From a virus (lineage: Duplodnaviria > Heunggongvirae > Uroviricota > Caudoviricetes): DNA of 30,763 nt. The position numbers were made by a program, and so were the translations under genes. The DNA lies in the IMG/VR virus record IMGVR_UViG_2718218434_000001; one strand, given 5' to 3'. The notes below the pieces were generated by a model. It made no database searches and had not been told where the DNA came from. It was given only the letters and a program-made list of their open reading frames with translations. How positions within the stretch are numbered: the first letter of the stretch is position 1; each line of letters opens with the position of its first letter. Shown piece after piece: positions 1 through 30,763 of this stretch.

Positions 1-19
1 CTATTTGATAAATATTAAA

Positions 20-1315
20 TTAATTTTTTATTGCTTCGTTATGGGGCATGGTTGGGGCAAACTCGTTTAACTGTGTATTTAACAAAGCTACCTGTGCATT
101 ATTGTTTTCAGACATCCATTTTCCGTATACCTGAAATACCATTTGCGCATCTGCATGGCCCATCTGGTTTGCTATAAATGCCGGGTTAGCACCAGCTGTC
201 AGCGACCAGCAGGCATAAGTATGTCTCGACTGATATGATTTTCGATGGCGGAGTCCGGCACGTTTTATCGCTGCGTCCCACATCTGCCTTATTGAGTCAA
301 CGGTAAAATGGTCACCATAATTTTTTACTCTCGCTGACACTTCAGGTTGAAAAACAAAGGTGCATTTTTGTTTTTCTGTTCTGCCATACTCTCTGAGGTG
401 AACATCAATGATATGCTCTTTACTCAGTCTCGTTAATGTCATCTGACTCCGGAGAGCGTCGATTGCTGGCTTAATAAGATGAATGACCCGATTGGTTCCC
501 GCCTGTGTTTTTGGTACCGTGAAACGGTCTTTTGCTAAATTTCTCCTGATCATCATTGTTCCATTTTTCAGATCTATGTCCTCCCATCCAAGTGCACACA
601 GCTCACCAGGGCGAACGCCAGTATAAACAGAAACACACCATAAATTTTTTGCTTGCTGATTTCTGCACGCATCGATAAGACGGATAAATTCCTCCCGCGA
701 AAGAGGATCCGGAATGGTTCTTGATTCCTTTAATGGCGAGATCCCCTTAAACGGATTATCTGCCAGGTAACCGTTATCAACACCAAACTGGAACACGGCG
801 TTAAGATTTGTCATGTAATTATTTACAGTTACAGCCGATCTCCCTGGTTGTGTAACAATATAGTTACTTTTGGGGATCTGGTATCCAGTCAGTAGCTCTT
901 TACGAACCTCCAGTAATTTTTCTTTATTAATCGATGAGGCAAGATTTTTTTCACCGATTATGCTCAGGATATTTTTGATGACGGCACGGTATGTGTTGAG
1001 TGATGTTTTGGCGACTTCATTTTCTTTCAGTGCCAGAAATTTTTCAGCCAGTTCTTTTATGGTTAAATCTTGTCGGGCCTCACCAAATTTTTCCAGATTG
1101 CGTGAGGAGGGAAACTGTTTTGCATAGTCGAAAACACCAGTTTTTATTGCGTAACAAACAGAGGAGCGTAGTTCACCTGCAACGCGCCTGTTTTTTGCTG
1201 TGTCAGGAACCCCCAGATTTTCCCTGACTCTTACGCCTTTATAAACAAACCAGATACGTAATTTCCCTCCATGGTTTTCCACGCCTGTCGGATATTTCAT
1301 TTCAACTTCTCTCAT
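20..1315 (-). CDS. int: Tyrosine-type phage integrase (site-specific recombinase); likely true start at 1300 (MKYPTG...)
   Basis: ORF translation has the C-terminal tyrosine-recombinase box (SRHTYACWSLTAGANP...MGHADAQMVFQVYGKW) with catalytic Tyr context; sits at the prophage edge next to an excisionase-like gene. Family assignment from recalled motifs, no search run. Confidence 0.85.
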   Translation of the reverse strand: MREVEMKYPTGVENHGGKLRIWFVYKGVRVRENLGVPDTAKNRRVAGELRSSVCYAIKTGVFDYAKQFPSSRNLEKFGEARQDLTIKELAEKFLALKENEVAKTSLNTYRAVIKNILSIIGEKNLASSINKEKLLEVRKELLTGYQIPKSNYIVTQPGRSAVTVNNYMTNLNAVFQFGVDNGYLADNPFKGISPLKESRTIPDPLSREEFIRLIDACRNQQAKNLWCVSVYTGVRPGELCALGWEDIDLKNGTMMIRRNLAKDRFTVPKTQAGTNRVIHLIKPAIDALRSQMTLTRLSKEHIIDVHLREYGRTEKQKCTFVFQPEVSARVKNYGDHFTVDSIRQMWDAAIKRAGLRHRKSYQSRHTYACWSLTAGANPAFIANQMGHADAQMVFQVYGKWMSENNNAQVALLNTQLNEFAPTMPHNEAIKN

Positions 1316-1334
1316 TAGTTAGTGTGGCTTTTAG

Positions 1335-1586
1335 TCAAGTAAGATGACGTCTTGGTCTCGCTGATGCCTGGCGCTCAATCCAGCGATCAATTTCTTCCAG
1401 GTTGTAAAAGCATGGACTGTTATCCCATGGCATACCGTCATGAGCGACATGCTTATATTCCCTTCCTTCCATAAACGATTTTTCCCGGGCCTTTTTTAAC
1501 GTACCTTTTTTTATTCCTTTCAGCGCAATTAACTGCTCTTCGGATACCCATTTGCCGGGAGAGACAATCATGATTACTTCGCTCAT
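1335..1586 (-). CDS. xis: Excisionase-like small DNA-binding protein (Xis)
   Basis: Small basic ORF immediately upstream of int on the same strand; GREY-containing segment resembles lambda-type Xis; position-based inference. Confidence 0.55.
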   Translation of the reverse strand: MSEVIMIVSPGKWVSEEQLIALKGIKKGTLKKAREKSFMEGREYKHVAHDGMPWDNSPCFYNLEEIDRWIERQASARPRRHLT

Positions 1587-1658
1587 CGATTTCTTTATCT
1601 CTTACATCAGACGAGCGCCGGTTGCAGAATACCAGTCACAACCGGCGACAGTTGAACA

Positions 1659-4130
1659 TTAAGAATCAGCCTGACTCGGGATCAGTTTTTGCCAGATAAC
1701 TGAAACGTATTTTGCCTGGTAACGGGCGTCATCAAGTGCATTATGGCGCTCACCTTCGAATGGAATAGCCGTTCTGGCATCGAAGTCTATGGCTTTCCCC
1801 AGCTCAACGATTGTGCGTACATCGCGATCGTTGTAGTAACGCCACGGGCAGGGGATCCCCTGCCGTTCGTATGAACGGCGCAAAATCGTGTTGTCGAAGT
1901 TGGCTCCATTTCCCCAAACCTGAACAAAAAATTCACCGGAGTTTTCGTCGATAAATTCCCGCAATTGTAACAGTGCATCATCTAACGGGATTTCATCGGT
2001 CATAATGGCAGATTGCGCTTCGCGTGATTGCTTAAGCCACCATTTAATGGTGTCCCGATCAATGACTCCGCCAGCAGTTTCCAGATCGATAGTCTTACTA
2101 AATTCCGGTCCCATATCTCCGGTTTGCGGATCGAAAAATATTGCACCTATTGAGATGATCGGGGCATCAGGATTTTTTCCCATGGTTTCAAGGTCGATCA
2201 TTAGATGGTCACACGTCCTGCTGGTGGATGTGATTTCGTGATGACCGTTCACCTTAATTGAGTGATCTGCCGTCTCGCCAGTTTCATTATCGCTATTGTG
2301 ATGCTGATTGCCGCCAGTGTTCTCCTTGTGTGGATGTTCAGCGCCTTCCATTTCCTCCGGATCATCTTCCTGAACTTCAACCTGATACTCTTCATCGAAT
2401 GTTTCCTGGTATGTTGCGTCGCCCATCACCGCGCCACAATCAGGGCAGTTGCCGCCGCCGGTCTGACCGCAGGCGGTGCAGACTTTTTCCACTTCCTGTT
2501 GCGCCACTGGTTCAGGCTGTTTCGTTTCTGGCTCGTTTTGTAACGCATTTGGGCTGTTTTGTTCCGCTTTTTGGTAGTTCCGTTCCGATTCATGCTGGTT
2601 CTGGTTCACAGAATCGCGGGTCTGGATCCCCTTAACCCATTTCGGATCATTCGGGTCACTAATCCCTTCAACAAATTCACCACGTGATGCAGCAAGCAAC
2701 TTATCGGCGTCAGGCTGGCTGATATTGGCTGCCTGCATAATTTTGTTTACTTCGTCAGCGGTAACTTTTATCGGTTCTGGTTGTTCTGAATCTTCAGCGG
2801 TATCTACATTTTGCGGTAAGCCCGTGTATGTGCCATTTTTTCGGGCAAAATATTCTTCTTTTGTGATTTCAGTGGCGCCAGCAGCCAGTGCCTTATCCAG
2901 ACCAGAAAGTTTGTTTGCGCGACCGTATTTTTCTCCGTCCTTATCTGCGAAGAGGAAATAGAACGGCCCCTCACGCTCTACAGATGGTTCAGCTTCCGGC
3001 GCGGTTTCATTTTTTGGGATATCAGATACCTCAGTTTCCACTGCATCAGTTTGTGTTTCTGATGACTGGAGAACATCAACAGTGCCCAGGTCTGTTTCTT
3101 CATTCTCAAACACGCCCTTTGTCGTCAGGTATTCGCAGATATATTTGTTCAGTGCTACGGGATCTTTGTGAATGTCGATCGGACGCTCACGGACAAGGCC
3201 AAAAATAGTTTGGCGGGCGTAGCGAAGGGCATCAGGCTGTTTGCGCATTGATGCCGAGATACGCTTCCAGTCTTCGCGGTCGTTGTCGATAACTTCTTTT
3301 TTTGCCCAGCGATGGATGCTGCCGTCAATGTTTCCGGCAACCACATCACCAGGCCAGAGAGCGTAGGCCAGTTCGTCATCCAGTGTTTTCCATGTCTGCT
3401 TGTATTCGCGATGAATGGCAGCAATGACCGGGCTGATTTTTCCTGTTGAATTTTCAGTGTACTGTTGATTGGCTCTGGTGCGGGCGAGATCAACAACAGA
3501 CGTGTATTTTCCGGTTTCATTGCGTTCACCTTCGCGACGTTTTTTCCAGATGCGCATCTCTGCCTGAATTTCGGGCCATTTAGCACCAGGAATACATTTA
3601 TGCTTAACCCACCCAATGGCGTGCAACTTAAGCTCCGGAAACATGGCGTTAACTTCTGGCATTTTCATCAACGCTTCAACGATATGTCCGTCGAATGTTG
3701 CCATGTCTTCCTGCAACAATTCCTGTGCGCTAATAACCATATCAACGGTGATGTTTTCACATGTGTCGAACTTAACCATGACAGCGTTCTGTACTTCAGG
3801 GGCCAGCTTGTCAAAAGTGACGTTCATCGGATCGGATTTAGTCTCAACCGGGACAAAAGAAGCAGACTCCTCATCCCAGCGGTTTTCCTGCATATATTCA
3901 GCATCCCATGAATCGAGGGCAGGGCGGGGTATGCCAGGTTTATCCTCGCAGACAATAAATTTATAAGCGCAGTCCTGAGCAGCCGGATAATGTTCCAGGA
4001 ACTGCCAGTGAAATTTTGCTCGAGCACGGCGTTCGTCGCCAGCTTCAATGGCAGTGGCTACAGCCACAGCGCCTTCTTCCCTTGTTGCCAGTTCGTCAGG
4101 AATAGCGGCGCAAATAAAGACTTTACTCAT
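1659..4130 (-). CDS. Large prophage exonuclease (exodeoxyribonuclease VIII-like / YdfE-like) with C-terminal DEDDh 3'-5' exonuclease domain
   Basis: 823-aa ORF; C-terminus shows the three DnaQ-like motifs (DLET, WGNGANFDN, HNALDDARY); acidic and Gln-rich low-complexity middle and a CxxC...CxxC zinc-ribbon-like segment; no recT-like partner present. Confidence 0.8.
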   Translation of the reverse strand: MSKVFICAAIPDELATREEGAVAVATAIEAGDERRARAKFHWQFLEHYPAAQDCAYKFIVCEDKPGIPRPALDSWDAEYMQENRWDEESASFVPVETKSDPMNVTFDKLAPEVQNAVMVKFDTCENITVDMVISAQELLQEDMATFDGHIVEALMKMPEVNAMFPELKLHAIGWVKHKCIPGAKWPEIQAEMRIWKKRREGERNETGKYTSVVDLARTRANQQYTENSTGKISPVIAAIHREYKQTWKTLDDELAYALWPGDVVAGNIDGSIHRWAKKEVIDNDREDWKRISASMRKQPDALRYARQTIFGLVRERPIDIHKDPVALNKYICEYLTTKGVFENEETDLGTVDVLQSSETQTDAVETEVSDIPKNETAPEAEPSVEREGPFYFLFADKDGEKYGRANKLSGLDKALAAGATEITKEEYFARKNGTYTGLPQNVDTAEDSEQPEPIKVTADEVNKIMQAANISQPDADKLLAASRGEFVEGISDPNDPKWVKGIQTRDSVNQNQHESERNYQKAEQNSPNALQNEPETKQPEPVAQQEVEKVCTACGQTGGGNCPDCGAVMGDATYQETFDEEYQVEVQEDDPEEMEGAEHPHKENTGGNQHHNSDNETGETADHSIKVNGHHEITSTSRTCDHLMIDLETMGKNPDAPIISIGAIFFDPQTGDMGPEFSKTIDLETAGGVIDRDTIKWWLKQSREAQSAIMTDEIPLDDALLQLREFIDENSGEFFVQVWGNGANFDNTILRRSYERQGIPCPWRYYNDRDVRTIVELGKAIDFDARTAIPFEGERHNALDDARYQAKYVSVIWQKLIPSQADS

Positions 4131-4223
4131 TTTGTTTTAACCTCATGACAGATTTAAGGATGAACAAATCCCTGCCATTGCTGGCATATAAGAATGAAAC
4201 CGGATATTTATTACGGAACTGTT

Positions 4224-4415
4224 TTAAAGACCTGCCGGGATTTCGATATTATCCTGGTGAATAACTTTATCGACCGGGGAACAGTTACCGGGAATTTTCT
4301 GTTCGGTTGCTGCAGTCATACACTCCTGCATTGTCTTGTGAACACTGACTGCAATATCAACTGGCTCTCCGGAAACAAGAAAAACTGTCAGAACAAGCGC
4401 AAATGCTGAATTCAT
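4224..4415 (-). CDS. ydfD: Qin-type lysis protein YdfD (63 aa)
   Basis: Internal Met start gives MNSAFALVLTVFLVSGEPVD..., matching recalled YdfD; start codon overlaps dicB stop (ATGA). Confidence 0.8.
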   Translation of the reverse strand: MNSAFALVLTVFLVSGEPVDIAVSVHKTMQECMTAATEQKIPGNCSPVDKVIHQDNIEIPAGL

Positions 4416-4600
4416 TGTGCACATCCTTTTGGCATCAGACGTAAACGAGCCAGCATTGAAACAATGCATATTTTATTTAATAGCTCCCGTTCTTGTTTTC
4501 TCTTGTTAATGGCATCTTCAGTAAATACAGGGTTACTGATAGTGACACCAATTTCAAAACAACCTTCAGACGTATTAACGTTTGGTAATAACGTTTTCAT
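4412..4600 (-). CDS. dicB: Cell division inhibitor DicB (62 aa)
   Basis: Translation from internal ATG (MKTLLPNVNTSEGCFEIGVTISNPVFTEDAINKRKQERELL...MPKGCAQ) matches recalled DicB; GAGGA RBS 7 nt upstream. Confidence 0.85.
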   Translation of the reverse strand: MKTLLPNVNTSEGCFEIGVTISNPVFTEDAINKRKQERELLNKICIVSMLARLRLMPKGCAQ

Positions 4601-4770
4601 TATCGCGTCCTCAACAATGAATTTTGTGATGCAGTGCCTGGTGCCTCCAGGTGACGTTAACCAGTTAACAATTAACGCCGGATACAGAGAATCCACCCAT
4701 AACACTGTTTTTGGTTTTAACTGTTCCGCGTGCGCTTAGCCGCATTCACCGCATCACAAAATTCACTTTA

Positions 4771-4827
4771 AAAACGGCGGCAGAGCAGTCACGGAGTAAA
4801 ACTGATACCGCCAAACGTCACCAGAAA
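4771..4827 (-). ncRNA. dicF: DicF small regulatory RNA (ftsZ-targeting), with 3' stem-loop and U-tract
   Basis: Minus-strand sequence TTTCTGGTGACGTTTGGCGGTATCAGTTTTACTCCGTGACTGCTCTGCCGCCGTTTTT matches the recalled DicF sequence; located between ydfB/C-like gene and dicB as in the dic operon. Confidence 0.8.
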
Positions 4828-5102
4828 ATTGATAACAGAGGGCGTTGCAGCGGGGTTGTCACTTAAGCGTATGGTCAACCTGACAACTCGGTGTCCTCAA
4901 CGGGGAAGGAATAACCCCGCCATACTTACCGCCGCGCCATTTCGCGGGTTGCCACAACCGGAAGCGCACGGTCGAATTAAATTTAACGACACCGTACAGT
5001 GAGACGAACTTCGCCGTGCGCTTTCGTGTTGTGTGCCTGCTTTTAACCACGTCAGGCGAGGTGGTATCCTTCTTATCCCGAATAACCAAGAAGGAAATCT
5101 AT

Positions 5103-5303
5103 ATGACTAAAGAAGAATTTGTCTCTTATATTTTTGATAAAACGGTTGAAATGTATGCCGCTACTTACGGGTCCTGTAATCCTCTGAATAAACCAGAGGG
5201 GAAAGATGATTTCGACAAAATTTACCGCTTCTTGGAGGACCGCTATATCAAAAGGTTAGAGGACGCAGGGATCAAATCCCCAGTGAAGTCACCATTGTCC
5301 TGA
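5103..5303 (+). CDS. Hypothetical small protein (66 aa, MTKEEFVSYIFDK...), antisense to the dic operon
   Basis: ATG with AAGGAA RBS 7 nt upstream; AT-rich codon usage; overlaps the 3' end of the minus-strand 125-aa ORF; no recognisable family. Confidence 0.35.
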   Translation: MTKEEFVSYIFDKTVEMYAATYGSCNPLNKPEGKDDFDKIYRFLEDRYIKRLEDAGIKSPVKSPLS

Positions 5304-5649
5304 GAACTTGCAGGACGTCATGATCGTAACTTCCATCCAAACCGCGACGGCAAATTGCTTCTCGTATTACCGGAAGCAGTTCGCTGGAAATCTCGGTGCA
5401 TATTTCACCTGATAATACGCCTGGCTCAAGTGAGAATATTGGTGAACTTACGGTCTTGGTCTCGACAGTTTCAGAGTCAGTGCCAACATTATAAAGCTCA
5501 ACGAAAGCGGTCTTGATTTTCCGGGCCAGATCTTTTGCTGGCTCGCTTGCAATATCTTTCCCGATTTCTCGCAGCACAGAATGCAATGTATGAGCTGCTG
5601 TTTTCTGTACATCAGACGGTAAATCTTTAAATTCCATCGTTAGCCTCAT
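5272..5649 (-). CDS. Hypothetical dic-operon protein (YdfB/YdfC-like region, 125 aa)
   Basis: ORF between ydfA and dicF on the operon strand; start overlaps ydfA stop (TGATG); identity to YdfB/YdfC is positional inference only. Confidence 0.5.
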   Translation of the reverse strand: MRLTMEFKDLPSDVQKTAAHTLHSVLREIGKDIASEPAKDLARKIKTAFVELYNVGTDSETVETKTVSSPIFSLEPGVLSGEICTEISSELLPVIREAICRRGLDGSYDHDVLQVLRTMVTSLGI

Positions 5650-5801
5650 CAGTCAGTGTTTCTGGCTAACCAGCAACGCGCGCCAGATTCGGTTTTAAAC
5701 GTTTTGCTTTTGGTATATGTCATCGCGGTGAACGTACCGTCCTGGTTGGGGAACACGCCACATACCAGAGATTCGCTGTTGCCAAGATCGATAGTATCCA
5801 T
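5649..5801 (-). CDS. ydfA: Small protein YdfA (50 aa)
   Basis: Internal Met start MDTIDLGNSESLVCGVFPNQDGTFTAMTYTKSKTFK... matches recalled YdfA; GAGGT RBS upstream of ATG at 5801. Confidence 0.7.
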   Translation of the reverse strand: MDTIDLGNSESLVCGVFPNQDGTFTAMTYTKSKTFKTESGARCWLARNTD

Positions 5802-5993
5802 GCTGACCTCATTTCCCCTTAACGCCGGGGTAGCGGAACTGTTTGCTGAGAACACCGTGCGGTGTGTTGATGGAGGTAATTTAGTTTTCTCATTATTTTT
5901 CGTCAAGGCTTTTTGATGAGAAAACTCAAGTATTGGCGCAAGATAAAGCCAATACATTGAAATGTAAGGCTTTAAAATTTTGTGAAGGGATGA

Positions 5994-6401
5994 TTATTGA
6001 TGCTTGTTGCGTTTGCGAGCCTCTAATAGCTCGGTGAACAGGCGATTAAAATTCTCAACGCGGGCGCGGAGTTCGCTGAGTTGTGCTTGTTGCTCTGATT
6101 TAGGAAGTGCGCGATACAAACGCAGCATCTCTAACTCATCTTCCGATAAGTCTAAGGCACTATCGAGTGAAACAGGGGGAGCTGGTGTTTTGTCCTCGTC
6201 GCCAAACAGTATCCAGGTTGGTGAACATTGCAATACCTCGGCGAGGCGATGCAAATTTTGCCCGCGCGGGGCTGTATGGTCACTTTCCCATAATGAAATT
6301 GATGAGCCAGATACGCCAGCAGCTTTGCTTAAACCGTTTTGACTTAAGCCTACCTGCTTACGTCTTTCTCTAATGCGTTGACCTAAAGTTTTCTCGTTCA
6401 T
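5994..6401 (-). CDS. dicA: DicA-like HTH (XRE-family) prophage repressor, 135 aa from internal Met
   Basis: HTH segment (LSQNGLSKAAGVSGSSISLWE) and LQCSPTWILFGDEDK motif shared with recalled DicA; divergent from a Cro-like gene. Confidence 0.75.
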   Translation of the reverse strand: MNEKTLGQRIRERRKQVGLSQNGLSKAAGVSGSSISLWESDHTAPRGQNLHRLAEVLQCSPTWILFGDEDKTPAPPVSLDSALDLSEDELEMLRLYRALPKSEQQAQLSELRARVENFNRLFTELLEARKRNKHQ

Positions 6402-6478
6402 ATTTAGATATCTTAATAACCCTTGACTTGAGATTCCTTGAGTGATTAGCATTGAGAAAACTCAATGCTGGAGGTGCG
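6402..6478. promoter_or_regulatory. Divergent promoter/operator region between dicA-like repressor and Cro/DicC-like gene
   Basis: 77-bp spacer between divergent start codons containing repeated CTTGAG / TTAGATATCTTAA elements; operator identity not verified. Confidence 0.45.
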
Positions 6479-6706
6479 ATGTTTAAATCAGACGTAATTA
6501 ATTTTTACGGTACGAAAGCCAAAGTAGCGAAAGCTGCTGGCGTTGACCCATCTGCTGTTTCTCAATGGCAAGAGCTGGTTCCTGAAGGTCGCGCGATGCG
6601 TCTACAGGAGGCATCTGGCGGCGAGCTTCTGTATGATCCCAAGGTTTATGACGAATATCGTAAGACGAAGCGGGCGGGGCGGTTGAACAATGAAAATCAC
6701 TCCTGA
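6479..6706 (+). CDS. dicC: Cro/DicC-like (YdaS-type) small HTH regulator
   Basis: GGAGG RBS 5 nt before ATG at 6479; translation MFKSDVINFYGTKAKVAKAAGVDPSAVSQWQ... is a Cro-like HTH; divergent to repressor. Confidence 0.65.
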   Translation: MFKSDVINFYGTKAKVAKAAGVDPSAVSQWQELVPEGRAMRLQEASGGELLYDPKVYDEYRKTKRAGRLNNENHS

Positions 6707-7211
6707 ACAGGCTCGTGAGGCTCTGGATGCCTGGATATGTCGACCAGGAATGACACAGGAGCAGGCGACGATATTAATCACTGAAGCATTCTGGGCTTTG
6801 AAAGAGCGCCCGAACATCGATGTTCAGCGTGTCACAGATGAAGGTGGCGCGGTTGATCAGCGAGCGCTTGGCGTTAATCGAGTGAAGATATTCGAACGCT
6901 GGAAGGCTATCGACACCAGGGATAAGCGTGAAAAGTTCACGGCGCTAGTGCCTGCAATTATGGAGGCTATCCGGATTAATGATTTCAGGTTGTATCGTGA
7001 AATTAGTGACGGAAAAAGCATCACGTACATGATCGCCGGGTTAAACAAAGAATATGGCGATGTGGTGGAATCCGGACTGCTTTTTGCTGATCCTGCCGTA
7101 GTGGATCGTGAAACTGACGAACTTATAGAAAAAGCAATTGCTTTCAAACTTGCGTATCGACAGCAATACCAACAAAAAGCTGGATGGAATTATGAGCCTT
7201 CTTTTTGCTGA
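6690..7211 (+). CDS. Early-region regulatory protein (YdaT-like / CII-position protein)
   Basis: 173-aa ORF overlapping the end of the Cro-like gene, in the position occupied by ydaT/cII in related prophages; family assignment uncertain. Confidence 0.45.
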   Translation: MKITPEQAREALDAWICRPGMTQEQATILITEAFWALKERPNIDVQRVTDEGGAVDQRALGVNRVKIFERWKAIDTRDKREKFTALVPAIMEAIRINDFRLYREISDGKSITYMIAGLNKEYGDVVESGLLFADPAVVDRETDELIEKAIAFKLAYRQQYQQKAGWNYEPSFC

Positions 7212-8157
7212 ACGCCCACTGGTTATAAACACACAGCTTGCGATGAAGATTGGCTTAAATGAAGCCATTGTGTTGCAGCAGTTGCATTACTGGTTGAGAG
7301 ATACCAATTCCGGCATGGAATGTGATGGTGTTCGCTGGATTTACAACACAACGGAACAATGGCTGGAACAGTTCCCATTCTGGTCAGAGTCAACGTTAAA
7401 GCGCGCGTTTGCAAGTCTGAAAACGCTGGGGCTTTTGCGTTGTGAAAAGCTCAATAAATCAAAGCGCGATATGACCAATTTCTACACGATTAACTATGGG
7501 AGCGAGCTTTTAGATGATGGCAAATTGAGCGAATCCATCGGTTCAAAATGCGCCGCTCCATCAGGTCAAAATGACACGATGGAAGAGGTCAAAATGAAAC
7601 GCTCCATTGGTTCAAAACGACCCAATGTCATCGGGTCAAAATGGCCCGATGATCCTACAGAGAATACAACAGAGATTACTACAGAGAATAAAAACACTTT
7701 TCGTCCGGAAGCTTCGCAACCGGACCCGCAGACGGCTGAACAAGATTTTTTAATCCGGCACCCTGGCGCAGTTGTGTTTAGTGCGAAAAAACGCCAGTGG
7801 GGTAGCCAGGAGGATCTGGCGTGTGCGCAGTGGATATGGGGGCGGATCGTGGGTCTCTACGAACAGGCCGCCAGTGATGATGGCGAGATCATGCGACCAA
7901 AAGAGCCTAACTGGACTGTCTGGGCCAATGATGTGCGCACAATGCGGATGCTGGATGGCAGAAGCCACAGACAAATTTGTGAAATGTTTGGTCGGGTACA
8001 GCGGGATCCATTCTGGGTAAAAAACATCATGAGCCCGTCAAAGCTCCGCGAAAAATGGGACGAACTGGTCATCCGCCTGGGGCGTTCACCTGTACAGCGT
8101 TGTGTTAATCATATTTCTGAACCGGATACAGAAATTCCGCCTGGTTTCAGAGGATAA
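7192..8157 (+). CDS. Replication initiator (O-like replisome organiser) with internal origin
   Basis: N-terminal region resembles phage replication-initiator N-domains; coding sequence contains five iteron-like repeats (IGSK peptide repeats) followed by AT-rich direct repeats, as in lambda O/ori. Confidence 0.6.
   Translation: MSLLFAERPLVINTQLAMKIGLNEAIVLQQLHYWLRDTNSGMECDGVRWIYNTTEQWLEQFPFWSESTLKRAFASLKTLGLLRCEKLNKSKRDMTNFYTINYGSELLDDGKLSESIGSKCAAPSGQNDTMEEVKMKRSIGSKRPNVIGSKWPDDPTENTTEITTENKNTFRPEASQPDPQTAEQDFLIRHPGAVVFSAKKRQWGSQEDLACAQWIWGRIVGLYEQAASDDGEIMRPKEPNWTVWANDVRTMRMLDGRSHRQICEMFGRVQRDPFWVKNIMSPSKLREKWDELVIRLGRSPVQRCVNHISEPDTEIPPGFRG
7534..7700. repeat. Candidate prophage replication origin: five ~14-bp iterons (consensus ATCGGTTCAAAATG) spaced 22-25 bp, then AT-rich TACAGAGAATA direct repeats
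   Basis: Iteron copies starting near 7537, 7559, 7585, 7604, 7629; TACAGAGAATA repeated at 7656 and 7678; seen directly in sequence. Confidence 0.55.
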
Positions 8158-8197
8158 GTTTTGATTTCAGGTCATGAGGTAATTTTAAGGGGGACTT

Positions 8198-8599
8198 GTG
8201 GCAAAAGTTTTTACACAAGAAGAGCGGGAAAAAATTAAAGGGCAGGTGGTGGAACTCGTGCGCCAGAGCGGTCGTGAGACGTTACGGCAACTGGAAGCTA
8301 AAACAGGTGCGACTAGATATCTGATGAGCGTTCTTGCCAGAGAGCTGGTAGCCAGTGGCGATGTATACAACTCCGGCTACGGGTTATTCCCATCTGAACA
8401 GGCGCGTAAGGACTGGCAAAACGCCCGCAAAAAACTCTCGAGGGCAAAGGTGAAGAAAACAGCTGTGGTTGATCCGGACCTTATCTGGTCGTTACCTGAT
8501 GGAGAAATACGTCGCTACGACAGTCGCCTAAACATAATCTGTCGCGAGTGCCGGATGAGTGAAGTTATGCAGCGCATACTGGCATTTTATCAGGGATAA
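8198..8599 (+). CDS. Hypothetical protein (133 aa), GTG start
   Basis: AAGGGGGA RBS before GTG; basic protein with no recognised family; occupies the slot where a helicase loader (P/DnaC-like) would be expected but is too small and dissimilar. Confidence 0.55.
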   Translation: MAKVFTQEEREKIKGQVVELVRQSGRETLRQLEAKTGATRYLMSVLARELVASGDVYNSGYGLFPSEQARKDWQNARKKLSRAKVKKTAVVDPDLIWSLPDGEIRRYDSRLNIICRECRMSEVMQRILAFYQG

Positions 8600-8696
8600 T
8601 GTTAGGTATTTTAGACGTTACTAGATTAAAAAGCATTAGTTCAGGAGTGAATTGACATTCTCATTTTTCATGGCACAGGGTAGATCTGGCGTGGTT

Positions 8697-8720
8697 GTCC
8701 GCTTTGTGCCAAAAGCGGAC
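8697..8720. terminator. Stem-loop (GTCCGCTTT-loop-AAAGCGGAC) between convergent genes; no U-tract
   Basis: 9-bp perfect inverted repeat seen in sequence between the 133-aa gene and the 595-aa gene; function as terminator is inferred. Confidence 0.3.
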
Positions 8721-8817
8721 ATCGAATAATTTCAGCAGCACTCAACCTTATTAACCAAATCGCCTCAACTCATATGGACATGCATCCGGAAGTGCCAACT
8801 TCGTAAACTTATTCACT

Positions 8818-10605
8818 TTAAGTCTGAGCCTCACTCTCTTGGCCATAAGTGGCTTGCCAGTATCTCGCCGTAGGGTTCATTAGAATGTGCAATACAAGCC
8901 ACCATGCAAAAATGCAGGGAGGTTGATTGTAGTAACCGGCAGGCACATATCCGTGAGCTAGTTGATTTCGTAAATCACCATAGATTTTATCTACCAGTAA
9001 GGCCTGAAGATTGCCAATTATGTCTACGCCGAAAGCTTCAATAATCAGTGGATTATCTAGTAATCCCTTGAGTCCATTTCGCTCTTGCGAACCGTCCCCG
9101 TGAAGCTGCGATGGTTCCTCACCTTTAATTTTAGCCACATATCTCAGACTATTTTCGATCTGGGGAATCAACACGTGGCATGCCGTCATAAAATCTCCAT
9201 TGAAACCGCAAACCATACCCTTGATGAAAAACTCTTCATGCCCAAACGGGATGAAGGGATGATTGATGAACATATCGCGAAAAAACGCCTCCGAGATTGG
9301 ATATTTCATTGTGATCTCATCTGTAGCAGGAATAATTTGCCCAGCTACTGCCAACTCATGGTCGATACGCATTCTCGTCATCATTATGGGCCAAATAACT
9401 GCCCCATTTGCATCATCAATCCCCAATCCTGCGGGTATGCGAGCAAGTGTCATTCCCTCATGATCAATATGTGTTGATCCAAACATCCAAGCTATGCTGT
9501 TGGCCTTTTGTTCTATTGCTTGAGCCTTAAGTCTCTCAATGCTGGTTGGCCGACAGACCAGCATCGCAAGTCTGAAAACCATATCAAACAAATCTCTTCC
9601 GACTACCCGACTCTTGGCTTGATGGACAATCTCACTAATATCTTGAGGGGGAGACTGAAGGATAGACATCTGGTGACGGGATTCGATTTGGTAATCACGC
9701 ATTTCTTCATACAGCGCAAGACGTTCTATTCGGGTTCCTGGAATATTAGCCAGTGCTTCAATAGCATTCTGCATGCAGGCTGCCGAAATCATACCGCCAT
9801 CTTGGAATTTTGATTCTTCCAGATGTGTATCGGCAAGAAGCCGCCAGAATTCAAACTGTGTATCTCTGTCACAGCACCTATTCGCAATCGGGATTGCGGT
9901 TTTACAGGCATCGACGGCAAATGAAAATAATTTTTGAGCCAGATAGTTTTTTGTCAGAAACAGGAGTTCCTGGGCAATAAAAGATGGCTCACTCACTTTA
10001 CAGTCGATATCGAGTTGCAGGAGTCGCAGCGGATAAGGTGAATCGCCTTGTTCTCTGGTACGTTCATACTCTGCTAGTAGATGTGCCGAAAGCTGATCAA
10101 ATTCATCCCTGAAATCAGTATTCTTTCGAAAAAAACAACACAGCCTAAGCGCACGCTCTAGGCGTTCTAAAGCACTAACCCACGTCCCTTGCGATGTCAT
10201 AATAGCTATACTGGACGCATAATAAGCACGGACTGCCAGCAAAGGAAAACGGATTCCACCAATTTTACGAACCCAAAGTGTATCAGCAATACGAGCTTGA
10301 AGTTCGGGTAGCTCTATCGTCGGGCAAAATTGAGAAAGTACCTCCAGCGACAACCCGTTAATGTCATCCGGAATTGCAGATCTACCTTGGCTGCTTTGAA
10401 AGCACGGACCAAATGGTACCTGTGGATTTTCGGGACGAAAGTGAAAACCGCAAATATGGGTTAGCAGTCTTATCTCCGCTCTTCCATCACCTAGGCTAGA
10501 AAGATACTTTGTGATATCAAAGCAGGTAACTGGCAGCTTACTCTGGATTAAGGGGGATAAATCAATAGTGTTAAGTTCGTCGAGGCTGATATTAATATCG
10601 TCCAT
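8818..10605 (-). CDS. Orphan 595-aa protein, unknown function; candidate single-gene anti-phage/abortive-infection effector with C-terminal HEPN-like R-x4-H motif
   Basis: Long ORF with strong RBS (AAGGTGA 4 nt before ATG); on the strand opposite to flanking early genes; flanked by noncoding spacers; C-terminal DLRNQLAHG fits the Rx4-6H HEPN signature; no other motif recognised. Confidence 0.8.
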   Translation of the reverse strand: MDDINISLDELNTIDLSPLIQSKLPVTCFDITKYLSSLGDGRAEIRLLTHICGFHFRPENPQVPFGPCFQSSQGRSAIPDDINGLSLEVLSQFCPTIELPELQARIADTLWVRKIGGIRFPLLAVRAYYASSIAIMTSQGTWVSALERLERALRLCCFFRKNTDFRDEFDQLSAHLLAEYERTREQGDSPYPLRLLQLDIDCKVSEPSFIAQELLFLTKNYLAQKLFSFAVDACKTAIPIANRCCDRDTQFEFWRLLADTHLEESKFQDGGMISAACMQNAIEALANIPGTRIERLALYEEMRDYQIESRHQMSILQSPPQDISEIVHQAKSRVVGRDLFDMVFRLAMLVCRPTSIERLKAQAIEQKANSIAWMFGSTHIDHEGMTLARIPAGLGIDDANGAVIWPIMMTRMRIDHELAVAGQIIPATDEITMKYPISEAFFRDMFINHPFIPFGHEEFFIKGMVCGFNGDFMTACHVLIPQIENSLRYVAKIKGEEPSQLHGDGSQERNGLKGLLDNPLIIEAFGVDIIGNLQALLVDKIYGDLRNQLAHGYVPAGYYNQPPCIFAWWLVLHILMNPTARYWQATYGQESEAQT

Positions 10606-11279
10606 GTCGTCACCTTGATGATTTGTTAATGCGGGGGCAACATTAATAAATGTACTTGAGACCGCAATTTGTCGATGGAGCCAACATTTATAACTATGTG
10701 CTTCTACCCTCTGAATTTTTACATGTGAATTGCTAGCTTGAATAGCTCTATCATTATATACGTGGCACTAAATTATGGCTGTTTTTCGCTCAAAGCGGAC
10801 TAGAAGGTTAGCTTGTGTCGGACTTTGCGTATTAAAAGAAGTGCTGGTGGTGACTAGTGGTTGTGCCCCATTTCCACAGAAAAAATCAGAGAAACTATAC
10901 CCAATAGTTGTATTGAATCACTGACGAGACAGCCTCATATTCATCAGGACTGGTCTACGTCCAATACAGGAGGTTGTGGTGCTGGTTCTCAAATGTGCGC
11001 TGGCTATTACGGCTGTAATGGCGATTTATTGTCTTGCTATTGTTCTTATGGATCGCCTTTCTGACTGATTTCATATTGGCGAGGTAACGGTAGTTAAGTA
11101 GAATGGCTGCGGGTGCTTGAGGCTATCTGCCTCGGGCATGAACACCAAAGGCAGATAGAGAAAAGCCCCAGTTAACATTACGCGTCCTGCAAGACGCTTA
11201 ACATTAATCTGAGGCCAATTTCATGCTAGACACATGTAGGTTAGCCTCTTACGTGCCGAAAGGCAAGGAGAAGCAGGCT

Positions 11280-11435
11280 ATGAAGCAGCAAAAGGCGATG
11301 TTAATCGCCCTGATCGTCATCTGTTTAACCGTCATAGTGACGGCACTGGTAACGAGGAAAGACCTCTGCGAGGTACGAATCCGAACCGGCCAGACGGAGG
11401 TCGCTGTCTTCACAGCTTACGAACCTGAGGAGTAA
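11280..11435 (+). CDS. hokD: Hok/Gef-family membrane toxin (HokD/RelF-like, 51 aa)
   Basis: Translation MKQQKAMLIALIVICLTVIVTALVTRKDLCEVRIRTGQTEVAVFTAYEPEE matches recalled HokD; structured leader upstream (10-bp inverted repeat CTATCTGCCT/AGGCAGATAG); no relBE upstream. Confidence 0.85.
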   Translation: MKQQKAMLIALIVICLTVIVTALVTRKDLCEVRIRTGQTEVAVFTAYEPEE

Positions 11436-11505
11436 GAGACCCGGCGAGGGAGAAATCCCTCGCCACCTCTGATGTGGCAGGCATCCTCAACGCACCCGCA
11501 CTTAA

Positions 11506-11530
11506 CCCGCTTCGGCGGGTTTTTGTTTTT
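11506..11530 (+). terminator. Rho-independent terminator after hok (CCCGC-TTCG-GCGGG + T-run)
   Basis: GC stem-loop followed by TTTTTGTTTTT, seen in sequence. Confidence 0.7.
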
Positions 11531-11651
11531 ATTTTCAACGCGTTTGAAGATCTGGACGGTGCCGGAATAGAATCAAAAATACTTAAGTAGCGCGCAGGGA
11601 TAAGAGGGATGGTCCCTTAAAGGGGAGAGCTAATTATCCGGAAGGATTCTG

Positions 11652-11903
11652 ATGATGAACATCGAAGAACTGCGTAAAATTTTTTGTGAAGATGGCCTCT
11701 ATGCTGTGTGCGTTGAAAATGGAAATCTTGTTAGTCATTACCGCATTATGTGTTTGCGAAAGAATGGGGCTGCGTTAATTAATTTTGTGGATGGTCGAGT
11801 GACAGACGGATTTATCTTGCGCGAAGGTGAGTTTGTCACTTCATTACAGGCACTGAAAGAGATCGGAATAAAAGCAGGCTTTTCAGCTTTTGCAGAAGAA
11901 TAA
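11652..11903 (+). CDS. Hypothetical small protein (83 aa), possibly Rem-like by position
   Basis: ORF with GGAAGGA RBS; sits between hok and ydfU where rem lies in K-12 Qin; sequence identity not verifiable from memory. Confidence 0.5.
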   Translation: MMNIEELRKIFCEDGLYAVCVENGNLVSHYRIMCLRKNGAALINFVDGRVTDGFILREGEFVTSLQALKEIGIKAGFSAFAEE

Positions 11904-11969
11904 ACTCATCTACAATCTTGCGCGGGGCTGAACTCCCGCTGAGTAACACCGTGCCACCGGAGAAAACCG

Positions 11970-12248
11970 ATGGCACGCAACGTAAAATATTACAATTCTG
12001 ATAATTCGCCCGTTCTTGCCTGCACGCACGAGCGGTATTCTCACGCATTCAAGTCTGAATGGTTCCAGCACCCTCCATGCACTGAAGAGCAGGCTGAATG
12101 GATAATTCAGTGTTACCGCAGGCGCGGATACGAGGTTAAGAAAGCTCTTAGTCTCGACTACCGTCACTGGATAATCTCAGTCAGATTGCCTTACTCCGAA
12201 CGCCCACCGAGTCCGTCCCGTACATTCCAGCAACGCATCTGGAGGTAA
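11970..12248 (+). CDS. Hypothetical small protein (92 aa)
   Basis: ORF with GGAG RBS; stop immediately precedes ydfU start; no family recognised. Confidence 0.45.
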   Translation: MARNVKYYNSDNSPVLACTHERYSHAFKSEWFQHPPCTEEQAEWIIQCYRRRGYEVKKALSLDYRHWIISVRLPYSERPPSPSRTFQQRIWR

Positions 12249-12249
12249 C

Positions 12250-13299
12250 GTGCGGGTATTACTTCGACCTGTTCTGGTACCGGAACTCGGGCTGGTGGTC
12301 GTTAAGCCGGGCCGTGAATCCATGCCGGTATTCCACAATACCCGGGTACTGGTGGAGCCGGAACCGAAAAGCATGCGTAATCTGCCGTCCGGGGTCGTTC
12401 CTGCCGTTCGCCAGCCGCTGGTGGAAGACAAAACATTGCTGCCGTTTTTCAGTAACGCACGGGTAATTCGTGCTGCTGGTGGTGCTGGTGCATTGTCTGA
12501 CTGGCTGTTGCGCCATATTAAATCCTGCCAGTGGCCACTCGGCGATTATCATCACAGCGAAACCGTTATTCACCGTTATGGTACCGGCGCAATGGTGTTG
12601 TGCTGGCACTGCGACAACCAGCTGCGTGACCAGACATCCGAATCACTCGAGCAACTTGCTCATCAAAACCTGTCAGCATGGATGATTGACGTCATCGGTC
12701 ACGCAATAAGCGGTACGCAGGAGCGTGAATTATCTCTGGCTGAATTATCCTGGTGGGCGGTCCGCAATCAGGTGGCGGACGCGCTACCGGAAGCGGTATT
12801 ACGTCGCTCGCTGGGATTACCAGCGGAAAAAAACTGCTCGGTGTACCGCGAAAGCGACATCGTACCGGGAGAGCAGACCGCCACCAGCATATTGAAACAG
12901 CGCACAAAAAATCTTGCACCGTTGCCTCACGCCCACCAGCAACAAAACCCATCACAGGAAAAGACGGTGGTAAGCATCACCGTTGATCCAGAGTCTCCGG
13001 AATCTTTCATGAAGCTGCCTAAACGTCACCGTTGGGTTAAGGAGAAATACACACGCTGGGTTAAGACACAGCCGTGTGCTTGCTGCGGTATGCCAGCCGA
13101 CGATCCGCATCATCTGATTGGTCACGGGCAGGGCGGAATGGGAACCAAAGCACATGATCTCTTTGTGTTGCCTTTGTGCAGAAAGCATCACGACGAGTTG
13201 CATACGGATACCGTGGCATTTGAAGAGAAGTATGGCTCCCAACTGGAGCTGATTTTTCGATTTATCGATCGCGCGCTGGCAATTGGTGTGCTGGCCTAA
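12250..13299 (+). CDS. ydfU: DUF968-family protein YdfU-like with C-terminal Cys/His (HNH-like) cluster
   Basis: 349-aa ORF, GTG start preceded by GGAGG; C-terminal CACCG...HHLIGHG...CRKHHDELH motif; position immediately upstream of Q as in nin regions. Confidence 0.7.
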   Translation: MRVLLRPVLVPELGLVVVKPGRESMPVFHNTRVLVEPEPKSMRNLPSGVVPAVRQPLVEDKTLLPFFSNARVIRAAGGAGALSDWLLRHIKSCQWPLGDYHHSETVIHRYGTGAMVLCWHCDNQLRDQTSESLEQLAHQNLSAWMIDVIGHAISGTQERELSLAELSWWAVRNQVADALPEAVLRRSLGLPAEKNCSVYRESDIVPGEQTATSILKQRTKNLAPLPHAHQQQNPSQEKTVVSITVDPESPESFMKLPKRHRWVKEKYTRWVKTQPCACCGMPADDPHHLIGHGQGGMGTKAHDLFVLPLCRKHHDELHTDTVAFEEKYGSQLELIFRFIDRALAIGVLA

Positions 13300-13316
13300 T
13301 TTTGTGGAGTAAGTTG

Positions 13317-13693
13317 ATGCGTGATATTCAGATGGTTCTTGAGCGTTGGGGGCATGGGCGGCTAATAATCATGAAGATGTGACCTGGTCGTCCATTGCCG
13401 CCGGTTTTAAGGGATTAATTCCTTCAAAAGTAAGATCTCGTCCGCAATGCTGTGACGATGACGCGATGATCATTTGTGAATGTATGGCTCGCCTGAAAAA
13501 AAACAACAGCGATTTACATGATTTATTGGTGGACTATTATGTCGGCGGCATGACTTTTATGGCGCTTGCACGTAAGCATGGGCGATCTGATTGTTGGGTT
13601 GGCAGGATGCTCCAGAAAGCTGAGGGCGTAGTGGAGGGCATGCTGATGGTGTTGGATCTCCGATTGGAGATGGATGCTGATTGTTCGAAATAA
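13317..13693 (+). pseudogene. Late antiterminator Q (Q82/QuuD-like), N-terminal frameshift at a G5 tract
   Basis: ATG at 13317 with GGAG RBS encodes [11 protein letters not shown] then stops after 21 codons; the rest of Q ([15 protein letters not shown]...) continues in the -1 frame from 13346 with no ATG; frames join at G run 13348-13352. Confidence 0.6.
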
Positions 13694-13699
13694 TTAAAG

Positions 13700-13790
13700 G
13701 AAAAGTTGCTGTCTGATTTTCATTAGTCTAACATTTTAAATGTTGGAATCGCAACGTAGTTATTATCATATAACAGCTTGTTTCCTGATT
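13700..13790 (+). promoter_or_regulatory. Candidate late promoter (pR'-like) / qut region downstream of Q
   Basis: TTGGAA ... TATCAT-like hexamers about 45 bp upstream of a strong terminator; by analogy with the lambdoid pR'-tR' arrangement; not verified. Confidence 0.3.
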
Positions 13791-13793
13791 TAG

Positions 13794-13821
13794 CCAGCCT
13801 CCCCAAAGGCTGGTTTTTTTC
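13794..13821 (+). terminator. Rho-independent terminator (tR'-like): CCAGCC-loop-GGCTGG + T7
   Basis: Perfect 6-bp stem followed by TTTTTTT, seen in sequence. Confidence 0.65.
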
Positions 13822-13848
13822 TAATAAGTATCATTTCGGGTGGGGATT

Positions 13849-14373
13849 TTATTGTTTAACCCATAATAGTTCATTGACATTGAATCCCAACTTTTGAGCG
13901 GTACGCACATAGTCTGCTTTTACATTATCTGGAATAGTTTGGGTCCTTGCCAGAATCCATAGGTATTCTCTGTTCGGACCACTGACAAGAGCATACTTAT
14001 ACTCATCATCCAGCTTGATTACATTATAGCCACCATAGAAGGGGCCAAAAAACGAAACTTTCAACGCTGCAGTTTTAGTATCTCCAGTAAAGTATGCTTT
14101 ACCTTCGCTCTCGCTCCATTTGTTTTTCGTTGGATCGTATCCACGGTTAAGTACGCGAATCCCTCCGTCGTTCCGTTTTTCATAAGTAGCGCTGACCTGT
14201 TCCAGACCACGTTCGAACCAGTTCTCGAGGCGAGCTATTTCATACCATTTTCCGAGGTAGCGGTTGGCGTCAAAATTTGTAATCGGCTGCACACCTTTAG
14301 GTGGTGTCGGGGCCTTACATGCTATAAGAGTGAAAGAGAGTGCAATGCCAGTCAACACAGGCCATAACTTCAT
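13849..14373 (-). CDS. blc: Outer-membrane lipoprotein Blc-like bacterial lipocalin
   Basis: Lipoprotein signal with lipobox (LIAC) and lipocalin motifs (NFDANRYLGKWYEIARL, KVSFFGPFYGGYNVI) matching recalled Blc. Confidence 0.85.
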   Translation of the reverse strand: MKLWPVLTGIALSFTLIACKAPTPPKGVQPITNFDANRYLGKWYEIARLENWFERGLEQVSATYEKRNDGGIRVLNRGYDPTKNKWSESEGKAYFTGDTKTAALKVSFFGPFYGGYNVIKLDDEYKYALVSGPNREYLWILARTQTIPDNVKADYVRTAQKLGFNVNELLWVKQ

Positions 14374-14565
14374 AATAAATCCTGTACTTTTGATAGTTGA
14401 GAGTAAGTATGAAAGATAGATGAGTACGACCGATCACTTAAAGAACTTTCCTACTATATTAGGAATAGTCAATAACAGAAAAATTGTCAGTGATGAAGCC
14501 AGAAAGGCAATTTAGTCCGTGCACTACAAAGTTTATGTGTTAATGAATTAGTCAAGGGGGAGGAA

Positions 14566-15525
14566 ATGATAAAAAAACCTGTGATTGGGATCAGCGGTTG
14601 TTTGGGCGGTTCTGCTGTTCGTTTTGATGGTGGTCACAAAAGAGATGACTTTTTAATGGACAAATTAGTGGAATGGGTAACATTCAGACCAGTATGTCCG
14701 GAAATGGCTATAGGGCTGCCAGTTCCGCGTCCTGCTCTACGACTTGTGCGCTCGAAGCAAGGAAATATACGGATGTGTTTCAGCCACGACCAGAATGAGG
14801 ATGTGACAGAGAGAATGACAGAGTTTAGTCGTTCTTATATGGACAAATTAAAGGATGTATCGGGGTTTGTGGTTTGTGCTAAATCTCCCAGCTGTGGCAT
14901 GGAGCGCGTGCGTGTCTATGATGAAAATGGTAATCGAGGTCGTAAAGATGGAGTGGGACTATTTACGAGCACTTTGATGGAAAAGTTTTCCTGGCTACCG
15001 GTTGAAGAGGATGGGCGATTACATGATCCAGTGCTTCGTGAGAATTTTATTGAAAGAGTTTTTGCTTTGCATGAGCTCAATCATCTTTACAAGGAGAAAT
15101 TATCAAGAAGAGAGTTATTAGCTTTTCATAGTCGTTATAAGCTTCAGTTGTTGGCGCATAGCCAGGCAGGCTATAAAGATATGGGACCATTTGTGGCTGC
15201 AATACACGAGTGGGCGGACCTTGAATCATACTTTGAGGTGTATCGTGATAATCTGATGGCGATTCTCAGAAAACCAGCATCACGTAAAAATCACACGAAT
15301 GTGCTGATGCATATACAGGGGTATTTTAGTAATTACTTAAGTACACGCCAGCGTAAAGAGTTGAGCGAGGTTATACTTAACTATCGCTTTGGCACATTGC
15401 CTCTTCTTGCGCCGTTGACTCTGCTGAAGCATTATCTGGGTGAGTATCCTAATGATTACTTGCTTACACAGAATTACTTCGATCCCTATCCGGAAGAACT
15501 GGCTCTAAGACTGATGGTGAATTAA
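14566..15525 (+). CDS. DUF523 (TudS-like Fe-S thiouracil desulfidase family) fused to DUF1722 (YbgA-like) protein
   Basis: N-terminal GISGCLGGSAVRFDGGHK with additional conserved Cys (CPE, SPSCG) typical of DUF523; strong GGGGGAGGA RBS. Confidence 0.7.
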   Translation: MIKKPVIGISGCLGGSAVRFDGGHKRDDFLMDKLVEWVTFRPVCPEMAIGLPVPRPALRLVRSKQGNIRMCFSHDQNEDVTERMTEFSRSYMDKLKDVSGFVVCAKSPSCGMERVRVYDENGNRGRKDGVGLFTSTLMEKFSWLPVEEDGRLHDPVLRENFIERVFALHELNHLYKEKLSRRELLAFHSRYKLQLLAHSQAGYKDMGPFVAAIHEWADLESYFEVYRDNLMAILRKPASRKNHTNVLMHIQGYFSNYLSTRQRKELSEVILNYRFGTLPLLAPLTLLKHYLGEYPNDYLLTQNYFDPYPEELALRLMVN

Positions 15526-15999
15526 CTGTATGCGATATCATCTGAAAGTGATGAGTTCCTGTATGCAGGATATTTACAATCGTAAAAACTACGCTATGAT
15601 GCCCATAGTGTCAGTTTGTATAAAAATCCTGTTCACGCTAAAGAAAACATTGAGATGCAATTTAATGTTGGTAAACATACCAGCCCCAAAAGATTTTATT
15701 CAATCTGTTTTTATATGAAGATATTTCAAGTGAATATTAAGAGCATATAATATTATTATTGCACGCAGCTATTATAATATAACAGATTAGTTTAATGATT
15801 TGTTTTTTGTGAGTTAAACACATGGTTTTATAGTTGTGATGCAATGAGATTTTCCTTATTGTTGAACTGGCGAATATTGATTTTCCACCTATACTTACCT
15901 GGTGTAACCCCAATGATATCAGGTGGATAATATGCCATACATATGTTCTATCATTTTGGTGTTGAACTCGTTTGTTGTCCGAATTGGTAAAGAAGATAT

Positions 16000-16644
16000 T
16001 TGTTTAAAAAAGGAAATGCTGTCCTCATTGAATACAATTTAAAAGATCTTTTTTCGTCAAATACAGATCATCTAATGATCGTAGATGTTGAGGAGAAAAC
16101 AGTTAATGATTTCTTTAAAAACTACACACTCTCACCTTTTTCTGTAAGAAGGTTTTATCCGTCATACTTGATAGTAGAATGTGAAGATTTTTCATTGTTA
16201 AGGAACTTGGTTGCATGCTTGAATTGTGATAGCAAAACCGTGGATGTAGTTAGAAATCAAATATCACTTGCATGTCTTGCTGTCTTATCTTCAGAGAAAA
16301 TAGTGCAAAGTTTTTTGTTCGGAAGTCTTAATAGCTTAGGTTGTAAAGTTAAGGCTATTATTCACTCGGATATCTCAGCGTCATGGAGACTTTGTGATAT
16401 ATCTTCAAGATTATATATGAGCGAGAGTTTGTTAAAAAGAAAATTAAAAGACGAAGGATTATCGTTTAGTAAATTAATTCTTGAAGAACGAATGATGATG
16501 GCGCAAAGATTATTGATCTACAGTAACCATACTGTCGGCAAGGTGGCGGGAATATGCGGGTATGACAATGCATCATATTTTGTAAGTGTTTTTAGAGGAT
16601 ATTTTGGTGTGCCTCCGCACCAATATTTATCAAGATTTTCTTAG
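16000..16644 (+). CDS. AraC-family transcriptional regulator (AppY-like); N-terminus uncertain (TTG start or truncated)
   Basis: C-terminal AraC HTH region (GYDNASYFVSVFRGYFGVPPHQY); preceded by a very AT-rich ~280-bp region. Confidence 0.65.
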   Translation: MFKKGNAVLIEYNLKDLFSSNTDHLMIVDVEEKTVNDFFKNYTLSPFSVRRFYPSYLIVECEDFSLLRNLVACLNCDSKTVDVVRNQISLACLAVLSSEKIVQSFLFGSLNSLGCKVKAIIHSDISASWRLCDISSRLYMSESLLKRKLKDEGLSFSKLILEERMMMAQRLLIYSNHTVGKVAGICGYDNASYFVSVFRGYFGVPPHQYLSRFS

Positions 16645-16892
16645 AAGATATGATGTGATGGCATTTTATAAAGTTATTTTTTGAAGTGTAAGATTATACG
16701 ATATTTTTAGCTACGCTAGAATAATTGCTGGCGTTTTTCTTTTTGAATAGATGTTCGGGCCTTACGCTAATGTAACTTCTTTCCTTCTTCGAACCAAACC
16801 GTGTACACCATCCGTTATCTGCGGAGGTGATCTTACCCAGCAATAGTGGACACGCGGCTAAGTGAGTAAACTCTCAGTCAGAGGTGACTCAC

Positions 16893-17192
16893 ATGACAAA
16901 AACAGTATCAACCAGTAAAAAACCCCGTAAACAGCATTCGCCTGAATTTCGCAGTGAAGCCCTGAAGCTTGCTGAACGCATCGGTGTTACTGCCGCAGCC
17001 CGTGAACTCAGCCTGTATGAATCACAGCTCTACAACTGGCGCAGTAAACAGCAAAATCAGCAGACGTCTTCTGAACGTGAACTGGAGATGTCTACCGAGA
17101 TTGCACGTCTCAAACGCCAGCTGGCAGAACGGGATGAAGAGCTGGCTATCCTCCAAAAGGCCGCGACATACTTCGCGAAGCGCCTGAAATGA
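16893..17192 (+). CDS. insE: IS3 transposase OrfA (InsE)
   Basis: HTH-containing orfA translation [29 protein letters not shown]... within IS3. Confidence 0.85.
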
Positions 17193-18055
17193 AGTATGTC
17201 TTTATTGAAAAACATCAGGCTGAGTTCAGCATCAAAGCAATGTGCCGCGTGCTCCGGGTGGCCCGCAGCGGCTGGTATACGTGGTGTCAGCGGCGGACAA
17301 GGATAAGCACGCGTCAGCAGTTCCGCCAACACTGCGACAGCGTTGTCCTCGCGGCTTTTACCCGGTCAAAACAGCGTTACGGTGCCCCACGCCTGACGGA
17401 TGAACTGCGTGCTCAGGGTTACCCCTTTAACGTAAAAACCGTGGCGGCAAGCCTGCGCCGTCAGGGACTGAGGGCAAAGGCCTCCCGGAAGTTCAGCCCG
17501 GTCAGCTACCGCGCACACGGCCTGCCTGTGTCAGAAAATCTGTTGGAGCAGGATTTTTACGCCAGTGGCCCGAACCAGAAGTGGGCAGGAGACATCACGT
17601 ACTTACGTACAGATGAAGGCTGGCTGTATCTGGCAGTGGTCATTGACCTGTGGTCACGTGCCGTTATTGGCTGGTCAATGTCGCCACGCATGACGGCGCA
17701 ACTGGCCTGCGATGCCCTGCAGATGGCGCTGTGGCGGCGTAAGAGGCCCCGGAACGTTATCGTTCACACGGACCGTGGAGGCCAGTACTGTTCAGCAGAT
17801 TATCAGGCGCAACTGAAGCGGCATAATCTGCGTGGAAGTATGAGCGCAAAAGGTTGCTGCTACGATAATGCCTGCGTGGAAAGCTTCTTTCATTCGCTGA
17901 AAGTGGAATGTATCCATGGAGAACACTTTATCAGCCGGGAAATAATGCGGGCAACGGTGTTTAATTATATCGAATGTGATTACAATCGGTGGCGGCGGCA
18001 CAGTTGGTGTGGCGGCCTCAGTCCGGAACAATTTGAAAACAAGAACCTCGCTTAG
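17189..18055 (+). CDS. insF: IS3 transposase OrfB (InsF), DDE integrase-type catalytic domain
   Basis: orfB in -1 frame overlapping orfA end, typical IS3-family organisation. Confidence 0.85.
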
Positions 18056-18095
18056 GCCTGTGTCCATATTACGTGGGTAGGATCAAGGTGAGGCT

Positions 18096-18311
18096 ATGAA
18101 ATCCATGGATAAGTTAACAACGGGCATCGCCTACAGCACCTCTGCAGGCAGTGCTGGCTACTGGTTTTTACAGTTGCTCGATAAAGTCACGCCCTCACAG
18201 TGGGCGGCAATAGGTGTATTGGGTAGTCTGGTATTTGGCATGCTGACGTATCTGACAAACCTTTATTTCAAGATTAAAGAAGACAGGCGTAAGGTTGCGA
18301 GAAGAGAGTAA
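18096..18311 (+). CDS. Class II pinholin (phage 21 S-like, 71 aa) with dual-start MKSM motif
   Basis: Translation [24 protein letters not shown]...RKVARRE matches recalled S21-type holins; RBS partly formed by the IS3 target duplication. Confidence 0.85.
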
Positions 18312-18315
18312 TCCA

Positions 18316-18867
18316 ATGACTCAAGACTATGAACTGGTTGTGAAAGGAGTTCGCAATTTTGAGAATAAAGTGGCGGTAACTGTAGCCTTACGGGACAAAA
18401 AACACTTTGACGGTGAAATTTTTGACCTGGACATCTCGCTGGACCGTGTTGAAGGTGCCGCGCTGGAGTTTTATGAGGCAGCAGCCAGAAGGAGCATCAG
18501 ACAGGTCTTCCTGGATGTTGCTGCCGGGTTATGTGAAGGGGATGAGCAGTCGCCGGAAAAGCGCCCCATAATTTTAGAGGCGCAGAATGTGTGGATAACC
18601 TACAAAGGAAAGCTACCGGGAAGAATTACTGGTTCTCTGAAGACGCCACCGACGGCATTGCGGTCAGAAAAAGATGATATTGAATCGCCCATTGAAAAAC
18701 TGGAGGGCAGCGTCGCTGATCTGAATAAAAAATTGTCGGTGCTGATTCCTTCTGAAGATGAAAAAAAACGCCGCGATGAGCAGTTTGCGGCGTTTTACGA
18801 TTATTGCATTGAAGTTACTCGCAGGAATTTTGTGAAGATTTTTGAGGAGGGTAAATCTCTTCAGTAA
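18316..18867 (+). CDS. Hypothetical protein (183 aa) inserted between holin and endolysin
   Basis: ATG at 18316 with purine-rich RBS, overlapping holin stop region; no recognised family. Confidence 0.5.
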   Translation: MTQDYELVVKGVRNFENKVAVTVALRDKKHFDGEIFDLDISLDRVEGAALEFYEAAARRSIRQVFLDVAAGLCEGDEQSPEKRPIILEAQNVWITYKGKLPGRITGSLKTPPTALRSEKDDIESPIEKLEGSVADLNKKLSVLIPSEDEKKRRDEQFAAFYDYCIEVTRRNFVKIFEEGKSLQ

Positions 18868-19075
18868 GCTTATTGGCGGACGCTGCAATTAATTCAGGAA
18901 GGTCCGCAAGGTCATCTGTCAGTGGATATGATGAAAAATCGGCGGCAGTTCTGTTAAGAAGCGCTTTAACTAATTCCTTTTCCTTCTCCGGCAACAAGTT
19001 GATTAGAGCTACGACTGCTTGCCTGAGTGCGATTAAATCAGCAAAAGTTTGTTTAGGTAGATTTGTGTAATCCAT
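18815..19075 (-). CDS. Hypothetical acidic protein (86 aa), convergent with and overlapping the 183-aa gene
   Basis: Good RBS (AGAGG, about 6 nt spacing) upstream of ATG at 19075; no recognised family. Confidence 0.4.
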   Translation of the reverse strand: MDYTNLPKQTFADLIALRQAVVALINLLPEKEKELVKALLNRTAADFSSYPLTDDLADLPELIAASANKLTEEIYPPQKSSQNSCE

Positions 19076-19188
19076 AGTCGCCTCTGTGTTTATCAGATTG
19101 ACATCCTCCTCCCGCCAGTGCCCATCACTGGTGAGGTAAGATTTAACATATCCGGGGATTTGAAGCCGATAAATCCTGATAAATATCC

Positions 19189-20216
<1,028 letters not shown>

Positions 20217-20579
20217 ATTAATATTAAATCGGATTATTTTTAGCGCTGAATGTGAAATTTAAATAAAAAGGACTCTTCCATGAGTCAAAATCCTTGAAAT
20301 CTTAAGGGTAAGATAAAAGGTCATTAGACAGAATGACACGTTTTATTAATAAATAAAGCTATTGTTTCATTCGTGTGTTTTTCTTTACAAAAGTAATCCT
20401 TGCTATGGTTGGTTAATCATGCGTTAATGGTGTTCTGGTTTGTTACAAAATTATCTGAAGCAGTCATTGTTATAATTTTATTATTTGTACCTCTTGAGAT
20501 TTCCTTGTTGGTTTTTCTCTCTGATATTTTTTTTCGGACCATTCTGCCCAAGGGCTAACTTCTTCAAAAGGTAATAATG

Positions 20580-20792
20580 ATGTCTAACAAAATGACTGGT
20601 TTAGTGAAATGGTTTAACCCTGAAAAAGGTTTTGGTTTCATCACGCCGAAAGATGGTAGCAAAGATGTGTTTGTCCATTTCTCAGCTATTCAGAGCAACG
20701 ATTTCAAAACGTTAACTGAGAATCAGGAAGTCGAATTTGGTATTGAGAACGGACCTAAAGGCCCCGCGGCTGTTCATGTTGTGGCACTTTGA
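20580..20792 (+). CDS. cspI: Cold-shock protein CspI-like (CspA family, 70 aa)
   Basis: Translation [38 protein letters not shown]... with RNP motifs; long AT-rich 5' UTR (20220-20576). Confidence 0.9.
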
Positions 20793-20991
20793 GGTAGAAA
20801 ATATTACAAACCATATTCACTTTAGATGCCCGTGTTGCCATGGTTCTCAGTATAGAACATCATCTTTTGATGTTTCTGACAGGAATCCTTTCGGGGCAAA
20901 ATGTATCTTTTGTAAATCAATGATGATTACATTTGATAATATTTCACAATACTTAAATGTTAGCCGTCTATCGTTAGATTTAAGAAAGTGA
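20776..20991 (+). CDS. Candidate small zinc-ribbon protein (CxxC...CxxC) downstream of cspI (YnfQ/YmcF-like?)
   Basis: ORF overlapping cspI end in another frame; contains CPCCHG and CIFCKS pairs; start codon uncertain. Confidence 0.3.
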
Positions 20992-20995
20992 AAAT

Positions 20996-21020
20996 GAAGG
21001 CTCCTTCGGGAGCTTTTTTG
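20996..21020 (+). terminator. Rho-independent terminator (GGCTCC-TTCG-GGAGC + T6)
   Basis: Stem-loop plus T-run seen in sequence after the csp locus. Confidence 0.7.
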
Positions 21021-21063
21021 CTTAGTGTCTAGTCGATGGATACTCACATATTACGGTAACATT

Positions 21064-21294
21064 ATGAAAAAAATAATAGTTTTTTTTAACTCTGAACCAG
21101 CAATGGTAGTGCCAGTGATGACCGGAGTTAACACCATCATGCGTGAATATCCAAATGGCGAAACAACACACCTCACTGTAATGGCTGCAGGGTTTCCATC
21201 TCTGACCGGAGATCATAAAGTCATTTATGTAGCAGCGGATCGACATGTAACTTCAGAAGAAATTCTGGAAGCAGCAATGAGACTCTTGAATTGA
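21064..21294 (+). CDS. Hypothetical small protein (76 aa)
   Basis: ORF from internal ATG (MKKIIVFFNSEP...); weak RBS; no family recognised. Confidence 0.4.
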   Translation: MKKIIVFFNSEPAMVVPVMTGVNTIMREYPNGETTHLTVMAAGFPSLTGDHKVIYVAADRHVTSEEILEAAMRLLN

Positions 21295-21466
21295 TTTGAT
21301 TCTAATGCATTGATAATAAATGATAATCATCTTTATCTGTTTGTGTGAAATTTAGACCGTCGTATGTTGATTATTGCGATGTTTCATCTTATCTTTTATA
21401 CGTTTGCTCCATATAATTGACACTACTGTGTACCAGGAAAGTCATAACAGACTAAAAGAGGAAATG

Positions 21467-21640
21467 ATGAACATTGAAGAGTTAAAAACAAAAACAGAAG
21501 CAGATATTTCTGAATATATAACAAAAAAAATCATTGAGCTTAAGAAAAAGACCGGGAAAGAAGTTACCAGTATCCAGTTTACTGCACGGGAAAAAATGAC
21601 TGGTCTTGAAAGCTATGATATCAAGATTGATTTAATCTAG
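21467..21640 (+). CDS. gnsB: GnsA/GnsB-family small protein (57 aa)
   Basis: Translation MNIEELKTKTEADISEYITKKIIELKKKTGKEVTSIQFTAREKMTGLESYDIKIDLI resembles recalled GnsB; GAGG RBS. Confidence 0.7.
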   Translation: MNIEELKTKTEADISEYITKKIIELKKKTGKEVTSIQFTAREKMTGLESYDIKIDLI

Positions 21641-21933
21641 TCTGTTTAGTATTAGCATCAATTTCTCATCAGATGCTATTCAACAATACAAATTACCCAT
21701 AAACCTCGTTTTTACGGGGTTTTGTTATATTTAAACATTACCGAATAGGTATAAATCTCGATTGTCGATGGTATTGGTTGTGTGACAATACCTAGTCTTT
21801 CCGGTATGCCTGATGAGAATACAAACGACAGATTATGTAAGGGAAACGCGCTGAATCTTTAACTCTTTCATGCTGAGTGATTTGACGTTATATTTTTAGC
21901 CGTAAGTGAAGAGCAAACGCATGGAGCGACAAA

Positions 21934-22140
21934 ATGCATAAAGATCAATACACTGATGCCCCCTCCCAGGAGCAGGTTCGTGTAAAAACTATGCTTAATA
22001 GCACCATTTCGATGGGTTACCCGGATGTTGTAATTGCATGTATAGAACATCAAGTGTCTCTGGAAGCATTCAGGGCAATTGAGGCCGCGTTAGTAAAGCA
22101 CGATAAGAATACGAAGGATTATTCCCTGGTGGTTGACTGA
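21934..22140 (+). CDS. Hypothetical small protein (68 aa)
   Basis: ATG with GGAG RBS 6 nt upstream; no family recognised. Confidence 0.4.
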
Positions 22141-22479
22141 TCACCATAACTGCTAACCATTCTGACCATTTCACAAGTGACAGAGTCAATATCGTATTCT
22201 GTCACTGTCAGGCTAATACAGCAATGCAATTCAACTACAGCAATGCCTCGTATTTAGGTGAATTTACAATATCGTCCAGTTCGGATGCCGGCTGCATTTC
22301 TGAAGATAAGGCATTTCGGTTCTCGTATTTTCCCCTCATGCTCGTCAGTCCTGCGCGTAGTAAGAAACAGGACACTCACACTAATTTGTGTGGGCATGCT
22401 GTGATGTCCTTCTGAATTATCCCCATGCCATTATGTAAAGCTCTGTTACAGATGCTCGTCACGGTTGTCAGGCTGTCGG

Positions 22480-22570
22480 GTCCTCCCAGTGGGGGGCCCT
22501 GCCACGGGGCGGGAGCGTCGCGGAAAAAGGCTAGTTTTTGAAATTTTATTCGTCATCACCACTACTGTAA
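22480..22570. other. Candidate cos site (cosN-like ACGGGGCGGGAGCGTCGCGG followed by AT-rich cosB-like region) upstream of Nu1
   Basis: Sequence around 22504-22523 resembles recalled lambda cosN (ACGGGGCGGCGACCTCGCGG) and downstream TGAAATTTTAT; lies about 170 bp upstream of the Nu1-like gene. Confidence 0.5.
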
Positions 22571-22692
22571 TTGATTGATATTACAGTTGTTTTATTTTTA
22601 TGGTGTCGATTCTGATTGTTTTTTGTTCATCACTAACACCGTTTGCCTAAAGTTGTTCGCAAGATGCATGTTTAAAACATTCTGGAGCGGGT

Positions 22693-23187
22693 ATGGATCG
22701 AGAGTTAAAAAATCTGACGCTGAATATCAGTCAACTGGCGGCATTGTCAGGTGTACATCGCCAGACTGCTGCGGCAAGGCTGCAAAATCTACCCGTTGCA
22801 GGGGGGCATGAAAGCAACCTCAAGCTTTATCGGGTGGTTGATATTGTGTCGGCATTTCTGGCATTACCACCGCCGGTTGCAGAAGGCGAAATGGACGCGC
22901 ATGAGCGCAAAGCCTGGTATCAGTCTGAACGTGAGCGTCTTAAGTTCGAACAGGAAACGGCACAACTCATTCCGGCCAGTGATGTCAGACGGGAGTTTGC
23001 CATCTGGGCAAAAGCGGTCGTGCAGGTGCTGGAGACATTACCGGATATTCTTGAACGTGACTGCGGTCTGCAGCCTGCCGCTGTGAGCCGTGTTCAGTCC
23101 ATTATTGATGATCTGCGCGATCAGATAGCCCTGCGGGTGACTGAAGCAGGTGCGGATGATGAGGAGGAATTACAGCAGGAGGAGTAA
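22693..23187 (+). CDS. nohA: Terminase small subunit (Nu1/NohA-like) with N-terminal HTH
   Basis: Translation MDRELKNLTLNISQLAALSGVHRQTAAARLQ...; GGAG RBS; acidic C-terminus. Confidence 0.7.
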   Translation: MDRELKNLTLNISQLAALSGVHRQTAAARLQNLPVAGGHESNLKLYRVVDIVSAFLALPPPVAEGEMDAHERKAWYQSERERLKFEQETAQLIPASDVRREFAIWAKAVVQVLETLPDILERDCGLQPAAVSRVQSIIDDLRDQIALRVTEAGADDEEELQQEE

Positions 23188-23618
23188 TGCTGAATCAGGA
23201 AACCGCAAAGGCAGCACGAACCGATTCAGGTTATATCCTTCGCGCACCGAGACGAATGCGGGTTGCTGATGCCGTTGCTCAGTATATGCGGGTGCGTAAC
23301 CGCTGGTTCAGCGTGATGGCGGGGCCGTCTGTGCGCGTGAATGAATGGTTCAGCGCGTATGCGATGGCGGGTATGGCTTACAGCCGTGTGTCGACCTTCT
23401 CCGAGGATTATCTCCGCGTAACTGACAACAAGGGGAAAACGCACGATGTGCTGACCGGAAGTGATGACGGTCGCCACAGCAACACGTCTCTGGCGTGGGG
23501 GGCTGGCGTGCAGTTTAACCCGACCGAATCCGTGGCCATTGACCTTGCTTATGAAGGTTCCGGCAGTGGTGACTGGCGCACTGACGGTTTCATCGTGGGT
23601 GTCGGTTATAAATTCTGA
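23187..23618 (+). pseudogene. Lom/Ail-family outer-membrane protein remnant (C-terminal ~110 aa fused to unrelated N-terminal ~25 aa); deletion junction
   Basis: C-terminus ...SVAIDLAYEGSGSGDWRTDGFIVGVGYKF matches recalled lambda Lom end; no signal peptide; start overlaps Nu1 stop (TAATG). Confidence 0.6.
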
Positions 23619-23644
23619 TTAGCCAGGTAACACAGTGTTATGAC

Positions 23645-23671
23645 AGCCCGCCGGTTCAGGCGGGCTTTTTT
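23645..23671 (+). terminator. Rho-independent terminator (AGCCCGCC-GGTTCA-GGCGGGCT + T6)
   Basis: Perfect 8-bp stem plus T-run immediately upstream of the tail-fibre RBS. Confidence 0.7.
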
Positions 23672-23682
23672 GTGGAGTGGAT

Positions 23683-26031
23683 ATGGCAGCAGTAAAAATC
23701 TCAGGTGTGCTGAAAGATGGTGCGGGAAAACCAATACAGAACTGCACTATTCAACTGAAGGCAAAGCGTAACAGCACCACGGTACTGGTGAACACGGTGG
23801 CCTCTGAAAATCCGGATGAAGCCGGGCGTTACAGCATGGATGTTGAGCATGGCCAGTACAGCGTCACCCTGCTGGTTGAAGGTTTTCCGCCTTCACATGC
23901 CGGAACCATTACCGTCTATGAAGGTTCCAGACCAGGTACGCTGAATGATTTTCTCGGTGCCATGACGGAAGATGATGTCATGCCGGAGGCATTGCGTCGT
24001 TTTGAGGCAATGGTGGAAGAAGCGGCACGCAACGCCGAAGCCGCCTCTCAGAGCGCAGCGGCGGCAAAGAAATCCGAAACTGCAGCGGCATCATCGAAGA
24101 ACGCGGCGAAAACCTCAGAAACGAATGCAGCTAACAGCGCACAGGCGGCAGCGTCCTCGCAGACTGCATCGGCAAACTCCGCGACAGCAGCCAAAAAATC
24201 AGAAACCAACGCGAAAAACAGCGAGACAGCCGCAAAGACGAGCGAAACCAACGCAAAGTCCAGCCAGACGGCAGCGAAAACCAGCGAAACGAATGCCAAA
24301 GCCAGTGAAACTGCGGCGAAAAATAGCCAGAATGCAGCAGCCGAAAGCGAGAGCGCGGCAGCCGGTTCTGCGACTGCAGCAGCTGGATCAGCAACTGCTG
24401 CGGCTAACAGCCAGAAAGCAGCGAAGACGAGCGAAACTAACGCAAAGTCCAGCCAGACGGCAGCGAAGACCAGCGAAACAAATGCCAAAGCCAGCGAAAC
24501 TGCGGCGAAAAGCAGTCAGGATGCAGCAGCCGAAAGCGAGAGTGCTGCAGCTGGTTCTGCAAGTGCGGCGGCTGCTTCTGCCACTGCATCAGCAAACAGT
24601 CAAAAAGCTGCAAAAACCAGTGAAACCAATGCAAAGACAAGCGAGACTGCAGCGGCGAACTCGGCGCAAGCATCGGCAGCAAGCCAGACAGCAGCTAAAG
24701 CAAGTGAGGATGCAGCCAGAGAGTATGCAAGCCAGGCAGCAGAGCCGTATAAATATGTCTTACAGCCACTGCCTGATGTGTGGATACCGTTTAACGATTC
24801 ACTGGATATGCTTGCTGGCTTTTCGCCTGGTTATAAGCAAATAACCGTAGGTGATGATGTTATTAAAATGCCATCCGATAAGGTTGTTAGCTTCAAACGC
24901 GCATCAGGTGCAACATACATTAATAAATCAGGTGTATTAACCGTTGCTGAAGTTGACGAACCGCGATTTGAACGAGAAGGTTTGCTGATTGAAGGACAGA
25001 GAACAAACTATTTCAGAAATTCAAATACACCAGAAGCATGGAATAACACGGGTAGTGTGTCTGTTGAGTCGTTCGACAGTGATAAGGGGTTTAACTATGG
25101 AAGGATAACTGTTATTAATGAAAATCCGACAGCACAAGGATATCAGGCAATTGCTGTAAACACGAATGATGCTTACACCTGCCCGGCAGGTTCTTATACG
25201 ACGATATCGTGTCTGACGAAAAGTGATAATTCCCGGTGTCGTGCAAGGTTCGGAAAAATGTCTGATAATGGTGCGTTTGTTTTTCATTCAGATGCAGTTC
25301 TGGATCCTGTTACGGGAAATGTTGTTCATGGAAATAATGTGACGGTGACGGCAGAAAGAGTCGGTGAATGGTGGTTGTTTACCGCCACTCTTTTTGCAGA
25401 TGCGGAAATGATAATCAGCTCAAGATTTGAAATCCTGGCGATGCCTGGAATCAGTATTATCCCCAATGGCTCTACGTTAGATATTGCGATGCCTCAGGCG
25501 GAGATTGGGTCGTACAGGACGTCATTTATCATTACTGAAGGGGCTCCTGGCACTCGCTCCAGCGACATGGTGACAATACCTGTAAGAAACAATATTCACC
25601 GATTACCATTCAGTGCTCTTGTTGAAGTTAATAAAAACTGGGATATCCCTCCCAGCAAATCACCATTAATCTTTAATGTTAAAGATTATCAGGAAAATGG
25701 TCTGTTCACGCATGGATTCCGTGGTAATAATTTCTCTGATGCCGGTTCTCCTTTTATTTCTATGGGAGGGTGTAATAAATATGTGGCAACAACCCAGAGG
25801 AAAATCATTTCAGGCTTCCGTTGTGGCGCTGATGGAGATGTTCAGGCCGTATGTAATGGTGAATTATCTGTTGCGGCAAAAACAACATGGACTTCAATTG
25901 TTCCACGGGCAGTATTGCGAATTGGAGGGCAGGGCACTAATGGGGAGTATCATCTTTTTGGTCATATCCGTAATCTGCGTATCTGGCATAAAGAATTAAC
26001 TGATGCGCAAATGGGGGAGAGTATTAAATGA
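23683..26031 (+). CDS. Side tail fibre protein (Stf): conserved lambdoid N-terminus, Ala/Ser/Thr-rich repeat shaft, divergent C-terminal domain
   Basis: N-terminus MAAVKISGVLKDGAGKPIQNCTIQLKAKRNSTT... matches recalled Stf N-terminal domain; central AAKTSETNAK repeats; GGAG RBS. Confidence 0.85.
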   Translation: MAAVKISGVLKDGAGKPIQNCTIQLKAKRNSTTVLVNTVASENPDEAGRYSMDVEHGQYSVTLLVEGFPPSHAGTITVYEGSRPGTLNDFLGAMTEDDVMPEALRRFEAMVEEAARNAEAASQSAAAAKKSETAAASSKNAAKTSETNAANSAQAAASSQTASANSATAAKKSETNAKNSETAAKTSETNAKSSQTAAKTSETNAKASETAAKNSQNAAAESESAAAGSATAAAGSATAAANSQKAAKTSETNAKSSQTAAKTSETNAKASETAAKSSQDAAAESESAAAGSASAAAASATASANSQKAAKTSETNAKTSETAAANSAQASAASQTAAKASEDAAREYASQAAEPYKYVLQPLPDVWIPFNDSLDMLAGFSPGYKQITVGDDVIKMPSDKVVSFKRASGATYINKSGVLTVAEVDEPRFEREGLLIEGQRTNYFRNSNTPEAWNNTGSVSVESFDSDKGFNYGRITVINENPTAQGYQAIAVNTNDAYTCPAGSYTTISCLTKSDNSRCRARFGKMSDNGAFVFHSDAVLDPVTGNVVHGNNVTVTAERVGEWWLFTATLFADAEMIISSRFEILAMPGISIIPNGSTLDIAMPQAEIGSYRTSFIITEGAPGTRSSDMVTIPVRNNIHRLPFSALVEVNKNWDIPPSKSPLIFNVKDYQENGLFTHGFRGNNFSDAGSPFISMGGCNKYVATTQRKIISGFRCGADGDVQAVCNGELSVAAKTTWTSIVPRAVLRIGGQGTNGEYHLFGHIRNLRIWHKELTDAQMGESIK
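24231..24606 (+). repeat. Near-perfect tandem duplication (2 x ~186 bp) inside stf shaft region
   Basis: Nucleotide units about 24231-24417 and 24418-24606 differ at only a few positions; encodes a duplicated 62-aa Ala/Ser/Thr-rich segment. Confidence 0.7.
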
Positions 26032-26309
26032 AAGATTTAACACTCAAATTTGCAGACAGGGCCGACTTTTCGGCCTTTATGGAGAGTATTGGCTATTATG
26101 ATGACGAGTCGATGCAGGATGATATTCTTATTGACGTGATAGGTAACGTGTACAAAGAAACCGGAGAACTGACTGAAGATGGCGAACCGGTATGTGTTAA
26201 GGAAGACGGATATTTTGTAAACGTGCGCATCATTAATGATGTAAAAAAATCGTCAATATTCGATAAATACGCGGTTGTTGTTGAGCATCAACTTCGTGGC
26301 TGGATGTGA
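26028..26309 (+). CDS. Hypothetical acidic protein (93 aa) downstream of stf
   Basis: Strong RBS (GGGGGAGAG), start overlaps stf stop; no family recognised. Confidence 0.5.
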   Translation: MKDLTLKFADRADFSAFMESIGYYDDESMQDDILIDVIGNVYKETGELTEDGEPVCVKEDGYFVNVRIINDVKKSSIFDKYAVVVEHQLRGWM

Positions 26310-26318
26310 GGGAGACAA

Positions 26319-27023
26319 ATGGCTACATCGACAGTAATTCCAGGAGATATCACCACGCTAAAGGGAGATGTCAGTAAAACTAAGGAAGATATTTCCTCAA
26401 TTAACGGAAAAGTATCAACGCTTCAGACTGATATGACCAGTGCAAAGCAGGATATCAGCACCAGATACACAAAAACTGAAGTTGATAATAAGCTGAAAAA
26501 CAAACTGGAAGTGAACGATCTGGAAAGCGGTCGTTATGGTGGAGATTTTTACCCGTTGACTGGCCGTGAAGCGTTTTATATGTGGGGATTGGGCACGACT
26601 ACAGCGGCGGCAAACCTTTATCTTAATCCTGACCCTGCAATTTCGTCTGTACTGCGGTCAACATCGTCTATTCGCTATAAACATTCAGTAGAGACGATAG
26701 ATTCAGAGCACGCCGATCTCATTTTCAGGATGCGCCCTGTGTGGTACAGGTCGCAATGCGAAAATGACAGGCGTGACTGGGGATTCTACGGATTGATTGC
26801 CGAGGAAGTAGGAGAAATTGCCCCTCAGTTTGTACACTGGCGACCAGCTAACGAAGATGATGCTCCTGAAGCTATTTCCAGCAATGGCCTTGTTGCCGAA
26901 GGTGTAATGTACGAACGTCTGGTTGTTCCACTGATTCACCATATCCAGAAACTGACTGAAAGAGTTGATGAACTTGAGTCAGAATTAAAGTTGTTATTAA
27001 CTTCCCGAAGCGATATTAGATAA
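26319..27023 (+). CDS. Tail-fibre-tip-like protein (234 aa) with C-terminal intramolecular-chaperone-like domain
   Basis: N-terminal coiled-coil-like region; C-terminal segment (DWGFYGLIAEEVGEIAPQFV...MYERLVVPLIHHIQKLTERVDELE) resembles chaperone domains of tail fibres/tailspikes; GAGGGAGA RBS. Confidence 0.5.
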   Translation: MATSTVIPGDITTLKGDVSKTKEDISSINGKVSTLQTDMTSAKQDISTRYTKTEVDNKLKNKLEVNDLESGRYGGDFYPLTGREAFYMWGLGTTTAAANLYLNPDPAISSVLRSTSSIRYKHSVETIDSEHADLIFRMRPVWYRSQCENDRRDWGFYGLIAEEVGEIAPQFVHWRPANEDDAPEAISSNGLVAEGVMYERLVVPLIHHIQKLTERVDELESELKLLLTSRSDIR

Positions 27024-27033
27024 AGGAGGAGTA

Positions 27034-27327
27034 ATGGATATAACACCTTTTCTTCATGCGCTTTGTGCTGTGGCTGCGCAGACACTGGTTGGTCTTTTTA
27101 CCGGAAACTGGGCTTATGGGGCGATAGCTGGTTGTACGTTCTTCATTGCGCGTGAACACACCCAGGCAGAATATCGCTGGATTGAAATGTTCGGGCATGG
27201 CAAGCGGATTAACATGCCGTGGTGGGGCGGTTTTGATCCGCGTGTTTGGGATGTGGCAAGCCTGATGGATTTTGCTGTGCCGGTGGTGGCGTGTCTGCTG
27301 ATCTGGCTGTTGGTTAATCGTGGGTGA
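27034..27327 (+). CDS. Small membrane protein (97 aa, two predicted TM segments)
   Basis: Strong AAGGAGGA RBS; hydrophobic N- and C-terminal segments; no family recognised. Confidence 0.5.
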   Translation: MDITPFLHALCAVAAQTLVGLFTGNWAYGAIAGCTFFIAREHTQAEYRWIEMFGHGKRINMPWWGGFDPRVWDVASLMDFAVPVVACLLIWLLVNRG

Positions 27328-27337
27328 AAAAAGGTGA

Positions 27338-27457
27338 GCTGTATATGCAACGGAGGAAGAAACCCCGTTGCTGGAAGCCAGGAAAAAGTATCGGGTGTTG
27401 CTGAACCGTGTTGATACGTCAACTGCACAGGATATTGAATGGCCAGCACTGCCGTAG
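27338..27457 (+). pseudogene. Tail fibre assembly protein (Tfa) 3' remnant, last ~39 codons, no start codon
   Basis: Open frame ending ...[33 protein letters not shown], the conserved Tfa C-terminus; in-frame stop at 27335-27337 immediately upstream. Confidence 0.55.
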
Positions 27458-27554
27458 GGTAAAACATATAAATTCTATAATTAGATGTATCTTTCCATTT
27501 ACGGCAAGGAAGGGGGCTTGGAAGACGTAAAGCATCTCACACCGAGATTATTTT

Positions 27555-28145
27555 TTATATGTCAGGTGTCTGAAGTTTTGCTTTGGCTCTTAAAATGGTT
27601 TGCCGCGAGGTTTTGAATTCCCGGGCAATGGCACTTATACTTACACCTGACTTAATCCGTTCGAATACCACCTGTTTCTGTTCTTCATTTAACACAGGTG
27701 GTCGACCAAAACGTTTCCCTGCGCCCCGGGCTCTTACTATCCCGGAATGAGTGCGTTCAAGTAAAAGGTCTCGTTCAAATTCAGCGACTGCTGAAATTAC
27801 TTGCATCATCATTTTTCCTGTTGGACTGGTCAGGTCAATGCCCCCCAATGCTAAGCAATGCACTCTGATACCTGTTTCGGTCAGTTGTTCCACTGTTTTC
27901 CTGATATCCATTGCATTACAACCAAGGCGATCCAATTTTGTCACAATCAATTGATCACCACATTTCAGGCGAGCAAGCAACCGGTTAAAACCAGGACGCT
28001 CACTGGTTGCTGCTGAGCCGCTAATGTGTTCTTCGATTATTTGCTGAGGTTTGATTTTAAAACCTGCACTTTCGATTTCCCGGCGTTGATTTTCGGTGGT
28101 CTGATCCAGCGTTGATATCCGACAGTAAGCAAAAATTCGAGACAT
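27555..28145 (-). CDS. pinQ: Serine recombinase / DNA invertase family protein (PinQ/PinR-like, 196 aa)
   Basis: N-terminal catalytic motif YCRISTLDQ and C-terminal HTH; position next to ydfK as in Qin/Rac. Confidence 0.8.
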
Positions 28146-28460
28146 AGTGAGACTCTATACGAAATTGGTGTTCATATCATAATGCATCTCAGAAAATAAT
28201 TTTGATTATTTTTGTGCATATTTGTATGTACACGTTCGAAAATAAACGAATGCGTATGCAACCCCGTAATTTTGGTGAGACCCAAAATCGATTTTGTGAA
28301 AAATGGCTTTAACTCGGTTTGTTTTTCGAGTTCCAGGCGGACTCAAGGAAGAAGAATAGTGTTGCGTGTTATTTTAACCAGATTTCAAGTTGTTTGGTCG
28401 TGGAAAAGTGGAGCAAAATGTTGTTAAAGTGGAAAATGATAAAAAAGTAAGTTAATTATA

Positions 28461-28694
28461 TTACATTTTACCATTTAAATTTTGGTTGTCTTTAAGAACT
28501 GATATCGCTGTTTGTAATAATTCTTTGTTATCCAGCCATGATTTTTTCTTTATGTTTCCTTCAATGTAATCAAGCAATGTTCTGGTATTGATAGGTCTTC
28601 CCTGTTTTGCTACTTCCACTACAGCATCCCCTAGGATAATTCTTACTTCAGGAAGCTGCGCAGGGAACCACTTTAGGGTGTCTTTTGATTTCAT
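28461..28694 (-). CDS. ydfK: Cold-shock-induced small protein YdfK/YnaE family (77 aa)
   Basis: Translation from internal ATG MKSKDTLKWFPAQLPEVRIILGDAVVEVAKQGRPINTR... matches recalled YdfK/YnaE; AAGGA RBS. Confidence 0.75.
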   Translation of the reverse strand: MKSKDTLKWFPAQLPEVRIILGDAVVEVAKQGRPINTRTLLDYIEGNIKKKSWLDNKELLQTAISVLKDNQNLNGKM

Positions 28695-29479
28695 GAAGAT
28701 ATTCCTTAAAATATTATTGATTTTCATTGCGATATTGTATGTCTGATTCAGGATATGTTGACTTATACATCGGTTTTGTCTGGGTTATTGGATATGCCAA
28801 TCCCTAATTTTATTAGGGCATGACTAAAAATGCTGAATATGATAAGGAGAGAAGTGATTATCAGTATGCTGTTCATATAGCCTCGAATTAGTAATGTGTT
28901 ATATATGATATAGTTGACGATTTTTATCCTGGGTGTTCTTAAAGTTCGTAGATAAACATTGTCGTTTCAGGTATACAGGAATGCTAACAGGTGGCAGCAA
29001 AAATCAGGCGGTTTATGGCGCAAGCTGAAGCGGCAACTGCAAACTATCTTATGCAGAGACTCTACACGGATTGGGTTTAAAAGTATACATAGATAACAGT
29101 TTTTATCTGAAGAAGAAAAATATCAAGGTGATATAGCCTATATGCCTTTGATGCGGAGGAATGAATGTGATGGGAGTGATGTATCTGAATAGTTGAAAAA
29201 CCGCAGACACGCCTTATGCAAGAACGTGCTGCGGTTGGCTGGTAAATTTTTCGATAGTGTGTGTATTGAATGATTTCCAGCCGTTCTTGATTTTACGCAT
29301 AAATCCATGAAAAAACCACTTATCTGTTGGGGAGTTTTTTTGGGGCATATATGGGACAGAAATAGGCCCCAGATAGACACTGAGATCGAACTCAGGATGC
29401 TTTTTAAAAAATGCAACTATCTGAAAAAACCTAGAAAACGCCAAGGGAACCACAGGATGGGAAAAAACACCTGTGAATT

Positions 29480-30763
29480 ATGGATTTCCAGTTATATTCG
29501 CTCGGCGCAGCGTTAGTGTTTCATGAAATATTTTTTCCTGAATCATCAACGGCAATGGCGTTAATTTTGGCAATGGGAACCTACGGTGCAGGTTATGTGG
29601 CGCGTATTGTCGGAGCATTTATTTTCGGCAAAATGGGCGACAGAATAGGGCGTAAAAAAGTGCTCTTTATTACCATCACCATGATGGGGATCTGTACCAC
29701 CTTAATTGGTGTGTTACCGACCTATGCACAGATTGGTGTTTTTGCCCCCATCTTGCTGGTGACGCTGCGTATTATTCAGGGGTTGGATGCAGGTGCGGAA
29801 ATTTCCGGTGCCGGTACGATGCTGGCGGAATATGCACCAAAAGGTAAGCGCGGAATTATCTCCTCATTTGTAGCTATGGGAACTAACTGCGGAACCTTGA
29901 GCGCAACGGCAATCTGGGCCTTTATGTTCTTCATTCTCAGTAAAGAGGAACTGCTGGCGTGGGGATGGCGTATACCGTTCCTGGCGAGCGTTGTCGTGAT
30001 GGTCTTTGCTATCTGGTTACGTATGAATCTGAAAGAAAGCCCGGTCTTTGAGAAGGTTAATGACAGCAACCAACCCACAGCAAAACCTGCACCTGCTGGT
30101 AGCATGTTCCAGAGCAAATCCTTCTGGCTGGCAACAGGGCTGCGTTTTGGTCAGGCGGGTAACTCCGGGTTAATTCAGACTTTCCTTGCAGGCTATTTAG
30201 TGCAGACGTTATTGTTTAACAAAGCAATTCCAACAGATGCATTGATGATTAGTTCGATTCTCGGCTTTATGACCATTCCGTTCCTTGGTTGGTTATCCGA
30301 TAAAATTGGTCGCCGGATCCCGTATATTATTATGAATACCTCCGCGATTGTGCTGGCATGGCCAATGCTTTCTATCATTGTAGATAAAAGCTATGCCCCG
30401 AGCACCATTATGGTTGCACTGATTGTGATTCATAACTGTGCGGTGCTGGGATTATTTGCTCTGGAAAACATTACCATGGCAGAAATGTTCGGCTGTAAAA
30501 ACCGCTTTACCCGGATGGCTATTTCTAAAGAAATTGGTGGTCTTATCGCTTCCGGTTTTGGTCCTATCCTGGCGGGTATTTTCTGCACCATGACGGAATC
30601 CTGGTATCCGATCGCCATTATGATCATGGCATATTCAGTGATTGGTTTAATCTCTGCGCTGAAAATGCCAGAGGTGAAAGACCGTGATTTAAGTGCGCTG
30701 GAAGACGCTGCGGAAGATCAACCGCGTGTTGTAAGAGCTGCGCAACCTTCCAGAAGTCTGTAA
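29480..30763 (+). CDS. ydfJ: MFS transporter (metabolite:H+ symporter family, YdfJ-like), apparently lacking the N-terminal part of TM1
   Basis: 12-TM MFS-like sequence with GDRIGRK motif; ORF begins inside what should be TM1, consistent with prophage integration in the 5' end of the gene. Confidence 0.8.
   Translation: MDFQLYSLGAALVFHEIFFPESSTAMALILAMGTYGAGYVARIVGAFIFGKMGDRIGRKKVLFITITMMGICTTLIGVLPTYAQIGVFAPILLVTLRIIQGLDAGAEISGAGTMLAEYAPKGKRGIISSFVAMGTNCGTLSATAIWAFMFFILSKEELLAWGWRIPFLASVVVMVFAIWLRMNLKESPVFEKVNDSNQPTAKPAPAGSMFQSKSFWLATGLRFGQAGNSGLIQTFLAGYLVQTLLFNKAIPTDALMISSILGFMTIPFLGWLSDKIGRRIPYIIMNTSAIVLAWPMLSIIVDKSYAPSTIMVALIVIHNCAVLGLFALENITMAEMFGCKNRFTRMAISKEIGGLIASGFGPILAGIFCTMTESWYPIAIMIMAYSVIGLISALKMPEVKDRDLSALEDAAEDQPRVVRAAQPSRSL

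Follow-up and report, generated by a model that had tools for sequence, protein, structure and literature searches.

A conserved, covarying four-way-junction RNA forms the 5′ body of the DicF precursor in the phage DNA analysed here, a 30,763-nt stretch assigned to Caudoviricetes (IMG/VR record IMGVR_UViG_2718218434_000001) that is referred to below as the window. The same domain is found in other phage loci, where it is joined to unrelated tails. The region upstream of DicF probably comprises two independent things on opposite strands: a DicF maturation unit on the minus strand (4775-5036) and a self-contained small gene on the plus strand (5041-5303). The finding is real and is largely explained by the known biology of DicF.

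On its minus strand the window has an early-left (pL-type) operon of the dicB type (Table 1), in which DicF lies upstream of dicB, and ydfD and ydfA are on either side. The operon gene upstream of DicF has its stop codon at 5272, at a distance of 444 nt from DicF. The ~270-bp spacer to which an earlier note on this DNA had drawn attention lies within this distance and corresponds to 4828-5102, from DicF to the start of an ORF on the opposite strand. sok is also present in the window.

Table 1. Features of the dicB-type operon, the DicF maturation unit and the plus-strand gene (window coordinates)
Feature	Position	Strand	Basis
HTH repressor, operon member	5994-6452	-	Pfam
ydfA/DUF1391, operon member	5649-5801	-	Pfam
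121-aa gene (PGAP); 125 aa from upstream ATG	5272-5637/5649	-	PGAP; phrog_33007
66-aa protein gene, phrog_34441, RefSeq WP_000159335.1 hypothetical protein	5103-5303	+	conservation
Ribosome-binding site AAGGA, 7 nt before ATG	5091-5095	+	sequence; conserved among homologues
Predicted promoter: -35-like TTTTAA (5041-5046), extended -10 TGGTATCCT (5062-5070)	5041-5070	+	conservation
Long imperfect hairpin, putative RNase III substrate	4951-5036	-	folding; 22-26 bp
Conserved four-way-junction RNA, 124 nt, 5′ body of 190-nt DicF	4838-4961	-	covariance model R1
AU-rich single-stranded linker (..GUUAUCAAU), ends at RNase E cut (5′ end of 53-nt DicF)	4828-4837	-	sequence
DicF sRNA, 53-nt form, seed then intrinsic terminator	4775-4827	-	Rfam RF00039
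AAGCGCACG(C)GG copy just after DicF terminator	4726-4737	-	folding
dicB	4412-4600	-	DicB Pfam E = 1.9e-40
ydfD (YdfD/DUF1482), operon member	4224-4415	-	Pfam
Exonuclease, 823 aa, operon member	1659-4130	-	

The earlier note had treated the spacer and the opposite-strand ORF as one feature. In the Qin prophage of E. coli K-12, the ydfC-dicF spacer, which holds the 190-nt DicF precursor of dicBF (Faubladier et al. 1990; Ragunathan et al. 2023, PMC10448788), is homologous to the window and aligns with it from ~5050 to DicF; further upstream lie ydfB and ydfC in K-12, and instead the 121-aa gene and the antisense 66-aa gene in the window. By megablast, the segment from 4700 to ~5071 is present in 4,589 of 5,426 complete E. 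coli genomes at 80-100% identity, whereas the segment from ~5071 to 5700, which contains the small ORF and the 121-aa gene, is present in only 385 of the 5,426. At the other loci where relatives of the small ORF occur, the covariance model of the spacer RNA found no match. The structured spacer and the small ORF are therefore independent mosaic modules that merely abut, at ~5050-5075.

DicF is among the oldest known bacterial small RNAs and, to our knowledge, only its last 53 nt have been modelled in Rfam and functionally studied. In the window, the Rfam model (RF00039) matches DicF over its full length at 4775-4826 on the minus strand, scoring 72.5 bits where the gathering score is 48. The RNA shows a single difference from K-12 dicF, immediately following the terminator stem. 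Work in K-12 showed that a 190-nt DicF species needs RNase III and accumulates on RNase E inactivation, that the 53-nt DicF needs RNase E, and that transcripts are found both in a terminated form (1,146 nt) and in a read-through form (1,608 nt) (PMC10448788). The K-12 precursor has the same hairpin, the same 124-nt body and the same RNase E linker, identical in sequence to 4828-4837 of the window, and occupies the same position upstream of dicB. In the K-12 Qin literature examined, the 137 nt upstream of DicF appear as precursor sequence only, not as a conserved, structured domain common to loci without DicF.

The inverted repeat quoted in the earlier note (AGCGCACGGTCGAA...TTCGCCGTGCGC) is real. 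Its arms (4959-4971 and 5014-5026) are 92% complementary and form the core of an 87-nt hairpin (4950-5036, minus strand) with a free energy of -38.6 kcal/mol and z = -4.8; none of 200 shuffled sequences folded as well. The 5′ arm of the hairpin spans 5010-5036 and the 3′ arm 4951-4976, and the K-12 homologue adopts the same fold. Counted back from the 3′ end of DicF, the 5′ end of the 190-nt species falls at ~4960-4964, inside the hairpin 3′ arm, a placement that uses transcript length only, the published coordinate 813/814 (PMC10448788) not being mappable onto the genome. In K-12, the 5′ end computed in this way lies 3 nt before the domain model begins. The computed end is spanned by a duplex of about two helical turns, as looked for in an RNase III site. 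Of the roles suggested earlier for the spacer, that of a DicF processing or precursor structure was well chosen: the repeat is the stem at the expected RNase III cut, and what lies from there to DicF is the precursor body.

The hairpin 3′ arm also has an alternative partner. Its segment CCGUGCGCUU (4962-4971) can pair instead with AAGCGCACG just after the DicF terminator, bracketing the whole 190-nt unit, and this stem is formed in both the minimum free energy (MFE) and the centroid structure of 4700-4985 (minus strand). At the locus of the type found in phage cdtI, a bracket is formed at the same place from different sequences (GUGCUCU/AGAGCAU).

RNAalifold together with a curated structure gives a four-way junction as the fold of the 124-nt domain, of which covariance model R1 finds exactly one copy in the window (144 bits; 148 bits in K-12). 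Helix P1 is the closing stem, GUUGUGG/CUGCAAC here and GUUGUGG/CYRCAAC across the family. Helix P2 is an invariant hairpin (CCGCG-AAAUGG-CGCGG), helix P3 (CGGU..ACCG) bears an apical hypervariable hairpin, P3a, with a pyrimidine-rich loop, and helix P4 is long (GAGUUGUCAGGU..GCU..UGACAACCC). The GUUGUGG strand has two mutually exclusive partners, either the 3′ strand of P1 or CACAAC, with which it closes the base of the RNase III hairpin as CACAAC/GUUGUG. The same competition for GUUGUGG is seen at the cdtI locus, where the hairpin sequence is different.

The domain aligns across the window, K-12, phage cdtI and phage P1, and a scan of IMG/VR recovered about 130 further copies. The matches from a 15-base pattern scan of genome contigs were almost all due to chance, in unrelated phyla, only that in E. 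albertii (L149) being real. Without DicF, the domain is found in the ban leader of phage P1, where it scores 88 bits, shows compensatory changes in P3a and P4, and overlaps an annotated 'dicF-like region' (misc_feature 68791-68892, NC_005856). This copy starts ~20-25 nt after the annotated start of the C1-controlled promoter Pban, so the RNase III hairpin is not needed. As in the DicF unit, the P1 domain is succeeded by a short linker and an intrinsic terminator, with two tRNA genes and ban beyond. Unlike in DicF, the tail and terminator are unrelated and below the Rfam DicF threshold, and the genes downstream are these tRNAs and ban, not dicB.

The early-left leaders of phage cdtI and Stx2c phages also carry the domain without DicF, ~280 nt after a consensus early-left promoter and ahead of a strong terminator and all early-left genes. 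Among copies with enough flanking sequence to be evaluated, all 131 show the same order: the domain, a single-stranded stretch of 12-46 nt, an intrinsic terminator. By sequence, these stretches form at least eight linker/seed classes and, besides the DicF-type tail itself, only one of the nine variant loci tested passes the Rfam DicF threshold. The additional sRNA also proposed in the earlier note is borne out in part: the 124-nt body, itself conserved and covarying, elsewhere occurs without DicF, but the present analysis gave no sign that it acts alone.

The covariation across homologues that had been suggested as a check was found. Over 64 distinct sequences, 96.1% of pair cells hold a standard pair, and 39-55% do so when partners are slid by 1-3 columns. 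Compensatory changes occur in ten pairs, distributed over P1, P3, P3a and P4 with none in P2, and reflect few events, the sequences being closely related (effective number 1.19). P3a is represented by at least nine unrelated sequences, every one of which forms a 4-7-bp hairpin with a pyrimidine-rich loop (UUCCUU, UCCUCC, CUCCUU, GUCCU) between nearly invariant flanks. The isolated domain is thermodynamically ordinary (z = -0.5; z = -1.4 for the 194-nt form), and the 194-nt form has a different MFE structure, in which the domain sequence GGCGGUA pairs at long range with the terminator 3′ arm. Thermodynamics does not single the domain out, and the case for it therefore rests on comparative evidence.

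It is improbable that the domain lacks a function of its own and is a recent linker between phage modules, spread by recombination and needing only to be structured, for instance so that Rho is kept away from a long stretch without translation. Such a linker would be in keeping with the identity of more than 90% among most copies, with the phage mosaic joints at the domain edges and with an MFE no better than that of shuffled sequences. It would not account for compensatory changes in four helices, for the wholesale replacement of P3a by unrelated hairpins while the flanks stay fixed, for the drop in paired cells from 96% to about 40-55% on sliding the register, or for the 79% identity retained by the phage P1 copy in a completely different operon. 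Near-invariant loops and junctions, including GGUAAGUAUGG and CAGGUUGACCAUACGC, also count against a bare scaffold, which would not obviously need them, and suggest a specific binding partner.

That the spacer codes for protein is very unlikely indeed. A 76-aa ORF (4859-5089, minus strand) and a 57-aa ORF (4829-5002, plus strand) do exist, but neither has a Pfam match or a frame conserved across variants. Close relatives differ by single-base indels within these ORFs (CCCCG versus CCCCCG; a 1-nt deletion in locus L015), and the P3a replacements differ in length by non-multiples of 3; a coding role for the two ORFs is therefore ruled out.

Over 4650-5400, a search of Rfam at E<=10 returned only DicF, with no family matching the domain and no match to the C4 and isrK phage antisense RNAs (RF01695, RF01394). 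The C4 and isrK families do occur elsewhere in related loci. No tRNA-like element was found by ARAGORN or the Rfam tRNA model, the only feature in common with tRNA being the four-way-junction topology. A second repeat (GGCGGGGUU/AACCCCGC, 4850-4864 and 4906-4920) lies inside the domain; as a long-range pairing it was rejected, being lost in P3a variants that keep the local hairpin. A nut-like element, with a boxA-like sequence and P2 as boxB, was also rejected: there is no N-like protein, and boxA is matched at just 5-6 of 8 positions.

The preferred reading is that the domain is a modular scaffold for small RNAs embedded in operons or leaders, with DicF as one allele; control of termination is kept as the alternative. 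In the window, RNase III would cut the 22-26-bp hairpin (4951-5036) and so set the 5′ end of the ~190-nt DicF, whereas in phage P1 this end would be set by a nearby promoter and not by RNase III. The cut would free GUUGUGG from the upstream CACAAC, and GUUGUGG could then close helix P1 of the 124-nt domain, which may serve as a scaffold for folding and processing. RNase E would next act on the AU-rich linker, cutting 10 nt beyond the downstream end of the modelled domain, and the released 53-nt seed-plus-terminator RNA would act in trans. In ArcZ/RprA-type 3′ processing and in RNase III-processed sRNAs (PMC8687705, PMC11745405), a seed-plus-terminator RNA is likewise freed from a longer structured precursor by host endonucleases. 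The DicF precursor differs from these in that its body is itself a conserved module with interchangeable seeds.

The alternative holds that the domain is a cis-acting transcription-control RNA in the manner of HK022 put or Bacillus EAR. By modifying the RNA polymerase that had transcribed it, or by changing its own fold, it would allow the DicF terminator and later ones to be read through, so that dicB and the early-left genes are expressed and the sRNA is a by-product of the terminated fraction. HK022 put RNAs and B. subtilis EAR are also structured RNAs of ~70-120 nt, located in or at the start of phage or long operons, upstream of terminators and without an evident dedicated protein. In the same way, all 131 copies of the domain stand directly upstream of an intrinsic terminator fronting genes that the phage must express (dicB, ydfD and the exonuclease here, all early-left genes in cdtI, tRNAs and ban in phage P1), and an N-like gene is not evident in these operons. 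The nearly invariant loops and junctions are as expected for binding to a conserved host machine, and the two exclusive partners of GUUGUGG could provide a switch. Further points in favour are the presence of GGCGGUA in both the domain and the terminator 5′ arm, the domain copy pairing with the terminator 3′ arm in the 194-nt MFE structure, and the existence in K-12 of a read-through transcript (1,608 nt) beside the terminated one (1,146 nt) (PMC10448788).

On balance, such a control element is nevertheless unlikely. HK022 put consists of two ~70-nt stem-loops, with copies downstream of both early promoters (putL and putR); the domain, in contrast, is a 124-nt junction of four helices, present as a single copy in the window and in cdtI; each phage region has just one, and the rightward (pR/cro) side has none. 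Comparison with the HK022 pL-cI-pR region by blastn (word size 7) gave no alignment better than E = 9.5, and direct inspection of putL likewise revealed no sequence similarity. The GGCGG repeat is absent from phage P1, whose terminator is unrelated. Unlike HK022 put and EAR, the domain is always fused to a terminator, and a processive antiterminator needs no terminator fixed 12-46 nt away. Processing alone explains the published K-12 data. Cis antitermination is considered here as a candidate role only, and the processing scaffold remains the preferred reading.

A broader proposal, which should be regarded as tentative and is less likely than not, is that the 124-nt RNA upstream of DicF represents an undescribed phage RNA family with its own function. 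Its partner would be a conserved host machine, whether RNA polymerase, RNase E or some other factor, and it would govern the fate of the terminator to which it is fused. DicF, the 'dicF-like' RNA of phage P1 and the leader RNAs of cdtI and Stx2c would then be alleles of one programmable cassette, in which the structured head stays constant and the regulatory tail can be exchanged.

Several parts of this picture are already known, namely the hairpin, the 190-nt precursor and DicF in K-12, the small ORF as a hypothetical protein, and the similarity of phage P1 to dicF, which the P1 record already indicates. Within the literature searched, what may be new is the recognition that the precursor body is a covarying four-way junction, common to loci with unrelated tails, always terminator-fused and absent from Rfam; an earlier description in the older DicF or P1 papers is conceivable.

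The plus-strand ORF had been described earlier as a 66-aa ORF with a good ribosome-binding site that overlaps the end of the 125-aa operon gene, and this description is accurate: the site is AAGGA, and the small gene overlaps the 3′ end of the gene listed as 121 aa by 32 nt in convergent orientation. In E. coli C, RefSeq annotates the ORF as WP_000159335.1. Its size alone is not significant, with 53 ORFs of 30 aa or more in 4.5 kb, and the reality of the small gene therefore rests on conservation. A search of 5.8 billion proteins with the 66-aa protein returned 19 clusters, with full-length homologues at 89, 88, 73 (Cedecea), 57 and 54% identity and an invariant N-terminus (MT.EE.V.YIFDKTVE). 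The family is tiny, as a profile search of 1.84 billion cluster representatives gave 13 hits and added one remote relative. Gene 36 of Shigella phage SfII (SfII_36, phrog_2605) is a remote homologue with the same upstream block.

This block, comprising promoter and ribosome-binding site, is conserved upstream of the homologues of 54-89% identity and of SfII_36, and the sequence further upstream is not. Transcription of the small gene is expected to start near 5077; a generic promoter scan did not call the small-gene promoter. Small phage genes of phrog_34441 and phrog_2605 (SfII_36) share with the window both the block and a convergent overlap with the first early-left gene. The window differs from these other loci in that the cassette lies immediately upstream of a DicF unit.

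In unsaturated pairs of homologues, dN/dS is 0.12-0.28; three independent close pairs gave 0.23, 0.12 and 0.18, with dS of 0.25-0.42. At 54-73% identity, where synonymous sites are saturated, the frame and the length (65-66 aa) are kept, so the conservation of the reading frame that the earlier note had named as a check extends down to 54% identity. Judged from these sequence comparisons, the 66-aa ORF is under purifying selection and is a real gene.

It has also to be considered that the ORF is untranslated, its conservation stemming from the antisense (early-left sense) RNA or from DNA sites, and that PGAP called it only because it is open. The very small family, the lack of a Pfam family or a fold match, and the several database entries that are truncated or frameshifted (P0015 and others) would be in keeping with this. 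Such an explanation is nonetheless hard to sustain and has a low probability, given the dN/dS values in three independent close pairs at dS of 0.25-0.42, the constancy of frame and length at 54-73% identity, and the conservation of ribosome-binding site and ATG. Furthermore, the Cedecea gene sits in another position without a 121-aa partner, and over 5103-5271 the opposite strand has no ORF of at least 30 aa. The earlier suggestion of an unannotated antisense small protein was therefore correct as to the protein gene, on the evidence of conservation and dN/dS, but not as to its being unannotated, as it is already in RefSeq.

AlphaFold2 predicts a two-helix hairpin for the 66-aa protein (helices 3-22 and 31-54; mean pLDDT 81.5). 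The protein matches PHROG family phrog_34441, a family without known function, over residues 1-66 of 66 (E = 1.5e-50), and Pfam and Foldseek/PDB searches gave no match. A weak similarity to Zn_ribbon_16 (E = 0.04) was dismissed, the protein having a single cysteine. Neither the 66-aa nor the 121-aa protein, nor SfII_36, matched any anti-phage defence family of the PADLOC collection at E<=0.1. A hok-like type I toxin, considered on account of the sok in the window, was also rejected: in place of a hydrophobic membrane peptide, the 66-aa protein is hydrophilic (~11 K/R, 12 D/E), with two predicted soluble helices and no match in Pfam or PADLOC.

A convergent overlap of 32-56 nt is present in every locus where a partner was called or found (the window, L004, L005, L253, L254, L256 and SfII). 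Except in Cedecea, the small gene is a neighbour of the repressor at all loci and is convergent with the first early-left gene. Only the C-terminal ~40 aa of the 121-aa partner are conserved, in the partners of L004 (E = 5e-7) and SfII. The small gene and the convergent 121-aa gene are one mosaic cassette.

Regions beside prophage repressors are often home to genes expressed in the lysogen. Because of its position and orientation, antisense to the early-left operon and beside the repressor gene, the small gene is most likely expressed in the lysogen, when the operon is repressed. For the same reason, we infer that transcription of the small gene and of the early-left operon interfere with each other; on induction, convergent transcription would shut the small gene down.

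The 137 nt in front of DicF thus hold a conserved, covarying domain that lambdoid prophages and phage P1 reuse with other tails, and current annotation overlooks many 'DicF-like' regulators whose targets differ. The domain is a concrete candidate for the controller of sRNA maturation, or of read-through into dicB and other toxic early genes. The antisense small gene is a conserved, uncharacterised addition to the neighbourhood of the prophage repressor.

The four-way-junction RNA domain and the terminator of the downstream sRNA DicF share a short motif, with GGCGGUA being present once at the junction and helix P3 of the domain and once in the 5′ arm of the terminator. In the predicted minimum-free-energy fold of the isolated 194-nt RNA, the 3′ arm of the terminator is paired with the domain copy of GGCGGUA. 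It is possible that this modelled pairing represents an antiterminator conformation; the GGCGGUA-based alternative is not kept in phage P1. Furthermore, GUUGAGGAC, which lies directly 3′ of hairpin P3a in the domain, recurs in the dicB ribosome-binding region (UUGUUGAGGACGCG). Both copies are complementary to the loop of P3a, which is rich in pyrimidines (UUCCUU).

DicF and its upstream linker are also found, as 78 nt of 100% identity to the window, in the 254-kb Aeromonas phage AP1. The presence of DicF in an Aeromonas jumbo phage is odd, and may reflect contamination or very recent transfer.

Related loci carry additional RNAs. The isrK and C4 antisense RNA pair is located within a few hundred nucleotides of the DicF-like unit in L015, L095 and L064, and elsewhere in the immunity region in L008. 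Phage P1 immI likewise contains the pair, which is absent from the window.

Coordinates of RNA elements and genes in the window and at other phage loci (L-numbers, related phage loci)
Feature	Sequence	Position	Strand	Score
GGCGGUA, domain junction/P3	window	4926-4934	-	
GGCGGUA, DicF terminator 5′ arm	window	4806-4816	-	
Motif 3′ of P3a	window	4890-4898	-	
Motif in dicB ribosome-binding region	window	4603-4612	-	
DicF plus upstream linker	window	4760-4837		
AP1 match	MT713136.1	249906-249983		
isrK + C4	L015	5046-5234		
isrK + C4	L095	1171-1359		
isrK + C4	L064	4732-4920		
isrK + C4	L008	540-728		
Small-gene hairpin	window	5067-5095	both	
121-aa gene	window	5272-5637	-	
68-aa ORF	L012 (SfII)	2149-2355	+	
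sok antitoxin RNA	window	11111-11285	+	Rfam 118 bits
cspA thermoregulator 5′ UTR	window	20422-20838	+	109.8 bits

Upstream of the 66-aa small gene, TCCTTCTT and AAGAAGGA form a hairpin in which the −10 region is paired with the Shine–Dalgarno sequence of the gene. The related loci L254, L004 and L005 retain this pairing by way of changes on both sides. The hairpin would be relevant only to the early-left sense RNA or to transcripts initiating upstream of the predicted promoter.

Four further PHROG families (9419, 1363, 2151 and 6937) are matched by the first ~52 residues of the 121-aa protein, whose gene is convergent with the small gene. These matches point to a widespread N-terminal module that is joined to various C-termini. 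In Shigella phage SfII, the early-left leader contains a 68-aa ORF that lacks annotation. This ORF is a relative of the 121-aa protein's C-terminus (ISSELL motif), and it overlaps SfII_36, a remote homologue of the small gene, at the 3′ end of the latter.

Elsewhere on the prophage, the sok RNA match identifies a hok/sok-type type I toxin–antitoxin locus, and the cspA 5′ UTR match suggests that the prophage carries a cold-shock protein gene whose leader senses temperature.

Follow-up and report, generated by a model that had tools for sequence, protein, structure and literature searches.

A putative lambda-type origin and a DnaT-like initiator tail in a prophage replication module without a helicase loader gene

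Genes and features of the replication module

The following features were identified in and around the replication module of the window, that is, the whole stretch of DNA analysed (30,763 nucleotides).

5994..6452, minus strand: DicA-type prophage repressor (NCBIfam PRK09706 DicA, E 1e-71; Pfam HTH_3)
6423..6452, plus strand: candidate pR-like promoter 5' of the cro-like gene (consensus match only, 9/12 hexamer matches)
6479..6706, plus strand: DicC/P22-Cro-type regulator (NCBIfam DicC, E 3e-49; Pfam P22_Cro)
6690..7211, plus strand: YdaT/cII-like activator (Pfam YdaT_toxin; PHROG 163 cII-like, E 2e-40)
7192..8157, plus strand: replication initiator, 321 aa (PHROG 391 'replication initiation O-like', E 3e-92)
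7192..7506, plus strand: N-terminal winged-helix domain of the initiator, aa 1-105, presumed to bind the iterons
7513..7725, plus strand: disordered interdomain linker, aa 108-178, the coding DNA of which is the presumed origin (pLDDT 23-42; length varies among homologues)
7536..7651, plus strand: array of five 23-bp iterons in phase, all partial palindromes with TCAAAA at the centre (repeat analysis; conserved in relatives)
7655..7702, plus strand: three 12-bp CTACAGAGAATA repeats and an AT-rich, purine-skewed stretch, the presumed DNA-unwinding element (repeats, AT content)
7738..8082, plus strand: lambda-O-type C-terminal helical domain, aa 183-297
8092..8157, plus strand: DnaT-type C-terminal tail, aa 301-321, VQRCVNHISEPDTEIPPGFRG, with the stop codon (DnaT match)
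8198..8599, plus strand: DUF977/Ren-like basic protein, 133 aa, in the ren position (Pfam PF06163, 94.8 bits; PHROG 142 'Ren-like', E 2e-44)

The DicA-type repressor is a context gene, which controls rightward transcription across the origin. A scan for promoters and terminators returned one weak pR-like match and nothing informative within the module. The 3' end of the YdaT/cII-like gene overlaps the start of the initiator gene. The initiator coding sequence is found with identical coordinates in the RefSeq annotation of E. coli PSJ-07, where it is named 'hypothetical protein'. The gene order cro, cII-like, initiator, ren-like is that of lambda, except that P is missing. The initiator tail is followed by a 40-nt spacer and then by the DUF977 gene, with nothing between, so that no helicase or loader gene (P, DnaC-like or DnaB-like) adjoins the initiator. 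Homologues of DnaC, YdaV, lambda P or DnaB were not found anywhere in the 30.7-kb window using tblastn (E <= 0.3).

The initiator is made up of three parts: a winged-helix N-domain, a lambda-O-type C-domain and a DnaT-like stretch comprising the last 15-21 residues. An AF2 model of the whole protein was of low quality (pLDDT 55.6) and served only for the domain boundaries and the fold of the N-domain. No Pfam family matched the initiator at E <= 0.1, whereas lambda O scored 123 bits against PF04492 (Phage_rep_O), the family of its N-domain; the N-domain of the window initiator is a different winged helix. Residues 147-294 aligned with lambda O 135-270 at 34% identity (BLASTP, E 3e-27). The tail was identical to E. 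coli DnaT 159-179 at 15/21 residues (PDB chains 2ru8 and 9zbt; hhalign E 2e-5) and was predicted to be disordered. The two proteins share the conserved extreme C-terminus ..SEPDxxIPPGFRG-COOH, with an identical free-carboxyl IPPGFRG end, in place of which lambda O has ..LTNTDWIYGVDL. The tail peptide of the initiator, a candidate docking element, reads VNHISEPDTEIPPGFRG. With the NCBIfam DnaT model NF002770 (cut-off 201 bits) the initiator scored 16.3 bits over profile positions 160-179 only; since the match is confined to the tail, the protein is not a full-length DnaT, and the three-helix-bundle ssDNA-binding C-domain of DnaT was not found in it. The question whether the C-terminal half is DnaT-like, raised when the DNA was first read, is thus answered in two ways: the tail is, and the helical C-domain, of lambda-O type and not of the DnaT fold, is not.

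The origin elements lie 345-460 nt into the initiator gene. Five direct repeats were located at 7536-7558, 7559-7581, 7582-7604, 7605-7627 and 7629-7651, with start-to-start spacings of 23, 23, 23 and 24 bp; in the best copy, CATCGGGTCAAAATGGCCCGATG, a 7-bp inverted repeat flanks the TCAAAA core. With 1 mismatch allowed, the core GGKTCAAAAYG was matched six times in the window, and five of these matches are within the array, on one strand. This count across the window is not significant by itself (6 found against 2.9 expected); the clustering is significant (P ~1.5e-9, corrected for all positions). Immediately to the right of the iterons the three 12-bp repeats occupy 7655-7693 (69% AT, top strand 69% purine), and 7663-7702 is the AT-richest 40 bp of 7100-8200, with 72.5% AT where the window averages 55%. 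The peptide encoded by this block, TENTTEITTEN, is conserved among initiators with unrelated N-domains. Homologues from Trabulsiella, Rahnella and further Escherichia species retain the position and phasing of the iteron array and the 12-bp repeats; variants lacking four iterons also exist, as 290-aa proteins. The iterons of lambda lie at a similar distance from the start codon (349-433 nt into O), and there too TCAAAA-type partial palindromes in linker-coding DNA have an AT-rich block next to them. Lambda, however, has four annotated 18-bp sites, 20-24 bp apart, whereas the window has five iterons on a 23-bp phase. The claim of the sequence-only reading that the O-like gene contains, as lambda O does, five iterons and AT-rich direct repeats was borne out: all of them are within ORF 7192-8157.

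The PF06163 match of the gene that follows covers residues 1-133 of the 133-aa protein, at 94.8 bits against a cut-off of 22.1. The protein has a pI of 9.7. It has the C-terminal motif ECRxSxxMxRiLAxY in common with lambda Ren, and its likeness to Ren is confined to the last ~20 aa (E 4e-6). It contains no PF01695 AAA+ or PF06992 domain, PF06163 was its one significant Pfam match, GP46 scored far under its own cut-off, and the protein gave neither an NCBIfam or PADLOC match nor an informative PDB sequence match.

Tails and loaders in related modules

Phages that bring their own helicase or loader do so in arrangements such as lambda O and P, P22 18 and 12, and Rac YdaU and YdaV. Initiator tails and the genes next to them were compared in 74 species-dereplicated GTDB prophage loci, which are not phylogenetically independent. 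A P-like gene came next in 33/33 loci with tryptophan-acidic, lambda-O-like tails. Of the 14 loci with GFRG tails, none had a P-like gene after the initiator, one had a DnaC-like gene and 13 had no loader; a further locus with a GFRG tail and a DnaC-like gene (L253) was left out of the 14, its ORF having been called truncated. With a third tail, QDYRAGVxxDGxF, found in Oxalobacteraceae, a DnaC-like gene came next in 7/7 loci. The association of tail class with loader class gave a Fisher P of 3e-12, without correction for phylogeny. In IMG/VR, all 79 initiators located 5' of YdaV-like loaders end in PPGFRG, one with three extra residues; this count comes from the YdaV set, and the scans with YdaV and with a lambda-O-led alignment both returned only near-identical E. 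coli prophages. Across the genome loci (33 + 14 + 7) and the 159 viral loci, tail and loader were never mismatched.

Among relatives whose tail is not of the GFRG class, the closest (P0034) has a 75% identical initiator, a tryptophan-acidic tail and the same repressor, cro and cII context. As had been predicted, a lambda P gene (PF06992) was found downstream of it, followed by DUF977; its DNA homology with the window ends at codon ~297, the boundary between domain and tail. A second locus (L157) carries the window's initiator and tail at 90.7% DNA identity, with a YdaV-like (DnaC-like) gene 6 nt downstream, and a third (L147) has YdaV-YdaW and then a DUF977 gene 90% identical to that of the window. 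Because the same initiator is accompanied by a DnaC-like gene in L157, the module in the window seems to derive from one that had a loader. The Rac ydaU-ydaV-ydaW module resembles it in the GFRG tail on the initiator and in the DUF977-family gene downstream; in the Rac and L157 type, however, a DnaC paralogue (PF01695) starts 6-12 nt past the initiator stop, and the window has none. In loader-less lineages the linker ahead of the tail diverges freely, and D-x-x-[IV]-P-x-G-F-R-G-COOH is fixed.

The GFRG tail was found on four unrelated scaffolds: DnaT, which is encoded immediately 5' of dnaC; Rac YdaU (DUF1376), encoded directly 5' of the DnaC-like YdaV, itself 50% identical to DnaC; the initiators with a lambda-O C-domain, which have at least three different N-domains; and the O protein of phage LLS. 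The last ends in ..VDTKIPEGFRG and belongs to the tail class of the window, yet its HTH_36 N-domain, Phg_2220_C C-domain and 15-bp-phased repeats are unlike those of the window initiator. Modules with GFRG tails were confined to Enterobacterales, the order that owns dnaC (PMC5109545). The exceptions were one unclassified MAG and two E. coli contigs, 100% identical, that had been binned into other MAGs. In Oxalobacteraceae it is another tail that accompanies the DnaC-like loaders, so that the motif is lineage-specific and not universal to DnaC-like proteins.

The loader-less junction was present in 2990/5426 complete E. coli genomes (55%), and the module was present in the phage records HannyBb, PhiR42_1 and mEp460_ev081, all deposited as complete genomes. 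No helicase or loader gene is annotated in HannyBb (45 kb, module 97.9% identical). According to a survey of Enterobacterales lambdoid phages (Genome Res 2025, PMC12315714), 34/314 have only an O homologue, and one of this class, LLS, forms plaques. The class was flagged there in 2025 as experimentally unstudied, with its replication described as not understood, and the passages of the paper that were consulted do not mention a DnaT-like tail. The window module fits this O-only class: it has an O homologue, and neither the window nor the prophage annotation includes a helicase or loader.

Proposed recruitment of the host helicase

The window is read as an E. coli prophage of the Qin/DicA-type lambdoid kind, and the module as its early-right replication module, with theta replication from a lambda-style origin. 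Once derepressed, the cro-side promoter would drive transcription through the cro, cII-like and initiator genes. Dimers of the initiator would bind the five phased, bent, palindromic iterons in their own linker-coding DNA, and the AT-rich repeat block beside these would melt. The phage supplies no helicase or loader; after its lambda-O-type C-domain the initiator carries the extreme C-terminal peptide of host DnaT (..PDxxIPPGFRG-COOH), which is proposed to be a portable docking motif for DnaC-family loaders. By a contact of the tail with DnaC, or with DnaB-DnaC, the initiator could itself capture host DnaB6-DnaC6 once the origin has melted, in the manner of DnaA at oriC and, presumably, of DnaT at restart forks. 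DnaT and the initiator are alike in that both must deliver DnaB-DnaC to ssDNA exposed by something else. To the whole of this explanation, in which the tail docks DnaC-type loaders and the module uses the host DnaB-DnaC complex, a probability of about 0.55 was assigned. The DnaT tail on the initiator lends support to the suggestion, made in the sequence-only reading, of direct recruitment of host primosome proteins.

Published work on DnaT bears against DnaC docking in that, according to reviews, an interaction of DnaT with DnaC is not documented (PMC5778457, PMC11087952), and in that a preprimosome paper of 2026 proposes that the recruiter may be the N-domain of DnaT and not its tail; no contacts of DnaT residues 160-179 are stated in its text or supplements (PMC13377028). 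The tail may have a DNA-related role, because DnaT without residues 154-179 bound ssDNA less cooperatively and with roughly two-fold lower affinity (PMC4132743). The covariation of tail and loader could also be in part plain linkage in mosaic genomes, as the tail-coding DNA physically adjoins the loader gene.

The tail might instead mimic DnaT to enter the PriA pathway, docking PriA/PriB or replacing DnaT in the preprimosome on the melted origin, with DnaB-DnaC arriving by the normal restart route. This is considered unlikely. The known partners of DnaT are indeed PriA, PriB and PriC, and its C-domain docks PriA via a conserved hydrophobic surface (PMC13377028); the reported PriA/PriB contacts, however, are made by the helical C-domain and the acidic linker of DnaT, and the initiator has neither, the tail being its most DnaT-like part. 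PriA-dependent primosome assembly is established for phiX174 and ColE1-type replicons (PMC5778457), but the tail switches in step with the phage-encoded loader and not with anything PriA-related, and Rac-type modules that have their own DnaC paralogue still retain it. A similarly low probability was given to direct contact of DnaB by the lambda-O-type C-domain (or the N-domain), as with many plasmid Reps and DnaA. On this view the tail would help the initiator to bind ssDNA or to oligomerise where the DNA has melted, and its correlation with loader type would be an artefact of linkage. The core of the C-domain must have a loader-independent job, since it is common to P-type, DnaC-type and loader-less modules; LLS lacks this domain and yet is loader-less and keeps the tail. 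The weaker, less cooperative ssDNA binding of DnaT truncated after residue 153 (PMC4132743) fits a tail that binds DNA, but such a role does not account for the existence, within one host range, of three tail chemistries that exclude one another. The adjacency of tail-coding DNA and loader gene would favour an artefact, against which stand the complete lack of mismatched pairs in the genome and viral loci and a tail that is invariant in loader-less lineages while the flanking linker drifts.

That the module is incomplete, as had also been suggested at first, holds in terms of descent, L157 being the same initiator with a DnaC-like gene, and does not hold in terms of function. A remnant which has lost ydaV-like and ydaW-like genes, and which replicates only with the DnaC paralogue of a co-resident prophage (e.g. 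Rac) or never, is improbable. The gene orders in L157 and L147 and the variants without four iterons would suit such a remnant, but the initiator ORF and iterons of the module are intact and conserved, the junction is found in over half of complete E. coli genomes, and the module is found in complete phage records. The O-only class likewise numbers 34/314 lambdoid phages, of which LLS makes plaques with a different initiator but the same arrangement and tail. Rac-type ydaV is present in many E. coli strains, including K-12, the growth host of LLS; in lysogens, however, Rac ydaV is repressed (RacR). That the DUF977 protein is a novel helicase loader taking the place of P or DnaC is very improbable, although it is basic, is encoded directly after the initiator and has no characterised function. 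DUF977 genes also come after P in L321, after YdaV-YdaW in L147 and after DnaC-type loaders in Rac and L251, and thus do not substitute for loaders. Phage LLS has no DUF977 gene, and in other loader-less modules a PerC-like protein or a methyltransferase takes its position. The protein is Ren-like by PHROG 142 and by the motif common with lambda Ren, and lambda ren is dispensable for replication. It was rejected as a helicase loader on its Pfam and PHROG assignments and its co-occurrence with real loaders, in agreement with the initial view that it is unlike P or DnaC-type loaders: the gene stands in the Ren position, and in sister modules it also stands 3' of loaders of both types.

Implications for lambdoid replication and replication restart

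Lambdoid replication is a textbook system, yet its O-only class drew notice only in 2025. The loader-less junction of the window is in the majority of complete E. coli genomes. For the O-only class, the DnaT-type tail together with its strict covariation with loader type offers a concrete, cheaply testable mechanism. A wider reading is put forward tentatively, at somewhat under even odds: that D-x-x-[IV]-P-x-G-F-R-G-COOH is a portable peptide to which DnaC-family loaders of enterobacteria dock, used by DnaT to bring DnaB-DnaC to restart forks; that the dnaT-dnaC operon is a domesticated phage cassette of the ydaU-ydaV type (initiator C-terminus and loader); and that loader-less lambdoids replicate by DnaT mimicry. 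The comparison suggests that dnaT and dnaC were acquired jointly from a phage module.

If this is true, the tail would be the missing link of the PriA-PriB-DnaT pathway, and loader-less lambdoids would possibly compete with DnaT for DnaC in lytic growth. By the same logic the last ~12 residues of lambda O would be a P-docking element. A peptide of 7-15 residues is thereby a candidate answer to the old restart question of how DnaT hands the fork to DnaB-DnaC, which is still called unknown in reviews from 2018 to 2026. Should the docking hypothesis be wrong, the module would still be a clean, widespread lambda-type origin wholly reliant on host helicase loading.

Origin and initiator of the prophage

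An entire E. coli lambdoid prophage of the Qin/DicA type makes up the window; strain PSJ-07 has it with 100% identity in its Qin locus, beside ynfA and rspAB. The replication region and its neighbors are listed below.

Genes of the replication region (window coordinates)
5994-6452, minus strand: DicA-like repressor
6479-6706: DicC/P22-Cro-like gene
6690-7211: YdaT/cII-like gene
7192-8157: initiator, 321 aa
40-nt spacer between the initiator and DUF977 genes
8198-8599: DUF977 protein, 133 aa
8818-10605, minus strand: 595-aa protein (DUF7380 + DUF4209), between the ren-like gene and the hokD/nin region

The 595-aa protein matched the PADLOC candidate defence family PDC-S39 (E 2e-102), and its gene is likely a prophage-borne moron or anti-phage gene. 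Certain assemblies merge the ydaT-like ORF and the initiator ORF that it overlaps into a single 448-aa fusion (proteins P0002-P0004, PF06254 + initiator); a frameshift or an annotation error where the two overlap (7192-7211) could account for this.

The initiator matched no Pfam family and is named hypothetical in RefSeq; it was assigned to PHROGs 'replication initiation O-like' (E 3e-92), and two phage records with RAST-style annotation name it 'Primosomal protein I'. It consists of three parts; one of them, residues 108-178, is disordered, and its coding DNA holds the iterons and the AT-rich block. The sequence-only reading had placed iterons and AT-rich direct repeats inside an O-like gene, and this was confirmed: five 23-bp direct repeats were located at 7536-7651 with spacing of 23/23/23/24 bp. 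In the best copy, CATCGGGTCAAAATGGCCCGATG, a TCAAAA core is flanked by a 7-bp inverted repeat, a layout also seen in lambda's iterons. The array begins 345 nt into the ORF, and that of lambda 349 nt into O. The core was found six times in the window against 2.9 expected, which is not significant by itself; five of the six matches lie within the array, all on one strand, and this clustering is significant (~1.5e-9). Directly to the right of the iterons come three CTACAGAGAATA repeats of 12 bp and the 40 bp with the highest AT content in the gene (72.5%). The phasing of the array and of the 12-bp repeats is preserved in E. ruysiae, E. albertii, Trabulsiella (six iteron copies) and Rahnella homologues, independently of the loader type of the module. 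The ACAGAGAATAC repeats (7655-7693) encode the peptide TENTTEITTEN, whose conservation across initiators with unrelated N-domains (alignment A2) points to constraint on these repeats at the DNA level, as a putative unwinding element, rather than at the protein level.

E. coli initiator variants of 290 aa (P0018-P0023) are missing exactly 31 residues (93 bp), equivalent to four of the five iterons. This was probably a recombination deletion between iterons 1 and 5, and the prophages encoding these variants may have a crippled origin.

Loader absence and the DUF977 protein

No DnaC, P or DnaB homologue was found anywhere in the window, in line with the earlier description of a module lacking a recognisable helicase loader; a lambda-type origin and initiator are present and the phage loader is absent. 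Phage records HannyBb, mEp460_ev081 and PhiR42_1 contain the module with 97-98% identity, and the annotations of the 45-kb HannyBb genome include no helicase or loader. Of 5426 complete E. coli genomes, 2990 have the tail, the 40-nt spacer and the DUF977 gene joined in a single colinear stretch. The module is a member of the recently noted O-only class: according to a 2025 survey (PMC12315714), an O homologue alone is encoded by phage LLS and by 34 of 314 enterobacterial lambdoid phages, none of the 34 has been studied, and O-only replication 'is not yet understood'.

The 133-aa protein, previously judged unlike P or DnaC-type loaders, is basic (pI 9.7), aligns with DUF977 from end to end, is classed as 'Ren-like' in PHROGs and has the C-terminal motif ECRxSxxMxRiLAxY in common with lambda Ren. 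Since DUF977 genes also come after a DnaC-type loader in Rac and relatives, and after a P-type loader in L321 (the contig of homologue P0034), that judgment holds, and the protein is a ren-position gene which does not replace a loader.

Tail type and the downstream gene

In its last 21 residues (VQRCVNHISEPDTEIPPGFRG) the initiator shares 15 of 21 positions with the tail at the C-terminus of E. coli DnaT. Resemblance to DnaT is confined to this tail; profile comparison of the initiator minus its tail with DnaT was null. The initiator was rejected as a DnaT family member, the tail alone being in common. Lambda O has another ending (..LDLTNTDWIYGVDL). Rac YdaU (DUF1376) is otherwise unrelated to the initiator yet ends ..VNTVSLPDSAIPPGFRG, and its gene is followed by that of DnaC-like YdaV, 50% identical to DnaC; the LLS O protein has another N-domain and C-domain (HTH_36 + Phg_2220_C), yet ends ..VDTKIPEGFRG.

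C-domain relatives in IMG/VR ended in xPxGFRG at 80 of 80 loci, 18 with a DnaC-like gene ~12 nt downstream and 62 without a loader inside 6 kb. Initiators upstream of YdaV-like loaders in the same database ended in PPGFRG in 79 of 79 cases (one with three residues beyond), spanning at least three N-domain types. In loader-less lineages the linker ahead of the tail drifts, but D-x-x-[IV]-P-x-G-F-R-G-COOH does not vary. GTDB was surveyed at 74 loci, one genome per species, and the gene immediately downstream was scored.

Tail class and downstream gene, GTDB loci
Tryptophan-acidic (WNxxEaWExxL or NTDWxxGV), 33 loci: lambda-P-like 33/33
xPxGF(R/K)G, 14 loci: DnaC-like 1, no loader 13, P-like 0
QDYRAGVxxDGxF (Oxalobacteraceae), 7 loci: DnaC-like 7/7

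Tail class was associated with the downstream gene (Fisher 3e-12, phylogeny ignored); L253, a further DnaC-like xPxGF(R/K)G case, was left out because of a truncated ORF call. The constant pairing of lambda-O-type tails (NTDWIYGVDL, HWNSAEAWENTL and the like; loci L258-L317, with lambda O itself at L085 687-1586) with a P-family gene suggests that the last ~12 residues of lambda O may be its P-docking element. The Oxalobacteraceae modules (L284-L299, including Duganella and Janthinobacterium) have O-C-domain initiators, always followed by DnaC-like genes 31-40% identical to DnaC. To our knowledge, their hosts are without chromosomal dnaC.

P0034, 75% identical, is the nearest relative whose tail differs (it ends ..DWNSADGWEDVL), and a downstream P gene was predicted for it; PF06992 lambda P followed by DUF977 was found, in the same DicA/Cro/YdaT context. 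Its DNA homology to the window (6576-8081) ends at codon ~297, the domain/tail boundary. Locus L157 carries the initiator at 90.7% DNA identity through the stop codon, with the same tail, and a PF01695 DnaC-type gene begins 6 nt later. The tail is common to the initiator and DnaT and is co-inherited with DnaC-type loaders; linkage contributes to this covariation because the tail-coding DNA adjoins the loader gene.

GFRG-tail modules were confined to Enterobacterales, the order whose dnaC is a domesticated phage gene (PMC5109545), except for two 100%-identical E. coli contigs in other MAGs and one unclassified MAG. L247 (JAEWTL010000124, 'Bacillota bacterium' MAG) and L248 (JAGZPX010000007, 'Veillonella parvula' MAG) match this E. 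coli prophage region exactly or almost so: tblastn with the C-domain query gave 100% identity, and over the 200-bp tail region the DNA is 99-100% identical. Both are binned into Firmicutes MAGs, almost certainly through mis-binning or contamination.

The last ~75 residues of YdaU (L003 4120-4977) align with DnaT 111-179 (L004 3979-4518), the helical C-domain plus tail, at 40% identity (E 9e-9), and the order ydaU-ydaV mirrors dnaT-dnaC. Together these suggest that dnaT and dnaC may have been domesticated jointly from a phage initiator-loader cassette.

Proposed helicase recruitment

In the mechanism we favor, at a probability of roughly 55%, initiator dimers would bind the iterons, the AT-rich block would melt and the tail would dock the host DnaB-DnaC complex, after which DnaC would load DnaB. 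Were docking of this kind correct, P and its chaperone-driven release would be unneeded. As caveats, the literature documents no contact between DnaT and DnaC (PMC5778457, PMC11087952), and a 2026 structure paper (PMC13377028) suggested the DnaT N-domain as a possible recruiter. Loss of DnaT residues 154-179 modestly weakens ssDNA binding (PMC4132743), a further caveat; that the tail serves DNA binding and another initiator domain contacts DnaB directly is nonetheless unlikely, and entry through PriA/PriB is equally so. Dependence on the DnaC paralogue of a resident prophage is somewhat more doubtful still, and a novel loader in the DUF977 protein, whose relatives stand behind both loader types, is highly improbable.

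The module works like lambda ori/O and departs from it in two features, the N-domain family and the partner loader; its anatomy is ordinary for a lambdoid phage. In the literature searched, no paper was found that ties DnaT to O-only initiators, to YdaU or to tails of the lambda type. What is new here is the tail logic, and with it a test for the old question of DnaT.

Follow-up and report, generated by a model that had tools for sequence, protein, structure and literature searches.

HEPN proteins form a superfamily of metal-independent RNases whose active site is usually composite across a dimer. Validated defences in which a HEPN domain acts within a single protein include HEC-08 (a DUF3644 HEPN with zinc-finger-like domains), DS-11 (CBS and HEPN), and DS-38 and PD-T7-4 (both HEPN and zinc finger), and in this group mutation of the Rx4-6H histidine or of other catalytic residues abolished defence. 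HepS of the Salmonella prophage Gifsy-1 is a trigger-activated HEPN anticodon nuclease that combines sensor and effector (Sargen et al. 2026, PMC13043305); it is triggered by the tail-tip protein J and targets tRNA Thr, Ile, and Ser (PMC13043305). DUF4209, the domain of interest here, has been counted among the HEPN superfamily since 2013, when an active site was also predicted for it (PMC3710099), and the HEPN domain of the eukaryotic protein C6orf70/ERMARD was predicted to be catalytically active (Anantharaman et al. 2013, PMC3710099). Bacterial defence candidates with a PDC label are predictions only, and they go back to genes that lay inside BREX, DISARM, and type I R-M loci (Payne et al., bioRxiv 10.1101/2024.01.29.577857). 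Rousset et al. (2022) catalogued a distant P2-borne 'Putative HEPN' and cloned it with its native promoter, and no defence was seen against eight phages (PMC9122126); the S88 'Putative HEPN' construct pFR103 is listed among the assayed, non-validated systems (Rousset 2022 Table S2B, PMC9122126).

The sequence analysed here, referred to as the window, is a 30,763-nucleotide stretch of a Caudoviricetes record (IMGVR_UViG_2718218434_000001). It contains an ATG-initiated ORF of 595 aa at 8818..10605 on the minus strand, which ORF, Pfam, and PADLOC analyses identified as a PDC-S39-family gene with a DUF7380, helical-repeat, and DUF4209 (HEPN) layout. The product is 100% identical to the RefSeq protein WP_073544235.1 ('DUF4209 domain-containing protein') of E. 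coli D2. As the initial annotation of this DNA had described, the gene runs opposite to the flanking early genes, which are a plus-strand DUF977 gene (8198-8599) and plus-strand hokD (11280-11435). A strong ribosome-binding site had also been claimed, and the Shine-Dalgarno-like AAGGTGA was read at 10610..10616 (minus strand), 4 nt 5' of the ATG. The noncoding spacers, given earlier as ca. 220 and 600 bp, measured 218 bp on one side and 674 bp on the other side up to the start of hokD, or 505 bp up to the hok/sok RNA element, which starts at 11111. The hok toxin had been taken to be stand-alone, a description that does not hold, since hokD is accompanied by a complete sok/hok regulatory element (Rfam RF01794, 118 bits). 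A promoter and terminator scan 5' of the ORF gave nothing on the gene strand, and the number of sites did not exceed that in shuffled sequence. A TATAAT-like hexamer is present at 10753-10758 without a convincing -35 partner. A hairpin at 8696-8721 was considered as a terminator or RNA element and rejected, because its fold z-score was only -1.7 and it is not kept in C. freundii; a 31-nt similarity 3' of the stop codon between E. coli and C. freundii overlaps it.

The same annotation had regarded the gene as an orphan with no recognisable phage function. The database matches contradict this: besides the Pfam domains described below, the protein matches PHROG 5183 and the PADLOC PDC-S39 models PDLC05012 (1.9e-102, aa 43-581 versus profile positions 54-602 of 615) and PDLC05011 (4.3e-102), and the gene is annotated by RefSeq in 152 of 5,426 complete E. 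coli genomes (2.8%). These two PDC-S39 models were the only PADLOC-DB v2 matches at E <= 1, with no characterised system or Abi family among them; Pfam returned only DUF7380, DUF4209, and a sub-threshold MreB match, and NCBIfam returned no match. The E. coli copies are at least 99% identical and the gene is intact and full length in 147 of the 152 carriers; an IS1203 insertion interrupts one copy, and truncated variants also occur. A copy in the reference strain ATCC 25922 is 99.9% identical. The gene is under purifying selection, with a dN/dS against the C. freundii orthologue of 0.125 overall; among the three regions the HEPN domain had the lowest value (0.069) and DUF7380 the highest (0.21). 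The window protein is a full-length member of a DUF7380-DUF4209 family of ca. 4,500 clusters at 50% identity, found in Enterobacterales, Vibrio, Aeromonas, Pseudomonas, Shewanella, cyanobacteria, and P2-like phages, and it has all family-invariant residues. Approximately 1,700 cluster representatives matched with E <= 1e-30. Joining of the N-terminal part, as a swappable sensor, to alternative effectors was looked for, but the best 150 of the ca. 4,500 matches almost all had one layout of ca. 600 aa. Only isolated variants departed from it (N-terminal TIR-like with Mrr_cat, C-terminal AbiEi, and N-terminal HTH_17), so that support for modularity of these proteins is weak.

Three regions were distinguished in the protein. 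The N-terminal DUF7380 region (aa 4-166; 10108..10596, minus strand; Pfam PF24098, 2.3e-34) has near-invariant residues at A104, R105, D108, W111, A124, Y128, and R151 in the homologue alignment, and we propose that it may be part of a sensor or regulatory module. It is followed by an all-alpha, TPR-like helical-repeat middle region (aa ca. 119-370; 9496..10251, minus strand), and the fold matches of the N-terminal module as a whole were generic helical repeats. The C-terminal HEPN-fold domain (aa 404-594; 8824..9396, minus strand) includes the Pfam DUF4209 match at aa 484-573 (PF13910, 33.9 bits versus a gathering cut-off of 22.3, E 3.3e-8), and the DUF4209 model also matched the C-terminal domains of all 20 homologues searched (20/20). 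In the structure prediction, a check that the initial annotation had named, the C-terminal ca. 190 residues adopt the alpha-helical bundle of HEPN proteins, and their best structural matches were the HEPN toxins of HEPN-MNT toxin-antitoxin systems; the predicted arrangement of the domains relative to each other is uncertain (pTM 0.62). Sequence-profile searches of the PDB with full-length and C-terminal profiles gave no significant HEPN match, so the link to HEPN rests on structure and literature and not on a sequence-to-structure match.

The stretch DLRNQLAHG (residues 544-552) had been noted as fitting the Rx4-6H signature of HEPN RNases, and this was borne out. The signature R546-N-Q-L-A-H551, followed by G552, lies at 8953..8970 (minus strand); among 46 homologues with identities as low as 24%, R546, H551, and G552 never varied and N547 (N or H) was conserved to at least 90%. 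It had also been cautioned that the motif might be due to chance. For the motif by itself the caution is justified, as the protein contains four Rx4-6H matches versus 2.7 expected from its composition, which is not beyond chance. It does not stand against the conservation in the 46 homologues; the motif is significant because of this conservation within the family and its position in the HEPN-fold domain. A second conserved element, the PQIENSLR helix (aa 481-488; 9142..9165, minus strand), has, in the same homologues, invariant Q482, E484, S486, and R488 and at least 90% conserved P481 and N485, and from the general description of HEPN domains (PMC3710099) it probably provides the polar/acidic position of the first HEPN helix. 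The window protein has the HEPN motif in the form R-[NHQ]-x3-H together with the invariant E484 in PQIENSLR, the probable first helix. The motif is also kept in ORF612 of P2-EC46 (IRHTMAHG), which is ca. 21% identical, and in the 569R9 protein (TLRHKLAHG).

The gene resides in a defective Qin-like prophage, with a frameshifted Q, an IS3 insertion, and missing morphogenesis genes. Because the prophage is defective, any benefit would go to the cell and not to a transmissible phage. Homology breakpoints versus other E. coli prophages delimit the exchangeable cargo, which lies between the DUF977 gene and hok/sok and spans approximately 8607..10781: left-flank homology ends at 8606-8720, and right-flank homology resumes at 10781-10786, or at 11084 or 11266 in other lineages. 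In other E. coli prophages the same slot holds Kiwa (KwaA and KwaB), AbiH, an AbiU-like AIPR protein, SIR2, PDC-S15, or relBE, and it is a genuine defence-cargo hotspot. The earlier statement that related prophages carry relBE and other accessory genes at this position agrees with these data, relB-relE being directly upstream of hokD in the K-12 Qin prophage. Distant family members occupy the tin/old hotspot between gpA and gpQ of P2, where they rank #13 and #55 among the P2 hotspot systems; the A. fischeri homologue has a type I R-M system on one side and PDC-S06 on the other, the E. kobei homologue lies between Q and the holin gene of a lambdoid prophage, and the C. freundii homologue at a prophage edge. 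Copies of the family were thus found in three different prophage cargo slots and one R-M island, and the DUF977-hokD slot, the P2 tin/old hotspot, and the type I R-M/PDC-S06 island are the kind of defence-island or mobile-cargo location that is sought for defence genes. In 4 of the 10 contexts (V. cholerae, Aeromonas, P0059 metagenome contigs, and partly Shewanella) the gene lay in a small insertion surrounded by housekeeping genes, and no defence gene could be recognised nearby. The neighbours differed in all ten independent contexts examined (10/10), and a conserved partner gene sought in them was not found; in keeping with the single-gene definition of PDC-S39, the gene has no obligatory partner. 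ORFs of ca. 160 aa downstream of the gene in Vibrio and Aeromonas were considered as a second component and rejected, as they are unrelated to each other. Between the E. coli and C. freundii loci, conservation does not extend into the flanking DNA.

Based on these results, we favour, with moderate confidence, the reading that the window protein acts in immunity or abortive infection as a self-contained effector made of one polypeptide, and that its gene is exchangeable cargo of a prophage defence hotspot. The initial annotation had suggested a single-gene defence effector, and the invariant R and H residues, the lack of a conserved partner, and the cargo hotspot support that suggestion, but not the novelty it implied. 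The idea of a defence candidate is not new, given the HEPN assignment of 2013, the PDC-S39 label, and the distant member assayed in 2022. Short of the DefensePredictor supplements and the prophage paper of Brenes and Laub, the literature covered on DUF4209, DUF7380, PDC-S39, ERMARD/C6orf70 with HEPN, and DefensePredictor contained no member with a positive defence result. HepS, at an equivalent prophage position, serves as a precedent for the favoured reading; the negative P2 result and the four contexts among housekeeping genes count against it. The protein most likely would combine an N-terminal helical sensor with a C-terminal HEPN effector, and it is the architecture that suggests a sensing role for the N-terminal module. 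In an uninfected lysogen, the protein would be made and its HEPN RNase kept inactive; expression is assumed here because the promoter scan gave nothing above chance. The HEPN site may then be freed or assembled in response to a cue from the phage, most likely one of its proteins bound by the N-terminal helical module. The activated enzyme would cleave cellular RNA, which may be tRNA anticodon loops, mRNA, or rRNA, and this cleavage would stop translation and block phage production, probably at the expense of the infected cell.

Three other explanations were weighed against this reading. The protein might process or bind host or prophage RNAs or nucleotides as part of lysogenic-conversion physiology, with no role in defence. 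HEPN proteins with non-immune roles exist, namely Las1, Ire1-KEN, MtlR, and sacsin; DUF4209 also occurs in C6orf70/ERMARD, for which no immune role is known, several bacterial copies lie among housekeeping genes, and the P2 paralogue showed no defence. We nevertheless regard such a role as unlikely, since the patchy, strain-variable distribution (2.8% of complete E. coli genomes, with copies at least 99% identical), the occupation of three prophage cargo slots and one R-M island, and the derivation of PDC-S39 from genes embedded in defence loci form a pattern typical of mobile defence genes and not of housekeeping RNA processing. A silent or decaying passenger, that is, a remnant with a HEPN-like fold and no current function, would suit the degraded prophage (Q frameshift, IS3, and lost morphogenesis genes), the IS1203-disrupted copy, and the truncated variants. 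This is very unlikely for a gene that is intact in 147 of 152 carriers, has a dN/dS of 0.125 overall and 0.069 in the HEPN domain, retains every family-invariant residue, and belongs to a family in which ca. 1,700 representatives match at E <= 1e-30 and the best 150 listed are nearly all ca. 600 aa long.

It is also quite improbable that the HEPN RNase is the addiction or stabilisation toxin of a toxin-antitoxin-like module, which would mainly stabilise the prophage or islet and not stop phages, with a small ORF, an RNA, or an intramolecular domain as the antitoxin. No MNT gene or other conserved neighbour was found in the ten contexts, the downstream ORFs are mutually unrelated, and the DNA flanking the gene differs between E. 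coli and C. freundii, although the best structural matches of the domain are HEPN-MNT toxins and the slot holds relBE in K-12 and adjoins hok/sok. HigBA-like toxin-antitoxin genes occur nearby in Pseudomonas, in a cyanobacterium the stop codon overlaps with a PIN gene, and one member of the family carries a fused AbiEi antitoxin domain; against these stands the 400-residue N-terminal module conserved throughout the family, which points to regulation or sensing within the protein more than to a separate antitoxin. A toxin-antitoxin role and a defence role can, moreover, coexist.

A broader proposal extends the favoured reading of a phage-triggered defence effector: the DUF7380-DUF4209 proteins may be a large class of phage-triggered RNases whose N-terminal module would be a new kind of direct phage-protein sensor, and their HEPN domain may be the prokaryotic counterpart of that in eukaryotic ERMARD/C6orf70. 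At present we consider this proposal doubtful. If the defence role were validated, a very large and widespread 'domain of unknown function' family would become a defined immune RNase, and the DUF977-hokD slot of Qin-like prophages would count as one more mapped defence hotspot of E. coli. The nearly identical copy in ATCC 25922 makes experiments in the native context easy. The presence of DUF4209 in ERMARD is a possible, speculative bridge to eukaryotic biology; if the broader proposal is true, ERMARD would belong with the immune modules shared by bacteria and humans, and the human protein would be predicted to act as an RNase.

Compared with known systems, the window protein differs from HEPN-MNT toxins such as SO_3166 (PDB 5yep), 7ae2, and 8xdj in its organisation: these are proteins of ca. 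130-140 aa that an adjacent MNT antitoxin neutralises, with a sequence identity of 6-10%, whereas the neighbours here are the DUF977 gene and hokD, and no nucleotidyltransferase occurs in the homologue contexts. No sequence similarity of the window protein to any PDB chain was found. It resembles HepS in having an Rx4-6H HEPN, in being encoded alone, and in occupying an equivalent accessory slot downstream of lambdoid replication genes. HepS, however, is a small solo-HEPN that forms a tetramer and has the motif R100-H105, whereas the window protein has 595 aa with a DUF7380/helical-repeat module of ca. 400 aa; it is not a member of the small, single-domain, tetrameric solo-HEPN type, although it may work alike. 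With C6orf70/ERMARD (PF13910, now EMARD_N) it has the DUF4209-type HEPN in common, while ERMARD is eukaryotic and membrane-associated, with TPR or WD40 fusions described in some lineages; no evidence of the DUF7380 module was found in ERMARD. Like HEC-08, DS-11, DS-38, and PD-T7-4, the window protein joins a HEPN RNase, predicted in its case, to a non-catalytic domain in one polypeptide, although those proteins belong to other HEPN subfamilies with other accessory domains, and none has been reported with DUF4209 or DUF7380. The P2-EC46 ORF612 protein and the S88 prophage/vB_EcoM-569R9 protein share with it full-length PDC-S39 and DUF7380 matches, both HEPN motifs, and a single-gene location in a prophage defence hotspot. 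These P2 DUF4209 proteins differ in their low identity (ca. 21-24%), in the phage family and slot, and in being encoded on the same strand as their neighbours, and for the P2-borne member that was assayed the identity is ca. 24% across the C-terminal half that aligns. The closest described system is PDC-S39 of PADLOC-DB v2, a label that carries no mechanism; the window protein matches it end to end with no structural difference and is a member.

The studied ORF (8818-10605, minus strand, 595 codons) begins with ATG and has the Shine-Dalgarno sequence AAGGTGA 4 nt upstream of its start as read from the sequence, and the position, strand, length and strong ribosome-binding site given in the initial annotation were thus confirmed. 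Opposite transcription and noncoding spacers had also been claimed; the flanking DUF977 gene (8198-8599) and hokD (11280-11435) both lie on the plus strand, at distances of 218 and 674 bp (ca. 220 and 600 bp had been stated). In its entirety, the window corresponds to the defective Qin-like prophage of Escherichia coli strain D2; it extends from the integrase to a truncated ydfJ, lies between rspB and ydfJ, and is 100% identical to the D2 genome over the segments compared. Its Q antiterminator gene is frameshifted (ca. 13317-13693), an IS3 is inserted at ca. 16893-18055, both ydfR and lom are cut short, and genes for head or tail morphogenesis are absent from 1-30763. Rfam matches include the DicF antisense sRNA (4775-4826, minus strand, 72.5 bits) and a cspA-type thermoregulator 5′ region at cspI (20422-20838, plus strand, 109.8 bits). 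Patches of low GC content (0.32-0.37 at 15501-16500, 20001-22000 and 28001-29000, against about 0.45-0.50 elsewhere in the window) suggest further foreign cargo.

The protein had been described as an orphan of no recognisable function, which did not hold. It matches DUF7380 (aa 4-166, E = 2.3e-34) and DUF4209 (aa 484-573, 33.9 bits with a cut-off of 22.3) in Pfam, the function-unknown family PHROG 5183, and, over its full length, both profiles of PDC-S39 (1.9e-102), a single-gene phage defence candidate family of PADLOC. Its RefSeq name is "DUF4209 domain-containing protein", and among 5,426 complete E. coli genomes RefSeq annotates the gene in 152, including that of ATCC 25922; all these copies are chromosomal and at least 99% identical, and 146 of the 152 share the same flanking context. 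In E. coli strain 720632 (NZ_CP025842.1, 599509-602609), the gene is split by IS1203 and annotated as two proteins, DUF7380 and DUF4209. Copies also exist in Enterobacter hormaechei (97% identical) and Citrobacter freundii (81%), and the same architecture of ca. 600 aa is found in Vibrio, Aliivibrio, Photobacterium, Aeromonas, Shewanella, Pseudomonas and many cyanobacteria. When the N-terminal 400 residues were used as a profile, 4,531 cluster representatives (50% identity) were matched; for 1,705 of these E was ≤ 1e-30, and almost all of the best 150 of the 4,531 were ca. 600 aa long. Rare variants carry a TIR-like/Nuc_deoxyrib_tr domain and an Mrr_cat nuclease fused N-terminal to the DUF7380 module (P0176, whose C-terminus looks truncated), a C-terminally fused AbiEi antitoxin (P0255) or an N-terminal HTH_17 (P0234).

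The HEPN assignment had been drawn from an R-x4-H motif, which is not evidence by itself, as four Rx4-6H occurrences were found in the protein against 2.7 expected from composition; what stood was its conservation across homologues and the published placement of DUF4209. In an alignment of 46 homologues with identities down to 24%, only 11 columns were invariant, including R546, H551 and G552 as well as Q482, E484, S486 and R488 of the upstream "PQIENSLR" helix, and position 547 was N or H throughout. Judged from this alignment, the conserved set is the canonical HEPN R-[NH]-x3-H signature with the polar or acidic position of the first helix. DUF4209 (the C6orf70/ERMARD family) was placed in the HEPN superfamily by Anantharaman et al. 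2013 (PMC3710099), who predicted catalytic activity and noted its occurrence in operons related to restriction-modification (R-M). The window protein is very probably a HEPN-fold protein with a catalytic-type site, the domain lying at its C-terminus. The preceding ca. 400 residues form a conserved helical module of DUF7380 and TPR-like repeats. Compared with the C. freundii orthologue, dN/dS was 0.125 overall, indicating purifying selection; it was lowest in the HEPN domain (0.069), higher in the middle (0.145) and highest at the N-terminus (0.21). No sequence similarity to any PDB chain was detected.

Comparison with other E. coli genomes revealed that the segment separating the DUF977 gene from hokD is a site of exchangeable cargo, where homology ends at ca. 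8606-8720 and restarts at ca. 10781. At this position, other prophages carry QueH with KwaA and KwaB (Kiwa; 1500-4013 of locus L018, E. coli 746), AbiH with a hypothetical protein (789-3178 of L019), an AIPR protein matching the AbiU model (1646-3421 of L017), a SIR2 protein (1747-2706 of L020), NUDIX and HAD hydrolases, or methyltransferases; phage Evi carries an HTH regulator and an acetyltransferase. In Escherichia phage Tritos (OV696610), the cargo is a 444-aa protein of PDC-S15, another PADLOC candidate, encoded on the minus strand (1760-3094 of L015) and likewise opposite to its neighbours. The relBE genes said to occupy this position in related prophages are indeed there in K-12 Qin. 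In Qin-like prophages, this interval acts like a defence hotspot, and we did not find it named as such in the literature searched. Its shared spacer, common to prophages with different cargo, contains unannotated putative ORFs on the plus strand within 10775-11064, one of 49 aa (10775-10924) overlapping a Cys/Gly-rich one of 67 aa (10861-11064). The hok gene, taken to be stand-alone, belongs to a complete hok/sok locus (11111-11435, plus strand), with a full-length Rfam sok match (RF01794, 118 bits) at 11111-11285. K-12 Qin lacks this upstream element, since relBE abuts hokD and homology to the window begins only at about 11266.

When 50,697 phage records were searched with the window protein by tblastn, only two matches were obtained, both in P2-like phages: one is ORF612 of P2-EC46, the other a protein of vB_EcoM-569R9 annotated as "DUF4209 domain-containing protein". 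Each aligns along its whole length with the PDC-S39 profiles (2e-67 and 8.5e-85), matches DUF7380 and keeps the HEPN motifs. The 569R9 gene lies between gpA and gpQ, the site of tin and old in P2 itself and a defence hotspot of P2-like phages (Rousset et al. 2022, PMC9122126), in which DUF4209 proteins are systems #13 (193 occurrences) and #55 (76 occurrences; their Table S5B). Two unrelated families of temperate phages carry members of this protein family in their defence-cargo hotspots. In the same study, the version from E. coli S88, named "Putative HEPN" (pFR103), was cloned into a pSC101 plasmid under its native promoter and listed among the "additional tested systems" (Table S2B) and not the validated ones (Table S2A), and therefore no defence was detected against the eight phages used. 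This negative is informative and not decisive, since one PARIS system in that study was inactive until expressed from an inducible promoter. The S88 protein equals that of 569R9 save for a few substitutions over the portion compared, and the S88/569R9 protein shares about 24% identity with the window protein over the aligned C-terminal half.

Homologues occur in varied surroundings. The Aliivibrio fischeri homologue lies between a type I R-M system, which has embedded genes of its own, and PDC-S06, a 771-aa AAA_13 protein (11854-14169 of L012, minus strand) with weaker similarity to PrrC. The Enterobacter kobei homologue lies between Q and holin of a lambdoid prophage, that of C. freundii at a prophage edge, and those of Pseudomonas and Shewanella adjoin a HigBA-like pair and a Schlafen/AlbA_2 gene, respectively. 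In Vibrio cholerae, Aeromonas and one metagenomic lineage, the gene sits in one- or two-gene islets amid housekeeping genes; downstream ORFs of ca. 160 aa in Vibrio and Aeromonas were rejected as a shared partner, being mutually unrelated. The cyanobacterial homologue (Trichocoleus sp.) is followed by a 140-aa PIN-domain gene (11926-12348 of L022, plus strand), whose 4-nt overlap with the DUF4209 stop codon suggests a lineage-specific two-gene operon. No neighbour was conserved across the contexts compared, which makes the gene a self-sufficient mobile unit.

A role in defence against phages or other mobile elements is the reading we consider probable. An addiction or stabilisation toxin would agree with the best structural matches, which are toxin-antitoxin toxins, and with a slot rich in toxin-antitoxin genes, but no conserved antitoxin candidate was found and we consider this improbable. 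Similarly small is the chance of a non-immune role in RNA processing or regulation: the eukaryotic relative ERMARD has no known immune function, some copies lie amid housekeeping genes and the P2 paralogue was negative when tested, whereas the distribution is patchy, mobile and hotspot-bound. That the gene is a decaying passenger in a dead prophage is very hard to reconcile with its intactness, selection signature and family size.

The proposal of a candidate defence gene was thus a real finding, well reasoned, whose conclusion was already in databases: DUF4209 has been assigned to HEPN since 2013, the P2 hotspot cargo was catalogued as "Putative HEPN" in 2022, and PDC-S39 is listed as a candidate in PADLOC-DB v2 and a 2024 preprint. 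PDC systems are explicitly untested predictions, the DefensePredictor study left them out as unvalidated, and no positive validation of a PDC-S39/DUF4209 member was found in the literature searched. An experiment is worthwhile because the family is very large, the reference strain ATCC 25922 carries the exact gene and human ERMARD contains the same domain; that the family is a new class of phage-sensing RNase homologous to a eukaryotic protein seems unlikely.

The locus is a candidate single-protein HEPN effector with a helical sensor-like module. The protein would be an autoinhibited RNase: once its N-terminal module had recognised a cue derived from the phage, the HEPN site, which probably forms across a dimer, would cleave tRNA, mRNA or rRNA, halting translation and aborting infection. 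We lean slightly towards this mechanism as a whole. Among systems known to work, the closest parallel is HepS, a HEPN protein encoded in the corresponding accessory slot of the lambdoid Salmonella prophage Gifsy-1; HepS is activated allosterically by the phage tail-tip protein J and then cuts tRNA anticodon loops (PMC13043305). The window protein may act in a similar way; it is not, however, a member of the HepS family, since HepS is a small solo-HEPN tetramer and the window protein a multidomain protein of 595 aa.

Follow-up and report, generated by a model that had tools for sequence, protein, structure and literature searches.

Does the DNA to the right of a 595-aa gene in IMG/VR record IMGVR_UViG_2718218434_000001 encode a self-contained hok toxin locus with its own Sok antisense RNA, and where does such a locus begin and end? 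The window referred to below is the whole stretch of 30,763 nucleotides that was analysed. A first-pass annotation had drawn a stand-alone hok locus over positions 10620-11530, with an intact Hok peptide, a highly structured leader, a terminator and a possible antisense RNA on the minus strand, and had contrasted it with the relBE-hokD arrangement of E. coli K-12 Qin. Based on family models, comparison with known loci and predicted folds, the locus at ~11076-11531 was identified, with a probability of about 0.9, as a type I toxin-antitoxin cassette (hok/mok/sok, hokD/hokW subgroup) that is complete and lies in the early-right part of a lambdoid, Qin-like E. coli prophage. It is an ordinary full copy of a well-known cassette, and the exact locus has already been catalogued (hokW/sokW; NRG857c hok-4). 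The sole new item near it is a putative gene of 29 codons for a membrane peptide, which lies directly upstream and had been overlooked.

Identity and extent of the hok locus

The covariance-model search that had been suggested as a check was run, and Rfam RF01794 matched the plus strand at 11111-11285 over the full model (1-157), scoring 118.3 bits (gathering score 59). The model has the orientation of hok mRNA and its end coincides with the AUG of hok; its coordinates therefore belong to the leader and not to Sok. The hit and the 94% DNA identity to hokW/mokW/sokW of 933W (AF125520), which runs over 11092-11507 from the -10 box through the fbi box, bear out a self-contained locus of the hok/sok type. 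Its extent, in contrast, had to be corrected to ~11076-11531, and 10620-11110 lies outside the hok transcript. At the sequence level, the cassette elements (Table 1) are shown to be present at the positions given, to be complementary and to be conserved.

Table 1. Features of the hok locus and its left flank, by position in the window
Feature	Position	Strand	Details and basis
595-aa DUF7380/DUF4209 cargo gene, PADLOC candidate defence protein PDC-S39	8818-10605	-	Pfam, PADLOC
Conserved block, essentially unannotated	10781-11075	+	Upstream of hok promoter; boundary hairpin ~10781-10803, variable cargo leftwards
Unannotated 29-codon hydrophobic ORF (MLVLKCALAITAVMAIYCLAIVLMDRLSD)	10979-11068	+	GTG start; SD AGGAGG 10968-10973; outside hok/sok
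hok promoter	11076-11104	+	-35 TTGGCG 11076-11081, spacer 17 nt, -10 TAGAAT 11099-11104; promoter scan
Full-length hok mRNA, ~417 nt	11111-11527	+	Putative 5' end from promoter and Rfam position 1; 3' end from terminator
tac (translational activator element), GGGUGCUUGAGG	11111-11122	+	Predicted pairing with fbi
Sok antisense RNA, ~71-82 nt	11150-11231	-	5' end 11231; 3' end between 11161 and 11150
ucb (upstream complementary box, anti-SD for mok), AAGCCCCAG	11163-11171	+	Predicted folds
mok Shine-Dalgarno GAGG	11211-11214	+	8 nt 5' of mok ATG (11223)
mok reading frame, 70 codons	11223-11435	+	In frame with hok, common stop codon; ORF list
sokT loop CUAGACA	11226-11232	+	Complementary to Sok 5' end
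Putative Sok promoter	11238-11266	-	-35 TTGCCT 11266-11261, spacer 17 nt, -10 TAACCT 11243-11238
dcb (downstream complementary box), GCCUC	11244-11248	+	Predicted folds
hok toxin gene, 51 aa, same protein as K-12 HokD	11280-11435	+	SD GGAG 11267-11270
UACG at Tyr47	11418-11421	+	Conserved Tyr/Cys position near Hok C-terminus, read directly
Stable 9-bp hairpin	11443-11464	+	Folds
fbi (fold-back inhibitory element), CCUCAAcGCACCC	11485-11497	+	Pairs with tac
Intrinsic terminator	11504-11531	+	7-bp GC-rich stem 11504-11521, then TTTTGTTTTT; terminator scan

The ORF list and Pfam (HOK_GEF, PF01848; 1.2e-23, 82.9 bits, cut-off 22) confirmed that the Hok peptide is intact. The hok coding sequence is identical in K-12 across its length, and in identical loci the gene is named hokD by PGAP. 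UACG is the TadA recognition motif, and the one at Tyr47 falls at the Tyr/Cys position at which recoding of HokD has been reported. In the published cases, A-to-I editing of hokD affects the conserved position-46 cysteine (PMC12214031; bioRxiv 10.1101/2025.08.07.668861). The 3' UTR of hok gave a weak Rfam match to isrK (25.7 bits against 50).

An identical in-frame layout of mok and hok is found in K-12 mokC/hokC, and the homologous ORF is annotated as mokW in 933W. In the hok/sok family, hok translation is coupled to that of mok. The mok frame and its own Shine-Dalgarno sequence are present here, and the same coupling is proposed.

The hok mRNA and its predicted folding switch

The hok -10 box is equally placed in 933W hokW and K-12 hokC, and position 1 of the Rfam model lies 7 nt 3' of it, which puts the transcription start at ~11111 and gives a leader of 169 nt (11111-11279). 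The mRNA 11111-11527 folds with an MFE of -176 kcal/mol (z -7.97; none of 100 shuffled sequences folded as well), and the leader by itself gave a z of -3.95. The structured leader of the first-pass annotation thus stood in that the inverted repeats are strong and the fold is far from random, but all of the structure lies at or to the right of 11111. The terminator reported after hok was also found, as an intrinsic stem followed by a T run.

In the MFE structure of the full-length mRNA, tac and fbi form 12 pairs (11111-11122 with 11485-11497), which were retained in 98% of cells over 77 distinct copies, while ucb pairs with the mok Shine-Dalgarno region at 11209-11215. On removal of the 3' end, tac is predicted to move to 11163-11169 in ucb, and in the trimmed and leader-only folds dcb pairs with the mok Shine-Dalgarno GAGGC (11211-11215). 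The sokT loop is exposed in the 3'-trimmed fold only (ViennaRNA; 11111 to 11470-11480, and leader alone). The hairpin at 11443-11464 is a probable road-block to 3' exonucleolytic trimming, by analogy with R1 (PMC1635323), and the closed-to-open switch seen in the predicted folds is the one described for R1 (PMC9841398, PMC1635323). Tests for compensatory changes in tac/fbi and ucb/SD revealed a single compensatory pair per set. Since the copies are too similar for such changes, the structural support is thermodynamic and drawn from the family-level literature.

The predicted Sok antisense RNA

A Sok-like RNA had been expected on the minus strand near 11150-11280. This was borne out by sequence comparison, and the candidate RNA could be delimited to 11231 at its 5' end and ~11150-11161 at its 3' end. 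Three independent mappings concur on a 5' end at 11231: 933W sokW maps to 11161-11231, the 5' end of K-12 sokC corresponds to mok nt +9, which is 11231, and the anti-Sok PNA used on R1 (TATGTCTAGTC), which is complementary to the 5' tail of Sok that was targeted experimentally, aligns with the homologous CTAG-NC. Sok is predicted to begin with a single-stranded 5' tail (GUCUAGCAUGA...), to continue into a long, stable hairpin and to end in a GGGGCUUUUCU tail (fold z -4.58). Its putative promoter was read by eye at the correct distance from the mapped 5' end; the -10 box TAACCT agrees with the consensus at only 3 of 6 positions and falls below the scan threshold, and the promoter is therefore absent from the promoter-scan list.

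All sequence elements required by the R1 paradigm are there, and by that paradigm the cassette would function as follows. The sigma-70 promoter would give a stable ~417-nt hok mRNA in which the 5' tac pairs with the 3' fbi, the mok Shine-Dalgarno sequence is held by ucb, and access is barred to both ribosomes and Sok. Slow 3' trimming to the 11443-11464 hairpin would liberate tac, which would capture ucb; dcb would then take up the mok Shine-Dalgarno sequence, and the start region of mok (sokT) would be displayed in the loop of a hairpin. In cells that carry the locus, short-lived Sok made from the minus-strand promoter would dock on the sokT loop via its 5' tail; it would block mok and therefore the coupled translation of hok, and the duplex is proposed to be degraded. 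Were the supply of Sok to end, by prophage loss or by a transcription shut-off such as that of phage infection, the trimmed mRNA would be translated and the 51-aa Hok membrane peptide would kill or arrest the cell.

Comparison with other hok systems

The locus of 933W has the same mok and hok frames and an identically placed sokW, but differs in the -35 region and the terminator. The two also differ in context: the locus described here lies between a cargo slot and rem/ydfU of a Qin-like prophage, whereas that of 933W is found near the right genome end. The leader of NRG857c hok-4, an intact hokD homologue according to the literature, is 100% identical to that in the window.

R1 hok/sok (parB), the experimental paradigm, shares all of these elements and the predicted closed-to-open switch, and there too the 5' tail of Sok is directed at the start of mok, within the homologous CTAG-NC. 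In R1, mok is out of frame with hok. The mok of the window is in frame, as in K-12 mokC/hokC; Sok is ~71-82 nt here and 64 nt in R1, and R1 is a plasmid locus while this one is a single prophage-borne copy. The K-12 hokC/mokC/sokC (gef) locus is alike in its collinear leader, in-frame mok and annotated sokC. Relative to sokC, the Sok hairpin of the window has an 18-nt insertion. The K-12 hokC copy is cut by IS186 just past the gene and has thereby lost fbi; the window copy is complete.

As claimed at first pass, no RelB- or RelE-like ORF lies upstream of hok, and a tblastn search of the whole 30.7-kb window with K-12 RelB and RelE returned noise only (E of at least 4.9). The contrast drawn with K-12 relBE-hokD is correct in that the layouts differ, but the absence of relBE is no oddity. 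The K-12 Qin locus (relBEF) shares the identical Hok protein, the 3' UTR, fbi and terminator, and has rem and ydfU downstream; its identity to the window starts at 11266, 14 nt 5' of the hok ATG. Since the similarity begins only there, the promoter, tac, ucb, mok start, sokT and sok gene have been lost in K-12 Qin, where relB-relE replace them together with the Sok -10 box. With no relBE in the window, this makes relBE-hokD the truncated and rearranged derivative. A relBE-hokD operon has relB and relE directly upstream of a leaderless hok, whereas hok of the window has a full leader. Among 5426 complete E. coli genomes, a leader of the window type was found in 4283 and a K-12-type relE-hokD junction in 1166.

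Conservation and activity of the cassette

Intactness of sequence is no guarantee of activity, and the cassette could be a silent, decaying passenger, as were chromosomal hok loci tested earlier. In a published survey chromosomal hokA, hokB and hokC gave neither post-segregational killing nor activation by rifampicin, and all K-12 hok loci are reported as inactivated, which is put down to IS elements, point mutation or genetic rearrangement (Pedersen & Gerdes 1999, cited in PMC7232551 and PMC12214031). Signs of decay occur in this family also, namely the truncated relE-hokD junction in the 1166 genomes mentioned above, an internal deletion of hok in ETEC4077, and IS elements within or beside the region in certain strains. 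However, dozens of distinct copies and thousands of genomes retain the mok frame and the hok ORF together with both promoters and every regulatory box, and the hok ORF is intact in ~100 of 110 viral-contig copies. In addition, the HokD peptide is toxic upon overexpression (same survey), and R1 hok/Sok lacking the Sok promoter is toxic from one copy on the chromosome (PMC9841398). We regard a silent passenger as unlikely.

The neighbouring cargo slot

The product of the 595-aa gene matched the PDC-S39 model over residues 43-581 (1.9e-102) and is thus a candidate defence protein; elsewhere the same slot contains Tmn, PDC-S15 or NsnA/PD-T4-2-like proteins. Adjacency to this slot raises the reading that hok serves mainly in phage exclusion by abortive infection, as a module of the adjoining prophage defence hotspot, rather than in prophage retention. 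Phage defence by Hok has been reported in the literature, and hok is enriched in prophages according to the survey. The same survey, however, found that hok is not enriched beside defence systems. Whereas the cargo varies, the hok module does not, which suggests that it belongs to the backbone and not to the cargo, and the same module is present in the other context of 933W. We regard exclusion as the main role as unlikely.

The upstream region and a 29-codon open reading frame

The fold of 10620-11110 is matched by that of shuffled sequences (z +0.61). This stretch lies 5' of the hok promoter and is not unusually structured, all of the structure noted being confined to 11111 and beyond; the "upstream 600 bp" is therefore not a leader. 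The only pair that reaches to the left of 11111, an inverted repeat of 11 nt that links 10927-10937 to the tac region, was set aside as being close to chance by our own rough estimate. That 10620-11110 is an extended structured leader of a transcript starting far upstream, as the first-pass annotation implied, is very improbable: hok has the plus strand in common with the small ORF and with the phage genes downstream, and read-through of an early-right operon could lengthen transcripts in lytic growth, but besides the fold result the promoter is at 11076-11104, the family model begins at 11111, homology to 933W hokW begins at 11092, and the blunt tac/fbi pairing demands tac at the 5' end.

A block at ~10781-11075 was matched in 1653 of the 5426 genomes, mostly at 90-95% identity, and no feature is annotated there. 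E. coli ATCC 25922 ("Seattle 1946") is 100% identical to the window over 10606-11073. Within the block, an ORF of 29 codons preceded by a consensus Shine-Dalgarno sequence had been overlooked at first pass. The 29 aa are intact in 125 of 127 copies, with conservative variants only, and the AGGAGG, 5 nt before the GTG, is invariant. Distinct variants comprised 12 synonymous and 12 non-synonymous changes and no stops, where 27% synonymous is expected (p 0.013). The ORF ends 8 nt 5' of the hok -35 box, and hok follows in 103 of 110 loci. These data point, with modest statistical support, to purifying selection and a translatable start, as for type I toxins in general. Three other ORFs were rejected: a 49-aa ORF (10775-10924) has a 14-nt indel inside it in several copies, the frame of a 67-aa ORF (10861-11064) gives 4 synonymous and 20 non-synonymous changes, and a 39-aa ORF on the minus strand (10955-11074) has no Shine-Dalgarno sequence and its ATG is missing in most copies.

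Relatives of the 29-aa peptide were sought by degenerate DNA pattern scans and by look-up of the exact sequence, the latter returning database entries named "hypothetical" or "membrane protein" only. No family was found in Rfam, Pfam, PHROGs or PADLOC, no paper by full-text literature search, and no convincing promoter by promoter scan or reading of the alignment. The local fold is unexceptional (z -0.67, not more stable than shuffled sequences). RNAalifold on the upstream block gave a plausible occlusion of the Shine-Dalgarno sequence; covariation was absent (1 of 47 pairs). A minus-strand promoter overlapping the hok promoter, which could serve an antitoxin RNA for this ORF, is a weak candidate only. 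A speculative proposal, to which we give a low probability, is that the ORF encodes a membrane-active peptide, which might be another toxin or might modulate Hok, and that it forms a two-peptide cassette with hok/sok at the constant right-hand edge of a hotspot for prophage defence genes. Such a cassette might be controlled by occlusion of the Shine-Dalgarno sequence and by an antisense RNA from a promoter back-to-back with that of hok.

Implications

The flagged hok feature is one further intact cassette of the hokD/hokW type and adds little that is new. The K-12 relBE-hokD layout, taken as the reference in the reading of this locus, is the rearranged exception. For annotation, the Rfam "sok" match must not be taken as giving the coordinates or strand of Sok, and in thousands of genomes PGAP marks the hok coding sequence only, leaving mok, Sok and the regulatory boxes unmarked. 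The 29-codon ORF is a cheap candidate for ribosome profiling and toxicity work. The constant segment of small ORF, hok and rem/ydfU forms the right edge of a slot which often holds known or candidate anti-phage genes, and is thus a useful anchor for mining its cargo.

The hok locus and its predicted folding switch

The feature flagged at 10620-11530, described in the first-pass annotation as a stand-alone hok locus without relBE, is a textbook hok/mok/sok cassette, already catalogued. The Hok peptide is indeed intact (51-aa ORF at 11280-11435; Pfam HOK_GEF, 1.2e-23) and followed by a terminator (11504-11521 plus T run, terminator scan), while a tblastn search of the K-12 RelB and RelE proteins against the whole window returned only noise. 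The covariance-model search that had been proposed gave a match to Rfam RF01794 over the full model length (11111-11285, plus strand; 118.3 bits against a gathering score of 59). Since the consensus of this model stops at the hok AUG, it represents the hok leader in the mRNA sense and not Sok RNA itself. Its position 1 lies 7 nt past the end of the hok promoter, the -10 position of which is common to the window, hokW of phage 933W and K-12 hokC.

The highly structured leader with inverted repeats was only partly borne out. From 11111 onward the structured RNA is real, the 417-nt stretch 11111-11527 folding at -176 kcal/mol (z -8.0) and the 169-nt leader alone with z -3.95, whereas the 491 nt of 10620-11110 fold no better than shuffled sequence (z +0.61). 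Significant inverted repeats are confined to 11112-11312. The structure thus starts at 11111, and the flagged interval begins about 490 nt too far to the left.

Folding either the leader by itself or a transcript cut back at its 3' end to 11480 or shorter predicts an open form in which AAGCCCC (11163-11169) takes up the 5' end, the dcb element GCCUC (11244-11248) binds GAGGC (11211-11215) and the 7-nt loop CUAGACA (11226-11232) becomes exposed. This predicted closed-to-open switch is the one described for the hok mRNA of plasmid R1 (PMC9841398; PMC1635323). A stable hairpin at 11443-11464 is so placed that it could serve as a road-block to 3' trimming. The layout of mok and hok is that of K-12 mokC/hokC. 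Among 110 viral-contig copies (77 distinct), the hok ORF is intact at 51 aa in about 100 and the tac/fbi pairs are retained in 98% of cells; these copies were too similar to yield compensatory changes.

Features of the window, with coordinates, strand and basis
Feature	Coordinates	Strand	Basis or remark
DicF sRNA	4775-4826	-	Rfam, 72.5 bits
Small ORF, 29 codons	GTG 10979 to TGA 11068	+	hydrophobic single-helix peptide, MLVLKCALAITAVMAIYCLAIVLMDRLSD
hok promoter, sigma-70-like	11076-11104	+	promoter scan; TTGGCG, 17 nt, TAGAAT
tac	11111-11122	+	GGGUGCUUGAGG; pairs with fbi in the minimum-energy fold of the full transcript
mok Shine-Dalgarno	11211-11214	+	GAGG; paired with ucb (11165-11171) in the closed predicted fold
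mok, 70 codons	start 11223	+	in frame with hok
Putative Sok promoter	11266-11261 and 11243-11238	-	TTGCCT, 17 nt, TAACCT; read upstream of the mapped 5' end
fbi	11485-11497	+	CCUCAAcGCACCC; tac partner
rem	11652-11903		ORF list / Pfam
ydfU homologue (DUF968)	12250-13299		ORF list / Pfam
Q antiterminator	13346-13693		ORF list / Pfam
cspA-type thermoregulator leader	20422-20838	+	Rfam, 109.8 bits

Two further observations were made on the hok transcript. Its 3' UTR (11444-11525, plus strand), comprising the road-block hairpin, fbi and the terminator, gave a full-length, sub-threshold match to Rfam isrK (25.7 bits against a gathering score of 50). IsrK is an Hfq-binding sRNA of the Salmonella Gifsy-1 prophage, and the match may be a chance likeness of architecture or a hint that IsrK originated from a hok 3' end. 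The codon of Hok Tyr47, UAC followed by G (11418-11421, plus strand), lies at the conserved Tyr/Cys position of reported A-to-I recoding, and UACG is the TadA recognition motif. In K-12, 6% editing has been described for hokD (PMC12214031).

Predicted Sok antisense RNA

A Sok-like RNA had been expected on the minus strand near 11150-11280 but not delimited; that expectation proved correct, and its probable limits can now be drawn. Three mappings agree in placing the predicted 5' end at 11231. The annotated sokW of phage 933W aligns without indels to 11161-11231 (minus strand), and the annotated K-12 sokC has its 5' end across from mok nucleotide +9, corresponding to 11231. The 11-mer anti-Sok PNA TATGTCTAGTC, used to target the 5' tail of R1 Sok, which was defined experimentally, corresponds to the sense strand at the mok AUG and ends at the C two bases past CTAG, the homologous C in the window being 11231. 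The putative Sok promoter has a weak consensus and falls below the promoter-scan threshold. The 82-nt Sok candidate (11231 to 11150) is predicted to fold (z -4.6) into a long hairpin flanked by a single-stranded 5' tail and a GGGGCUUUUCU tail; over its first six nucleotides it is complementary to the loop that trimming of the mRNA uncovers.

Prophage setting and comparison with K-12

The gene order in the window is DUF977 gene, 595-aa gene (minus strand), hok, rem, 92-aa ORF, ydfU homologue and Q antiterminator; the same genes are annotated in the same order in RefSeq records with identical DNA. The order in the K-12 cryptic prophage Qin is cspB, cspF, ydfT, ydfU, rem, hokD, relE, relB. Based on these matches in gene content and order, the window is a Qin-like lambdoid prophage of E. 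coli, in which DicF and a cspA-type leader are both expected. A 174-aa lipocalin with a lipoprotein-like signal sequence (13849-14373, minus strand; Pfam Lipocalin_2, 7.5e-43) is encoded in the opposite orientation in the interval from the Q antiterminator to the csp genes, and its gene is likely further prophage cargo.

In the alignment with K-12 Qin, identity starts only at 11266, a point 14 nt short of the hok ATG, and continues without interruption across hok, the 3' UTR and rem; to the left of that point K-12 carries relE and relB. K-12 hokD has therefore lost the promoter, tac, ucb, mok start, sokT and sok, and the contrast with K-12 stems from this truncation, not from an oddity of the window locus. 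The literature (Pedersen & Gerdes 1999, as cited in PMC7232551 and PMC12214031) attributes the inactivation of K-12 hok loci to insertion elements, to point mutation or to genetic rearrangement. The IS inactivation of K-12 hokA, hokC and hokE is echoed near window-type loci: the 595-aa gene is split by IS1203 in strain 720632 (locus L001, 900-4000), and IS1B lies within the matched interval of strain PigCaeca_1. A natural toxin-loss allele is found in E. coli ETEC4077 (locus L009, ~3360-3420), where a clean hok deletion joins window-equivalent 11129 to ~11467; the tac-stem region is fused to sequence just before fbi, and promoter, tac, fbi and terminator are kept.

In 5426 complete E. coli genomes, at a probe coverage of at least 80%, the K-12-type relE-hokD junction was present in 1166, the whole interval 10606-11651 in 758 and the window-type leader (11092-11279) in 4283, with a median of two copies each. 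The related module occurs in 110 phage records, including Stx phages, where it is annotated mokW/hokW/sokW. The leader of AIEC strain NRG857c, for which a literature listing gives an intact hokD homologue, is 100% identical to that of the window.

Upstream block and cargo slot

The first 175 nt past the 595-aa gene (10606-10780) co-occur with that gene. The following block (~10781-11075) is conserved separately: 1653 genomes contain a match to it, for the most part at 90-95% identity and with no feature annotated on it, and it also occurs in phages Tritos, mEp460_ev081 and Evi. To its left, gene content varies by genome, in either orientation, and 94 ORF clusters were counted within 3.5 kb upstream in the 77 loci with enough flank. 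The hypervariable slot bounded by the DUF977 gene and the block (window 8818-10605, with equivalents in related loci L004-L126) resembles a prophage hotspot for defence or moron genes. The 595-aa protein of the window is PADLOC candidate PDC-S39 (1.9e-102); other occupants match Tmn, PDC-S15, NsnA/PD-T4-2-like proteins (among them a DUF262 protein) and, weakly, PDC-S21, and an MFS-like membrane protein and DUF5677 are among the remaining ones. With variable occupants left of a constant block, hok stands on the unchanging right-hand side of a cargo slot in which defence genes are often found, which explains the adjacency of hok and the 595-aa gene that had been singled out.

The portion 10781-10927 (plus strand) is conserved and non-coding, tolerating a 14-nt indel at ~10843-10856. 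The left edge of the block is a hairpin (~10781-10803, GTCCGCTT...AAGCGGAC), in whose 5' arm pairing is kept despite otherwise variable sequence, partly by G-U pairs workable on the plus strand only. This region may mark a recombination boundary for the cargo slot, or may work as an RNA element.

Small ORF upstream of hok

Within the block lies a small ORF that probably encodes a small membrane protein. An invariant AGGAGG (10968-10973) lies five bases before its start, and 8 nt separate its end from the hok -35 box. Of 127 copies, 125 retain the ORF intact, and its 15 peptide variants are all conservative. In the part outside the search-pattern constraint, distinct variants numbered 12 synonymous to 12 non-synonymous without stops, against an expected synonymous share of 27% (p 0.013); other frames had a poorer variant pattern or lost the start codon. 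One copy (L062) is homologous only from ~10928, so the minimal unit is ~10928-11075. The consensus fold hides the Shine-Dalgarno sequence and start codon, with ordinary stability and no covariation support.

At one genome per species, the ORF was found in Escherichia and Shigella only, plus three short MAG contigs. It is not called by PGAP, no family in Pfam, PHROG, PADLOC or Rfam covers it, a full-text search of published papers did not find the peptide, and exact GenBank matches are named only "hypothetical protein" or "membrane protein". The next gene is hok in 103 of 110 loci. A second toxin and a tie to hok function are candidate roles.

Proposed function

The standard hok/sok mechanism is the best explanation of the cassette, all sequence requirements being present; we infer its transcription, processing, single-copy toxicity and biological role. 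The closed, stable hok mRNA would be activated slowly through 3' trimming and restrained by the unstable Sok RNA, and Hok would kill the cell once Sok synthesis stops. Some weight is kept by the alternative that the cassette is sequence-intact yet a silent relic, because other chromosomal hok loci gave no post-segregational killing in earlier tests; HokD is, however, toxic when expressed. A role in abortive infection is possible. In a large survey, hok was enriched in prophages but showed no enrichment beside defence systems. The only leads that merit a follow-up experiment are the small ORF and the setting beside a cargo slot.

Follow-up and report, generated by a model that had tools for sequence, protein, structure and literature searches.

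A probable pseudogene of a Q21/QuuD-family antiterminator, frameshifted by one base in a G homopolymer, in a defective Qin-like prophage of E. coli

The window, by which we mean the whole stretch of 30,763 nucleotides that was analysed, is a Qin-like lambdoid prophage lying at ydfJ of E. coli. Its gene order runs int, exo, the dicB region, cI/cro-like genes, a DUF4209 gene, hokD, rem, ydfU and Q in the first part, followed by genes for a Blc-like lipocalin, YbgA, an AraC-type regulator, holin, lysozyme and Rz, and then by cspI, pinQ and ydfJ (Table 1). Q occupies the position characteristic of a lambdoid late cassette, with the ydfU/nin region before it and a short leader, an intrinsic terminator and the late/lysis genes after it. 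The slot between Q and the lysis cassette is the one in which stx is located in Stx phages. The lipocalin and YbgA-family cargo found in this slot (13849-15525) is also present in the isolated phages 1H12 and IdasGreatGrand (loci L007 and L009).

Table 1 Features of the Q gene and of the surrounding prophage, with coordinates given as positions in the window.
Feature	Coordinates	Strand	Remarks
Q antiterminator, putative pseudogene, whole (Q21/QuuD family)	13317..13693	+	377 nt, versus 378 in intact relatives
Q 5' fragment	13317..13382	+	21 codons: 11 authentic Q residues and 10 out-of-frame, then TGA
Q 3' fragment, -1 frame	13346..13693	+	115 codons from TTG 13346; residues 12-125 of Q
G5 homopolymer, 1-bp deletion site	13348..13352	+	G6 in intact Qin-type alleles; GGGGAG in quuD, 434 and 1H12 alleles
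Leader, presumed PR'/Q-loading region	13694..13791	+	98 nt; near-invariant in the 125-aa allele class
Intrinsic terminator, presumed tR'	13792..13822	+	9-bp GC-rich stem, 6-nt loop, T7 tract
Blc-like lipocalin (cargo)	13849-14373	-	
YbgA-family gene (DUF523/DUF1722; cargo)	14566-15525	+	
AraC-type HTH regulator (cargo), frameshifted	~15932-16644	+	T4 to T3 at 15996-15998
IS3, intact	16829..18085	+	10 bp upstream of the holin start codon; AGG target duplication
Class II holin essQ	18096-18311	+	Late/lysis gene, would depend on Q
Lysozyme	19189-19722	+	Late/lysis gene, would depend on Q
Rz-like gene	19719-20216	+	Late/lysis gene, would depend on Q
Terminase-lom fusion ORF	23187-23618		Junction near 23292

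The Q gene opens with an ATG at 13317, preceded at a distance of 7 nt by the Shine-Dalgarno sequence GGAG (13306-13309, + strand), which is invariant across all intact homologues in the alignment. According to the sequence and the list of open reading frames, this frame ends after 21 codons at a TGA (13380-13382), and in the -1 frame an open stretch of 115 codons extends from TTG 13346 to a TAA at 13691-13693. The homopolymer where the reading frame is lost consists of exactly five Gs. In the intact allele, six Gs span codons 11-13 (TGG-GGG-GCA), and the best E. coli matches to 13250-13850 all span 602 nt, against 601 nt in the query. When the Q gene was aligned with intact relatives, as had been recommended as a check, the sole difference was one 1-bp gap inside the G run: the relatives read TTGGGGGGCATGG and the window reads TTGGGGGCATGG. 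Addition of one G to the run results in a 125-aa protein identical to WP_001204787.1, which is annotated as 'antiterminator Q family protein' in the relatives. The original prediction had described a 21-codon frame with a ribosome-binding site, a remainder of Q continuing in the -1 frame from the G run, and a full-length Q restored by a single G, and all three points proved correct. The lesion is a deterministic feature of the sequence and not a statistical one.

The repaired 125-aa protein was matched by the Pfam family PF06530 (Phage_antitermQ) over profile positions 1-118 of 118, with an E value of 7e-51 and a score of 171.6 bits, above the gathering cut-off of 26 bits, and no other family was matched in the Pfam scan. 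PF06530 is also recorded on the 115-aa fragment. In a phmmer search against the PDB, the only protein retrieved was Q21 (6P18 and 6JNX, E = 5.2e-9), residues 8-90 of the repaired Q being aligned with residues 20-103 of Q21, and the alignment crosses the break (LERWGAW versus LELWGAW). Over 120 aa, the repaired protein is 86% identical to QuuD of K-12, and intact copies of Q are present in the isolated phages 434, 1H12, IdasGreatGrand and mEp332. Since PF06530 was assigned to the Q21/Q933W family by Yin, Kaelber and Ebright (10.1101/651190), the earlier designation of the gene as "Q82/QuuD-type" holds for QuuD and is wrong for Q82. Membership of the Q82 family was rejected, PF06530 being the sole Pfam match and all of the PDB matches being to Q21. 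The possibility that intact homologues actually begin at the TTG of the second frame, which would have overturned the reading of a broken gene, was not borne out: PF06530 aligns from residue 1, and the Q21 alignment spans the break. The conserved domain takes in the 11 residues that precede the break, so this TTG is not the natural start of the protein. An uninterrupted frame for the whole domain is missing in the window, where the 1-bp deletion leads to a stop after 21 codons. Judged by its sequence, the gene is a QuuD-like pseudogene of the Q21/Q933W family (PF06530), that is, a non-working member of it.

QuuD (YbcQ), encoded by the cryptic prophage DLP12 of E. coli K-12, is identical to the window allele in the first ~100 nt of its gene, including the Shine-Dalgarno sequence, save for two synonymous differences at the site of the run, where QuuD has GGA and GCG and the window allele class has GGG and GCA. 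The gene order is also alike, with Q followed by opposite-strand cargo and then by the holin-lysozyme-Rz cassette. A passage of PMC7918800 that cites Rueggeberg et al. 2013 places the DLP12 lysis cassette under Q-type control. However, QuuD is intact (127 aa), and its GGGGAG leaves it without the slippage-prone G6 run; its C-terminus and the leader downstream differ from those of the window, a ATATAACAG block alone being common to both leaders, and DLP12 is situated at argU, whereas the Q of the window belongs to a Qin-like prophage at ydfJ. The similarity to Q21 of phage 21 (162 aa; PDB 6P18, 6P19 and 6JNX) is significant yet distant, and the window copy, in contrast to Q21, is frameshifted and encodes fragments at best. 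Q21 is loaded, at a Q-binding element, onto RNA polymerase in a sigma-dependent pause, and its torus narrows the RNA-exit channel, stopping terminator hairpins from forming (10.1101/651190).

The leader downstream of Q is presumed to be the PR'/Q-loading region, a functional assignment that we infer from the arrangement of Q, PR' and terminator in lambdoid phages set out in 10.1101/651190. The terminator scan and folding gave the hairpin behind it a dG of -14.9 kcal/mol and a z-score of -3.1, and its T tract (13813-13819) varies between T6, T7 and T8 among close relatives. A scan for the sigma-70 consensus from the Q stop codon to the terminator found no promoter, the best weak candidate in the leader being TTGCTG (13706-11) separated by 17 nt from TAACAT (13729-34), and the study of Stx pR' (PMC6266700) provided no usable Q21-type site. 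The ATATAACAG block shared with the DLP12 leader lies at 13768-76. The invariant leader also contains a perfect 7-1-7 inverted repeat (AACATTT T AAATGTT, 13731-13745), which could be a protein-binding site or a part of the Q-loading region. In an Rfam scan of 12800-18400, the only match was RF02278 on the terminator hairpin, which scored 28.6 bits against a cut-off of 50 and was taken as spurious.

The rest of the prophage is damaged as well. In the fusion ORF, the first ~36 codons of the large terminase gene run directly into the sequence for the C-terminal part of Lom, and the junction marks the loss of ~20 kb with all head and tail genes in comparison with the full-length prophage of PSJ-07, a G6 relative that retains the terminase, portal, capsid and tail genes. 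The IS3 parts the lysis cassette from PR'; it is located inside or next to the Shine-Dalgarno region of the holin gene, and no such IS3-holin junction was found in complete RefSeq E. coli genomes. The AraC-type protein, normally 237 aa long, is cut after MPYICSIILVLNSFVVRIGKEDI by the T4 to T3 deletion, an allele found in 0 of 680 complete genomes and 0 of 30 other fetched loci; the adjacent A6 run reads A5 or A7 in other assemblies. Neither the 214-aa AraC fragment nor the terminase-lom fusion had a match when looked up as an exact protein. A 189-aa AraC fragment is common elsewhere, but it is produced by other lesions. Complete RefSeq E. coli genomes cover at most 72% of window positions 6000-30763 in one place. 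The prophage is defective, with the insertion before the holin, the morphogenesis deletion and the second frameshift, in agreement with the cryptic prophage that had been suspected from the Q lesion.

In a collection of RefSeq complete genomes, which includes neither AP027528.1 nor the source genome of the window, an 86-nt probe with exactly five Gs was found in three E. coli genomes (TW10598, E54 and JX2), and the corresponding 87-mer with G6 in 406, the share of G5 in its allele class being ~0.7%. A further ~3,000 complete genomes match the probe at 95-99% and carry in-frame GGGGAG or other variants, and in-frame G6 or GGGGAG is the norm in ~3,480 complete genomes. In IMG/VR, a pattern accepting either run length returned G6 in all 65 matching contigs. 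Sampled representatives of the remaining alleles (K-12 quuD, 434, 1H12 and IdasGreatGrand) read TGG-GGA-GCG. By this comparison of alleles, the G6 run stems from a synonymous difference in codon, GGG in place of GGA, that is peculiar to this allele class. TW10598, E54 and JX2 all have the same 1-bp deletion as the window, and PGAP labels their genes 'antiterminator Q family protein; frameshifted'. The prophages differ otherwise: in TW10598 and E54, an IS1 is inserted in blc and the lysis region is lost, whereas the window has an IS3 before the holin and the terminase-lom deletion; the JX2 prophage, unlike the window, carries an IS1A after ybgA. AP027528.1 has the haplotype of the window at Q, but with a ydaT-ydfU deletion.

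Across 1,311 bp, G5 occurs on at least seven haplotype backgrounds, and for most of these there is a G6 twin that differs by 0-2 SNPs, which suggests either that the deletion recurs at the run or that recombination has moved G5 between backgrounds. A G7 allele was not present in any fetched locus. Other lesions of the Q gene were each encountered once, namely an A8 to A10 expansion, an interruption by an IS21-like element at nt 205 and a 5' truncation, and the overall picture is one of undirected decay of the late-regulatory module. As a separate observation, the first 47 nt of Q (13317-13363, the G6 run included) are 100% identical between the 125-aa alleles and the 120/121-aa alleles (loci L014, L025-L027, L038, L045-L047, L051 and L061-L064), the proteins of which are otherwise much more diverged, and this marks a sharp mosaic recombination boundary within the gene. 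Among GTDB representative genomes there was one match, a G6 E. coli-like Q on a 2.5-kb contig (L076, JBJEFM010000100.1) binned as a Bacillus sp. MAG, where it is probably a binning contaminant.

The original prediction had left the choice between a genuine mutation and a homopolymer error undecided, and the evidence now leans clearly towards a real, inherited and recurrent allele, G5 being found in independent assemblies. If the missing G were an error of sequencing or assembly, the true genome would have G6 and an intact Q. Such an error would fit the comparison with PSJ-07, the nearest relative (99.9% identical over 16.8 kb), from which the window differs by 27 substitutions and three indels: all three are 1-bp homopolymer deletions (G6 to G5, T8 to T7 in the T tract of the terminator, and T4 to T3), and two of them, within 2.7 kb of each other, interrupt ORFs, as expected from under-calling. 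The T3 allele of the AraC-type gene is, moreover, private to the window, and the RefSeq set of complete genomes does not include the source genome. Nevertheless, the ratio of indels to substitutions agrees with neutral decay, in which about one indel arises for every ten substitutions; elsewhere in the window, stretches of 5.2 kb and 7.5 kb have 0 indels relative to close relatives, and the long ORFs (823, 784, 595 and 431 aa) and the IS3 are unbroken, so the assembly is not generally error-ridden. Against an error there is also the occurrence of G5 elsewhere. Its diagnostic 115-aa product, as called by gene callers, was found on 12 other public contigs, which include the complete chromosome AP027528.1, five MEGAHIT- or SPAdes-style metagenome contigs and at least four Logan assemblies; the short-read-style metagenome assemblies come from different studies. 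AP027528.1, from assembly GCA_036496325.1, is 100% identical to window 13250-14560, G5 included, and is a structurally different genome: elsewhere it differs by 10 SNPs, has a deletion of 5.85 kb, lacks the IS3 and reads T4 in the AraC-type gene. The ETEC isolates TW10598 (Guinea-Bissau) and E54 (Bangladesh), which were sequenced by different groups, carry G5 in an identical IS1-disrupted context, and every G5 carrier with readable surroundings has it in an already damaged prophage. Because G5 is present on 12 other contigs and AP027528.1 has the exact haplotype in a structurally different genome, the deletion is in all likelihood real and inherited, and a sequencing error is unlikely. Comparison with its relatives thus makes it very probable that the locus is a true pseudogene of the Q21/QuuD antiterminator family, carried by a defective Qin-like prophage.

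It was also considered whether the G5 gene might still be expressed, either by a programmed or efficient -1 slip on GGGGG or as a truncated active Q started at TTG 13346. If the P-site tRNA-Gly slipped from GGG (13350-52) to GGG (13349-51), its pairing would again be perfect and the wild-type sequence would be regained. A stable RNA hairpin is predicted at 13348-13402, beginning within the G run, with GGCAUGGGCGGCU base-paired to coding sequence further downstream (MFE of the 13340-13440 fold, -35.4 kcal/mol; z-score, -2.9), and it might favour slippage at the run. However, this hairpin begins at the run and not 5-9 nt after it, and it forms equally in in-frame alleles; the site, CGU UGG GGG CAU, has no X XXY YYZ heptamer, and the upstream tRNA-Trp would need to re-pair from UGG onto UUG. 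The two-frame arrangement is not conserved, with 406 G6 genomes against three G5 genomes and isolated phages in frame, and a programmed -1 frameshift was rejected, as the original prediction had anticipated in calling it improbable: the in-frame form is the norm in complete genomes and IMG/VR contigs alike. As the frameshifted form makes up so small a share of its allele class and is absent from the 65 viral contigs, nothing has evolved to depend on recoding. With regard to the truncated product, the 115-aa ORF keeps most of the PF06530 domain, but its TTG has no usable Shine-Dalgarno sequence, just a GAG 2 nt upstream, and it would lack residues that, like the W-G-A-W motif at the break, are conserved as far as Q21. 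Continued expression by either route is therefore very unlikely.

The recurrence of G5 on several backgrounds next to G6 twins, together with the restriction of the run to the allele class with the synonymous GGG, could be taken as signs of a phase-variable contingency locus that reversibly switches late and lysis expression of the prophage. Ordinary slippage would also give recurrence on several backgrounds, however, and recombination could have spread a single G5 event over them; a run of six nucleotides is short, OFF alleles account for less than 1% of the class, G7 is missing from all fetched loci, and the one-off lesions elsewhere in Q speak of undirected decay. A phase-variable locus was rejected on the rarity of the OFF allele, the shortness of the tract and the lack of G7, and we regard it as extremely improbable. 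A broader version, in which the GGA to GGG change gave Qin-like prophages a means of turning off their late operon reversibly and at a low rate, such that lineages repeatedly silence and perhaps re-activate it and -1 slippage could supply a trickle of wild-type Q, is highly improbable too.

From these results, a course of events may be proposed for the pseudogene, the reading that we prefer. One of the six Gs in codons 11-13 was lost, and slippage during replication is the most likely cause. Ribosomes that start at the normal ATG would then stop after 21 codons, leaving the remaining 114 codons without a functional start, and no full-length Q would be expected. Because no full-length Q would be made, RNA polymerase coming from the late promoter should stop at the hairpin/T7 terminator without reaching the cargo and lysis genes, which would amount to a loss of antitermination activity. 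A rare -1 slip occurring spontaneously on GGGGG would yield a low level of protein identical to the wild type, and nothing suggests that such slippage is efficient.

The G5 allele of Q is a case of ordinary prophage decay that has already been annotated in public genomes, and it involves no new mechanism. Its import beyond annotation is small: the locus should be labelled as a frameshifted Q21/QuuD-family pseudogene in a defective Qin-like prophage rather than as two small ORFs or as a 115-aa "antitermination protein". It is predicted that SOS induction of the prophage in the window cannot drive Q-dependent expression of holin, lysozyme and Rz. The locus may serve as an example of how a domesticated prophage loses its late-gene switch, with a synonymous codon giving rise to a G6 run and the run to repeated loss of a G in nature.

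Follow-up and report, generated by a model that had tools for sequence, protein, structure and literature searches.

A partly decayed copy of a three-gene lipocalin, RudS, and AraC cargo block of lambda-like Escherichia coli phages

The slot between the Q antiterminator gene and the lysis genes of lambdoid phages is a described site of phage cargo, with the stx genes of Stx phages and the morons of Hendrix and Juhala as its examples. Such cargo follows the Q-controlled late promoter and terminator and precedes the holin gene, has a GC content unlike that of its flanks, and is followed by a terminator after the last gene; in Stx phages, tRNAs are often found in the slot as well. One gene family relevant here is represented by Blc of E. 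coli (b4149; PDB 1qwd, 2aco, and 3mbt), a lipocalin located in the outer membrane that binds lysophospholipids and fatty acids, and whose gene adjoins ampC in K-12. Among lambda phages of the infant gut, more than half are reported to carry blc as a moron (PMC6969025).

A second family comprises the RudS proteins, in which a TudS/DUF523 domain is fused to DUF1722. Jamontas et al. (NAR 2024; PMC11417400) found that these fusions strip 4-thiouridine (s4U) from tRNA and are poor at thiouracil salvage, and they regarded the DUF1722 fusion as the defining trait of this tRNA-directed class. Their set included RudS_vir, which is gp66 of phage 1H12 (H3V29_gp66); RudS_vir lowered tRNA s4U in E. coli, as did all RudS variants, and none of them gave the growth support that TudS gives (PMC11417400). 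Within the set, tRNA desulfidation was weakest for RudS_vir, which also showed the shortest lag on 4-thiouracil; its [4Fe-4S] cluster ligands are Cys12, Cys44, and Cys110 (Table 1 of PMC11417400). The same study supports a link between s4U and UVA and states that E. coli is without RudS homologues (PMC11417400). A third family is the group of prophage-encoded AraC-type regulators of acid resistance formed by PatE, PsrA, and PsrB of enterohemorrhagic E. coli (EHEC) O157:H7, AppY of prophage DLP12, and YdeO, which belong to a size class of 237 to 253 aa and have a C-terminal HTH_18 domain and AT-rich genes.

We analyzed a window of 30,763 nucleotides (the whole stretch of DNA in IMG/VR virus record IMGVR_UViG_2718218434_000001), in which members of these three families lie together between Q and the holin gene as the cargo (moron) block of a lambdoid prophage. 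The features of the slot and its borders are the following.

13317..13693, plus strand: Q antiterminator gene of the Q21 type, frameshifted (PF06530, 8.6e-43)
13706..13734, plus strand: candidate late promoter pR' (TTGCTG-17 nt-TAACAT)
13792..13822, plus strand: tR'-like intrinsic terminator downstream of Q (terminator scan; 9-bp stem, then T7)
13849..14373, minus strand: Blc-subfamily lipocalin lipoprotein, predicted to be located in the outer membrane, 174 aa, intact (Lipocalin_2, 7.5e-43)
14374..14565, no strand: divergent blc/rudS intergenic region (GC 0.34)
14566..15525, plus strand: predicted RudS-type tRNA 4-thiouridine desulfidase, 319 aa, intact (TudS/DUF523 fused to DUF1722)
15526..15931, no strand: AT-rich spacer upstream of the AraC gene (GC 0.315)
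15932..16644, plus strand: AraC/XylS regulator pseudogene of the YdeO/AppY/PatE clade (start ATG 15932; remnant ORF 16000-16644)
16713..16744, plus strand: terminator-like hairpin with T-run after the AraC gene (terminator scan)
16828..18085, plus strand: IS3, 1,258 bp (transposase domains; blastn against the IS3 copy in strain 97.3)
18096..18311, plus strand: P21-type class II holin, which opens the lysis cassette and bounds the slot on the right (PF04971, 3.3e-34)

Much of what a first-pass annotation had read from the letters of this locus holds. The three open reading frames lie in the Q-to-holin slot as it described, Pfam backs all of its domain calls (Lipocalin_2, DUF523 plus DUF1722, and HTH_18/HTH_AraC), a terminator-like hairpin stands between Q and the island, the Blc-like lipocalin gene runs convergently to Q, and the DNA before the AraC gene is AT-rich. 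In the window, however, the island consists of two intact genes and one pseudogene, and it no longer abuts the holin, since IS3 lies between them. The annotation's description of the genes as "non-phage" is also too strong, because a PHROG family exists for each of the three proteins and the carriers of the block include plaque-forming or induced lambda-like phages.

The block resembles the known cargo of this slot in its position and in its composition, with a GC content of 0.31 to 0.35 before and across the AraC gene and 0.41 to 0.46 in blc and rudS, compared to 0.50 to 0.59 in the neighboring genes. A terminator-like site follows the last gene, and this hairpin is conserved in the phage copies. 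Unlike stx, the genes of the block are not toxin genes, and one of them, blc, is antisense to the late transcript. No promoter of blc or rudS passed our consensus scan; the promoters of both genes are presumed to lie in the divergent region between them, which is 96% conserved among phage copies. Upstream, the pR' candidate was read by eye and falls below the threshold of the promoter scan, so that its function as the late promoter is putative. The spacer from Q to blc is 96% conserved in phages IdasGreatGrand and 1H12, and the tR'-like terminator is invariant in the phage copies except for one T. The island contains no RNA genes at the Rfam gathering thresholds or by ARAGORN, including tRNAs of the kind typical for the Stx-phage slot, and no PADLOC model of a defence system matches the lipocalin or RudS.

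The element that hosts the block is a defective, decaying lambdoid prophage of the Qin type at ydfJ. It carries dicB, ydfU, essQ, rrrQ, cspI, and pinQ, the window also holds DicF, sok, and a cspA element, and most morphogenesis genes have been deleted. At the left border, Q can be recognized as a Q21-type antiterminator by its domain and by the similarity of the intact allele to Q21 (PDB 6p18, E=5e-9), but the frame is broken in the window, where a run of G5 at 13348-13352 replaces the G6 of intact alleles (a single-base gap relative to strain 97.3). The sole remaining open frame is a 115-codon TTG ORF at 13346-13693, and this 115-aa form occurs on 12 other contigs, metagenome assemblies among them. 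At the right border, IS3 is flanked by a 3-bp target duplication (AGG at 16825-16827 and 18086-18088) and sits just upstream of the holin start, thereby cutting the block off from the lysis genes (the P21-type holin, a DUF1327 protein, and a phage lysozyme). The junction between the AraC gene and IS3 seen in the window is absent from complete RefSeq E. coli genomes.

The lipocalin passes the NCBIfam Blc subfamily model (312.6 bits against a cutoff of 267) and matches the Blc structure 3mbt at 8e-67. It shares with E. coli Blc a full-length Lipocalin_2 fold and a lipoprotein signal peptide with a lipobox (LIAC; MKLWPVLTGIALSFTLIA-C-K, from the translation) and a non-Asp residue at +2, the lipobox having been matched to the consensus by eye rather than with a predictor. 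The window's gene is prophage-borne, in contrast to the K-12 gene, and the identity to K-12 Blc is 58.6%, lower than the 75 to 80% found with rudS-adjacent chromosomal lipocalins of Enterobacter, Leclercia, and Citrobacter.

The middle gene encodes a 2-thiour_desulf/DUF523 domain (PF04463, 5.8e-40, residues 7-149) and, in the same polypeptide, DUF1722 (PF08349, 9.4e-40, residues 192-309), the C-terminal part being 48.7% identical to K-12 YbgA. The protein matches the TudS structure PDB 6z92 and PHROG 3275 (1.5e-224), and it aligns to 1H12 gp66 without gaps at 92% identity, with Cys12, Cys44, and Cys110 all present and identical. The two proteins thus share their length of 319 aa, both domains, and the three cluster ligands, as well as their surroundings, with Q and blc upstream and the AraC gene and holin downstream. 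They differ in 26 substitutions, and the window's protein is encoded by a defective prophage whose Q is broken, whereas 1H12 is a viable phage. Given that s4U removal from tRNA was shown for RudS_vir, we infer from this alignment that the window's RudS has the same activity. The earlier suggestion of modified-nucleobase metabolism for a TudS-like protein is right as to family, but the activity to be expected from the 92% identity to RudS_vir (PMC11417400) is erasure of s4U in tRNA and not free-base chemistry.

The third gene belongs to the YdeO/AppY/PatE clade, as indicated by a C-terminal double helix-turn-helix and by full-length alignments to YdeO, AppY, and Sakai ECs_0287. Identity is highest to the PatE-like ECs_0287 (47%) and much lower to AppY (30%) and YdeO (29%), and the protein falls below the cutoff of the YdeO model (127.5 bits against 348). 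The label "AppY-like" is thus apt for the clade but not at the level of an equivalog, and the gene is orthologous to none of PatE, AppY, and YdeO. Names attached to its relatives go no further than "AraC family" or "helix-turn-helix". The nearest solved structures are those of GadX, CsvR, Rns, and ToxT. ECs_0287 is the sole AraC-type gene in Sakai prophage Sp1, and by that position it is probably PatE; no homologue was found in Sakai prophages Sp6 and Sp7 or in the first part of Sp8, and the 247-aa ECs_1576 of Sp7, considered as a relative, proved unrelated. By analogy with ECs_0287, at 47% identity, the intact regulator may control acid resistance. The gene shares a prophage location with the PatE/AppY group, but it occupies the Q-holin slot instead of a prophage end and is a pseudogene in the window.

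The open reading frame at 16000-16644 had been taken for the AraC gene itself; the family stands, but the frame is the remnant of a longer gene that starts at ATG 15932 and suffers a -1 frameshift after codon 23, where the window has T3 at 15999-16001 and strain 97.3 and the phages have T4. The remnant comprises 214 codons with an entire HTH_18 domain (residues 135-211 of 214; HTH_18 2.2e-16, HTH_AraC 4.2e-11), and no Shine-Dalgarno-like sequence was seen before TTG 16000. The intact 237-aa protein occurs in exact form on 109 contigs. The T3 form of the frameshift was found in no other sequence, with T3 in 0 and T4 in 27 IMG/VR stretches, and could be a homopolymer sequencing error. The proposal that the regulator could rewire host transcription is accordingly inapplicable to the frameshifted copy of the window; intact alleles are found elsewhere.

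Losses of this gene extend well beyond the window. Other strains carry it disrupted in at least six further ways, and in strain 23AR0998 an IS3-family insertion occupies the AT-rich spacer upstream of it. The AraC gene has been lost on repeated, independent occasions, which is a new point and suggests that it is costly to the host. A phase-variation switch was considered for the T-run frameshift and rejected, as the runs are short (T4 and A6) and the remaining AraC lesions comprise IS insertions and one insertion of 26 bp, a pattern of decay.

The block as a whole is a common and already catalogued three-gene cargo of lambda-like E. coli phages, ordinary and largely known. It is found in 1,153 of 5,426 complete E. 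coli genomes (∼21%), with at least 80% of the block in 882 of these, and commensal E. coli HS has an intact copy. Among phages, the nucleotide identity is 94% in IdasGreatGrand and 92% over Q-blc-rudS in the 1H12/Lambda_2E9/ev series, where the AraC proteins are 76 to 86% identical. The exact lipocalin and RudS proteins each occur on at least 1,000 contigs. Between alleles, dN/dS is 0.09 to 0.20 for the lipocalin, 0.14 to 0.22 for RudS, and 0.09 to 0.22 across all three genes, values that indicate purifying selection on each of them.

We consider it highly probable that this is a widespread accessory block of lambda-like phages of which the window holds a decayed copy. In this explanation, lambda-like E. 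coli phages carry the block between the late promoter and terminator that follow Q and the lysis cassette, and where the phage is intact, the late transcript would extend through rudS and the AraC gene by readthrough of Q-modified RNA polymerase. The lipocalin gene opposes late transcription and would need a promoter of its own in the lysogen. RudS, with a [4Fe-4S] TudS domain and a tRNA-binding DUF1722, would convert s4U in tRNA back to uridine and thereby lower the near-UV sensitivity that s4U8 confers, and the AraC regulator might activate acid-resistance promoters such as those of gadE and hdeA. From the window's copy, at most the lipocalin and RudS could still be made, solely from their own promoters.

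Other readings were weighed against this one. It is rather unlikely that the block serves the phage and not the lysogen, with rudS and the AraC gene acting as late-operon genes only after Q antitermination, for example in translation after UV induction. In favor of this reading, the two genes point in the direction of late transcription and lie between the tR'-like terminator and the holin, our scan yielded no convincing promoter for either, and UV is an inducer of lambdoid prophages as well as a source of damage to tRNA that carries s4U. However, the antisense orientation of blc, the conserved terminator of the AraC gene, and the AT-rich DNA upstream of it, which is typical of silenced host-type regulators, fit this poorly; the block also stays intact in many defective prophages incapable of lytic growth, and in the window the route is closed, since Q is broken and the block is cut off from the lysis cassette. 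That the entire island is inert debris of a dead prophage, with none of the three genes active in the strain, is unlikely: the lesions in Q and the AraC gene, the IS3 insertion, the loss of morphogenesis genes, and the IS elements that other strains have at several further sites within the block would agree with such a reading, but blc and rudS are intact in the window, and their exact proteins are abundant and evidently under purifying selection.

The remaining two alternatives concern single genes of the accessory block. The short 4-thiouracil lag and comparatively low tRNA desulfidation of viral RudS (PMC11417400) may point to a salvage role, and with all three cysteine ligands of a TudS domain in place, the DUF523-DUF1722 protein might act mainly on free bases and nucleotides, desulfurizing thiouracil or 4-thio-UMP for salvage or detoxification like stand-alone TudS; we regard this as quite improbable given that no RudS supports growth as TudS does, that all lower tRNA s4U, and that the DUF1722 fusion marks the tRNA-directed class (PMC11417400). 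Least credible is a regulator that is still functional in the window, either because T3 is a sequencing error or because an N-terminally truncated protein from TTG 16000 or ATG 16075 continues to bind DNA and to regulate host genes. Two homopolymer deletions, without any substitution, are the sole differences between the window and strain 97.3 over 3.9 kb, which is the typical pattern of homopolymer errors, T3 is absent from IMG/VR whereas T4 occurs there 27 times, and the remnant retains its complete HTH_18 domain. Against this, the accompanying G5 deletion in Q is genuine, as it is seen on 12 independent contigs, loss of the gene is the norm for this allele, and TTG 16000 lacks a visible Shine-Dalgarno-like sequence.

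The window's copy itself carries limited weight, as the block is annotated in more than 1,000 E. coli genomes, the lipocalin is listed as a common lambda moron, and a near-identical phage ortholog of the middle gene has already been characterized biochemically. The prevalence of prophage rudS in ∼21% of complete E. coli genomes nevertheless contrasts with the statement that E. coli lacks RudS (PMC11417400), and strains may therefore differ in s4U and in their near-UV response.

A second new point is that the lipocalin and RudS genes form a divergent chromosomal pair in many Enterobacteriaceae. Of 64 enterobacterial species loci, ∼40 have a lipocalin gene, with a product 75 to 80% identical to that of the window, upstream of and divergent from a 66 to 76% identical rudS, and no YdeO-type AraC gene was found near these pairs. 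Alignment of the blc-rudS spacer with that of the Citrobacter chromosomal pair revealed no conservation, and therefore no shared promoter can be inferred. The AraC gene differs from the pair in GC content (0.335 compared to 0.43 to 0.44) and exceeds it two- to six-fold in dS. It looks as if both genes of the pair were acquired together from an enterobacterial chromosome, and the AraC gene would have joined it separately. The pairing offers a testable hint on the physiological role of bacterial Blc-type lipocalins. A bolder extension, which we hold to be improbable, is that the lipocalin and RudS are a functionally coupled pair spread by phages into E. coli, a species without a rudS of its own, and altering its lysogens, accompanied by a costly and repeatedly lost AraC gene; if true, the lysogens, around a fifth of complete E. 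coli genomes, would have altered tRNA s4U levels and an altered near-UV or oxidative-stress tolerance, and the co-travelling regulator would be a burden to the host that IS3 insertions and small indels recurrently disrupt. The arrangement of the chromosomal pair varies: the lipocalin and rudS genes are directly adjacent in Citrobacter sedlakii, and a MlrA/BluR-like MerR regulator lies between them in the Enterobacter pair.

The slot between the Q antiterminator gene and the holin gene of the window carries a block of three cargo genes, encoding a lipocalin (blc), a DUF523-DUF1722 protein (rudS), and an AraC-type regulator. The layout and the three family assignments proposed in the first-pass annotation were both confirmed, by ORF listing and Pfam for the former and by Pfam for the latter.

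13317-13693, plus strand: Q antiterminator gene (PF06530), frameshifted
13792-13822: hairpin and T-run 3' of Q
13849-14373, minus strand: lipocalin, 174 amino acids (Pfam Lipocalin_2, 7.5e-43)
14566-15525, plus strand: RudS, 319 amino acids (N-terminal 2-thiouracil desulfurase/DUF523, 5.8e-40; C-terminal DUF1722, 9.4e-40)
16000-16644, plus strand: AraC-type ORF, a remnant (HTH_18, 2.2e-16)
16713-16744: hairpin and T-run 3' of the AraC-type ORF
16828-18085: IS3, 1,258 bp, with a 3-bp AGG target duplication
From 18096: P21-type holin gene, then DUF1327 and phage lysozyme genes

GC content is 0.50 to 0.59 in the flanks and 0.41 to 0.46 in the lipocalin and DUF523 genes, with a minimum of 0.31 to 0.35 over 15400-16800.

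The block is common, and it has already been annotated and partly characterized. The 3.1-kb sequence has matches in 1,153 of 5,426 complete Escherichia coli genomes (at least 80% covered in 882 of the 1,153), its alleles fall into two main classes (≥99% and about 94% identity), and an intact copy is present in the commensal E. coli HS. In INPHARED, the block occurs in 12 phage records of the lambda-like 1H12/Lambda_2E9/ev series, and it is also present in IdasGreatGrand; each of the three proteins has its own PHROG family, and the exact lipocalin and exact RudS sequences are each found on at least 1,000 contigs. Mathieu et al. (PMC6969025) had already listed blc as a moron, carried by over half of the lambda phages that came from E. 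coli of the infant gut. The little that the present analysis adds concerns three points: the lipocalin and RudS genes are syntenic, a species described as having no RudS carries one on prophages, and the AraC gene has been lost repeatedly. Values of dN/dS between alleles are 0.09 to 0.20 for blc, 0.14 to 0.22 for rudS, and 0.20 to 0.21 for the AraC gene, and selection therefore maintains all three genes across the whole lineage. The block was also recovered on two short contigs (L083 and L088) of a Saccharibacteria MAG, "Candidatus Nanosynbacter sp." D148_maxbin.008, where Q, lipocalin, RudS, AraC, and holin have 92 to 98% protein identity; an E. coli prophage block in this MAG is most likely a binning contaminant.

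Jamontas et al. (NAR 2024, PMC11417400) define RudS as a fusion of a TudS desulfidase with DUF1722 that strips 4-thiouridine (s4U) from tRNA. One of the proteins tested in that study, RudS_vir, is H3V29_gp66 of Escherichia phage 1H12, with cluster ligands Cys12, Cys44, and Cys110; its gene sits between a "Lipocalin Blc" gene and a 243-amino-acid hypothetical gene, in a stretch that immediately follows Q and precedes the holin gene. Aligned with gp66, the window RudS shows 92% identity and no gaps across all 319 residues; it retains the three cysteines, and Glu46, Arg55, Ser107, and Ser109 are also present when the sequence is read by offset from the RudS_KT residues in PMC11417400. In E. coli, every RudS variant, RudS_vir included, lowered the s4U content of tRNA, and overexpressing RudS reduced the growth delay caused by UVA; thiouracils were not the primary substrates (PMC11417400). 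The first-pass annotation had suggested a TudS-like protein of modified-nucleobase metabolism; the TudS domain stands, and given the identity to RudS_vir, the conserved cysteines, and the published activities, the window protein is better read as a predicted tRNA s4U eraser. Thiouracil salvage is a minority possibility; RudS_vir was the least active variant on tRNA and had the shortest lag on 4-thiouracil (PMC11417400). The same paper states that E. coli has no TudS/RudS homologues, which is true of K-12 but not of the 1,153 of 5,426 complete genomes in which we found a prophage-borne rudS.

The lipocalin scores above the NCBIfam cutoff for the Blc subfamily (312.6 versus 267 bits), matches solved E. 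coli Blc structures at about 1e-65, and in translation has a lipoprotein signal peptide with the lipobox LIA-C, with only 58.6% identity to K-12 Blc. A scan for rudS homologues with one genome per species recovered 64 loci, with chromosomal homologues at 66 to 76% amino acid identity in Citrobacter, Enterobacter, Leclercia, Kluyvera, Klebsiella, Pectobacterium, and others. A lipocalin 75 to 80% identical to the phage protein is encoded upstream and divergently at about 40 of these 64 loci. The two genes are directly adjacent in Citrobacter sedlakii (L037, 5292-6957), in the same layout as in the window, and in Enterobacter (E. cloacae, L052, 4021-6960) they are separated by a transthyretin-like gene and an MlrA/BluR-like MerR regulator, an arrangement hinting at light- or stress-linked regulation. 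None of the chromosomal lipocalin-rudS loci examined has a YdeO-type AraC gene. Because of these divergent chromosomal pairs, the absence of such a regulator beside them, and the far greater AT richness and two- to sixfold-higher synonymous divergence of the phage AraC gene relative to blc and rudS, the block is best described, on sequence comparison, as a putative captured chromosomal pair to which a regulator was added separately. An alignment of the blc-rudS intergenic DNA of the phage and Citrobacter pairs showed no conservation.

The regulator had been called AppY-like, a description that holds for the clade and not for orthology: with its frame restored, the 237-amino-acid AraC protein has 31% identity to EnvY, 30% to AppY, and 29% to YdeO, and its best NCBIfam model, YdeO, matches full length at 127.5 bits, far under the 348-bit equivalog cutoff. 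Identities are 86% to the IdasGreatGrand protein, 76% to 1H12 gp67, and 47% to a 247-amino-acid group. That group shares 98% identity with Sakai ECs_0287, which is the sole gene of AraC type in prophage Sp1 (at thrW). By position, ECs_0287 would be PatE (z0321), which is encoded on O-island 8 and, like PsrB, is described as an activator of gadE and hdeA (review PMC10877973). Among solved structures, the closest are those of the GadX DNA-binding domain, CsvR, Rns, and ToxT.

The window copy of the block is degraded, and the most "interesting" of its genes survives as a pseudogene. Only two single-base deletions, and no substitutions, distinguish the window from strain 97.3 over 12159-16045. One shortens G6 to G5 at 13348-13352 and throws the true Q start, ATG 13317, out of frame; the same truncated 115-amino-acid Q recurs as a gene call on 12 further contigs, among them AP027528.1 and several metagenome assemblies, and this lesion is therefore a circulating allele rather than a sequencing error. 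All 12 of these contigs keep an intact 237-amino-acid AraC gene. The other deletion shortens T4 to T3 at 15999-16001, so that the frame is lost after codon 23 of an AraC gene whose start, by alignment with phages IdasGreatGrand and Lambda_2E9, is ATG 15932 (MPYICSIILVLNSF...); the ORF at 16000-16644 that had been taken for the regulator is the downstream remnant of this gene. The T3 form has no exact match in IMG/VR versus 27 for T4, and the exact repaired protein is encoded on 109 contigs; T3 is either private to the window's strain or a homopolymer error.

Loss of this regulator is recurrent. Among 56 contigs encoding its identical C-terminal 189 residues, the lesions differ and fall within the initial ∼120 bp of its gene: a −1 and a +1 change in an A-run, a −1 change at 16050, a 26-bp insertion, and IS3 at about 15943 and at about 16030, with IS3 occurring in both orientations (L003 and L021 to L030; window-equivalent 15932-16075). 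Counting the T-run deletion in the window, there have been at least seven independent losses, a count that comes from a sample picked for 5' disruption and is not a rate. In other strains, IS elements also occupy the blc-rudS interval, the spacer ahead of the AraC gene, and the DNA past that gene (IS3 family, IS903B, and IS1A copies in or beside the island of other E. coli, at L095 2206-3368, L096 1081-2004 and from 4591, and L097 3379-4076), and the AT-rich portion of the block resembles a landing zone for IS elements. The IS3 of the window separates the island terminator from the lysis cassette, having inserted a few bases before the holin start codon, and its junction with the AraC gene is absent from all complete RefSeq E. 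coli genomes searched.

Late read-through follows from established Q biology and the gene order. When the phage is intact, Q (of the Q21 type) would load onto RNA polymerase at the late promoter, and the modified polymerase would pass the terminator at 13792-13822, transcribe rudS and the AraC gene, and reach the lysis genes. Since blc is antisense to this transcript, it would have to use its own promoter; a promoter consensus scan gave nothing convincing for any of the three genes. In the window, with Q and the regulator broken and IS3 blocking the route to the holin gene, all that would remain possible is expression of the lipocalin and RudS from promoters of their own.

A megablast search of complete E. 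coli genomes, together with the gene annotation of its best hit, places the window in a Qin-type defective lambdoid prophage at ydfJ, the genes of which include dicB, ydfU, essQ, rrrQ, cspI, tfaQ, and pinQ. Its Rfam matches fit this assignment, comprising DicF sRNA (4775-4826, minus strand), sok antitoxin RNA (11111-11285, plus strand), and a cspA-type thermoregulator 5' UTR (20422-20838, plus strand). The exact arrangement of the window occurs in none of the complete E. coli genomes in the collection searched. The early prophage region also encodes, within a segment (5767-12158) absent from strain 97.3, a 595-amino-acid protein with DUF7380 and DUF4209 (8818-10605, minus strand) that matches the PADLOC candidate antiphage defense model PDC-S39 (E value, 1.9e-102).

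Follow-up and report, generated by a model that had tools for sequence, protein, structure and literature searches.

A complete copy of the insertion sequence IS3 has entered the 5' leader of a holin gene in the 30,763-nt stretch of viral DNA analysed here (hereafter the window), and its right end now lies 10 nt upstream of the holin ATG at 18096. We consider it very likely that this was an ordinary IS3 hit on the leader of an essQ homologue in a Qin-type defective prophage, late and nearly neutral, in a late operon that was already silent. An active-looking IS3 copy transposed into the pinholin leader, cut between positions -8 and -7 relative to the start codon and duplicated the three bases AGG. 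As a result, 1.26 kb of IS DNA would now part the lysis cassette from any transcription arriving from upstream, and the holin start would be detached from a conserved hairpin predicted to sequester its Shine-Dalgarno sequence. The insertion would be one of many IS3 hits on this prophage and would not be what disabled lysis. As the two orientations match, weak read-through from IS3 may reach the holin gene, but nothing suggests that it is selected.

A complete IS3 copy flanked by a target-site duplication

The element and its junctions comprise the following features.

16825-16827, no strand: left copy of the target-site duplication AGG, single in empty-site genomes
16828-18085, + strand: complete IS3, 1258 bp, transposase co-directional with the holin gene
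16828-16866, + strand: left inverted repeat of IS3 (IRL), paired with 18047-18085 by the repeat finder
16893-17192, + strand: IS3 orfA, InsE-like, 99 aa, HTH_Tnp_1 (Pfam), start set by alignment with K-12 insE1
17189-18055, + strand: IS3 orfB, InsF-like, 288 aa, with a DDE/rve catalytic domain, its frame shifted by -1 from that of orfA
18047-18085, + strand: right inverted repeat of IS3 (IRR, repeat finder), with inner end CCUCGCUU
18086-18088, no strand: right copy of the target-site duplication AGG, read directly

By direct reading, IS3 extends from its left end TGATCTTACC at 16828 to its right end GGGTAGGATCA at 18085, with the termini TGATC...GATCA, i.e. 5'-TG...CA-3' ends; when 16500-18500 was read, the opening sequence was TGATCTTACCCAGCAATAGTGG and the closing sequence CATATTACGTGGGTAGGATCA. 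The terminal inverted repeats are imperfect, 39 nt long and 72% complementary according to the repeat finder. Both orfA and orfB are open, and an A-AAG slip site (AAAAG, 17155-17159) is present in the correct frame, where a -1 shift on AAG leads into orfB without meeting a stop. OrfB matches the Pfam families rve (5.1e-28), rve_2 (4.8e-22) and HTH_21 (1.7e-12), and identical copies carry the RefSeq label 'IS3-like element IS3 family transposase, programmed frameshift'. Compared with K-12 IS3A, the copy has one mismatch in 1255 aligned nt (99.92% identity), and its right-hand 150 bp are identical. An Rfam scan detected nothing within or adjoining it. Judged by its sequence, the element is IS3 itself, complete and apparently functional.

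Since a 3-bp match alone would occur by chance about once in 64, the empty site is the decisive evidence for a duplication. A query made of 500 bp from each flank, fused through a single AGG, was searched in 5426 complete E. coli genomes, of which 337 contain 80% of it or more. In all 30 records listed, the fused flanks (...ATCTGCGGAGGTGAGGCTATGAAATCC...) were found as a single ungapped piece, 99.9% identical over 1000 bp. Alignment with one of these genomes, strain 127 (L001), proceeds to 16830 and resumes at 18086, with an overlap of only six bases, AGGTGA, made of the AGG and of a TGA that IS3 and the target share by coincidence. The sequence-only reading of this region, which had described a complete IS3 with inverted repeats and a 3-bp AGG duplication at 16825-18095, and had proposed the comparison with related genomes as a check, is thus borne out: the duplication was read directly, the repeats were recovered by the repeat finder, the coordinates are exact, and removal of IS3 together with one AGG yields GCGGAGGTGAGGCTATG, which is the conserved leader of an S21-type holin together with its start.

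The target is the lysis cassette of a Qin-type defective prophage

Four genes follow the insertion on the same strand.

18096-18311, + strand: class II holin of the S21 type, a pinholin homologous to essQ, 71 aa; Pfam family PF04971 ('Bacteriophage P21 holin S'), 3.3e-34
18316-18867, + strand: DUF1327/YdfR-family gene between the holin and lysozyme genes, PF07041, 3e-42
19189-19722, + strand: lysozyme, rrrQ homologue, 177 aa, PF00959
19719-20216, + strand: Rz-like spanin gene (rzpQ homologue), DUF2514

The holin match covers positions 1-63 of the 64 in the PF04971 profile, and in the alignment with strain 127 the gene shows no nucleotide difference from essQ. Its N-terminus, MKSMDK in the translation, contains the Met1/Met4 dual-start motif (MKSM), in which Met1 initiates the antiholin S71, with its extra Lys, and Met4 the pinholin S68 (PMC9636201). 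In the translated lysozyme, the N-terminus is hydrophobic and rich in Ala and Ser, and the motif E-x8-D-x5-T can be read; we infer that the enzyme is of the SAR type. The holin, lysozyme and Rz genes have all kept open reading frames.

According to the annotation of the empty-site relative, Pfam and Rfam, the window starts with an integrase gene (20-1315, - strand), an exonuclease gene and the DicF RNA (4775-4826). A repressor gene (5994-6452) follows, in which Pfam detects an HTH domain only and no peptidase domain, and then come Cro-like, YdaT and O-like genes, a 595-aa gene matching a candidate defence protein, the hok/sok RNA, ydfU and Q. Between Q and IS3 lie a lipocalin (Blc-like) gene on the - strand, a YbgA-like gene and an AraC-type regulator. 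These cargo genes are no sign of decay, because the viable phage 1H12 has the same Blc, YbgA-like and AraC-like layout between Q and holin. Downstream of IS3, the lysis genes are followed by cspI with its thermoregulator leader. The head and tail genes are all deleted: a DUF1441 gene directly abuts a remnant of Lom, its C-terminal half, followed by a tail fibre gene, a Pin-type invertase gene and ydfJ (29480 onwards). The best-matching genomes place the prophage at the ydfJ locus. By its gene content, this is a defective lambdoid prophage of the Qin type, integrated at ydfJ, which would be unable to make virions.

Consequences for the holin leader

Two features of the leader are now 1.26 kb apart.

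16806-16829, + strand: hairpin CACC.AUCCG-loop-CGGAGGUG, a folding prediction, at the left junction
18086-18095, + strand: remaining holin leader AGGTGAGGCT, with a rebuilt 6-nt Shine-Dalgarno sequence AGGUGA

In the empty allele, positions -12 to -5 read GGAGGUGA, an 8-nt perfect match to the 3' end of 16S rRNA. IS3 went in between -8 and -7, and the duplicated AGG restores AGGUGA, that is, six of the eight Shine-Dalgarno bases. Pairing with the 16S 3' end is predicted at -15.4 kcal/mol for the empty allele and at -9.9 kcal/mol at best for the occupied one; by this estimate the ribosome-binding site of the holin gene is weakened, not removed. The insertion had been described as lying in the holin ribosome-binding region; its location is correct, whereas the site itself is largely retained.

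The leader of the empty site also precedes the holin genes of 1H12 and IdasGreatGrand, two isolated viable phages, and a variant of it, GCGAGGTGGGGTTATG, precedes those of phages cdtI, mEp460 and 4A7. In the predicted fold of the empty allele, the Shine-Dalgarno sequence forms the 3' arm of the hairpin listed above. Folding yields this hairpin for 1H12 and IdasGreatGrand as well; cdtI retains it with another inner stem, CGC/GCG (CACCCGC/GCGAGGUG), the arms of mEp460 have the cdtI sequences in the alignment, and in 4A7 the arms are present and the predicted fold differs. This hairpin may be a conserved translational gate placed ahead of the dual start of the holin. After insertion, it is re-formed at the left junction, by coincidence, through the first two bases of IS3 (TG), and is separated from the holin gene. 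In an RNA reading through from IS3, what remains of the Shine-Dalgarno sequence is predicted to pair with CCUCGCUU in the IRR.

The Q gene and late transcription

Three elements upstream of the insertion bear on late transcription.

13317-13693, + strand: Q21-family antiterminator gene, frameshifted, PF06530, 8.6e-43
13792-13822, + strand: strong intrinsic terminator at the tR' position, about 100 bp after Q (terminator scan)
16713-16744, + strand: hairpin resembling a terminator, downstream of the AraC-like cargo gene and some 80 bp before the IS3 site (terminator scan)

The Q gene has a run of five G at 13344-13348 where strain 127 has six; a Q frameshift had also been mentioned in the sequence-only reading. 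The resulting -1 frameshift leads to a stop after 21 codons, and the residual ORF, 115 aa from a TTG at 13346, is devoid of the LERW residues that align with Q21. The intact allele of strain 127 (8988-9365 of L001) matches the Q21 structures PDB 6p18 and 6jnx (E 5.2e-9). A sequencing error in the homopolymer was ruled out, as the exact 115-aa product is encoded on 12 other contigs (NCBI, ENA, Logan). Four of these 12 contigs, the complete genome AP027528.1 and three metagenome contigs, reach the holin leader, and all four are free of IS3 there; AP027528.1 differs from the window at only two positions over the 4.1 kb upstream of the IS3 site. Because the same Q allele occurs elsewhere with an empty IS3 site, the Q frameshift probably came first. 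This order is the parsimonious one, but a homopolymer change could have recurred. Another homopolymer indel of the window lies at 15999. With Q probably frameshifted earlier and the virion genes lost, the insertion was most likely late and nearly neutral, and the late operon was very probably silent already when IS3 landed. The window spans about 30 kb, and a Q21-type Q from another prophage of the same genome could drive the operon.

In Q cassettes, the Q gene is followed by pR' with its pause element, a terminator and the late genes, and Q-loaded complexes ignore pause elements and terminators (10.1101/651190). By analogy, the late promoter pR' would have to lie within 13694-13791, an interval in which no promoter passed a simple scan. 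About 3 kb separate the Q terminator from the holin gene, and this path contains the second terminator-like hairpin at 16713-16744, so that a Q-driven transcript in this phage group must already ignore terminators. Since Q-loaded polymerase has this property, IS3 alone need not cut a Q-driven transcript, and following established Q biology it would not be expected to block Q-loaded polymerase. No terminator-like site was found by the scan inside IS3 on the + strand. In published reporter work, expression was undetectable when a promoter was placed beyond 150 bp from the IS3 end (PMC12095673), and the body of IS3 is probably polar for ordinary RNA polymerase.

Two earlier statements have to be modified in this light. 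The late operon had been said to be severed by a polar element: Q and the terminator that follows it (13792-13822) are indeed parted from the lysis genes by IS3, but polarity need not apply to a Q-loaded polymerase. Likewise, IS3 and the Q frameshift had been said to disable induced lysis together; both lesions are real, but the role of disabling event probably does not fall to IS3, the same Q allele being found elsewhere with an empty site.

Outward transcription from IS3

IS3 has been drawn with two promoters of the same direction, P3L and the outward P3R, in a paper that cites Charlier et al. 1982 for this (PMC8860574). In the orientation observed in the window, P3R would face the holin gene. 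A reporter study selected the last 150 bp of IS3 precisely because promoter activity could not be detected in them, and it also describes a likely pause site in the right end (PMC12095673). A consensus scan of the + strand of IS3 gave only two weak matches, 9 of 12 positions each, at 17800-17827 and 17917-17946; the promoter matches in the region numbered 15, which does not clearly exceed the 10.8 +/- 3.0 expected from shuffling. A hybrid promoter across the junction between IS3 and the holin gene is implausible, as the ATG comes only 10 nt after the IS end. Where other genomes carry IS3 no more than about 1.6 kb from the locus, it has the same orientation in 31 cases and the opposite one in 33, so that a promoter-facing orientation shows no sign of being favoured. 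The lysis genes may not be silent, given the reported P3R. The suggestion that their expression now depends on IS3 outward transcription is possible and finds no support in the inactive terminal 150 bp or in the balanced orientations.

Other IS3 insertions in the prophage

In other genomes, IS3 has arrived independently at several nearby positions: 62 bp upstream of the holin start codon in JX2, at about codon 9 of the holin gene, with a deletion, in Z1324SEC0014, in the middle of the holin gene with the duplication GTC in OW1E2, in the DUF1327 gene in C9, and in the AraC-like and YbgA-like genes in further genomes. A control segment, the exonuclease gene of the same prophage, had IS3 nearby in 44 genomes. 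A hotspot in the holin leader was ruled out by this control and by the two orientations at varied positions (31 against 33). IS3 has been collected across the whole prophage, and the holin leader is not special.

The IS3 junctions of the window had no single-piece match in the 5426 complete E. coli genomes: all matches covering the junction queries in full consisted of two joined pieces, with IS3 elsewhere, from 54 bp upstream to 419 bp downstream. A scan for exact junction 30-mers gave no match in GTDB species representatives and JGI metagenome contigs. As far as these collections reach, the insertion is private to the source genome.

Alternative explanations

This privacy is what would be expected if the assembler had misplaced a repeat, as the exact junctions were missing from all three collections searched. 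Such an artefact is nevertheless extremely improbable: the ends are canonical and exact, the 3-bp duplication is perfect and single in the empty site, and both flanks are colinear with relatives, whereas a misplaced repeat would create no target duplication; private IS insertions are, moreover, common. One may also propose that IS3 was the primary lesion, selected because it silenced a still dangerous lysis cassette and so protected the host. The position directly upstream of the holin gene fits this proposal, as do the insertions within the holin gene in OW1E2 and Z1324SEC0014 and 62 bp upstream of its start codon in JX2. We find it improbable all the same, as several assemblies combine the frameshifted Q allele with an empty IS3 site, so that the operon was probably off already, IS3 copies are also found nearby in the AraC-like and YbgA-like cargo genes, the exonuclease control shows that the holin region is not preferred, and the insertion has spared the reading frames and most of the Shine-Dalgarno sequence.

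Conversely, IS3 might have switched the cassette on. After loss of Q, read-through from P3L or transcription from P3R would yield pinholin and lysozyme at a low constitutive level, used or tolerated by the host. The co-orientation of IS3 and the holin gene 10 nt apart, the usable Shine-Dalgarno sequence that is left and the freedom from terminator-like sites in the scan from orfB to the holin gene are all compatible with this explanation. It is unlikely, since the right 150 bp are identical to those of K-12 IS3A, promoters more than 150 bp from the IS3 end had no detectable output in the reporter work (PMC12095673), opposite orientations are as frequent as same ones in other genomes, and in the read-through RNA the IRR is predicted to base-pair with what is left of the Shine-Dalgarno sequence. 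A stronger version, in which the cut hairpin and the co-oriented IS3 would together have rewired a Q-dependent, translationally gated cassette into a weakly constitutive, IS3-transcribed one exploited by the host, is very unlikely. If it were true, the rewired cassette might serve envelope remodelling, vesicle release or DNA release, and the insertion would represent an IS-mediated step in the domestication of a prophage lysis module; were IS3 simply driving the cassette, this would be a small case of IS-mediated rewiring of prophage genes.

Under the preferred explanation, an ordinary and nearly neutral IS3 hit, the event is of an already known kind, an IS3 insertion in a cryptic prophage, and has little importance beyond correct annotation, being one more private insertion in a decaying prophage. 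For annotation, the lysis genes should count as intact frames preceded by an IS and not as disrupted. The case also illustrates that comparison with relatives can reveal the order of decay, here probably the Q frameshift and then IS3, and that a 3-bp duplication can preserve most of a ribosome-binding site despite an insertion inside it.

Comparison with known systems

The element resembles the IS3 copies of K-12 (IS3A-E; insE/insF) in its length of 1258 bp, TG...CA ends, 39-nt imperfect repeats, A-AAG -1 frameshift between orfA and orfB, DDE (rve) transposase and 3-bp duplication. It differs in its insertion site alone, the junction of the window being in none of the collections searched. The arrangement, a co-directional IS3 just upstream of a gene without transcription of its own, recalls the 'mobile promoter' IS3 at argE (Charlier, Piette and Glansdorff 1982, as presented in PMC8860574 and PMC12095673); in the window, by contrast, no evidence of activation was found, and the terminal 150 bp are inactive in the reporter data.

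With the Q21 antitermination cassette, the locus shares a Q gene matching the Q21 structures and a terminator after it, but Q is frameshifted here, and 3 kb of cargo genes and IS3 lie between Q and the holin gene. The likeness to the phage 21 lysis cassette (S21 pinholin S68/S71, SAR endolysin R21) lies in the Pfam family of the holin, its 71 aa and the MKSM motif, whereas the window has a DUF1327 gene between holin and lysozyme.

A further counterpart is the cryptic prophage Qin of E. coli, with the gene order essQ-ydfR-rrrQ-rzpQ-cspI in K-12, dicB/DicF and integration at ydfJ. Both share the ydfJ site, DicF, a match in the dicB region, hok/sok, ydfU and Q, and, on the lysis side, the essQ-type holin, YdfR, rrrQ, rzpQ and cspI. 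The variant in the window is distinguished by its Blc, YbgA-like and AraC-like cargo, a PDC-S39-like gene, IS3 and deletions of its own.

Holin leader and left IS3 junction

The holin gene interrupted in its leader by IS3 is of the S21 type, and folding of the leader, rejoined across the insertion, predicts a structure involving the ribosome-binding region:

16806-16829 plus 18089-18090, hairpin sequestering the Shine-Dalgarno sequence, upstream of the S21-type holin gene

Among phages 1H12, IdasGreatGrand, cdtI, mEp460 and 4A7, whose upstream sequences are otherwise unrelated, this hairpin is retained before the S21-type holin genes (as visible arms in mEp460 and 4A7, the predicted fold differing in 4A7), and its inner stem shows compensatory changes (UCCG/CGGA versus CGC/GCG). 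In a second, small predicted hairpin, the two holin start codons are paired. The conserved hairpin probably serves in translational control of the dual start.

At the left junction of IS3 (16820-16832, GGAGGTGATC), 10 nt are perfectly complementary to the 3' end of 16S rRNA, with a predicted duplex energy of -19.8 kcal/mol. No start codon was found at a usable distance after this complement, which arose by chance where the target sequence met the terminus of IS3.

Q antiterminator gene

The gene of the Q21-family antiterminator (13317-13693) carries a -1 frameshift at 13344-13348, where five G residues are found versus the six expected. This frameshifted allele, with its 115-aa ORF, is also present on 12 further public contigs, among them the complete genome AP027528.1. 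The IS3 site was empty in all four of the Q-frameshift contigs long enough to span it.

Cargo genes and other parts of the prophage

A 237-aa cargo regulator of the AraC type (about 15932-16644) is frameshifted near codon 23 by the loss of one T from a T run at 15999. The loss is private to the window when compared with strain 127 (a complete E. coli genome with an empty IS3 site), AP027528.1 and two metagenome contigs aligned there; the gene could be a real pseudogene, or the missing T a homopolymer sequencing error. A second cargo gene is absent from the corresponding position of strain 127:

8818-10605, minus strand, DUF7380/DUF4209 protein of 595 aa, with a match at E 2e-102 to PDC-S39, a candidate defence family in PADLOC

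The Rfam matches are expected components of a Qin-type prophage:

4775-4826, minus strand, DicF sRNA
11111-11285, plus strand, sok antitoxin RNA (hok/sok)
20422-20838, plus strand, cspA-type thermoregulator leader, ahead of cspI

In the ynfN region, the window has one additional T at 21080 relative to strain 127, where RefSeq labels this region "frameshifted"; on this sequence comparison, the window may therefore hold an intact ynfN.

The terminase, head and tail genes appear to have been lost through one deletion, at the following remnant:

22693-23187, DUF1441 gene
23187-23618, ORF immediately after it, in which Lom is reduced to its C-terminal half (positions 89-199 of the profile)

IS3 in other Qin-type prophages

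Among complete E. coli genomes, the IS3 copies that Qin-type prophages have acquired are spread over many positions, and they occur in either orientation. Genomes with IS3 nearby numbered 31 and 33 near the holin gene, and 44 near the exonuclease gene. IS3 in the opposite orientation lies near a YbgA-like gene in E. coli B REL606 and ATCC 8739, and in JX2 an IS1 adjoins IS3 and the AraC-like gene is deleted.

What the first reader, a model, noticed from the sequence alone, without database searches (positions are those of the whole stretch)
18316..19075. Two uncharacterised convergent genes embedded inside the lysis cassette between pinholin and SAR endolysin
In the canonical S-R-Rz cassette the holin and endolysin are adjacent. 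Here a 183-aa ORF (plus strand, start overlapping the holin stop) and an 86-aa acidic ORF (minus strand, good RBS) overlap convergently by about 50 bp between them. Neither resembles known lysis regulators. This late-operon position is a known moron site, so they may encode a lysis-timing, exclusion or defence function, or a toxin-antitoxin-like pair.
Basis: partly seen in the sequence, partly recalled or inferred. Interest (0 to 1): 0.55.

Follow-up and report, generated by a model that had tools for sequence, protein, structure and literature searches.

The report
Portable antisense gene pair in lysis cassette
Between the holin and endolysin genes of this E. coli prophage lie a member of the widespread but poorly understood YdfR family and a small antisense gene, and the tail of the first plus the whole of the second turn out to be a ~490-bp two-gene cassette of unknown function that moves as a unit among Escherichia and Salmonella prophages.

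Summary
One correction: the 183-aa ATG sits 4 nt after the holin stop rather than overlapping it.

The 183-aa gene is not a novel insert. Its first 112 residues are the YdfR/DUF1327 core. That core's DNA is in 79% of complete E. coli genomes, and it sits between the phage-21-type holin and endolysin wherever I looked. The K-12 homologue was recently reported to bind RNase E.

The new result concerns residues 113-183 (X) and the antisense 86-aa gene (Y), which form a portable convergent cassette. It occurs in four contexts:
- X fused to two different YdfR cores;
- X alone after the holin;
- X alone after Rz in Salmonella prophages;
- a fifth N-terminal partner seen as protein sequence only.

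The 53-59-nt 3' overlap was the same in the three contexts where I measured it. All three diverged cassette types share a hairpin, followed here by a U8 run, that sits inside X's codons just past Y's stop. It looks like Y's terminator.

Y has a conserved ribosome-binding site and start, and homologues at 41-55% identity. It has no convincing promoter and no informative fold or family match.

Best reading: a moron-like accessory cassette in which Y is transcribed independently against the late operon and X is made with the lysis genes. Function is unknown. A classical toxin-antitoxin or lysis-machinery role is not supported. Interest is moderate.

The parts
18096..18311 (+). essQ-type class II (phage 21 S-like) holin. 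Context gene, upstream neighbour.
   Evidence: PF04971, E=3.3e-34. PGAP names it 'essQ class II holin' in identical loci.
18316..18867 (+). Composite late-strand ORF of 183 aa: YdfR-family core fused to the portable tail X.
   Evidence: ORF list. phrog_2091 matches full length at E=8e-112. Length variants of 103, 114-116, 176, 183, 211, 268 and 296 aa share the core but differ after about residue 112.
18316..18651 (+). DUF1327 / YdfR core, residues 1-112.
   Evidence: PF07041 at 143 bits against a cut-off of 25, covering residues 1-112. 84% identity to K-12 YdfR over residues 1-74. Residues 1-72 of K-12 YdfR bind the RNase E N-terminal half in two-hybrid assays, and full-length Strep-tagged YdfR co-purifies the RNase E catalytic domain (PMC13232886). 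Homology with cassette-less 116-aa variants ends at 18651.
18652..18867 (+). X: portable helical tail, residues 113-183. Elsewhere it is a free-standing 67-73-aa late-strand gene.
   Evidence: AF2 predicts helices 123-143 and 147-182 at low confidence. Homologous free-standing X73 lies after Rz in Salmonella prophages. Free-standing X67 lies after the holin in Stx-like phages. X is also fused to a K-12-type YdfR core. Same reading frame and equivalent stop (K-S/L-x-Q(Q)) in the sequences aligned. pN/pS is 0.38-0.48 in its non-overlapping part.
18765..18796 (-). Hairpin (arms 18765-18774 and 18787-18796), followed on the minus strand by a run of 8 U (the A-run 18761-18768 on the plus strand). 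Inferred to be the intrinsic terminator of Y. It is embedded in the X codons KKRRDEQFAAF.
   Evidence: MFE -14.6 kcal/mol, z=-3.8 against shuffles. It begins 18 nt after Y's stop. The 8-bp core pairs in 100% of 7 distinct sequences from three diverged cassette types, with one G-C to A-U double change. The KRRDE codons that encode one arm are missing from the Y-less 296-aa variant. The generic terminator scan missed it because the loop is 12 nt.
18815..19075 (-). Y: antisense 86-aa acidic helical protein gene (phrog_2572; PGAP hypothetical protein WP_001557934.1).
   Evidence: Homologues of 89-93 aa at 41-55% identity. pN/pS 0.3-0.55 within type A. The Y frame beats the wobble-matched plus-strand frame in identity, BLOSUM score and codon log-odds in all types. 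AF2 gives three helices at mean pLDDT 74.
18815..18867 (.). 53-nt convergent 3' overlap of X and Y.
   Evidence: The overlap is 59 nt in the Salmonella type (called genes; computed) and in L022, and 53 nt in other E. coli loci.
19081..19084 (-). Shine-Dalgarno GAGG of Y, 5 nt before its ATG.
   Evidence: Types B and C carry AAGGA at the equivalent place.
19145..19173 (-). Candidate weak promoter for Y: TTTATC (19173-19168), 17-nt spacer, TATGTT (19150-19145). Not established.
   Evidence: TTTATC-N17-TAT[G/T][T/G]T is present in all three cassette types. It matches only 7 of 12 consensus positions and was not called by the promoter scan.
19166..19190 (.). Near-invariant block (minus strand ATG[G/T]ATATTTATCAGG[A/C]TTTATC). 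It is the leader and start of rrrQ on the plus strand and lies about 100 nt upstream of Y on the minus strand.
   Evidence: It is conserved even in the Salmonella type, where no endolysin gene adjoins it. The 50 nt upstream of R are also present in Y-less phages.
19189..19722 (+). rrrQ-type lysozyme with an N-terminal SAR-like segment. Context gene, downstream neighbour.
   Evidence: PF00959, E=2.6e-24. PGAP names it 'rrrQ lysozyme'.
18873..19070 (+). 65-codon TTG ORF antisense to Y. It shares Y's wobble positions. Judged a shadow ORF, not a gene.
   Evidence: Its pN/pS equals Y's by construction. It scores lower in conservation and codon use in every type. It has a TTG start, and no Shine-Dalgarno sequence is evident upstream.

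Best explanation
The interval holds two real protein-coding genes.

**Gene 1 (18316-18867, +)** belongs to the late lysis transcription unit and is a composite. Residues 1-112 are the YdfR/DUF1327 core, which sits between the phage-21-type holin and endolysin wherever I looked. Residues 113-183 are a portable helical tail, X.

**Gene 2 (18815-19075, -)** is Y, a small acidic helical protein. It is read against the late operon from its own ribosome-binding site. Its transcript most likely ends at a GC-rich hairpin plus U8 run that is written into X's codons 18 nt beyond Y's stop.

**The cassette.** X, the hairpin, Y and about 60-110 nt of Y leader make up a ~490-bp cassette (about 18652-19137). 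It is inherited as a unit and is present in only a few percent of such lysis cassettes. It is therefore an accessory, moron-like insertion, not part of the holin/endolysin/spanin machinery.

**Proposed working (inferred, not shown).** Y is made independently of Q-dependent late transcription, for example in the lysogen. When the late operon fires, convergent transcription and the resulting antisense RNA shut Y down, and at the same time X is translated with the lysis genes. X and Y are inferred to be partner proteins. X may be free or tethered to whichever N-terminal domain it is fused to, so the two would define opposite states (prophage versus late lytic). The biochemical target is unknown. 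The RNase E binding reported for the K-12 YdfR core concerns only the N-terminal part and can be separated from X-Y.

**Shown:** gene reality, family membership, cassette architecture and mobility, hairpin conservation.
**Inferred:** Y's promoter and timing, termination at the hairpin, and the X-Y interaction.
For: **Gene reality and family**
- establish the ORFs, families and PGAP annotation.
- The core is 84% identical to K-12 YdfR.
- K-12 YdfR residues 1-72 bind the RNase E N-terminal half in two-hybrid assays. Full-length tagged YdfR co-purifies its catalytic domain and may carry RNA (PMC13232886).

**Cassette contexts**
- Type A (this window): holin, core::X, convergent Y, endolysin. Y is in 313 of 5426 E. 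coli genomes.
- Type B: a K-12-type core fused to a diverged X, with a 41%-identical Y.
- Type C: Salmonella prophages. Rz/Rz1, free X73, convergent Y (49-55% identical), a DUF1441 protein, then a large ORF in the terminase position.
- Type D: Stx-like phages. Holin, free X67, convergent Y, endolysin, with no DUF1327 core.
- A further N-terminal partner fused to X is seen in protein P0204.

**Shared architecture**
- The overlap is always 53-59 nt. The X frame and stop are equivalent in every type checked.
- Y is absent next to the 103-, 116- and 296-aa YdfR variants.
- K-12 ydfR equals type B minus a 580-bp block that carries X, Y and most of the endolysin leader.

**Hairpin**
- z=-3.8.
- The stem is invariant while the loop, the flanks and the encoded amino acids change. 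There is one compensatory pair.
- The codons for one arm are missing from the Y-less 296-aa variant.

**Y is coding**
- Conserved Shine-Dalgarno sequence and start.
- pN/pS 0.3-0.55 and 0.0 in the Salmonella type.
- The Y frame outperforms the shadow frame.
- Indels are in frame.
- Y is intact in about 85% of 98 loci.

**X is coding:** pN/pS 0.38-0.48, and the same frame is used in every context examined.
Against: - No convincing sigma-70 promoter lies upstream of Y. The best conserved candidate matches only 7 of 12 positions and was not called.
- The block that contains it is also the endolysin leader, so its conservation in types A and B could serve the endolysin.
- The U-tract after the hairpin is strong only in type A. 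It is moderate in type C and poor in type B. Covariation rests on a single event, and 75 of 500 shuffles do as well.
- Linkage of X and Y could follow simply from their physical overlap.
- Ten of 98 loci have Y's ATG changed to ACG with X intact, and one locus has an IS3 inside Y. Y is therefore dispensable for carrying the prophage.
- Structure models are of modest (Y, pLDDT 74) or poor (YdfR::X, pLDDT 54) confidence. All fold and profile searches were uninformative.
- No expression data were available.
- In this window an IS3 sits in the holin's ribosome-binding region. The late operon here may no longer be driven by Q.
Confidence: 0.5

Rival explanations
1. Y is a simple stand-alone moron, that is, a lysogenic-conversion, defence or anti-defence gene with its own signals. 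X has no functional tie to it. X is just a modular coiled-coil tail or small late protein. It stays next to Y only because Y's terminator and 3' end are written across its last ~35 codons.
For: - Y has its own Shine-Dalgarno sequence, start and hairpin/U8.
- Presence is polymorphic: 313 of 5426 genomes carry Y against 4262 with the core.
- An X-like N-terminal helix also occurs without Y in the 296-aa variant.
- In Salmonella the N-terminal half of X is far more diverged than Y (pS 0.30 against 0.02). This implies recombination within the cassette.
- In Salmonella the cassette occupies the slot after Rz, where lambda carries the moron bor (the lambda comparison is background knowledge).
Against: - The same X reading frame and stop are kept in every context examined, with different upstream partners and purifying selection. 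That is not expected of a passive read-through.
- In every locus I examined, Y had an X-type ORF across its 3' end.
- There is no defence or anti-defence family hit. The weak AcrIIC4 similarity was not confirmed.
Confidence: 0.3
2. X and/or Y, and the YdfR core, are lysis-timing accessories acting on the pinholin or SAR endolysin. This would be an antiholin-like or endolysin-release control, as the position between S and R suggests.
For: - The position is inside the lysis cassette and the spacing suggests translational coupling: the ATG is 4 nt after the holin stop.
- Y's first helix (residues 10-28) is unusually hydrophobic. Its Kyte-Doolittle 19-residue mean is 1.62. A crude insertion energy of +6.5 is close to the +5.6 of the endolysin's own SAR segment.
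- Paper PMC13232886 cites a genetic screen that linked K-12 ydfR to envelope integrity.
Against: - The Salmonella cassette lies after Rz, next to holin- and endolysin-position ORFs of different sizes (136 and 139 aa) that did not match this window's holin or endolysin.
- About 96% of ydfR-bearing cassettes lack X-Y, and K-12 lacks it.
- Y is antisense to the lysis genes.
- Y has no signal peptide, lipobox or convincing membrane segment. A conserved D, R, Q and N sit inside the helix.
- There is no homology to any known lysis regulator.
Confidence: 0.1
3. X and Y are a toxin-antitoxin-like pair. This could be a protein pair, or a type I-like system in which 3'-overlapping convergent RNAs control a toxin.
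For: - Convergent 3' overlap of 53-59 nt, with a shared hairpin reminiscent of a bidirectional terminator.
- This resembles the layout of Bacillus prophage type I systems (background knowledge).
- One partner is acidic: Y has pI 4.6. Free X73 is basic, pI 8.9.
Against: - Neither product is a small hydrophobic peptide. GRAVY is negative, and the maximum Kyte-Doolittle 19-residue mean of X is 0.3-0.8.
- The genes are not co-transcribed as in type II systems.
- No TA or defence profile hit.
- Copies with Y's start lost or Y interrupted keep X intact. There are also copies with a truncated late ORF and intact Y.
- X would be made only late in lytic growth, when the cell is already doomed.
Confidence: 0.05
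4. The 86-codon ORF is not a protein gene. On this reading the region is non-coding, or an antisense RNA, or the true frame is the plus-strand 65-codon ORF.
For: - The plus-strand ORF at 18873-19070 shares wobble positions with Y. It shows the same pN/pS and stays nearly open in all types.
- Some annotations omit Y.
- 10% of copies lack its ATG.
Against: - Homologues at 41-55% identity keep length, start position and Shine-Dalgarno sequence.
- The Y frame is better than the shadow frame on identity, BLOSUM score and codon log-odds in every type.
- The plus-strand ORF has a TTG start with no evident Shine-Dalgarno sequence.
- An open wobble-matched antisense frame is a known by-product of real genes (established knowledge).
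- No Rfam match.
Confidence: 0.05

Closest known systems
YdfR of the E. coli K-12 Qin prophage (b1555, P76160; Pfam DUF1327/PF07041)
   Same: - Same family: PF07041 at 143 bits.
- 84% identity over residues 1-74.
- Same position between an essQ-type holin and an rrrQ-type lysozyme.
- The segment reported to bind RNase E (residues 1-72; PMC13232886) is conserved.
   Different: - K-12 YdfR is 103 aa. It ends inside the endolysin leader and overlaps the rrrQ start.
- It lacks the X tail and the antisense gene. K-12 equals the type B arrangement minus a 580-bp block.
- RNase E binding was not tested for the 183-aa form.
Morons of lambdoid phages, for example lambda bor and lom. These are independently transcribed accessory genes inserted in the late region (background knowledge).
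   Same: - A small gene with its own translation signals and terminator, antisense to the late operon.
- Presence or absence varies among otherwise similar cassettes.
- G+C is slightly lower than in the neighbours: 0.42-0.44 against 0.49-0.52.
- The Salmonella version sits in the slot after Rz, where lambda carries bor (the lambda comparison is background knowledge).
   Different: - In every locus I examined it is paired with a late-strand ORF (X) that overlaps its 3' end and contains its terminator.
- X can be free or fused to different proteins.
- The promoter is not demonstrated.
- There is no lipoprotein or outer-membrane signature like that of Bor or Lom.
Convergent 3'-overlapping type I toxin-antitoxin loci of Bacillus prophages (txpA/RatA, bsrG/SR4). 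Background knowledge.
   Same: Convergent transcription units whose 3' ends overlap by tens of nucleotides around a shared hairpin, located on prophages.
   Different: Both partners here are conserved soluble proteins of about 70-90 aa. Neither is a small hydrophobic toxin paired with an untranslated RNA.
Phage proteins that bind or modify RNase E (T4 Srd, T7 gp0.7, phiKZ Dip). Background knowledge.
   Same: By homology to K-12 YdfR, the core domain may bind the RNase E catalytic half during late infection.
   Different: - No sequence or fold relation was found.
- K-12 YdfR overproduction had little effect on the transcriptome.
- The X-Y cassette also exists without the core.

Membership tests
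YdfR family / DUF1327 (PF07041) | Profile match above Pfam's gathering score | tested here: met
   143.4 bits against a cut-off of 25. Residues 1-112 match profile positions 1-92 of 93.
YdfR family / DUF1327 (PF07041) | Located between a phage-21-type holin and lysozyme in a lambdoid late operon | tested here: met
   and loci.
YdfR family / DUF1327 (PF07041) | Binding to the RNase E N-terminal catalytic half (reported only for K-12 YdfR) | not testable with these tools
   Only sequence conservation of residues 1-74 (84%) could be shown. The paper is cited.
Lambdoid moron (independent accessory transcription unit in the late region) | Own intrinsic terminator | tested here: met
   Hairpin plus U8 run 18 nt after Y's stop, z=-3.8, stem conserved in three diverged types. 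Actual termination is not shown.
Lambdoid moron (independent accessory transcription unit in the late region) | Own promoter | tested here: inconclusive
   Only a conserved 7-of-12 candidate (TTTATC-N17-TATGTT), which the scan did not call.
Lambdoid moron (independent accessory transcription unit in the late region) | Present in some and absent from other closely related phages at the same site | tested here: met
   Y is in 313 of 5426 genomes; the ydfR core is in 4262. Y-less cassettes are seen. The K-12 form lacks a 580-bp block.
Type II toxin-antitoxin pair | Two co-directional, co-transcribed genes, one with a recognisable toxin or antitoxin domain | tested here: not met
   The genes are convergent. 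No Pfam, NCBIfam or PADLOC hit.
Type I toxin-antitoxin locus | Small hydrophobic membrane-active toxin peptide opposed by an untranslated antisense RNA | tested here: not met
   Both partners are conserved hydrophilic proteins with negative GRAVY.
Known lysis accessories (antiholins, spanins, SAR-endolysin regulators) | Membrane segment, signal or lipobox, or homology to a described regulator | tested here: not met
   No family hit. No convincing membrane segment: Y helix 1 has a crude insertion energy of +6.5, with conserved D, R, Q and N inside it. Weak membrane association of Y is not excluded.
Anti-CRISPR AcrIIC4 | Significant sequence or fold similarity | tested here: not met

The most novel reading that the evidence does not exclude
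X-Y is an undescribed two-protein state switch carried by enterobacterial lambdoid prophages. Y, a small acidic helical protein made from its own unit in the lysogen, acts on a host or phage target, for example RNA decay, lysis or exclusion of other phages. X is made only with the lysis genes and can be tethered to different carrier domains, including the RNase E-binding YdfR core. X would neutralise or redirect Y. Convergent transcription, together with a terminator encoded inside X, would hard-wire their mutual exclusivity.
Probability: 0.15. Interest if true: 0.7.

Novelty: new variant of a known kind. Interest (0 to 1): 0.4.

Why it matters
**YdfR.** It is one of the commonest prophage genes of E. 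coli and has no assigned function. This analysis shows it is modular: a conserved core with exchangeable tails. That clarifies what the recently reported RNase E binding can and cannot explain. It also explains why NCBI's annotation pipeline marks intact 183-aa copies as pseudogenes.

**The X-Y cassette.** It is a compact test case of about 490 bp. It can address how accessory genes are wired into a phage late operon by convergent transcription, with a terminator hidden in a coding sequence. It is carried by inducible phages (PhiR63_1, 2H10, PhiR5_1, PhiR12) and by Stx-like prophages, so a phenotype could be tested directly. Candidate phenotypes are lysis timing, spontaneous induction, exclusion and RNA stability.

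If no phenotype appears, it is simply one more pair of hypothetical prophage genes.

Tried and rejected
- **Family searches for X and Y.** Pfam, NCBIfam and PADLOC gave nothing above threshold. Only PHROGs families of unknown function matched.
- **'DUF1823' label.** Record PV340545 gives this name to Y. Pfam did not reproduce it.
- **Fold searches.**
  - Foldseek against the PDB for Y: nothing with E<8.
  - Foldseek against viral models for YdfR::X: nothing with E<0.02, and the model itself is poor.
  - The afdb50 library was unavailable.
- **AcrIIC4 lead**. Rejected after hhalign (9%) and the fold searches.
- **Eight-repeat hit to a 975-aa protein** (P0140). Its sequence is repeat-rich, and I read it as TPR-like by eye. 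I treated the hit as repeat and compositional similarity only.
- **Y as an inverted copy of the C-terminal domain of the 296-aa YdfR variant.** No similarity.
- **Rfam.** No known RNA family.
- **Generic promoter/terminator scan.** It found neither Y's hairpin (the loop is too long for its rule) nor a promoter.
- **pN/pS alone.** It could not separate Y from the wobble-matched plus-strand ORF. This was resolved with diverged homologues and codon scores.
- **Literature.** Searches by accession and PHROG id found nothing. 'DUF1327' occurs in a single genomics paper.
Full report
**Where the window comes from.** The region is 100% identical to chromosomal loci of many E. coli strains. It corresponds to a Qin-like lambdoid prophage (E. 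coli HS locus). The local gene order is:
- an essQ-type class II holin (18096-18311, PF04971);
- the 183-aa ORF (18316-18867);
- the 86-aa minus-strand ORF (18815-19075);
- an rrrQ-type lysozyme (19189-19722, PF00959);
- a DUF2514-type Rz (19719-20216).

**Check of the observation.** Both ORFs exist at the stated coordinates and overlap convergently by 53 nt. The 86-aa product is acidic (pI 4.57). GAGG lies 5 nt before its ATG. One detail is wrong. The 183-aa ATG (18316) lies 4 nt after the holin stop (18309-18311). Only the TTG-extended 190-codon version overlaps the holin.

**The 183-aa ORF is a YdfR-family gene, and that family is the norm at this position.**
- Residues 1-112 match Pfam DUF1327 (PF07041) at 143 bits. 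The whole protein matches phrog_2091.
- In K-12 Qin the order is essQ-ydfR-rrrQ. K-12 YdfR (103 aa) is 84% identical to residues 1-74 of the window protein.
- DNA of the core is found in 4262 of 5426 complete E. coli genomes, at 8366 places.
- The only functional data I found are in a 2026 paper (PMC13232886):
  - Full-length Strep-tagged YdfR co-purifies the RNase E catalytic domain.
  - The preparation carries RNA.
  - Overproduction changes few transcripts.

**The family is modular.** Homologues share the core but come in lengths of 103, 114-116, 176, 183, 211, 268 and 296 aa, and they differ after about residue 112. AlphaFold2 gives three strands plus a helix for the core at moderate confidence. 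It gives an unstructured linker (residues 70-127) and two helices (123-143, 147-182) for the tail. The overall pLDDT is 54.

**The 86-aa ORF (Y) is a real gene.**
- It is phrog_2572 and PGAP protein WP_001557934.1.
- A word-indexed search found only relatives at 84% identity or more in E. coli.
- An exhaustive HMMER search found homologues of 93 and 89 aa at 55% and 41% identity.
- Within the window's type, pN/pS is 0.3-0.55.
- That statistic is shared by a plus-strand 65-codon ORF (18873-19070), whose wobble positions coincide with Y's. This frame stays nearly open in all types. An open frame of this kind is a known by-product of real genes.
- Across the diverged types, the Y frame has higher identity, higher BLOSUM score and higher codon log-odds than the shadow frame.
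- Y keeps its start position and Shine-Dalgarno sequence. Its indels are in frame.
- AlphaFold2 predicts a three-helix protein at pLDDT 74 from a shallow alignment.

**Main finding: the tail of gene 1 (X) and gene 2 (Y) form a portable convergent cassette.** Y is found only next to the 176-, 183- and 211-aa YdfR forms. It is absent next to the 103-, 116- and 296-aa forms. The diverged Y homologues revealed further contexts:

| Type | Host | Arrangement (late-operon direction) |
|---|---|---|
| A (this window) | E. coli | holin, YdfR core::X, convergent Y, endolysin |
| B | E. coli (6 of 5426 genomes) | holin, K-12-type YdfR core::diverged X, convergent Y (41% identical), endolysin |
| C | Salmonella enterica prophages | Rz/Rz1, free-standing 73-aa X coupled to the Rz stop, convergent Y, a DUF1441 protein, then a large ORF in the terminase position |
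| D | Stx-like E. coli prophages (found on about 390 contigs) | holin, free-standing 67-aa X, convergent Y, endolysin; no DUF1327 core |

- Type C is absent from E. coli. Its cassette has holin- and endolysin-position ORFs of different sizes that did not match this window's holin or endolysin.
- One more N-terminal partner fused to X is seen in protein P0204.
- In every type checked, X is co-directional with the late genes, Y is convergent, and the overlap is 53-59 nt. X uses the same frame and ends at the equivalent stop.
- X is under moderate purifying selection: pN/pS is 0.38-0.48 in its non-overlapping half.
- K-12 ydfR corresponds to type B minus a 580-bp block that holds X, Y and most of the endolysin leader. 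Its last five codons come from that leader.
- Comparison with cassette-less relatives puts the window's cassette at about 18652-19137.

**A conserved hairpin inside X.**
- Eighteen nucleotides after Y's stop, the minus strand reads AAAACGCCGC-(12-nt loop)-GCGGCGUUUU followed by more U, eight U in a row. This is 18765-18796, with the A-run at 18761-18768 on the plus strand.
- It folds at -14.6 kcal/mol, z=-3.8 against shuffles.
- On the plus strand these bases encode KKRRDEQFAAF of X.
- The 8-bp core pairs in all 7 distinct sequences from types A, B and C. Meanwhile the loop, the flanks and the encoded amino acids differ. One pair changes from G-C to A-U.
- The covariation statistic is weak because it rests on a single event (75 of 500 shuffles do as well).
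- The KRRDE codons that encode one arm are missing from the Y-less 296-aa variant.
- I read the hairpin as Y's intrinsic terminator. The U-tract is strong in type A, moderate in type C and poor in type B. Termination itself is an inference.

**Y's promoter is not established.**
- The roughly 130 nt upstream of Y are conserved across types. They include a near-invariant block, ATG[G/T]ATATTTATCAGG[A/C]TTTATC.
- In types A and B, this block is the antisense of the endolysin's start and leader. It is also present in Y-less phages.
- It is kept in the Salmonella type, where no endolysin adjoins it.
- A conserved TTTATC-N17-TAT[G/T][T/G]T is the best candidate. It matches only 7 of 12 consensus positions, and the scan did not call it.

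**What the cassette is not.**
- No Pfam, NCBIfam or PADLOC match for X or Y, and no Rfam family.
- Fold searches returned only generic helical bundles.
- A weak profile hit to the anti-CRISPR AcrIIC4 (E=0.12) was not supported by hhalign (9%) or by either fold search.
- A toxin-antitoxin reading fails on several counts:
  - the layout is convergent, not an operon;
  - both products are hydrophilic proteins;
  - some copies have Y's ATG changed to ACG, 10 of 98 loci, all carrying the 176-aa form;
  - other copies have a premature stop or an IS3 in Y;
  - in all of these X stays intact.
- A role tied specifically to the pinholin/SAR-endolysin pair is unlikely, given the Salmonella context and the cassette's absence from about 96% of ydfR-bearing cassettes.
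- One caveat remains. Y's first helix is quite hydrophobic (Kyte-Doolittle mean 1.62). A crude insertion energy of +6.5 is close to the +5.6 of the endolysin's own SAR segment. The scale values were entered from memory. Weak membrane association cannot be excluded, although conserved D, R, Q and N lie within the helix.

**Most likely working.**
- Shown:
  - there are two real genes;
  - gene 1 is a YdfR core plus X;
  - X, the hairpin and Y form a mobile accessory cassette in or at the end of lysis cassettes.
- Inferred:
  - Y is an independent, moron-like unit that terminates at the hairpin;
  - Y is expressed when the late operon is silent;
  - Q-driven late transcription runs antisense through all of Y, which should silence it by collision and RNA pairing, while producing X;
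  - X and Y are partner proteins marking opposite states.
- The main rival is that Y is a simple moron and X an unrelated tail, kept adjacent only by the physical overlap. I give the partner model as stated about 0.5 overall. Within it, the anatomy is near 0.85-0.9 and the X-Y functional coupling near 0.3.

**Novelty and interest.** The genes themselves are catalogued as hypothetical proteins. I found no description of the cassette architecture or of its mobility across four contexts. It is best classed as a new variant of the moron theme inside a known late-operon position. Interest is moderate (0.4). It is testable in inducible phages and touches the unexplained YdfR family, but there is no functional evidence yet.

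Noticed in passing
window 16831-18088: A complete IS3 (insE/insF ORFs at 16884-17192 and 17189-18055) is inserted in the ribosome-binding region of the holin gene, 10 nt before its ATG, with a 3-bp AGG target duplication. E. coli HS has the same locus without the IS. The insertion separates the lysis cassette, and therefore X, from the upstream Q and late-promoter region in this prophage.
   Followed up: partly
L003 6231-6566; L017 1117-1452; L018 121-456: NCBI's PGAP annotates the intact 183-aa YdfR::X ORF as a pseudogene ('incomplete, missing C-terminus') that covers only the 112-codon core. The likely cause is that the modular tail does not align to the family reference. This looks like an annotation artefact, not a real truncation.
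   Followed up: partly
L004 6055-6366 (K-12 ydfR) compared with L109: K-12 ydfR looks like the type B arrangement minus a 580-bp block (X, Y and most of the endolysin leader). The junction lies at a short imperfect repeat (CCTCAT / CCTGAT). Its last five codons (HHKYL) are read from the endolysin leader and overlap the rrrQ start.
   Followed up: yes
window 18976-18990 (Y codons 30-34, EKEKE): The GAGAAG/GAAAAG repeat in Y varies by plus or minus 6 nt among strains (proteins P0002 and P0004). The in-frame gain or loss of one EK pair looks like slipped-strand variation.
   Followed up: no
L018 (E. coli SJ3) about 700-2000; L006-L008: Independent damage to Y. An IS3-family element is inserted at the position equivalent to window ~18883-18885, near Y's 3' end. 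A lineage carrying the 176-aa YdfR form has Y's ATG changed to ACG.
   Followed up: partly
L002 2961-3221 (phage PhiR5_1, PV340545): The deposited annotation calls the Y homologue a 'DUF1823 containing protein'. A Pfam scan of Y gave no DUF1823 match. The only hit was sub-threshold GCIP_C at E=0.011.
   Followed up: yes
window 19870-20166: An ORF in another frame lies inside the DUF2514 Rz gene and contains a lipobox-like LTSC motif (…[15 protein letters not shown]…). This looks like the embedded o-spanin (rzoQ-like), as annotated in K-12.
   Followed up: no
window 13849-16644 and 20577-21000: Accessory genes lie between the Q-like antiterminator and the holin. By comparison with E. coli HS these are a lipocalin-family gene on the minus strand, a YbgA-family gene and a helix-turn-helix gene. 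CspI-like cold-shock genes lie downstream of Rz. This is typical moron-rich Qin architecture.
   Followed up: no
P0067 / L009-L012 (296-aa YdfR variant): A third tail type keeps an X-like first helix but lacks the KRRDE/hairpin segment. It continues into a ~120-aa C-terminal domain of unknown function and abuts the endolysin with only a 36-bp gap and no Y.
   Followed up: partly
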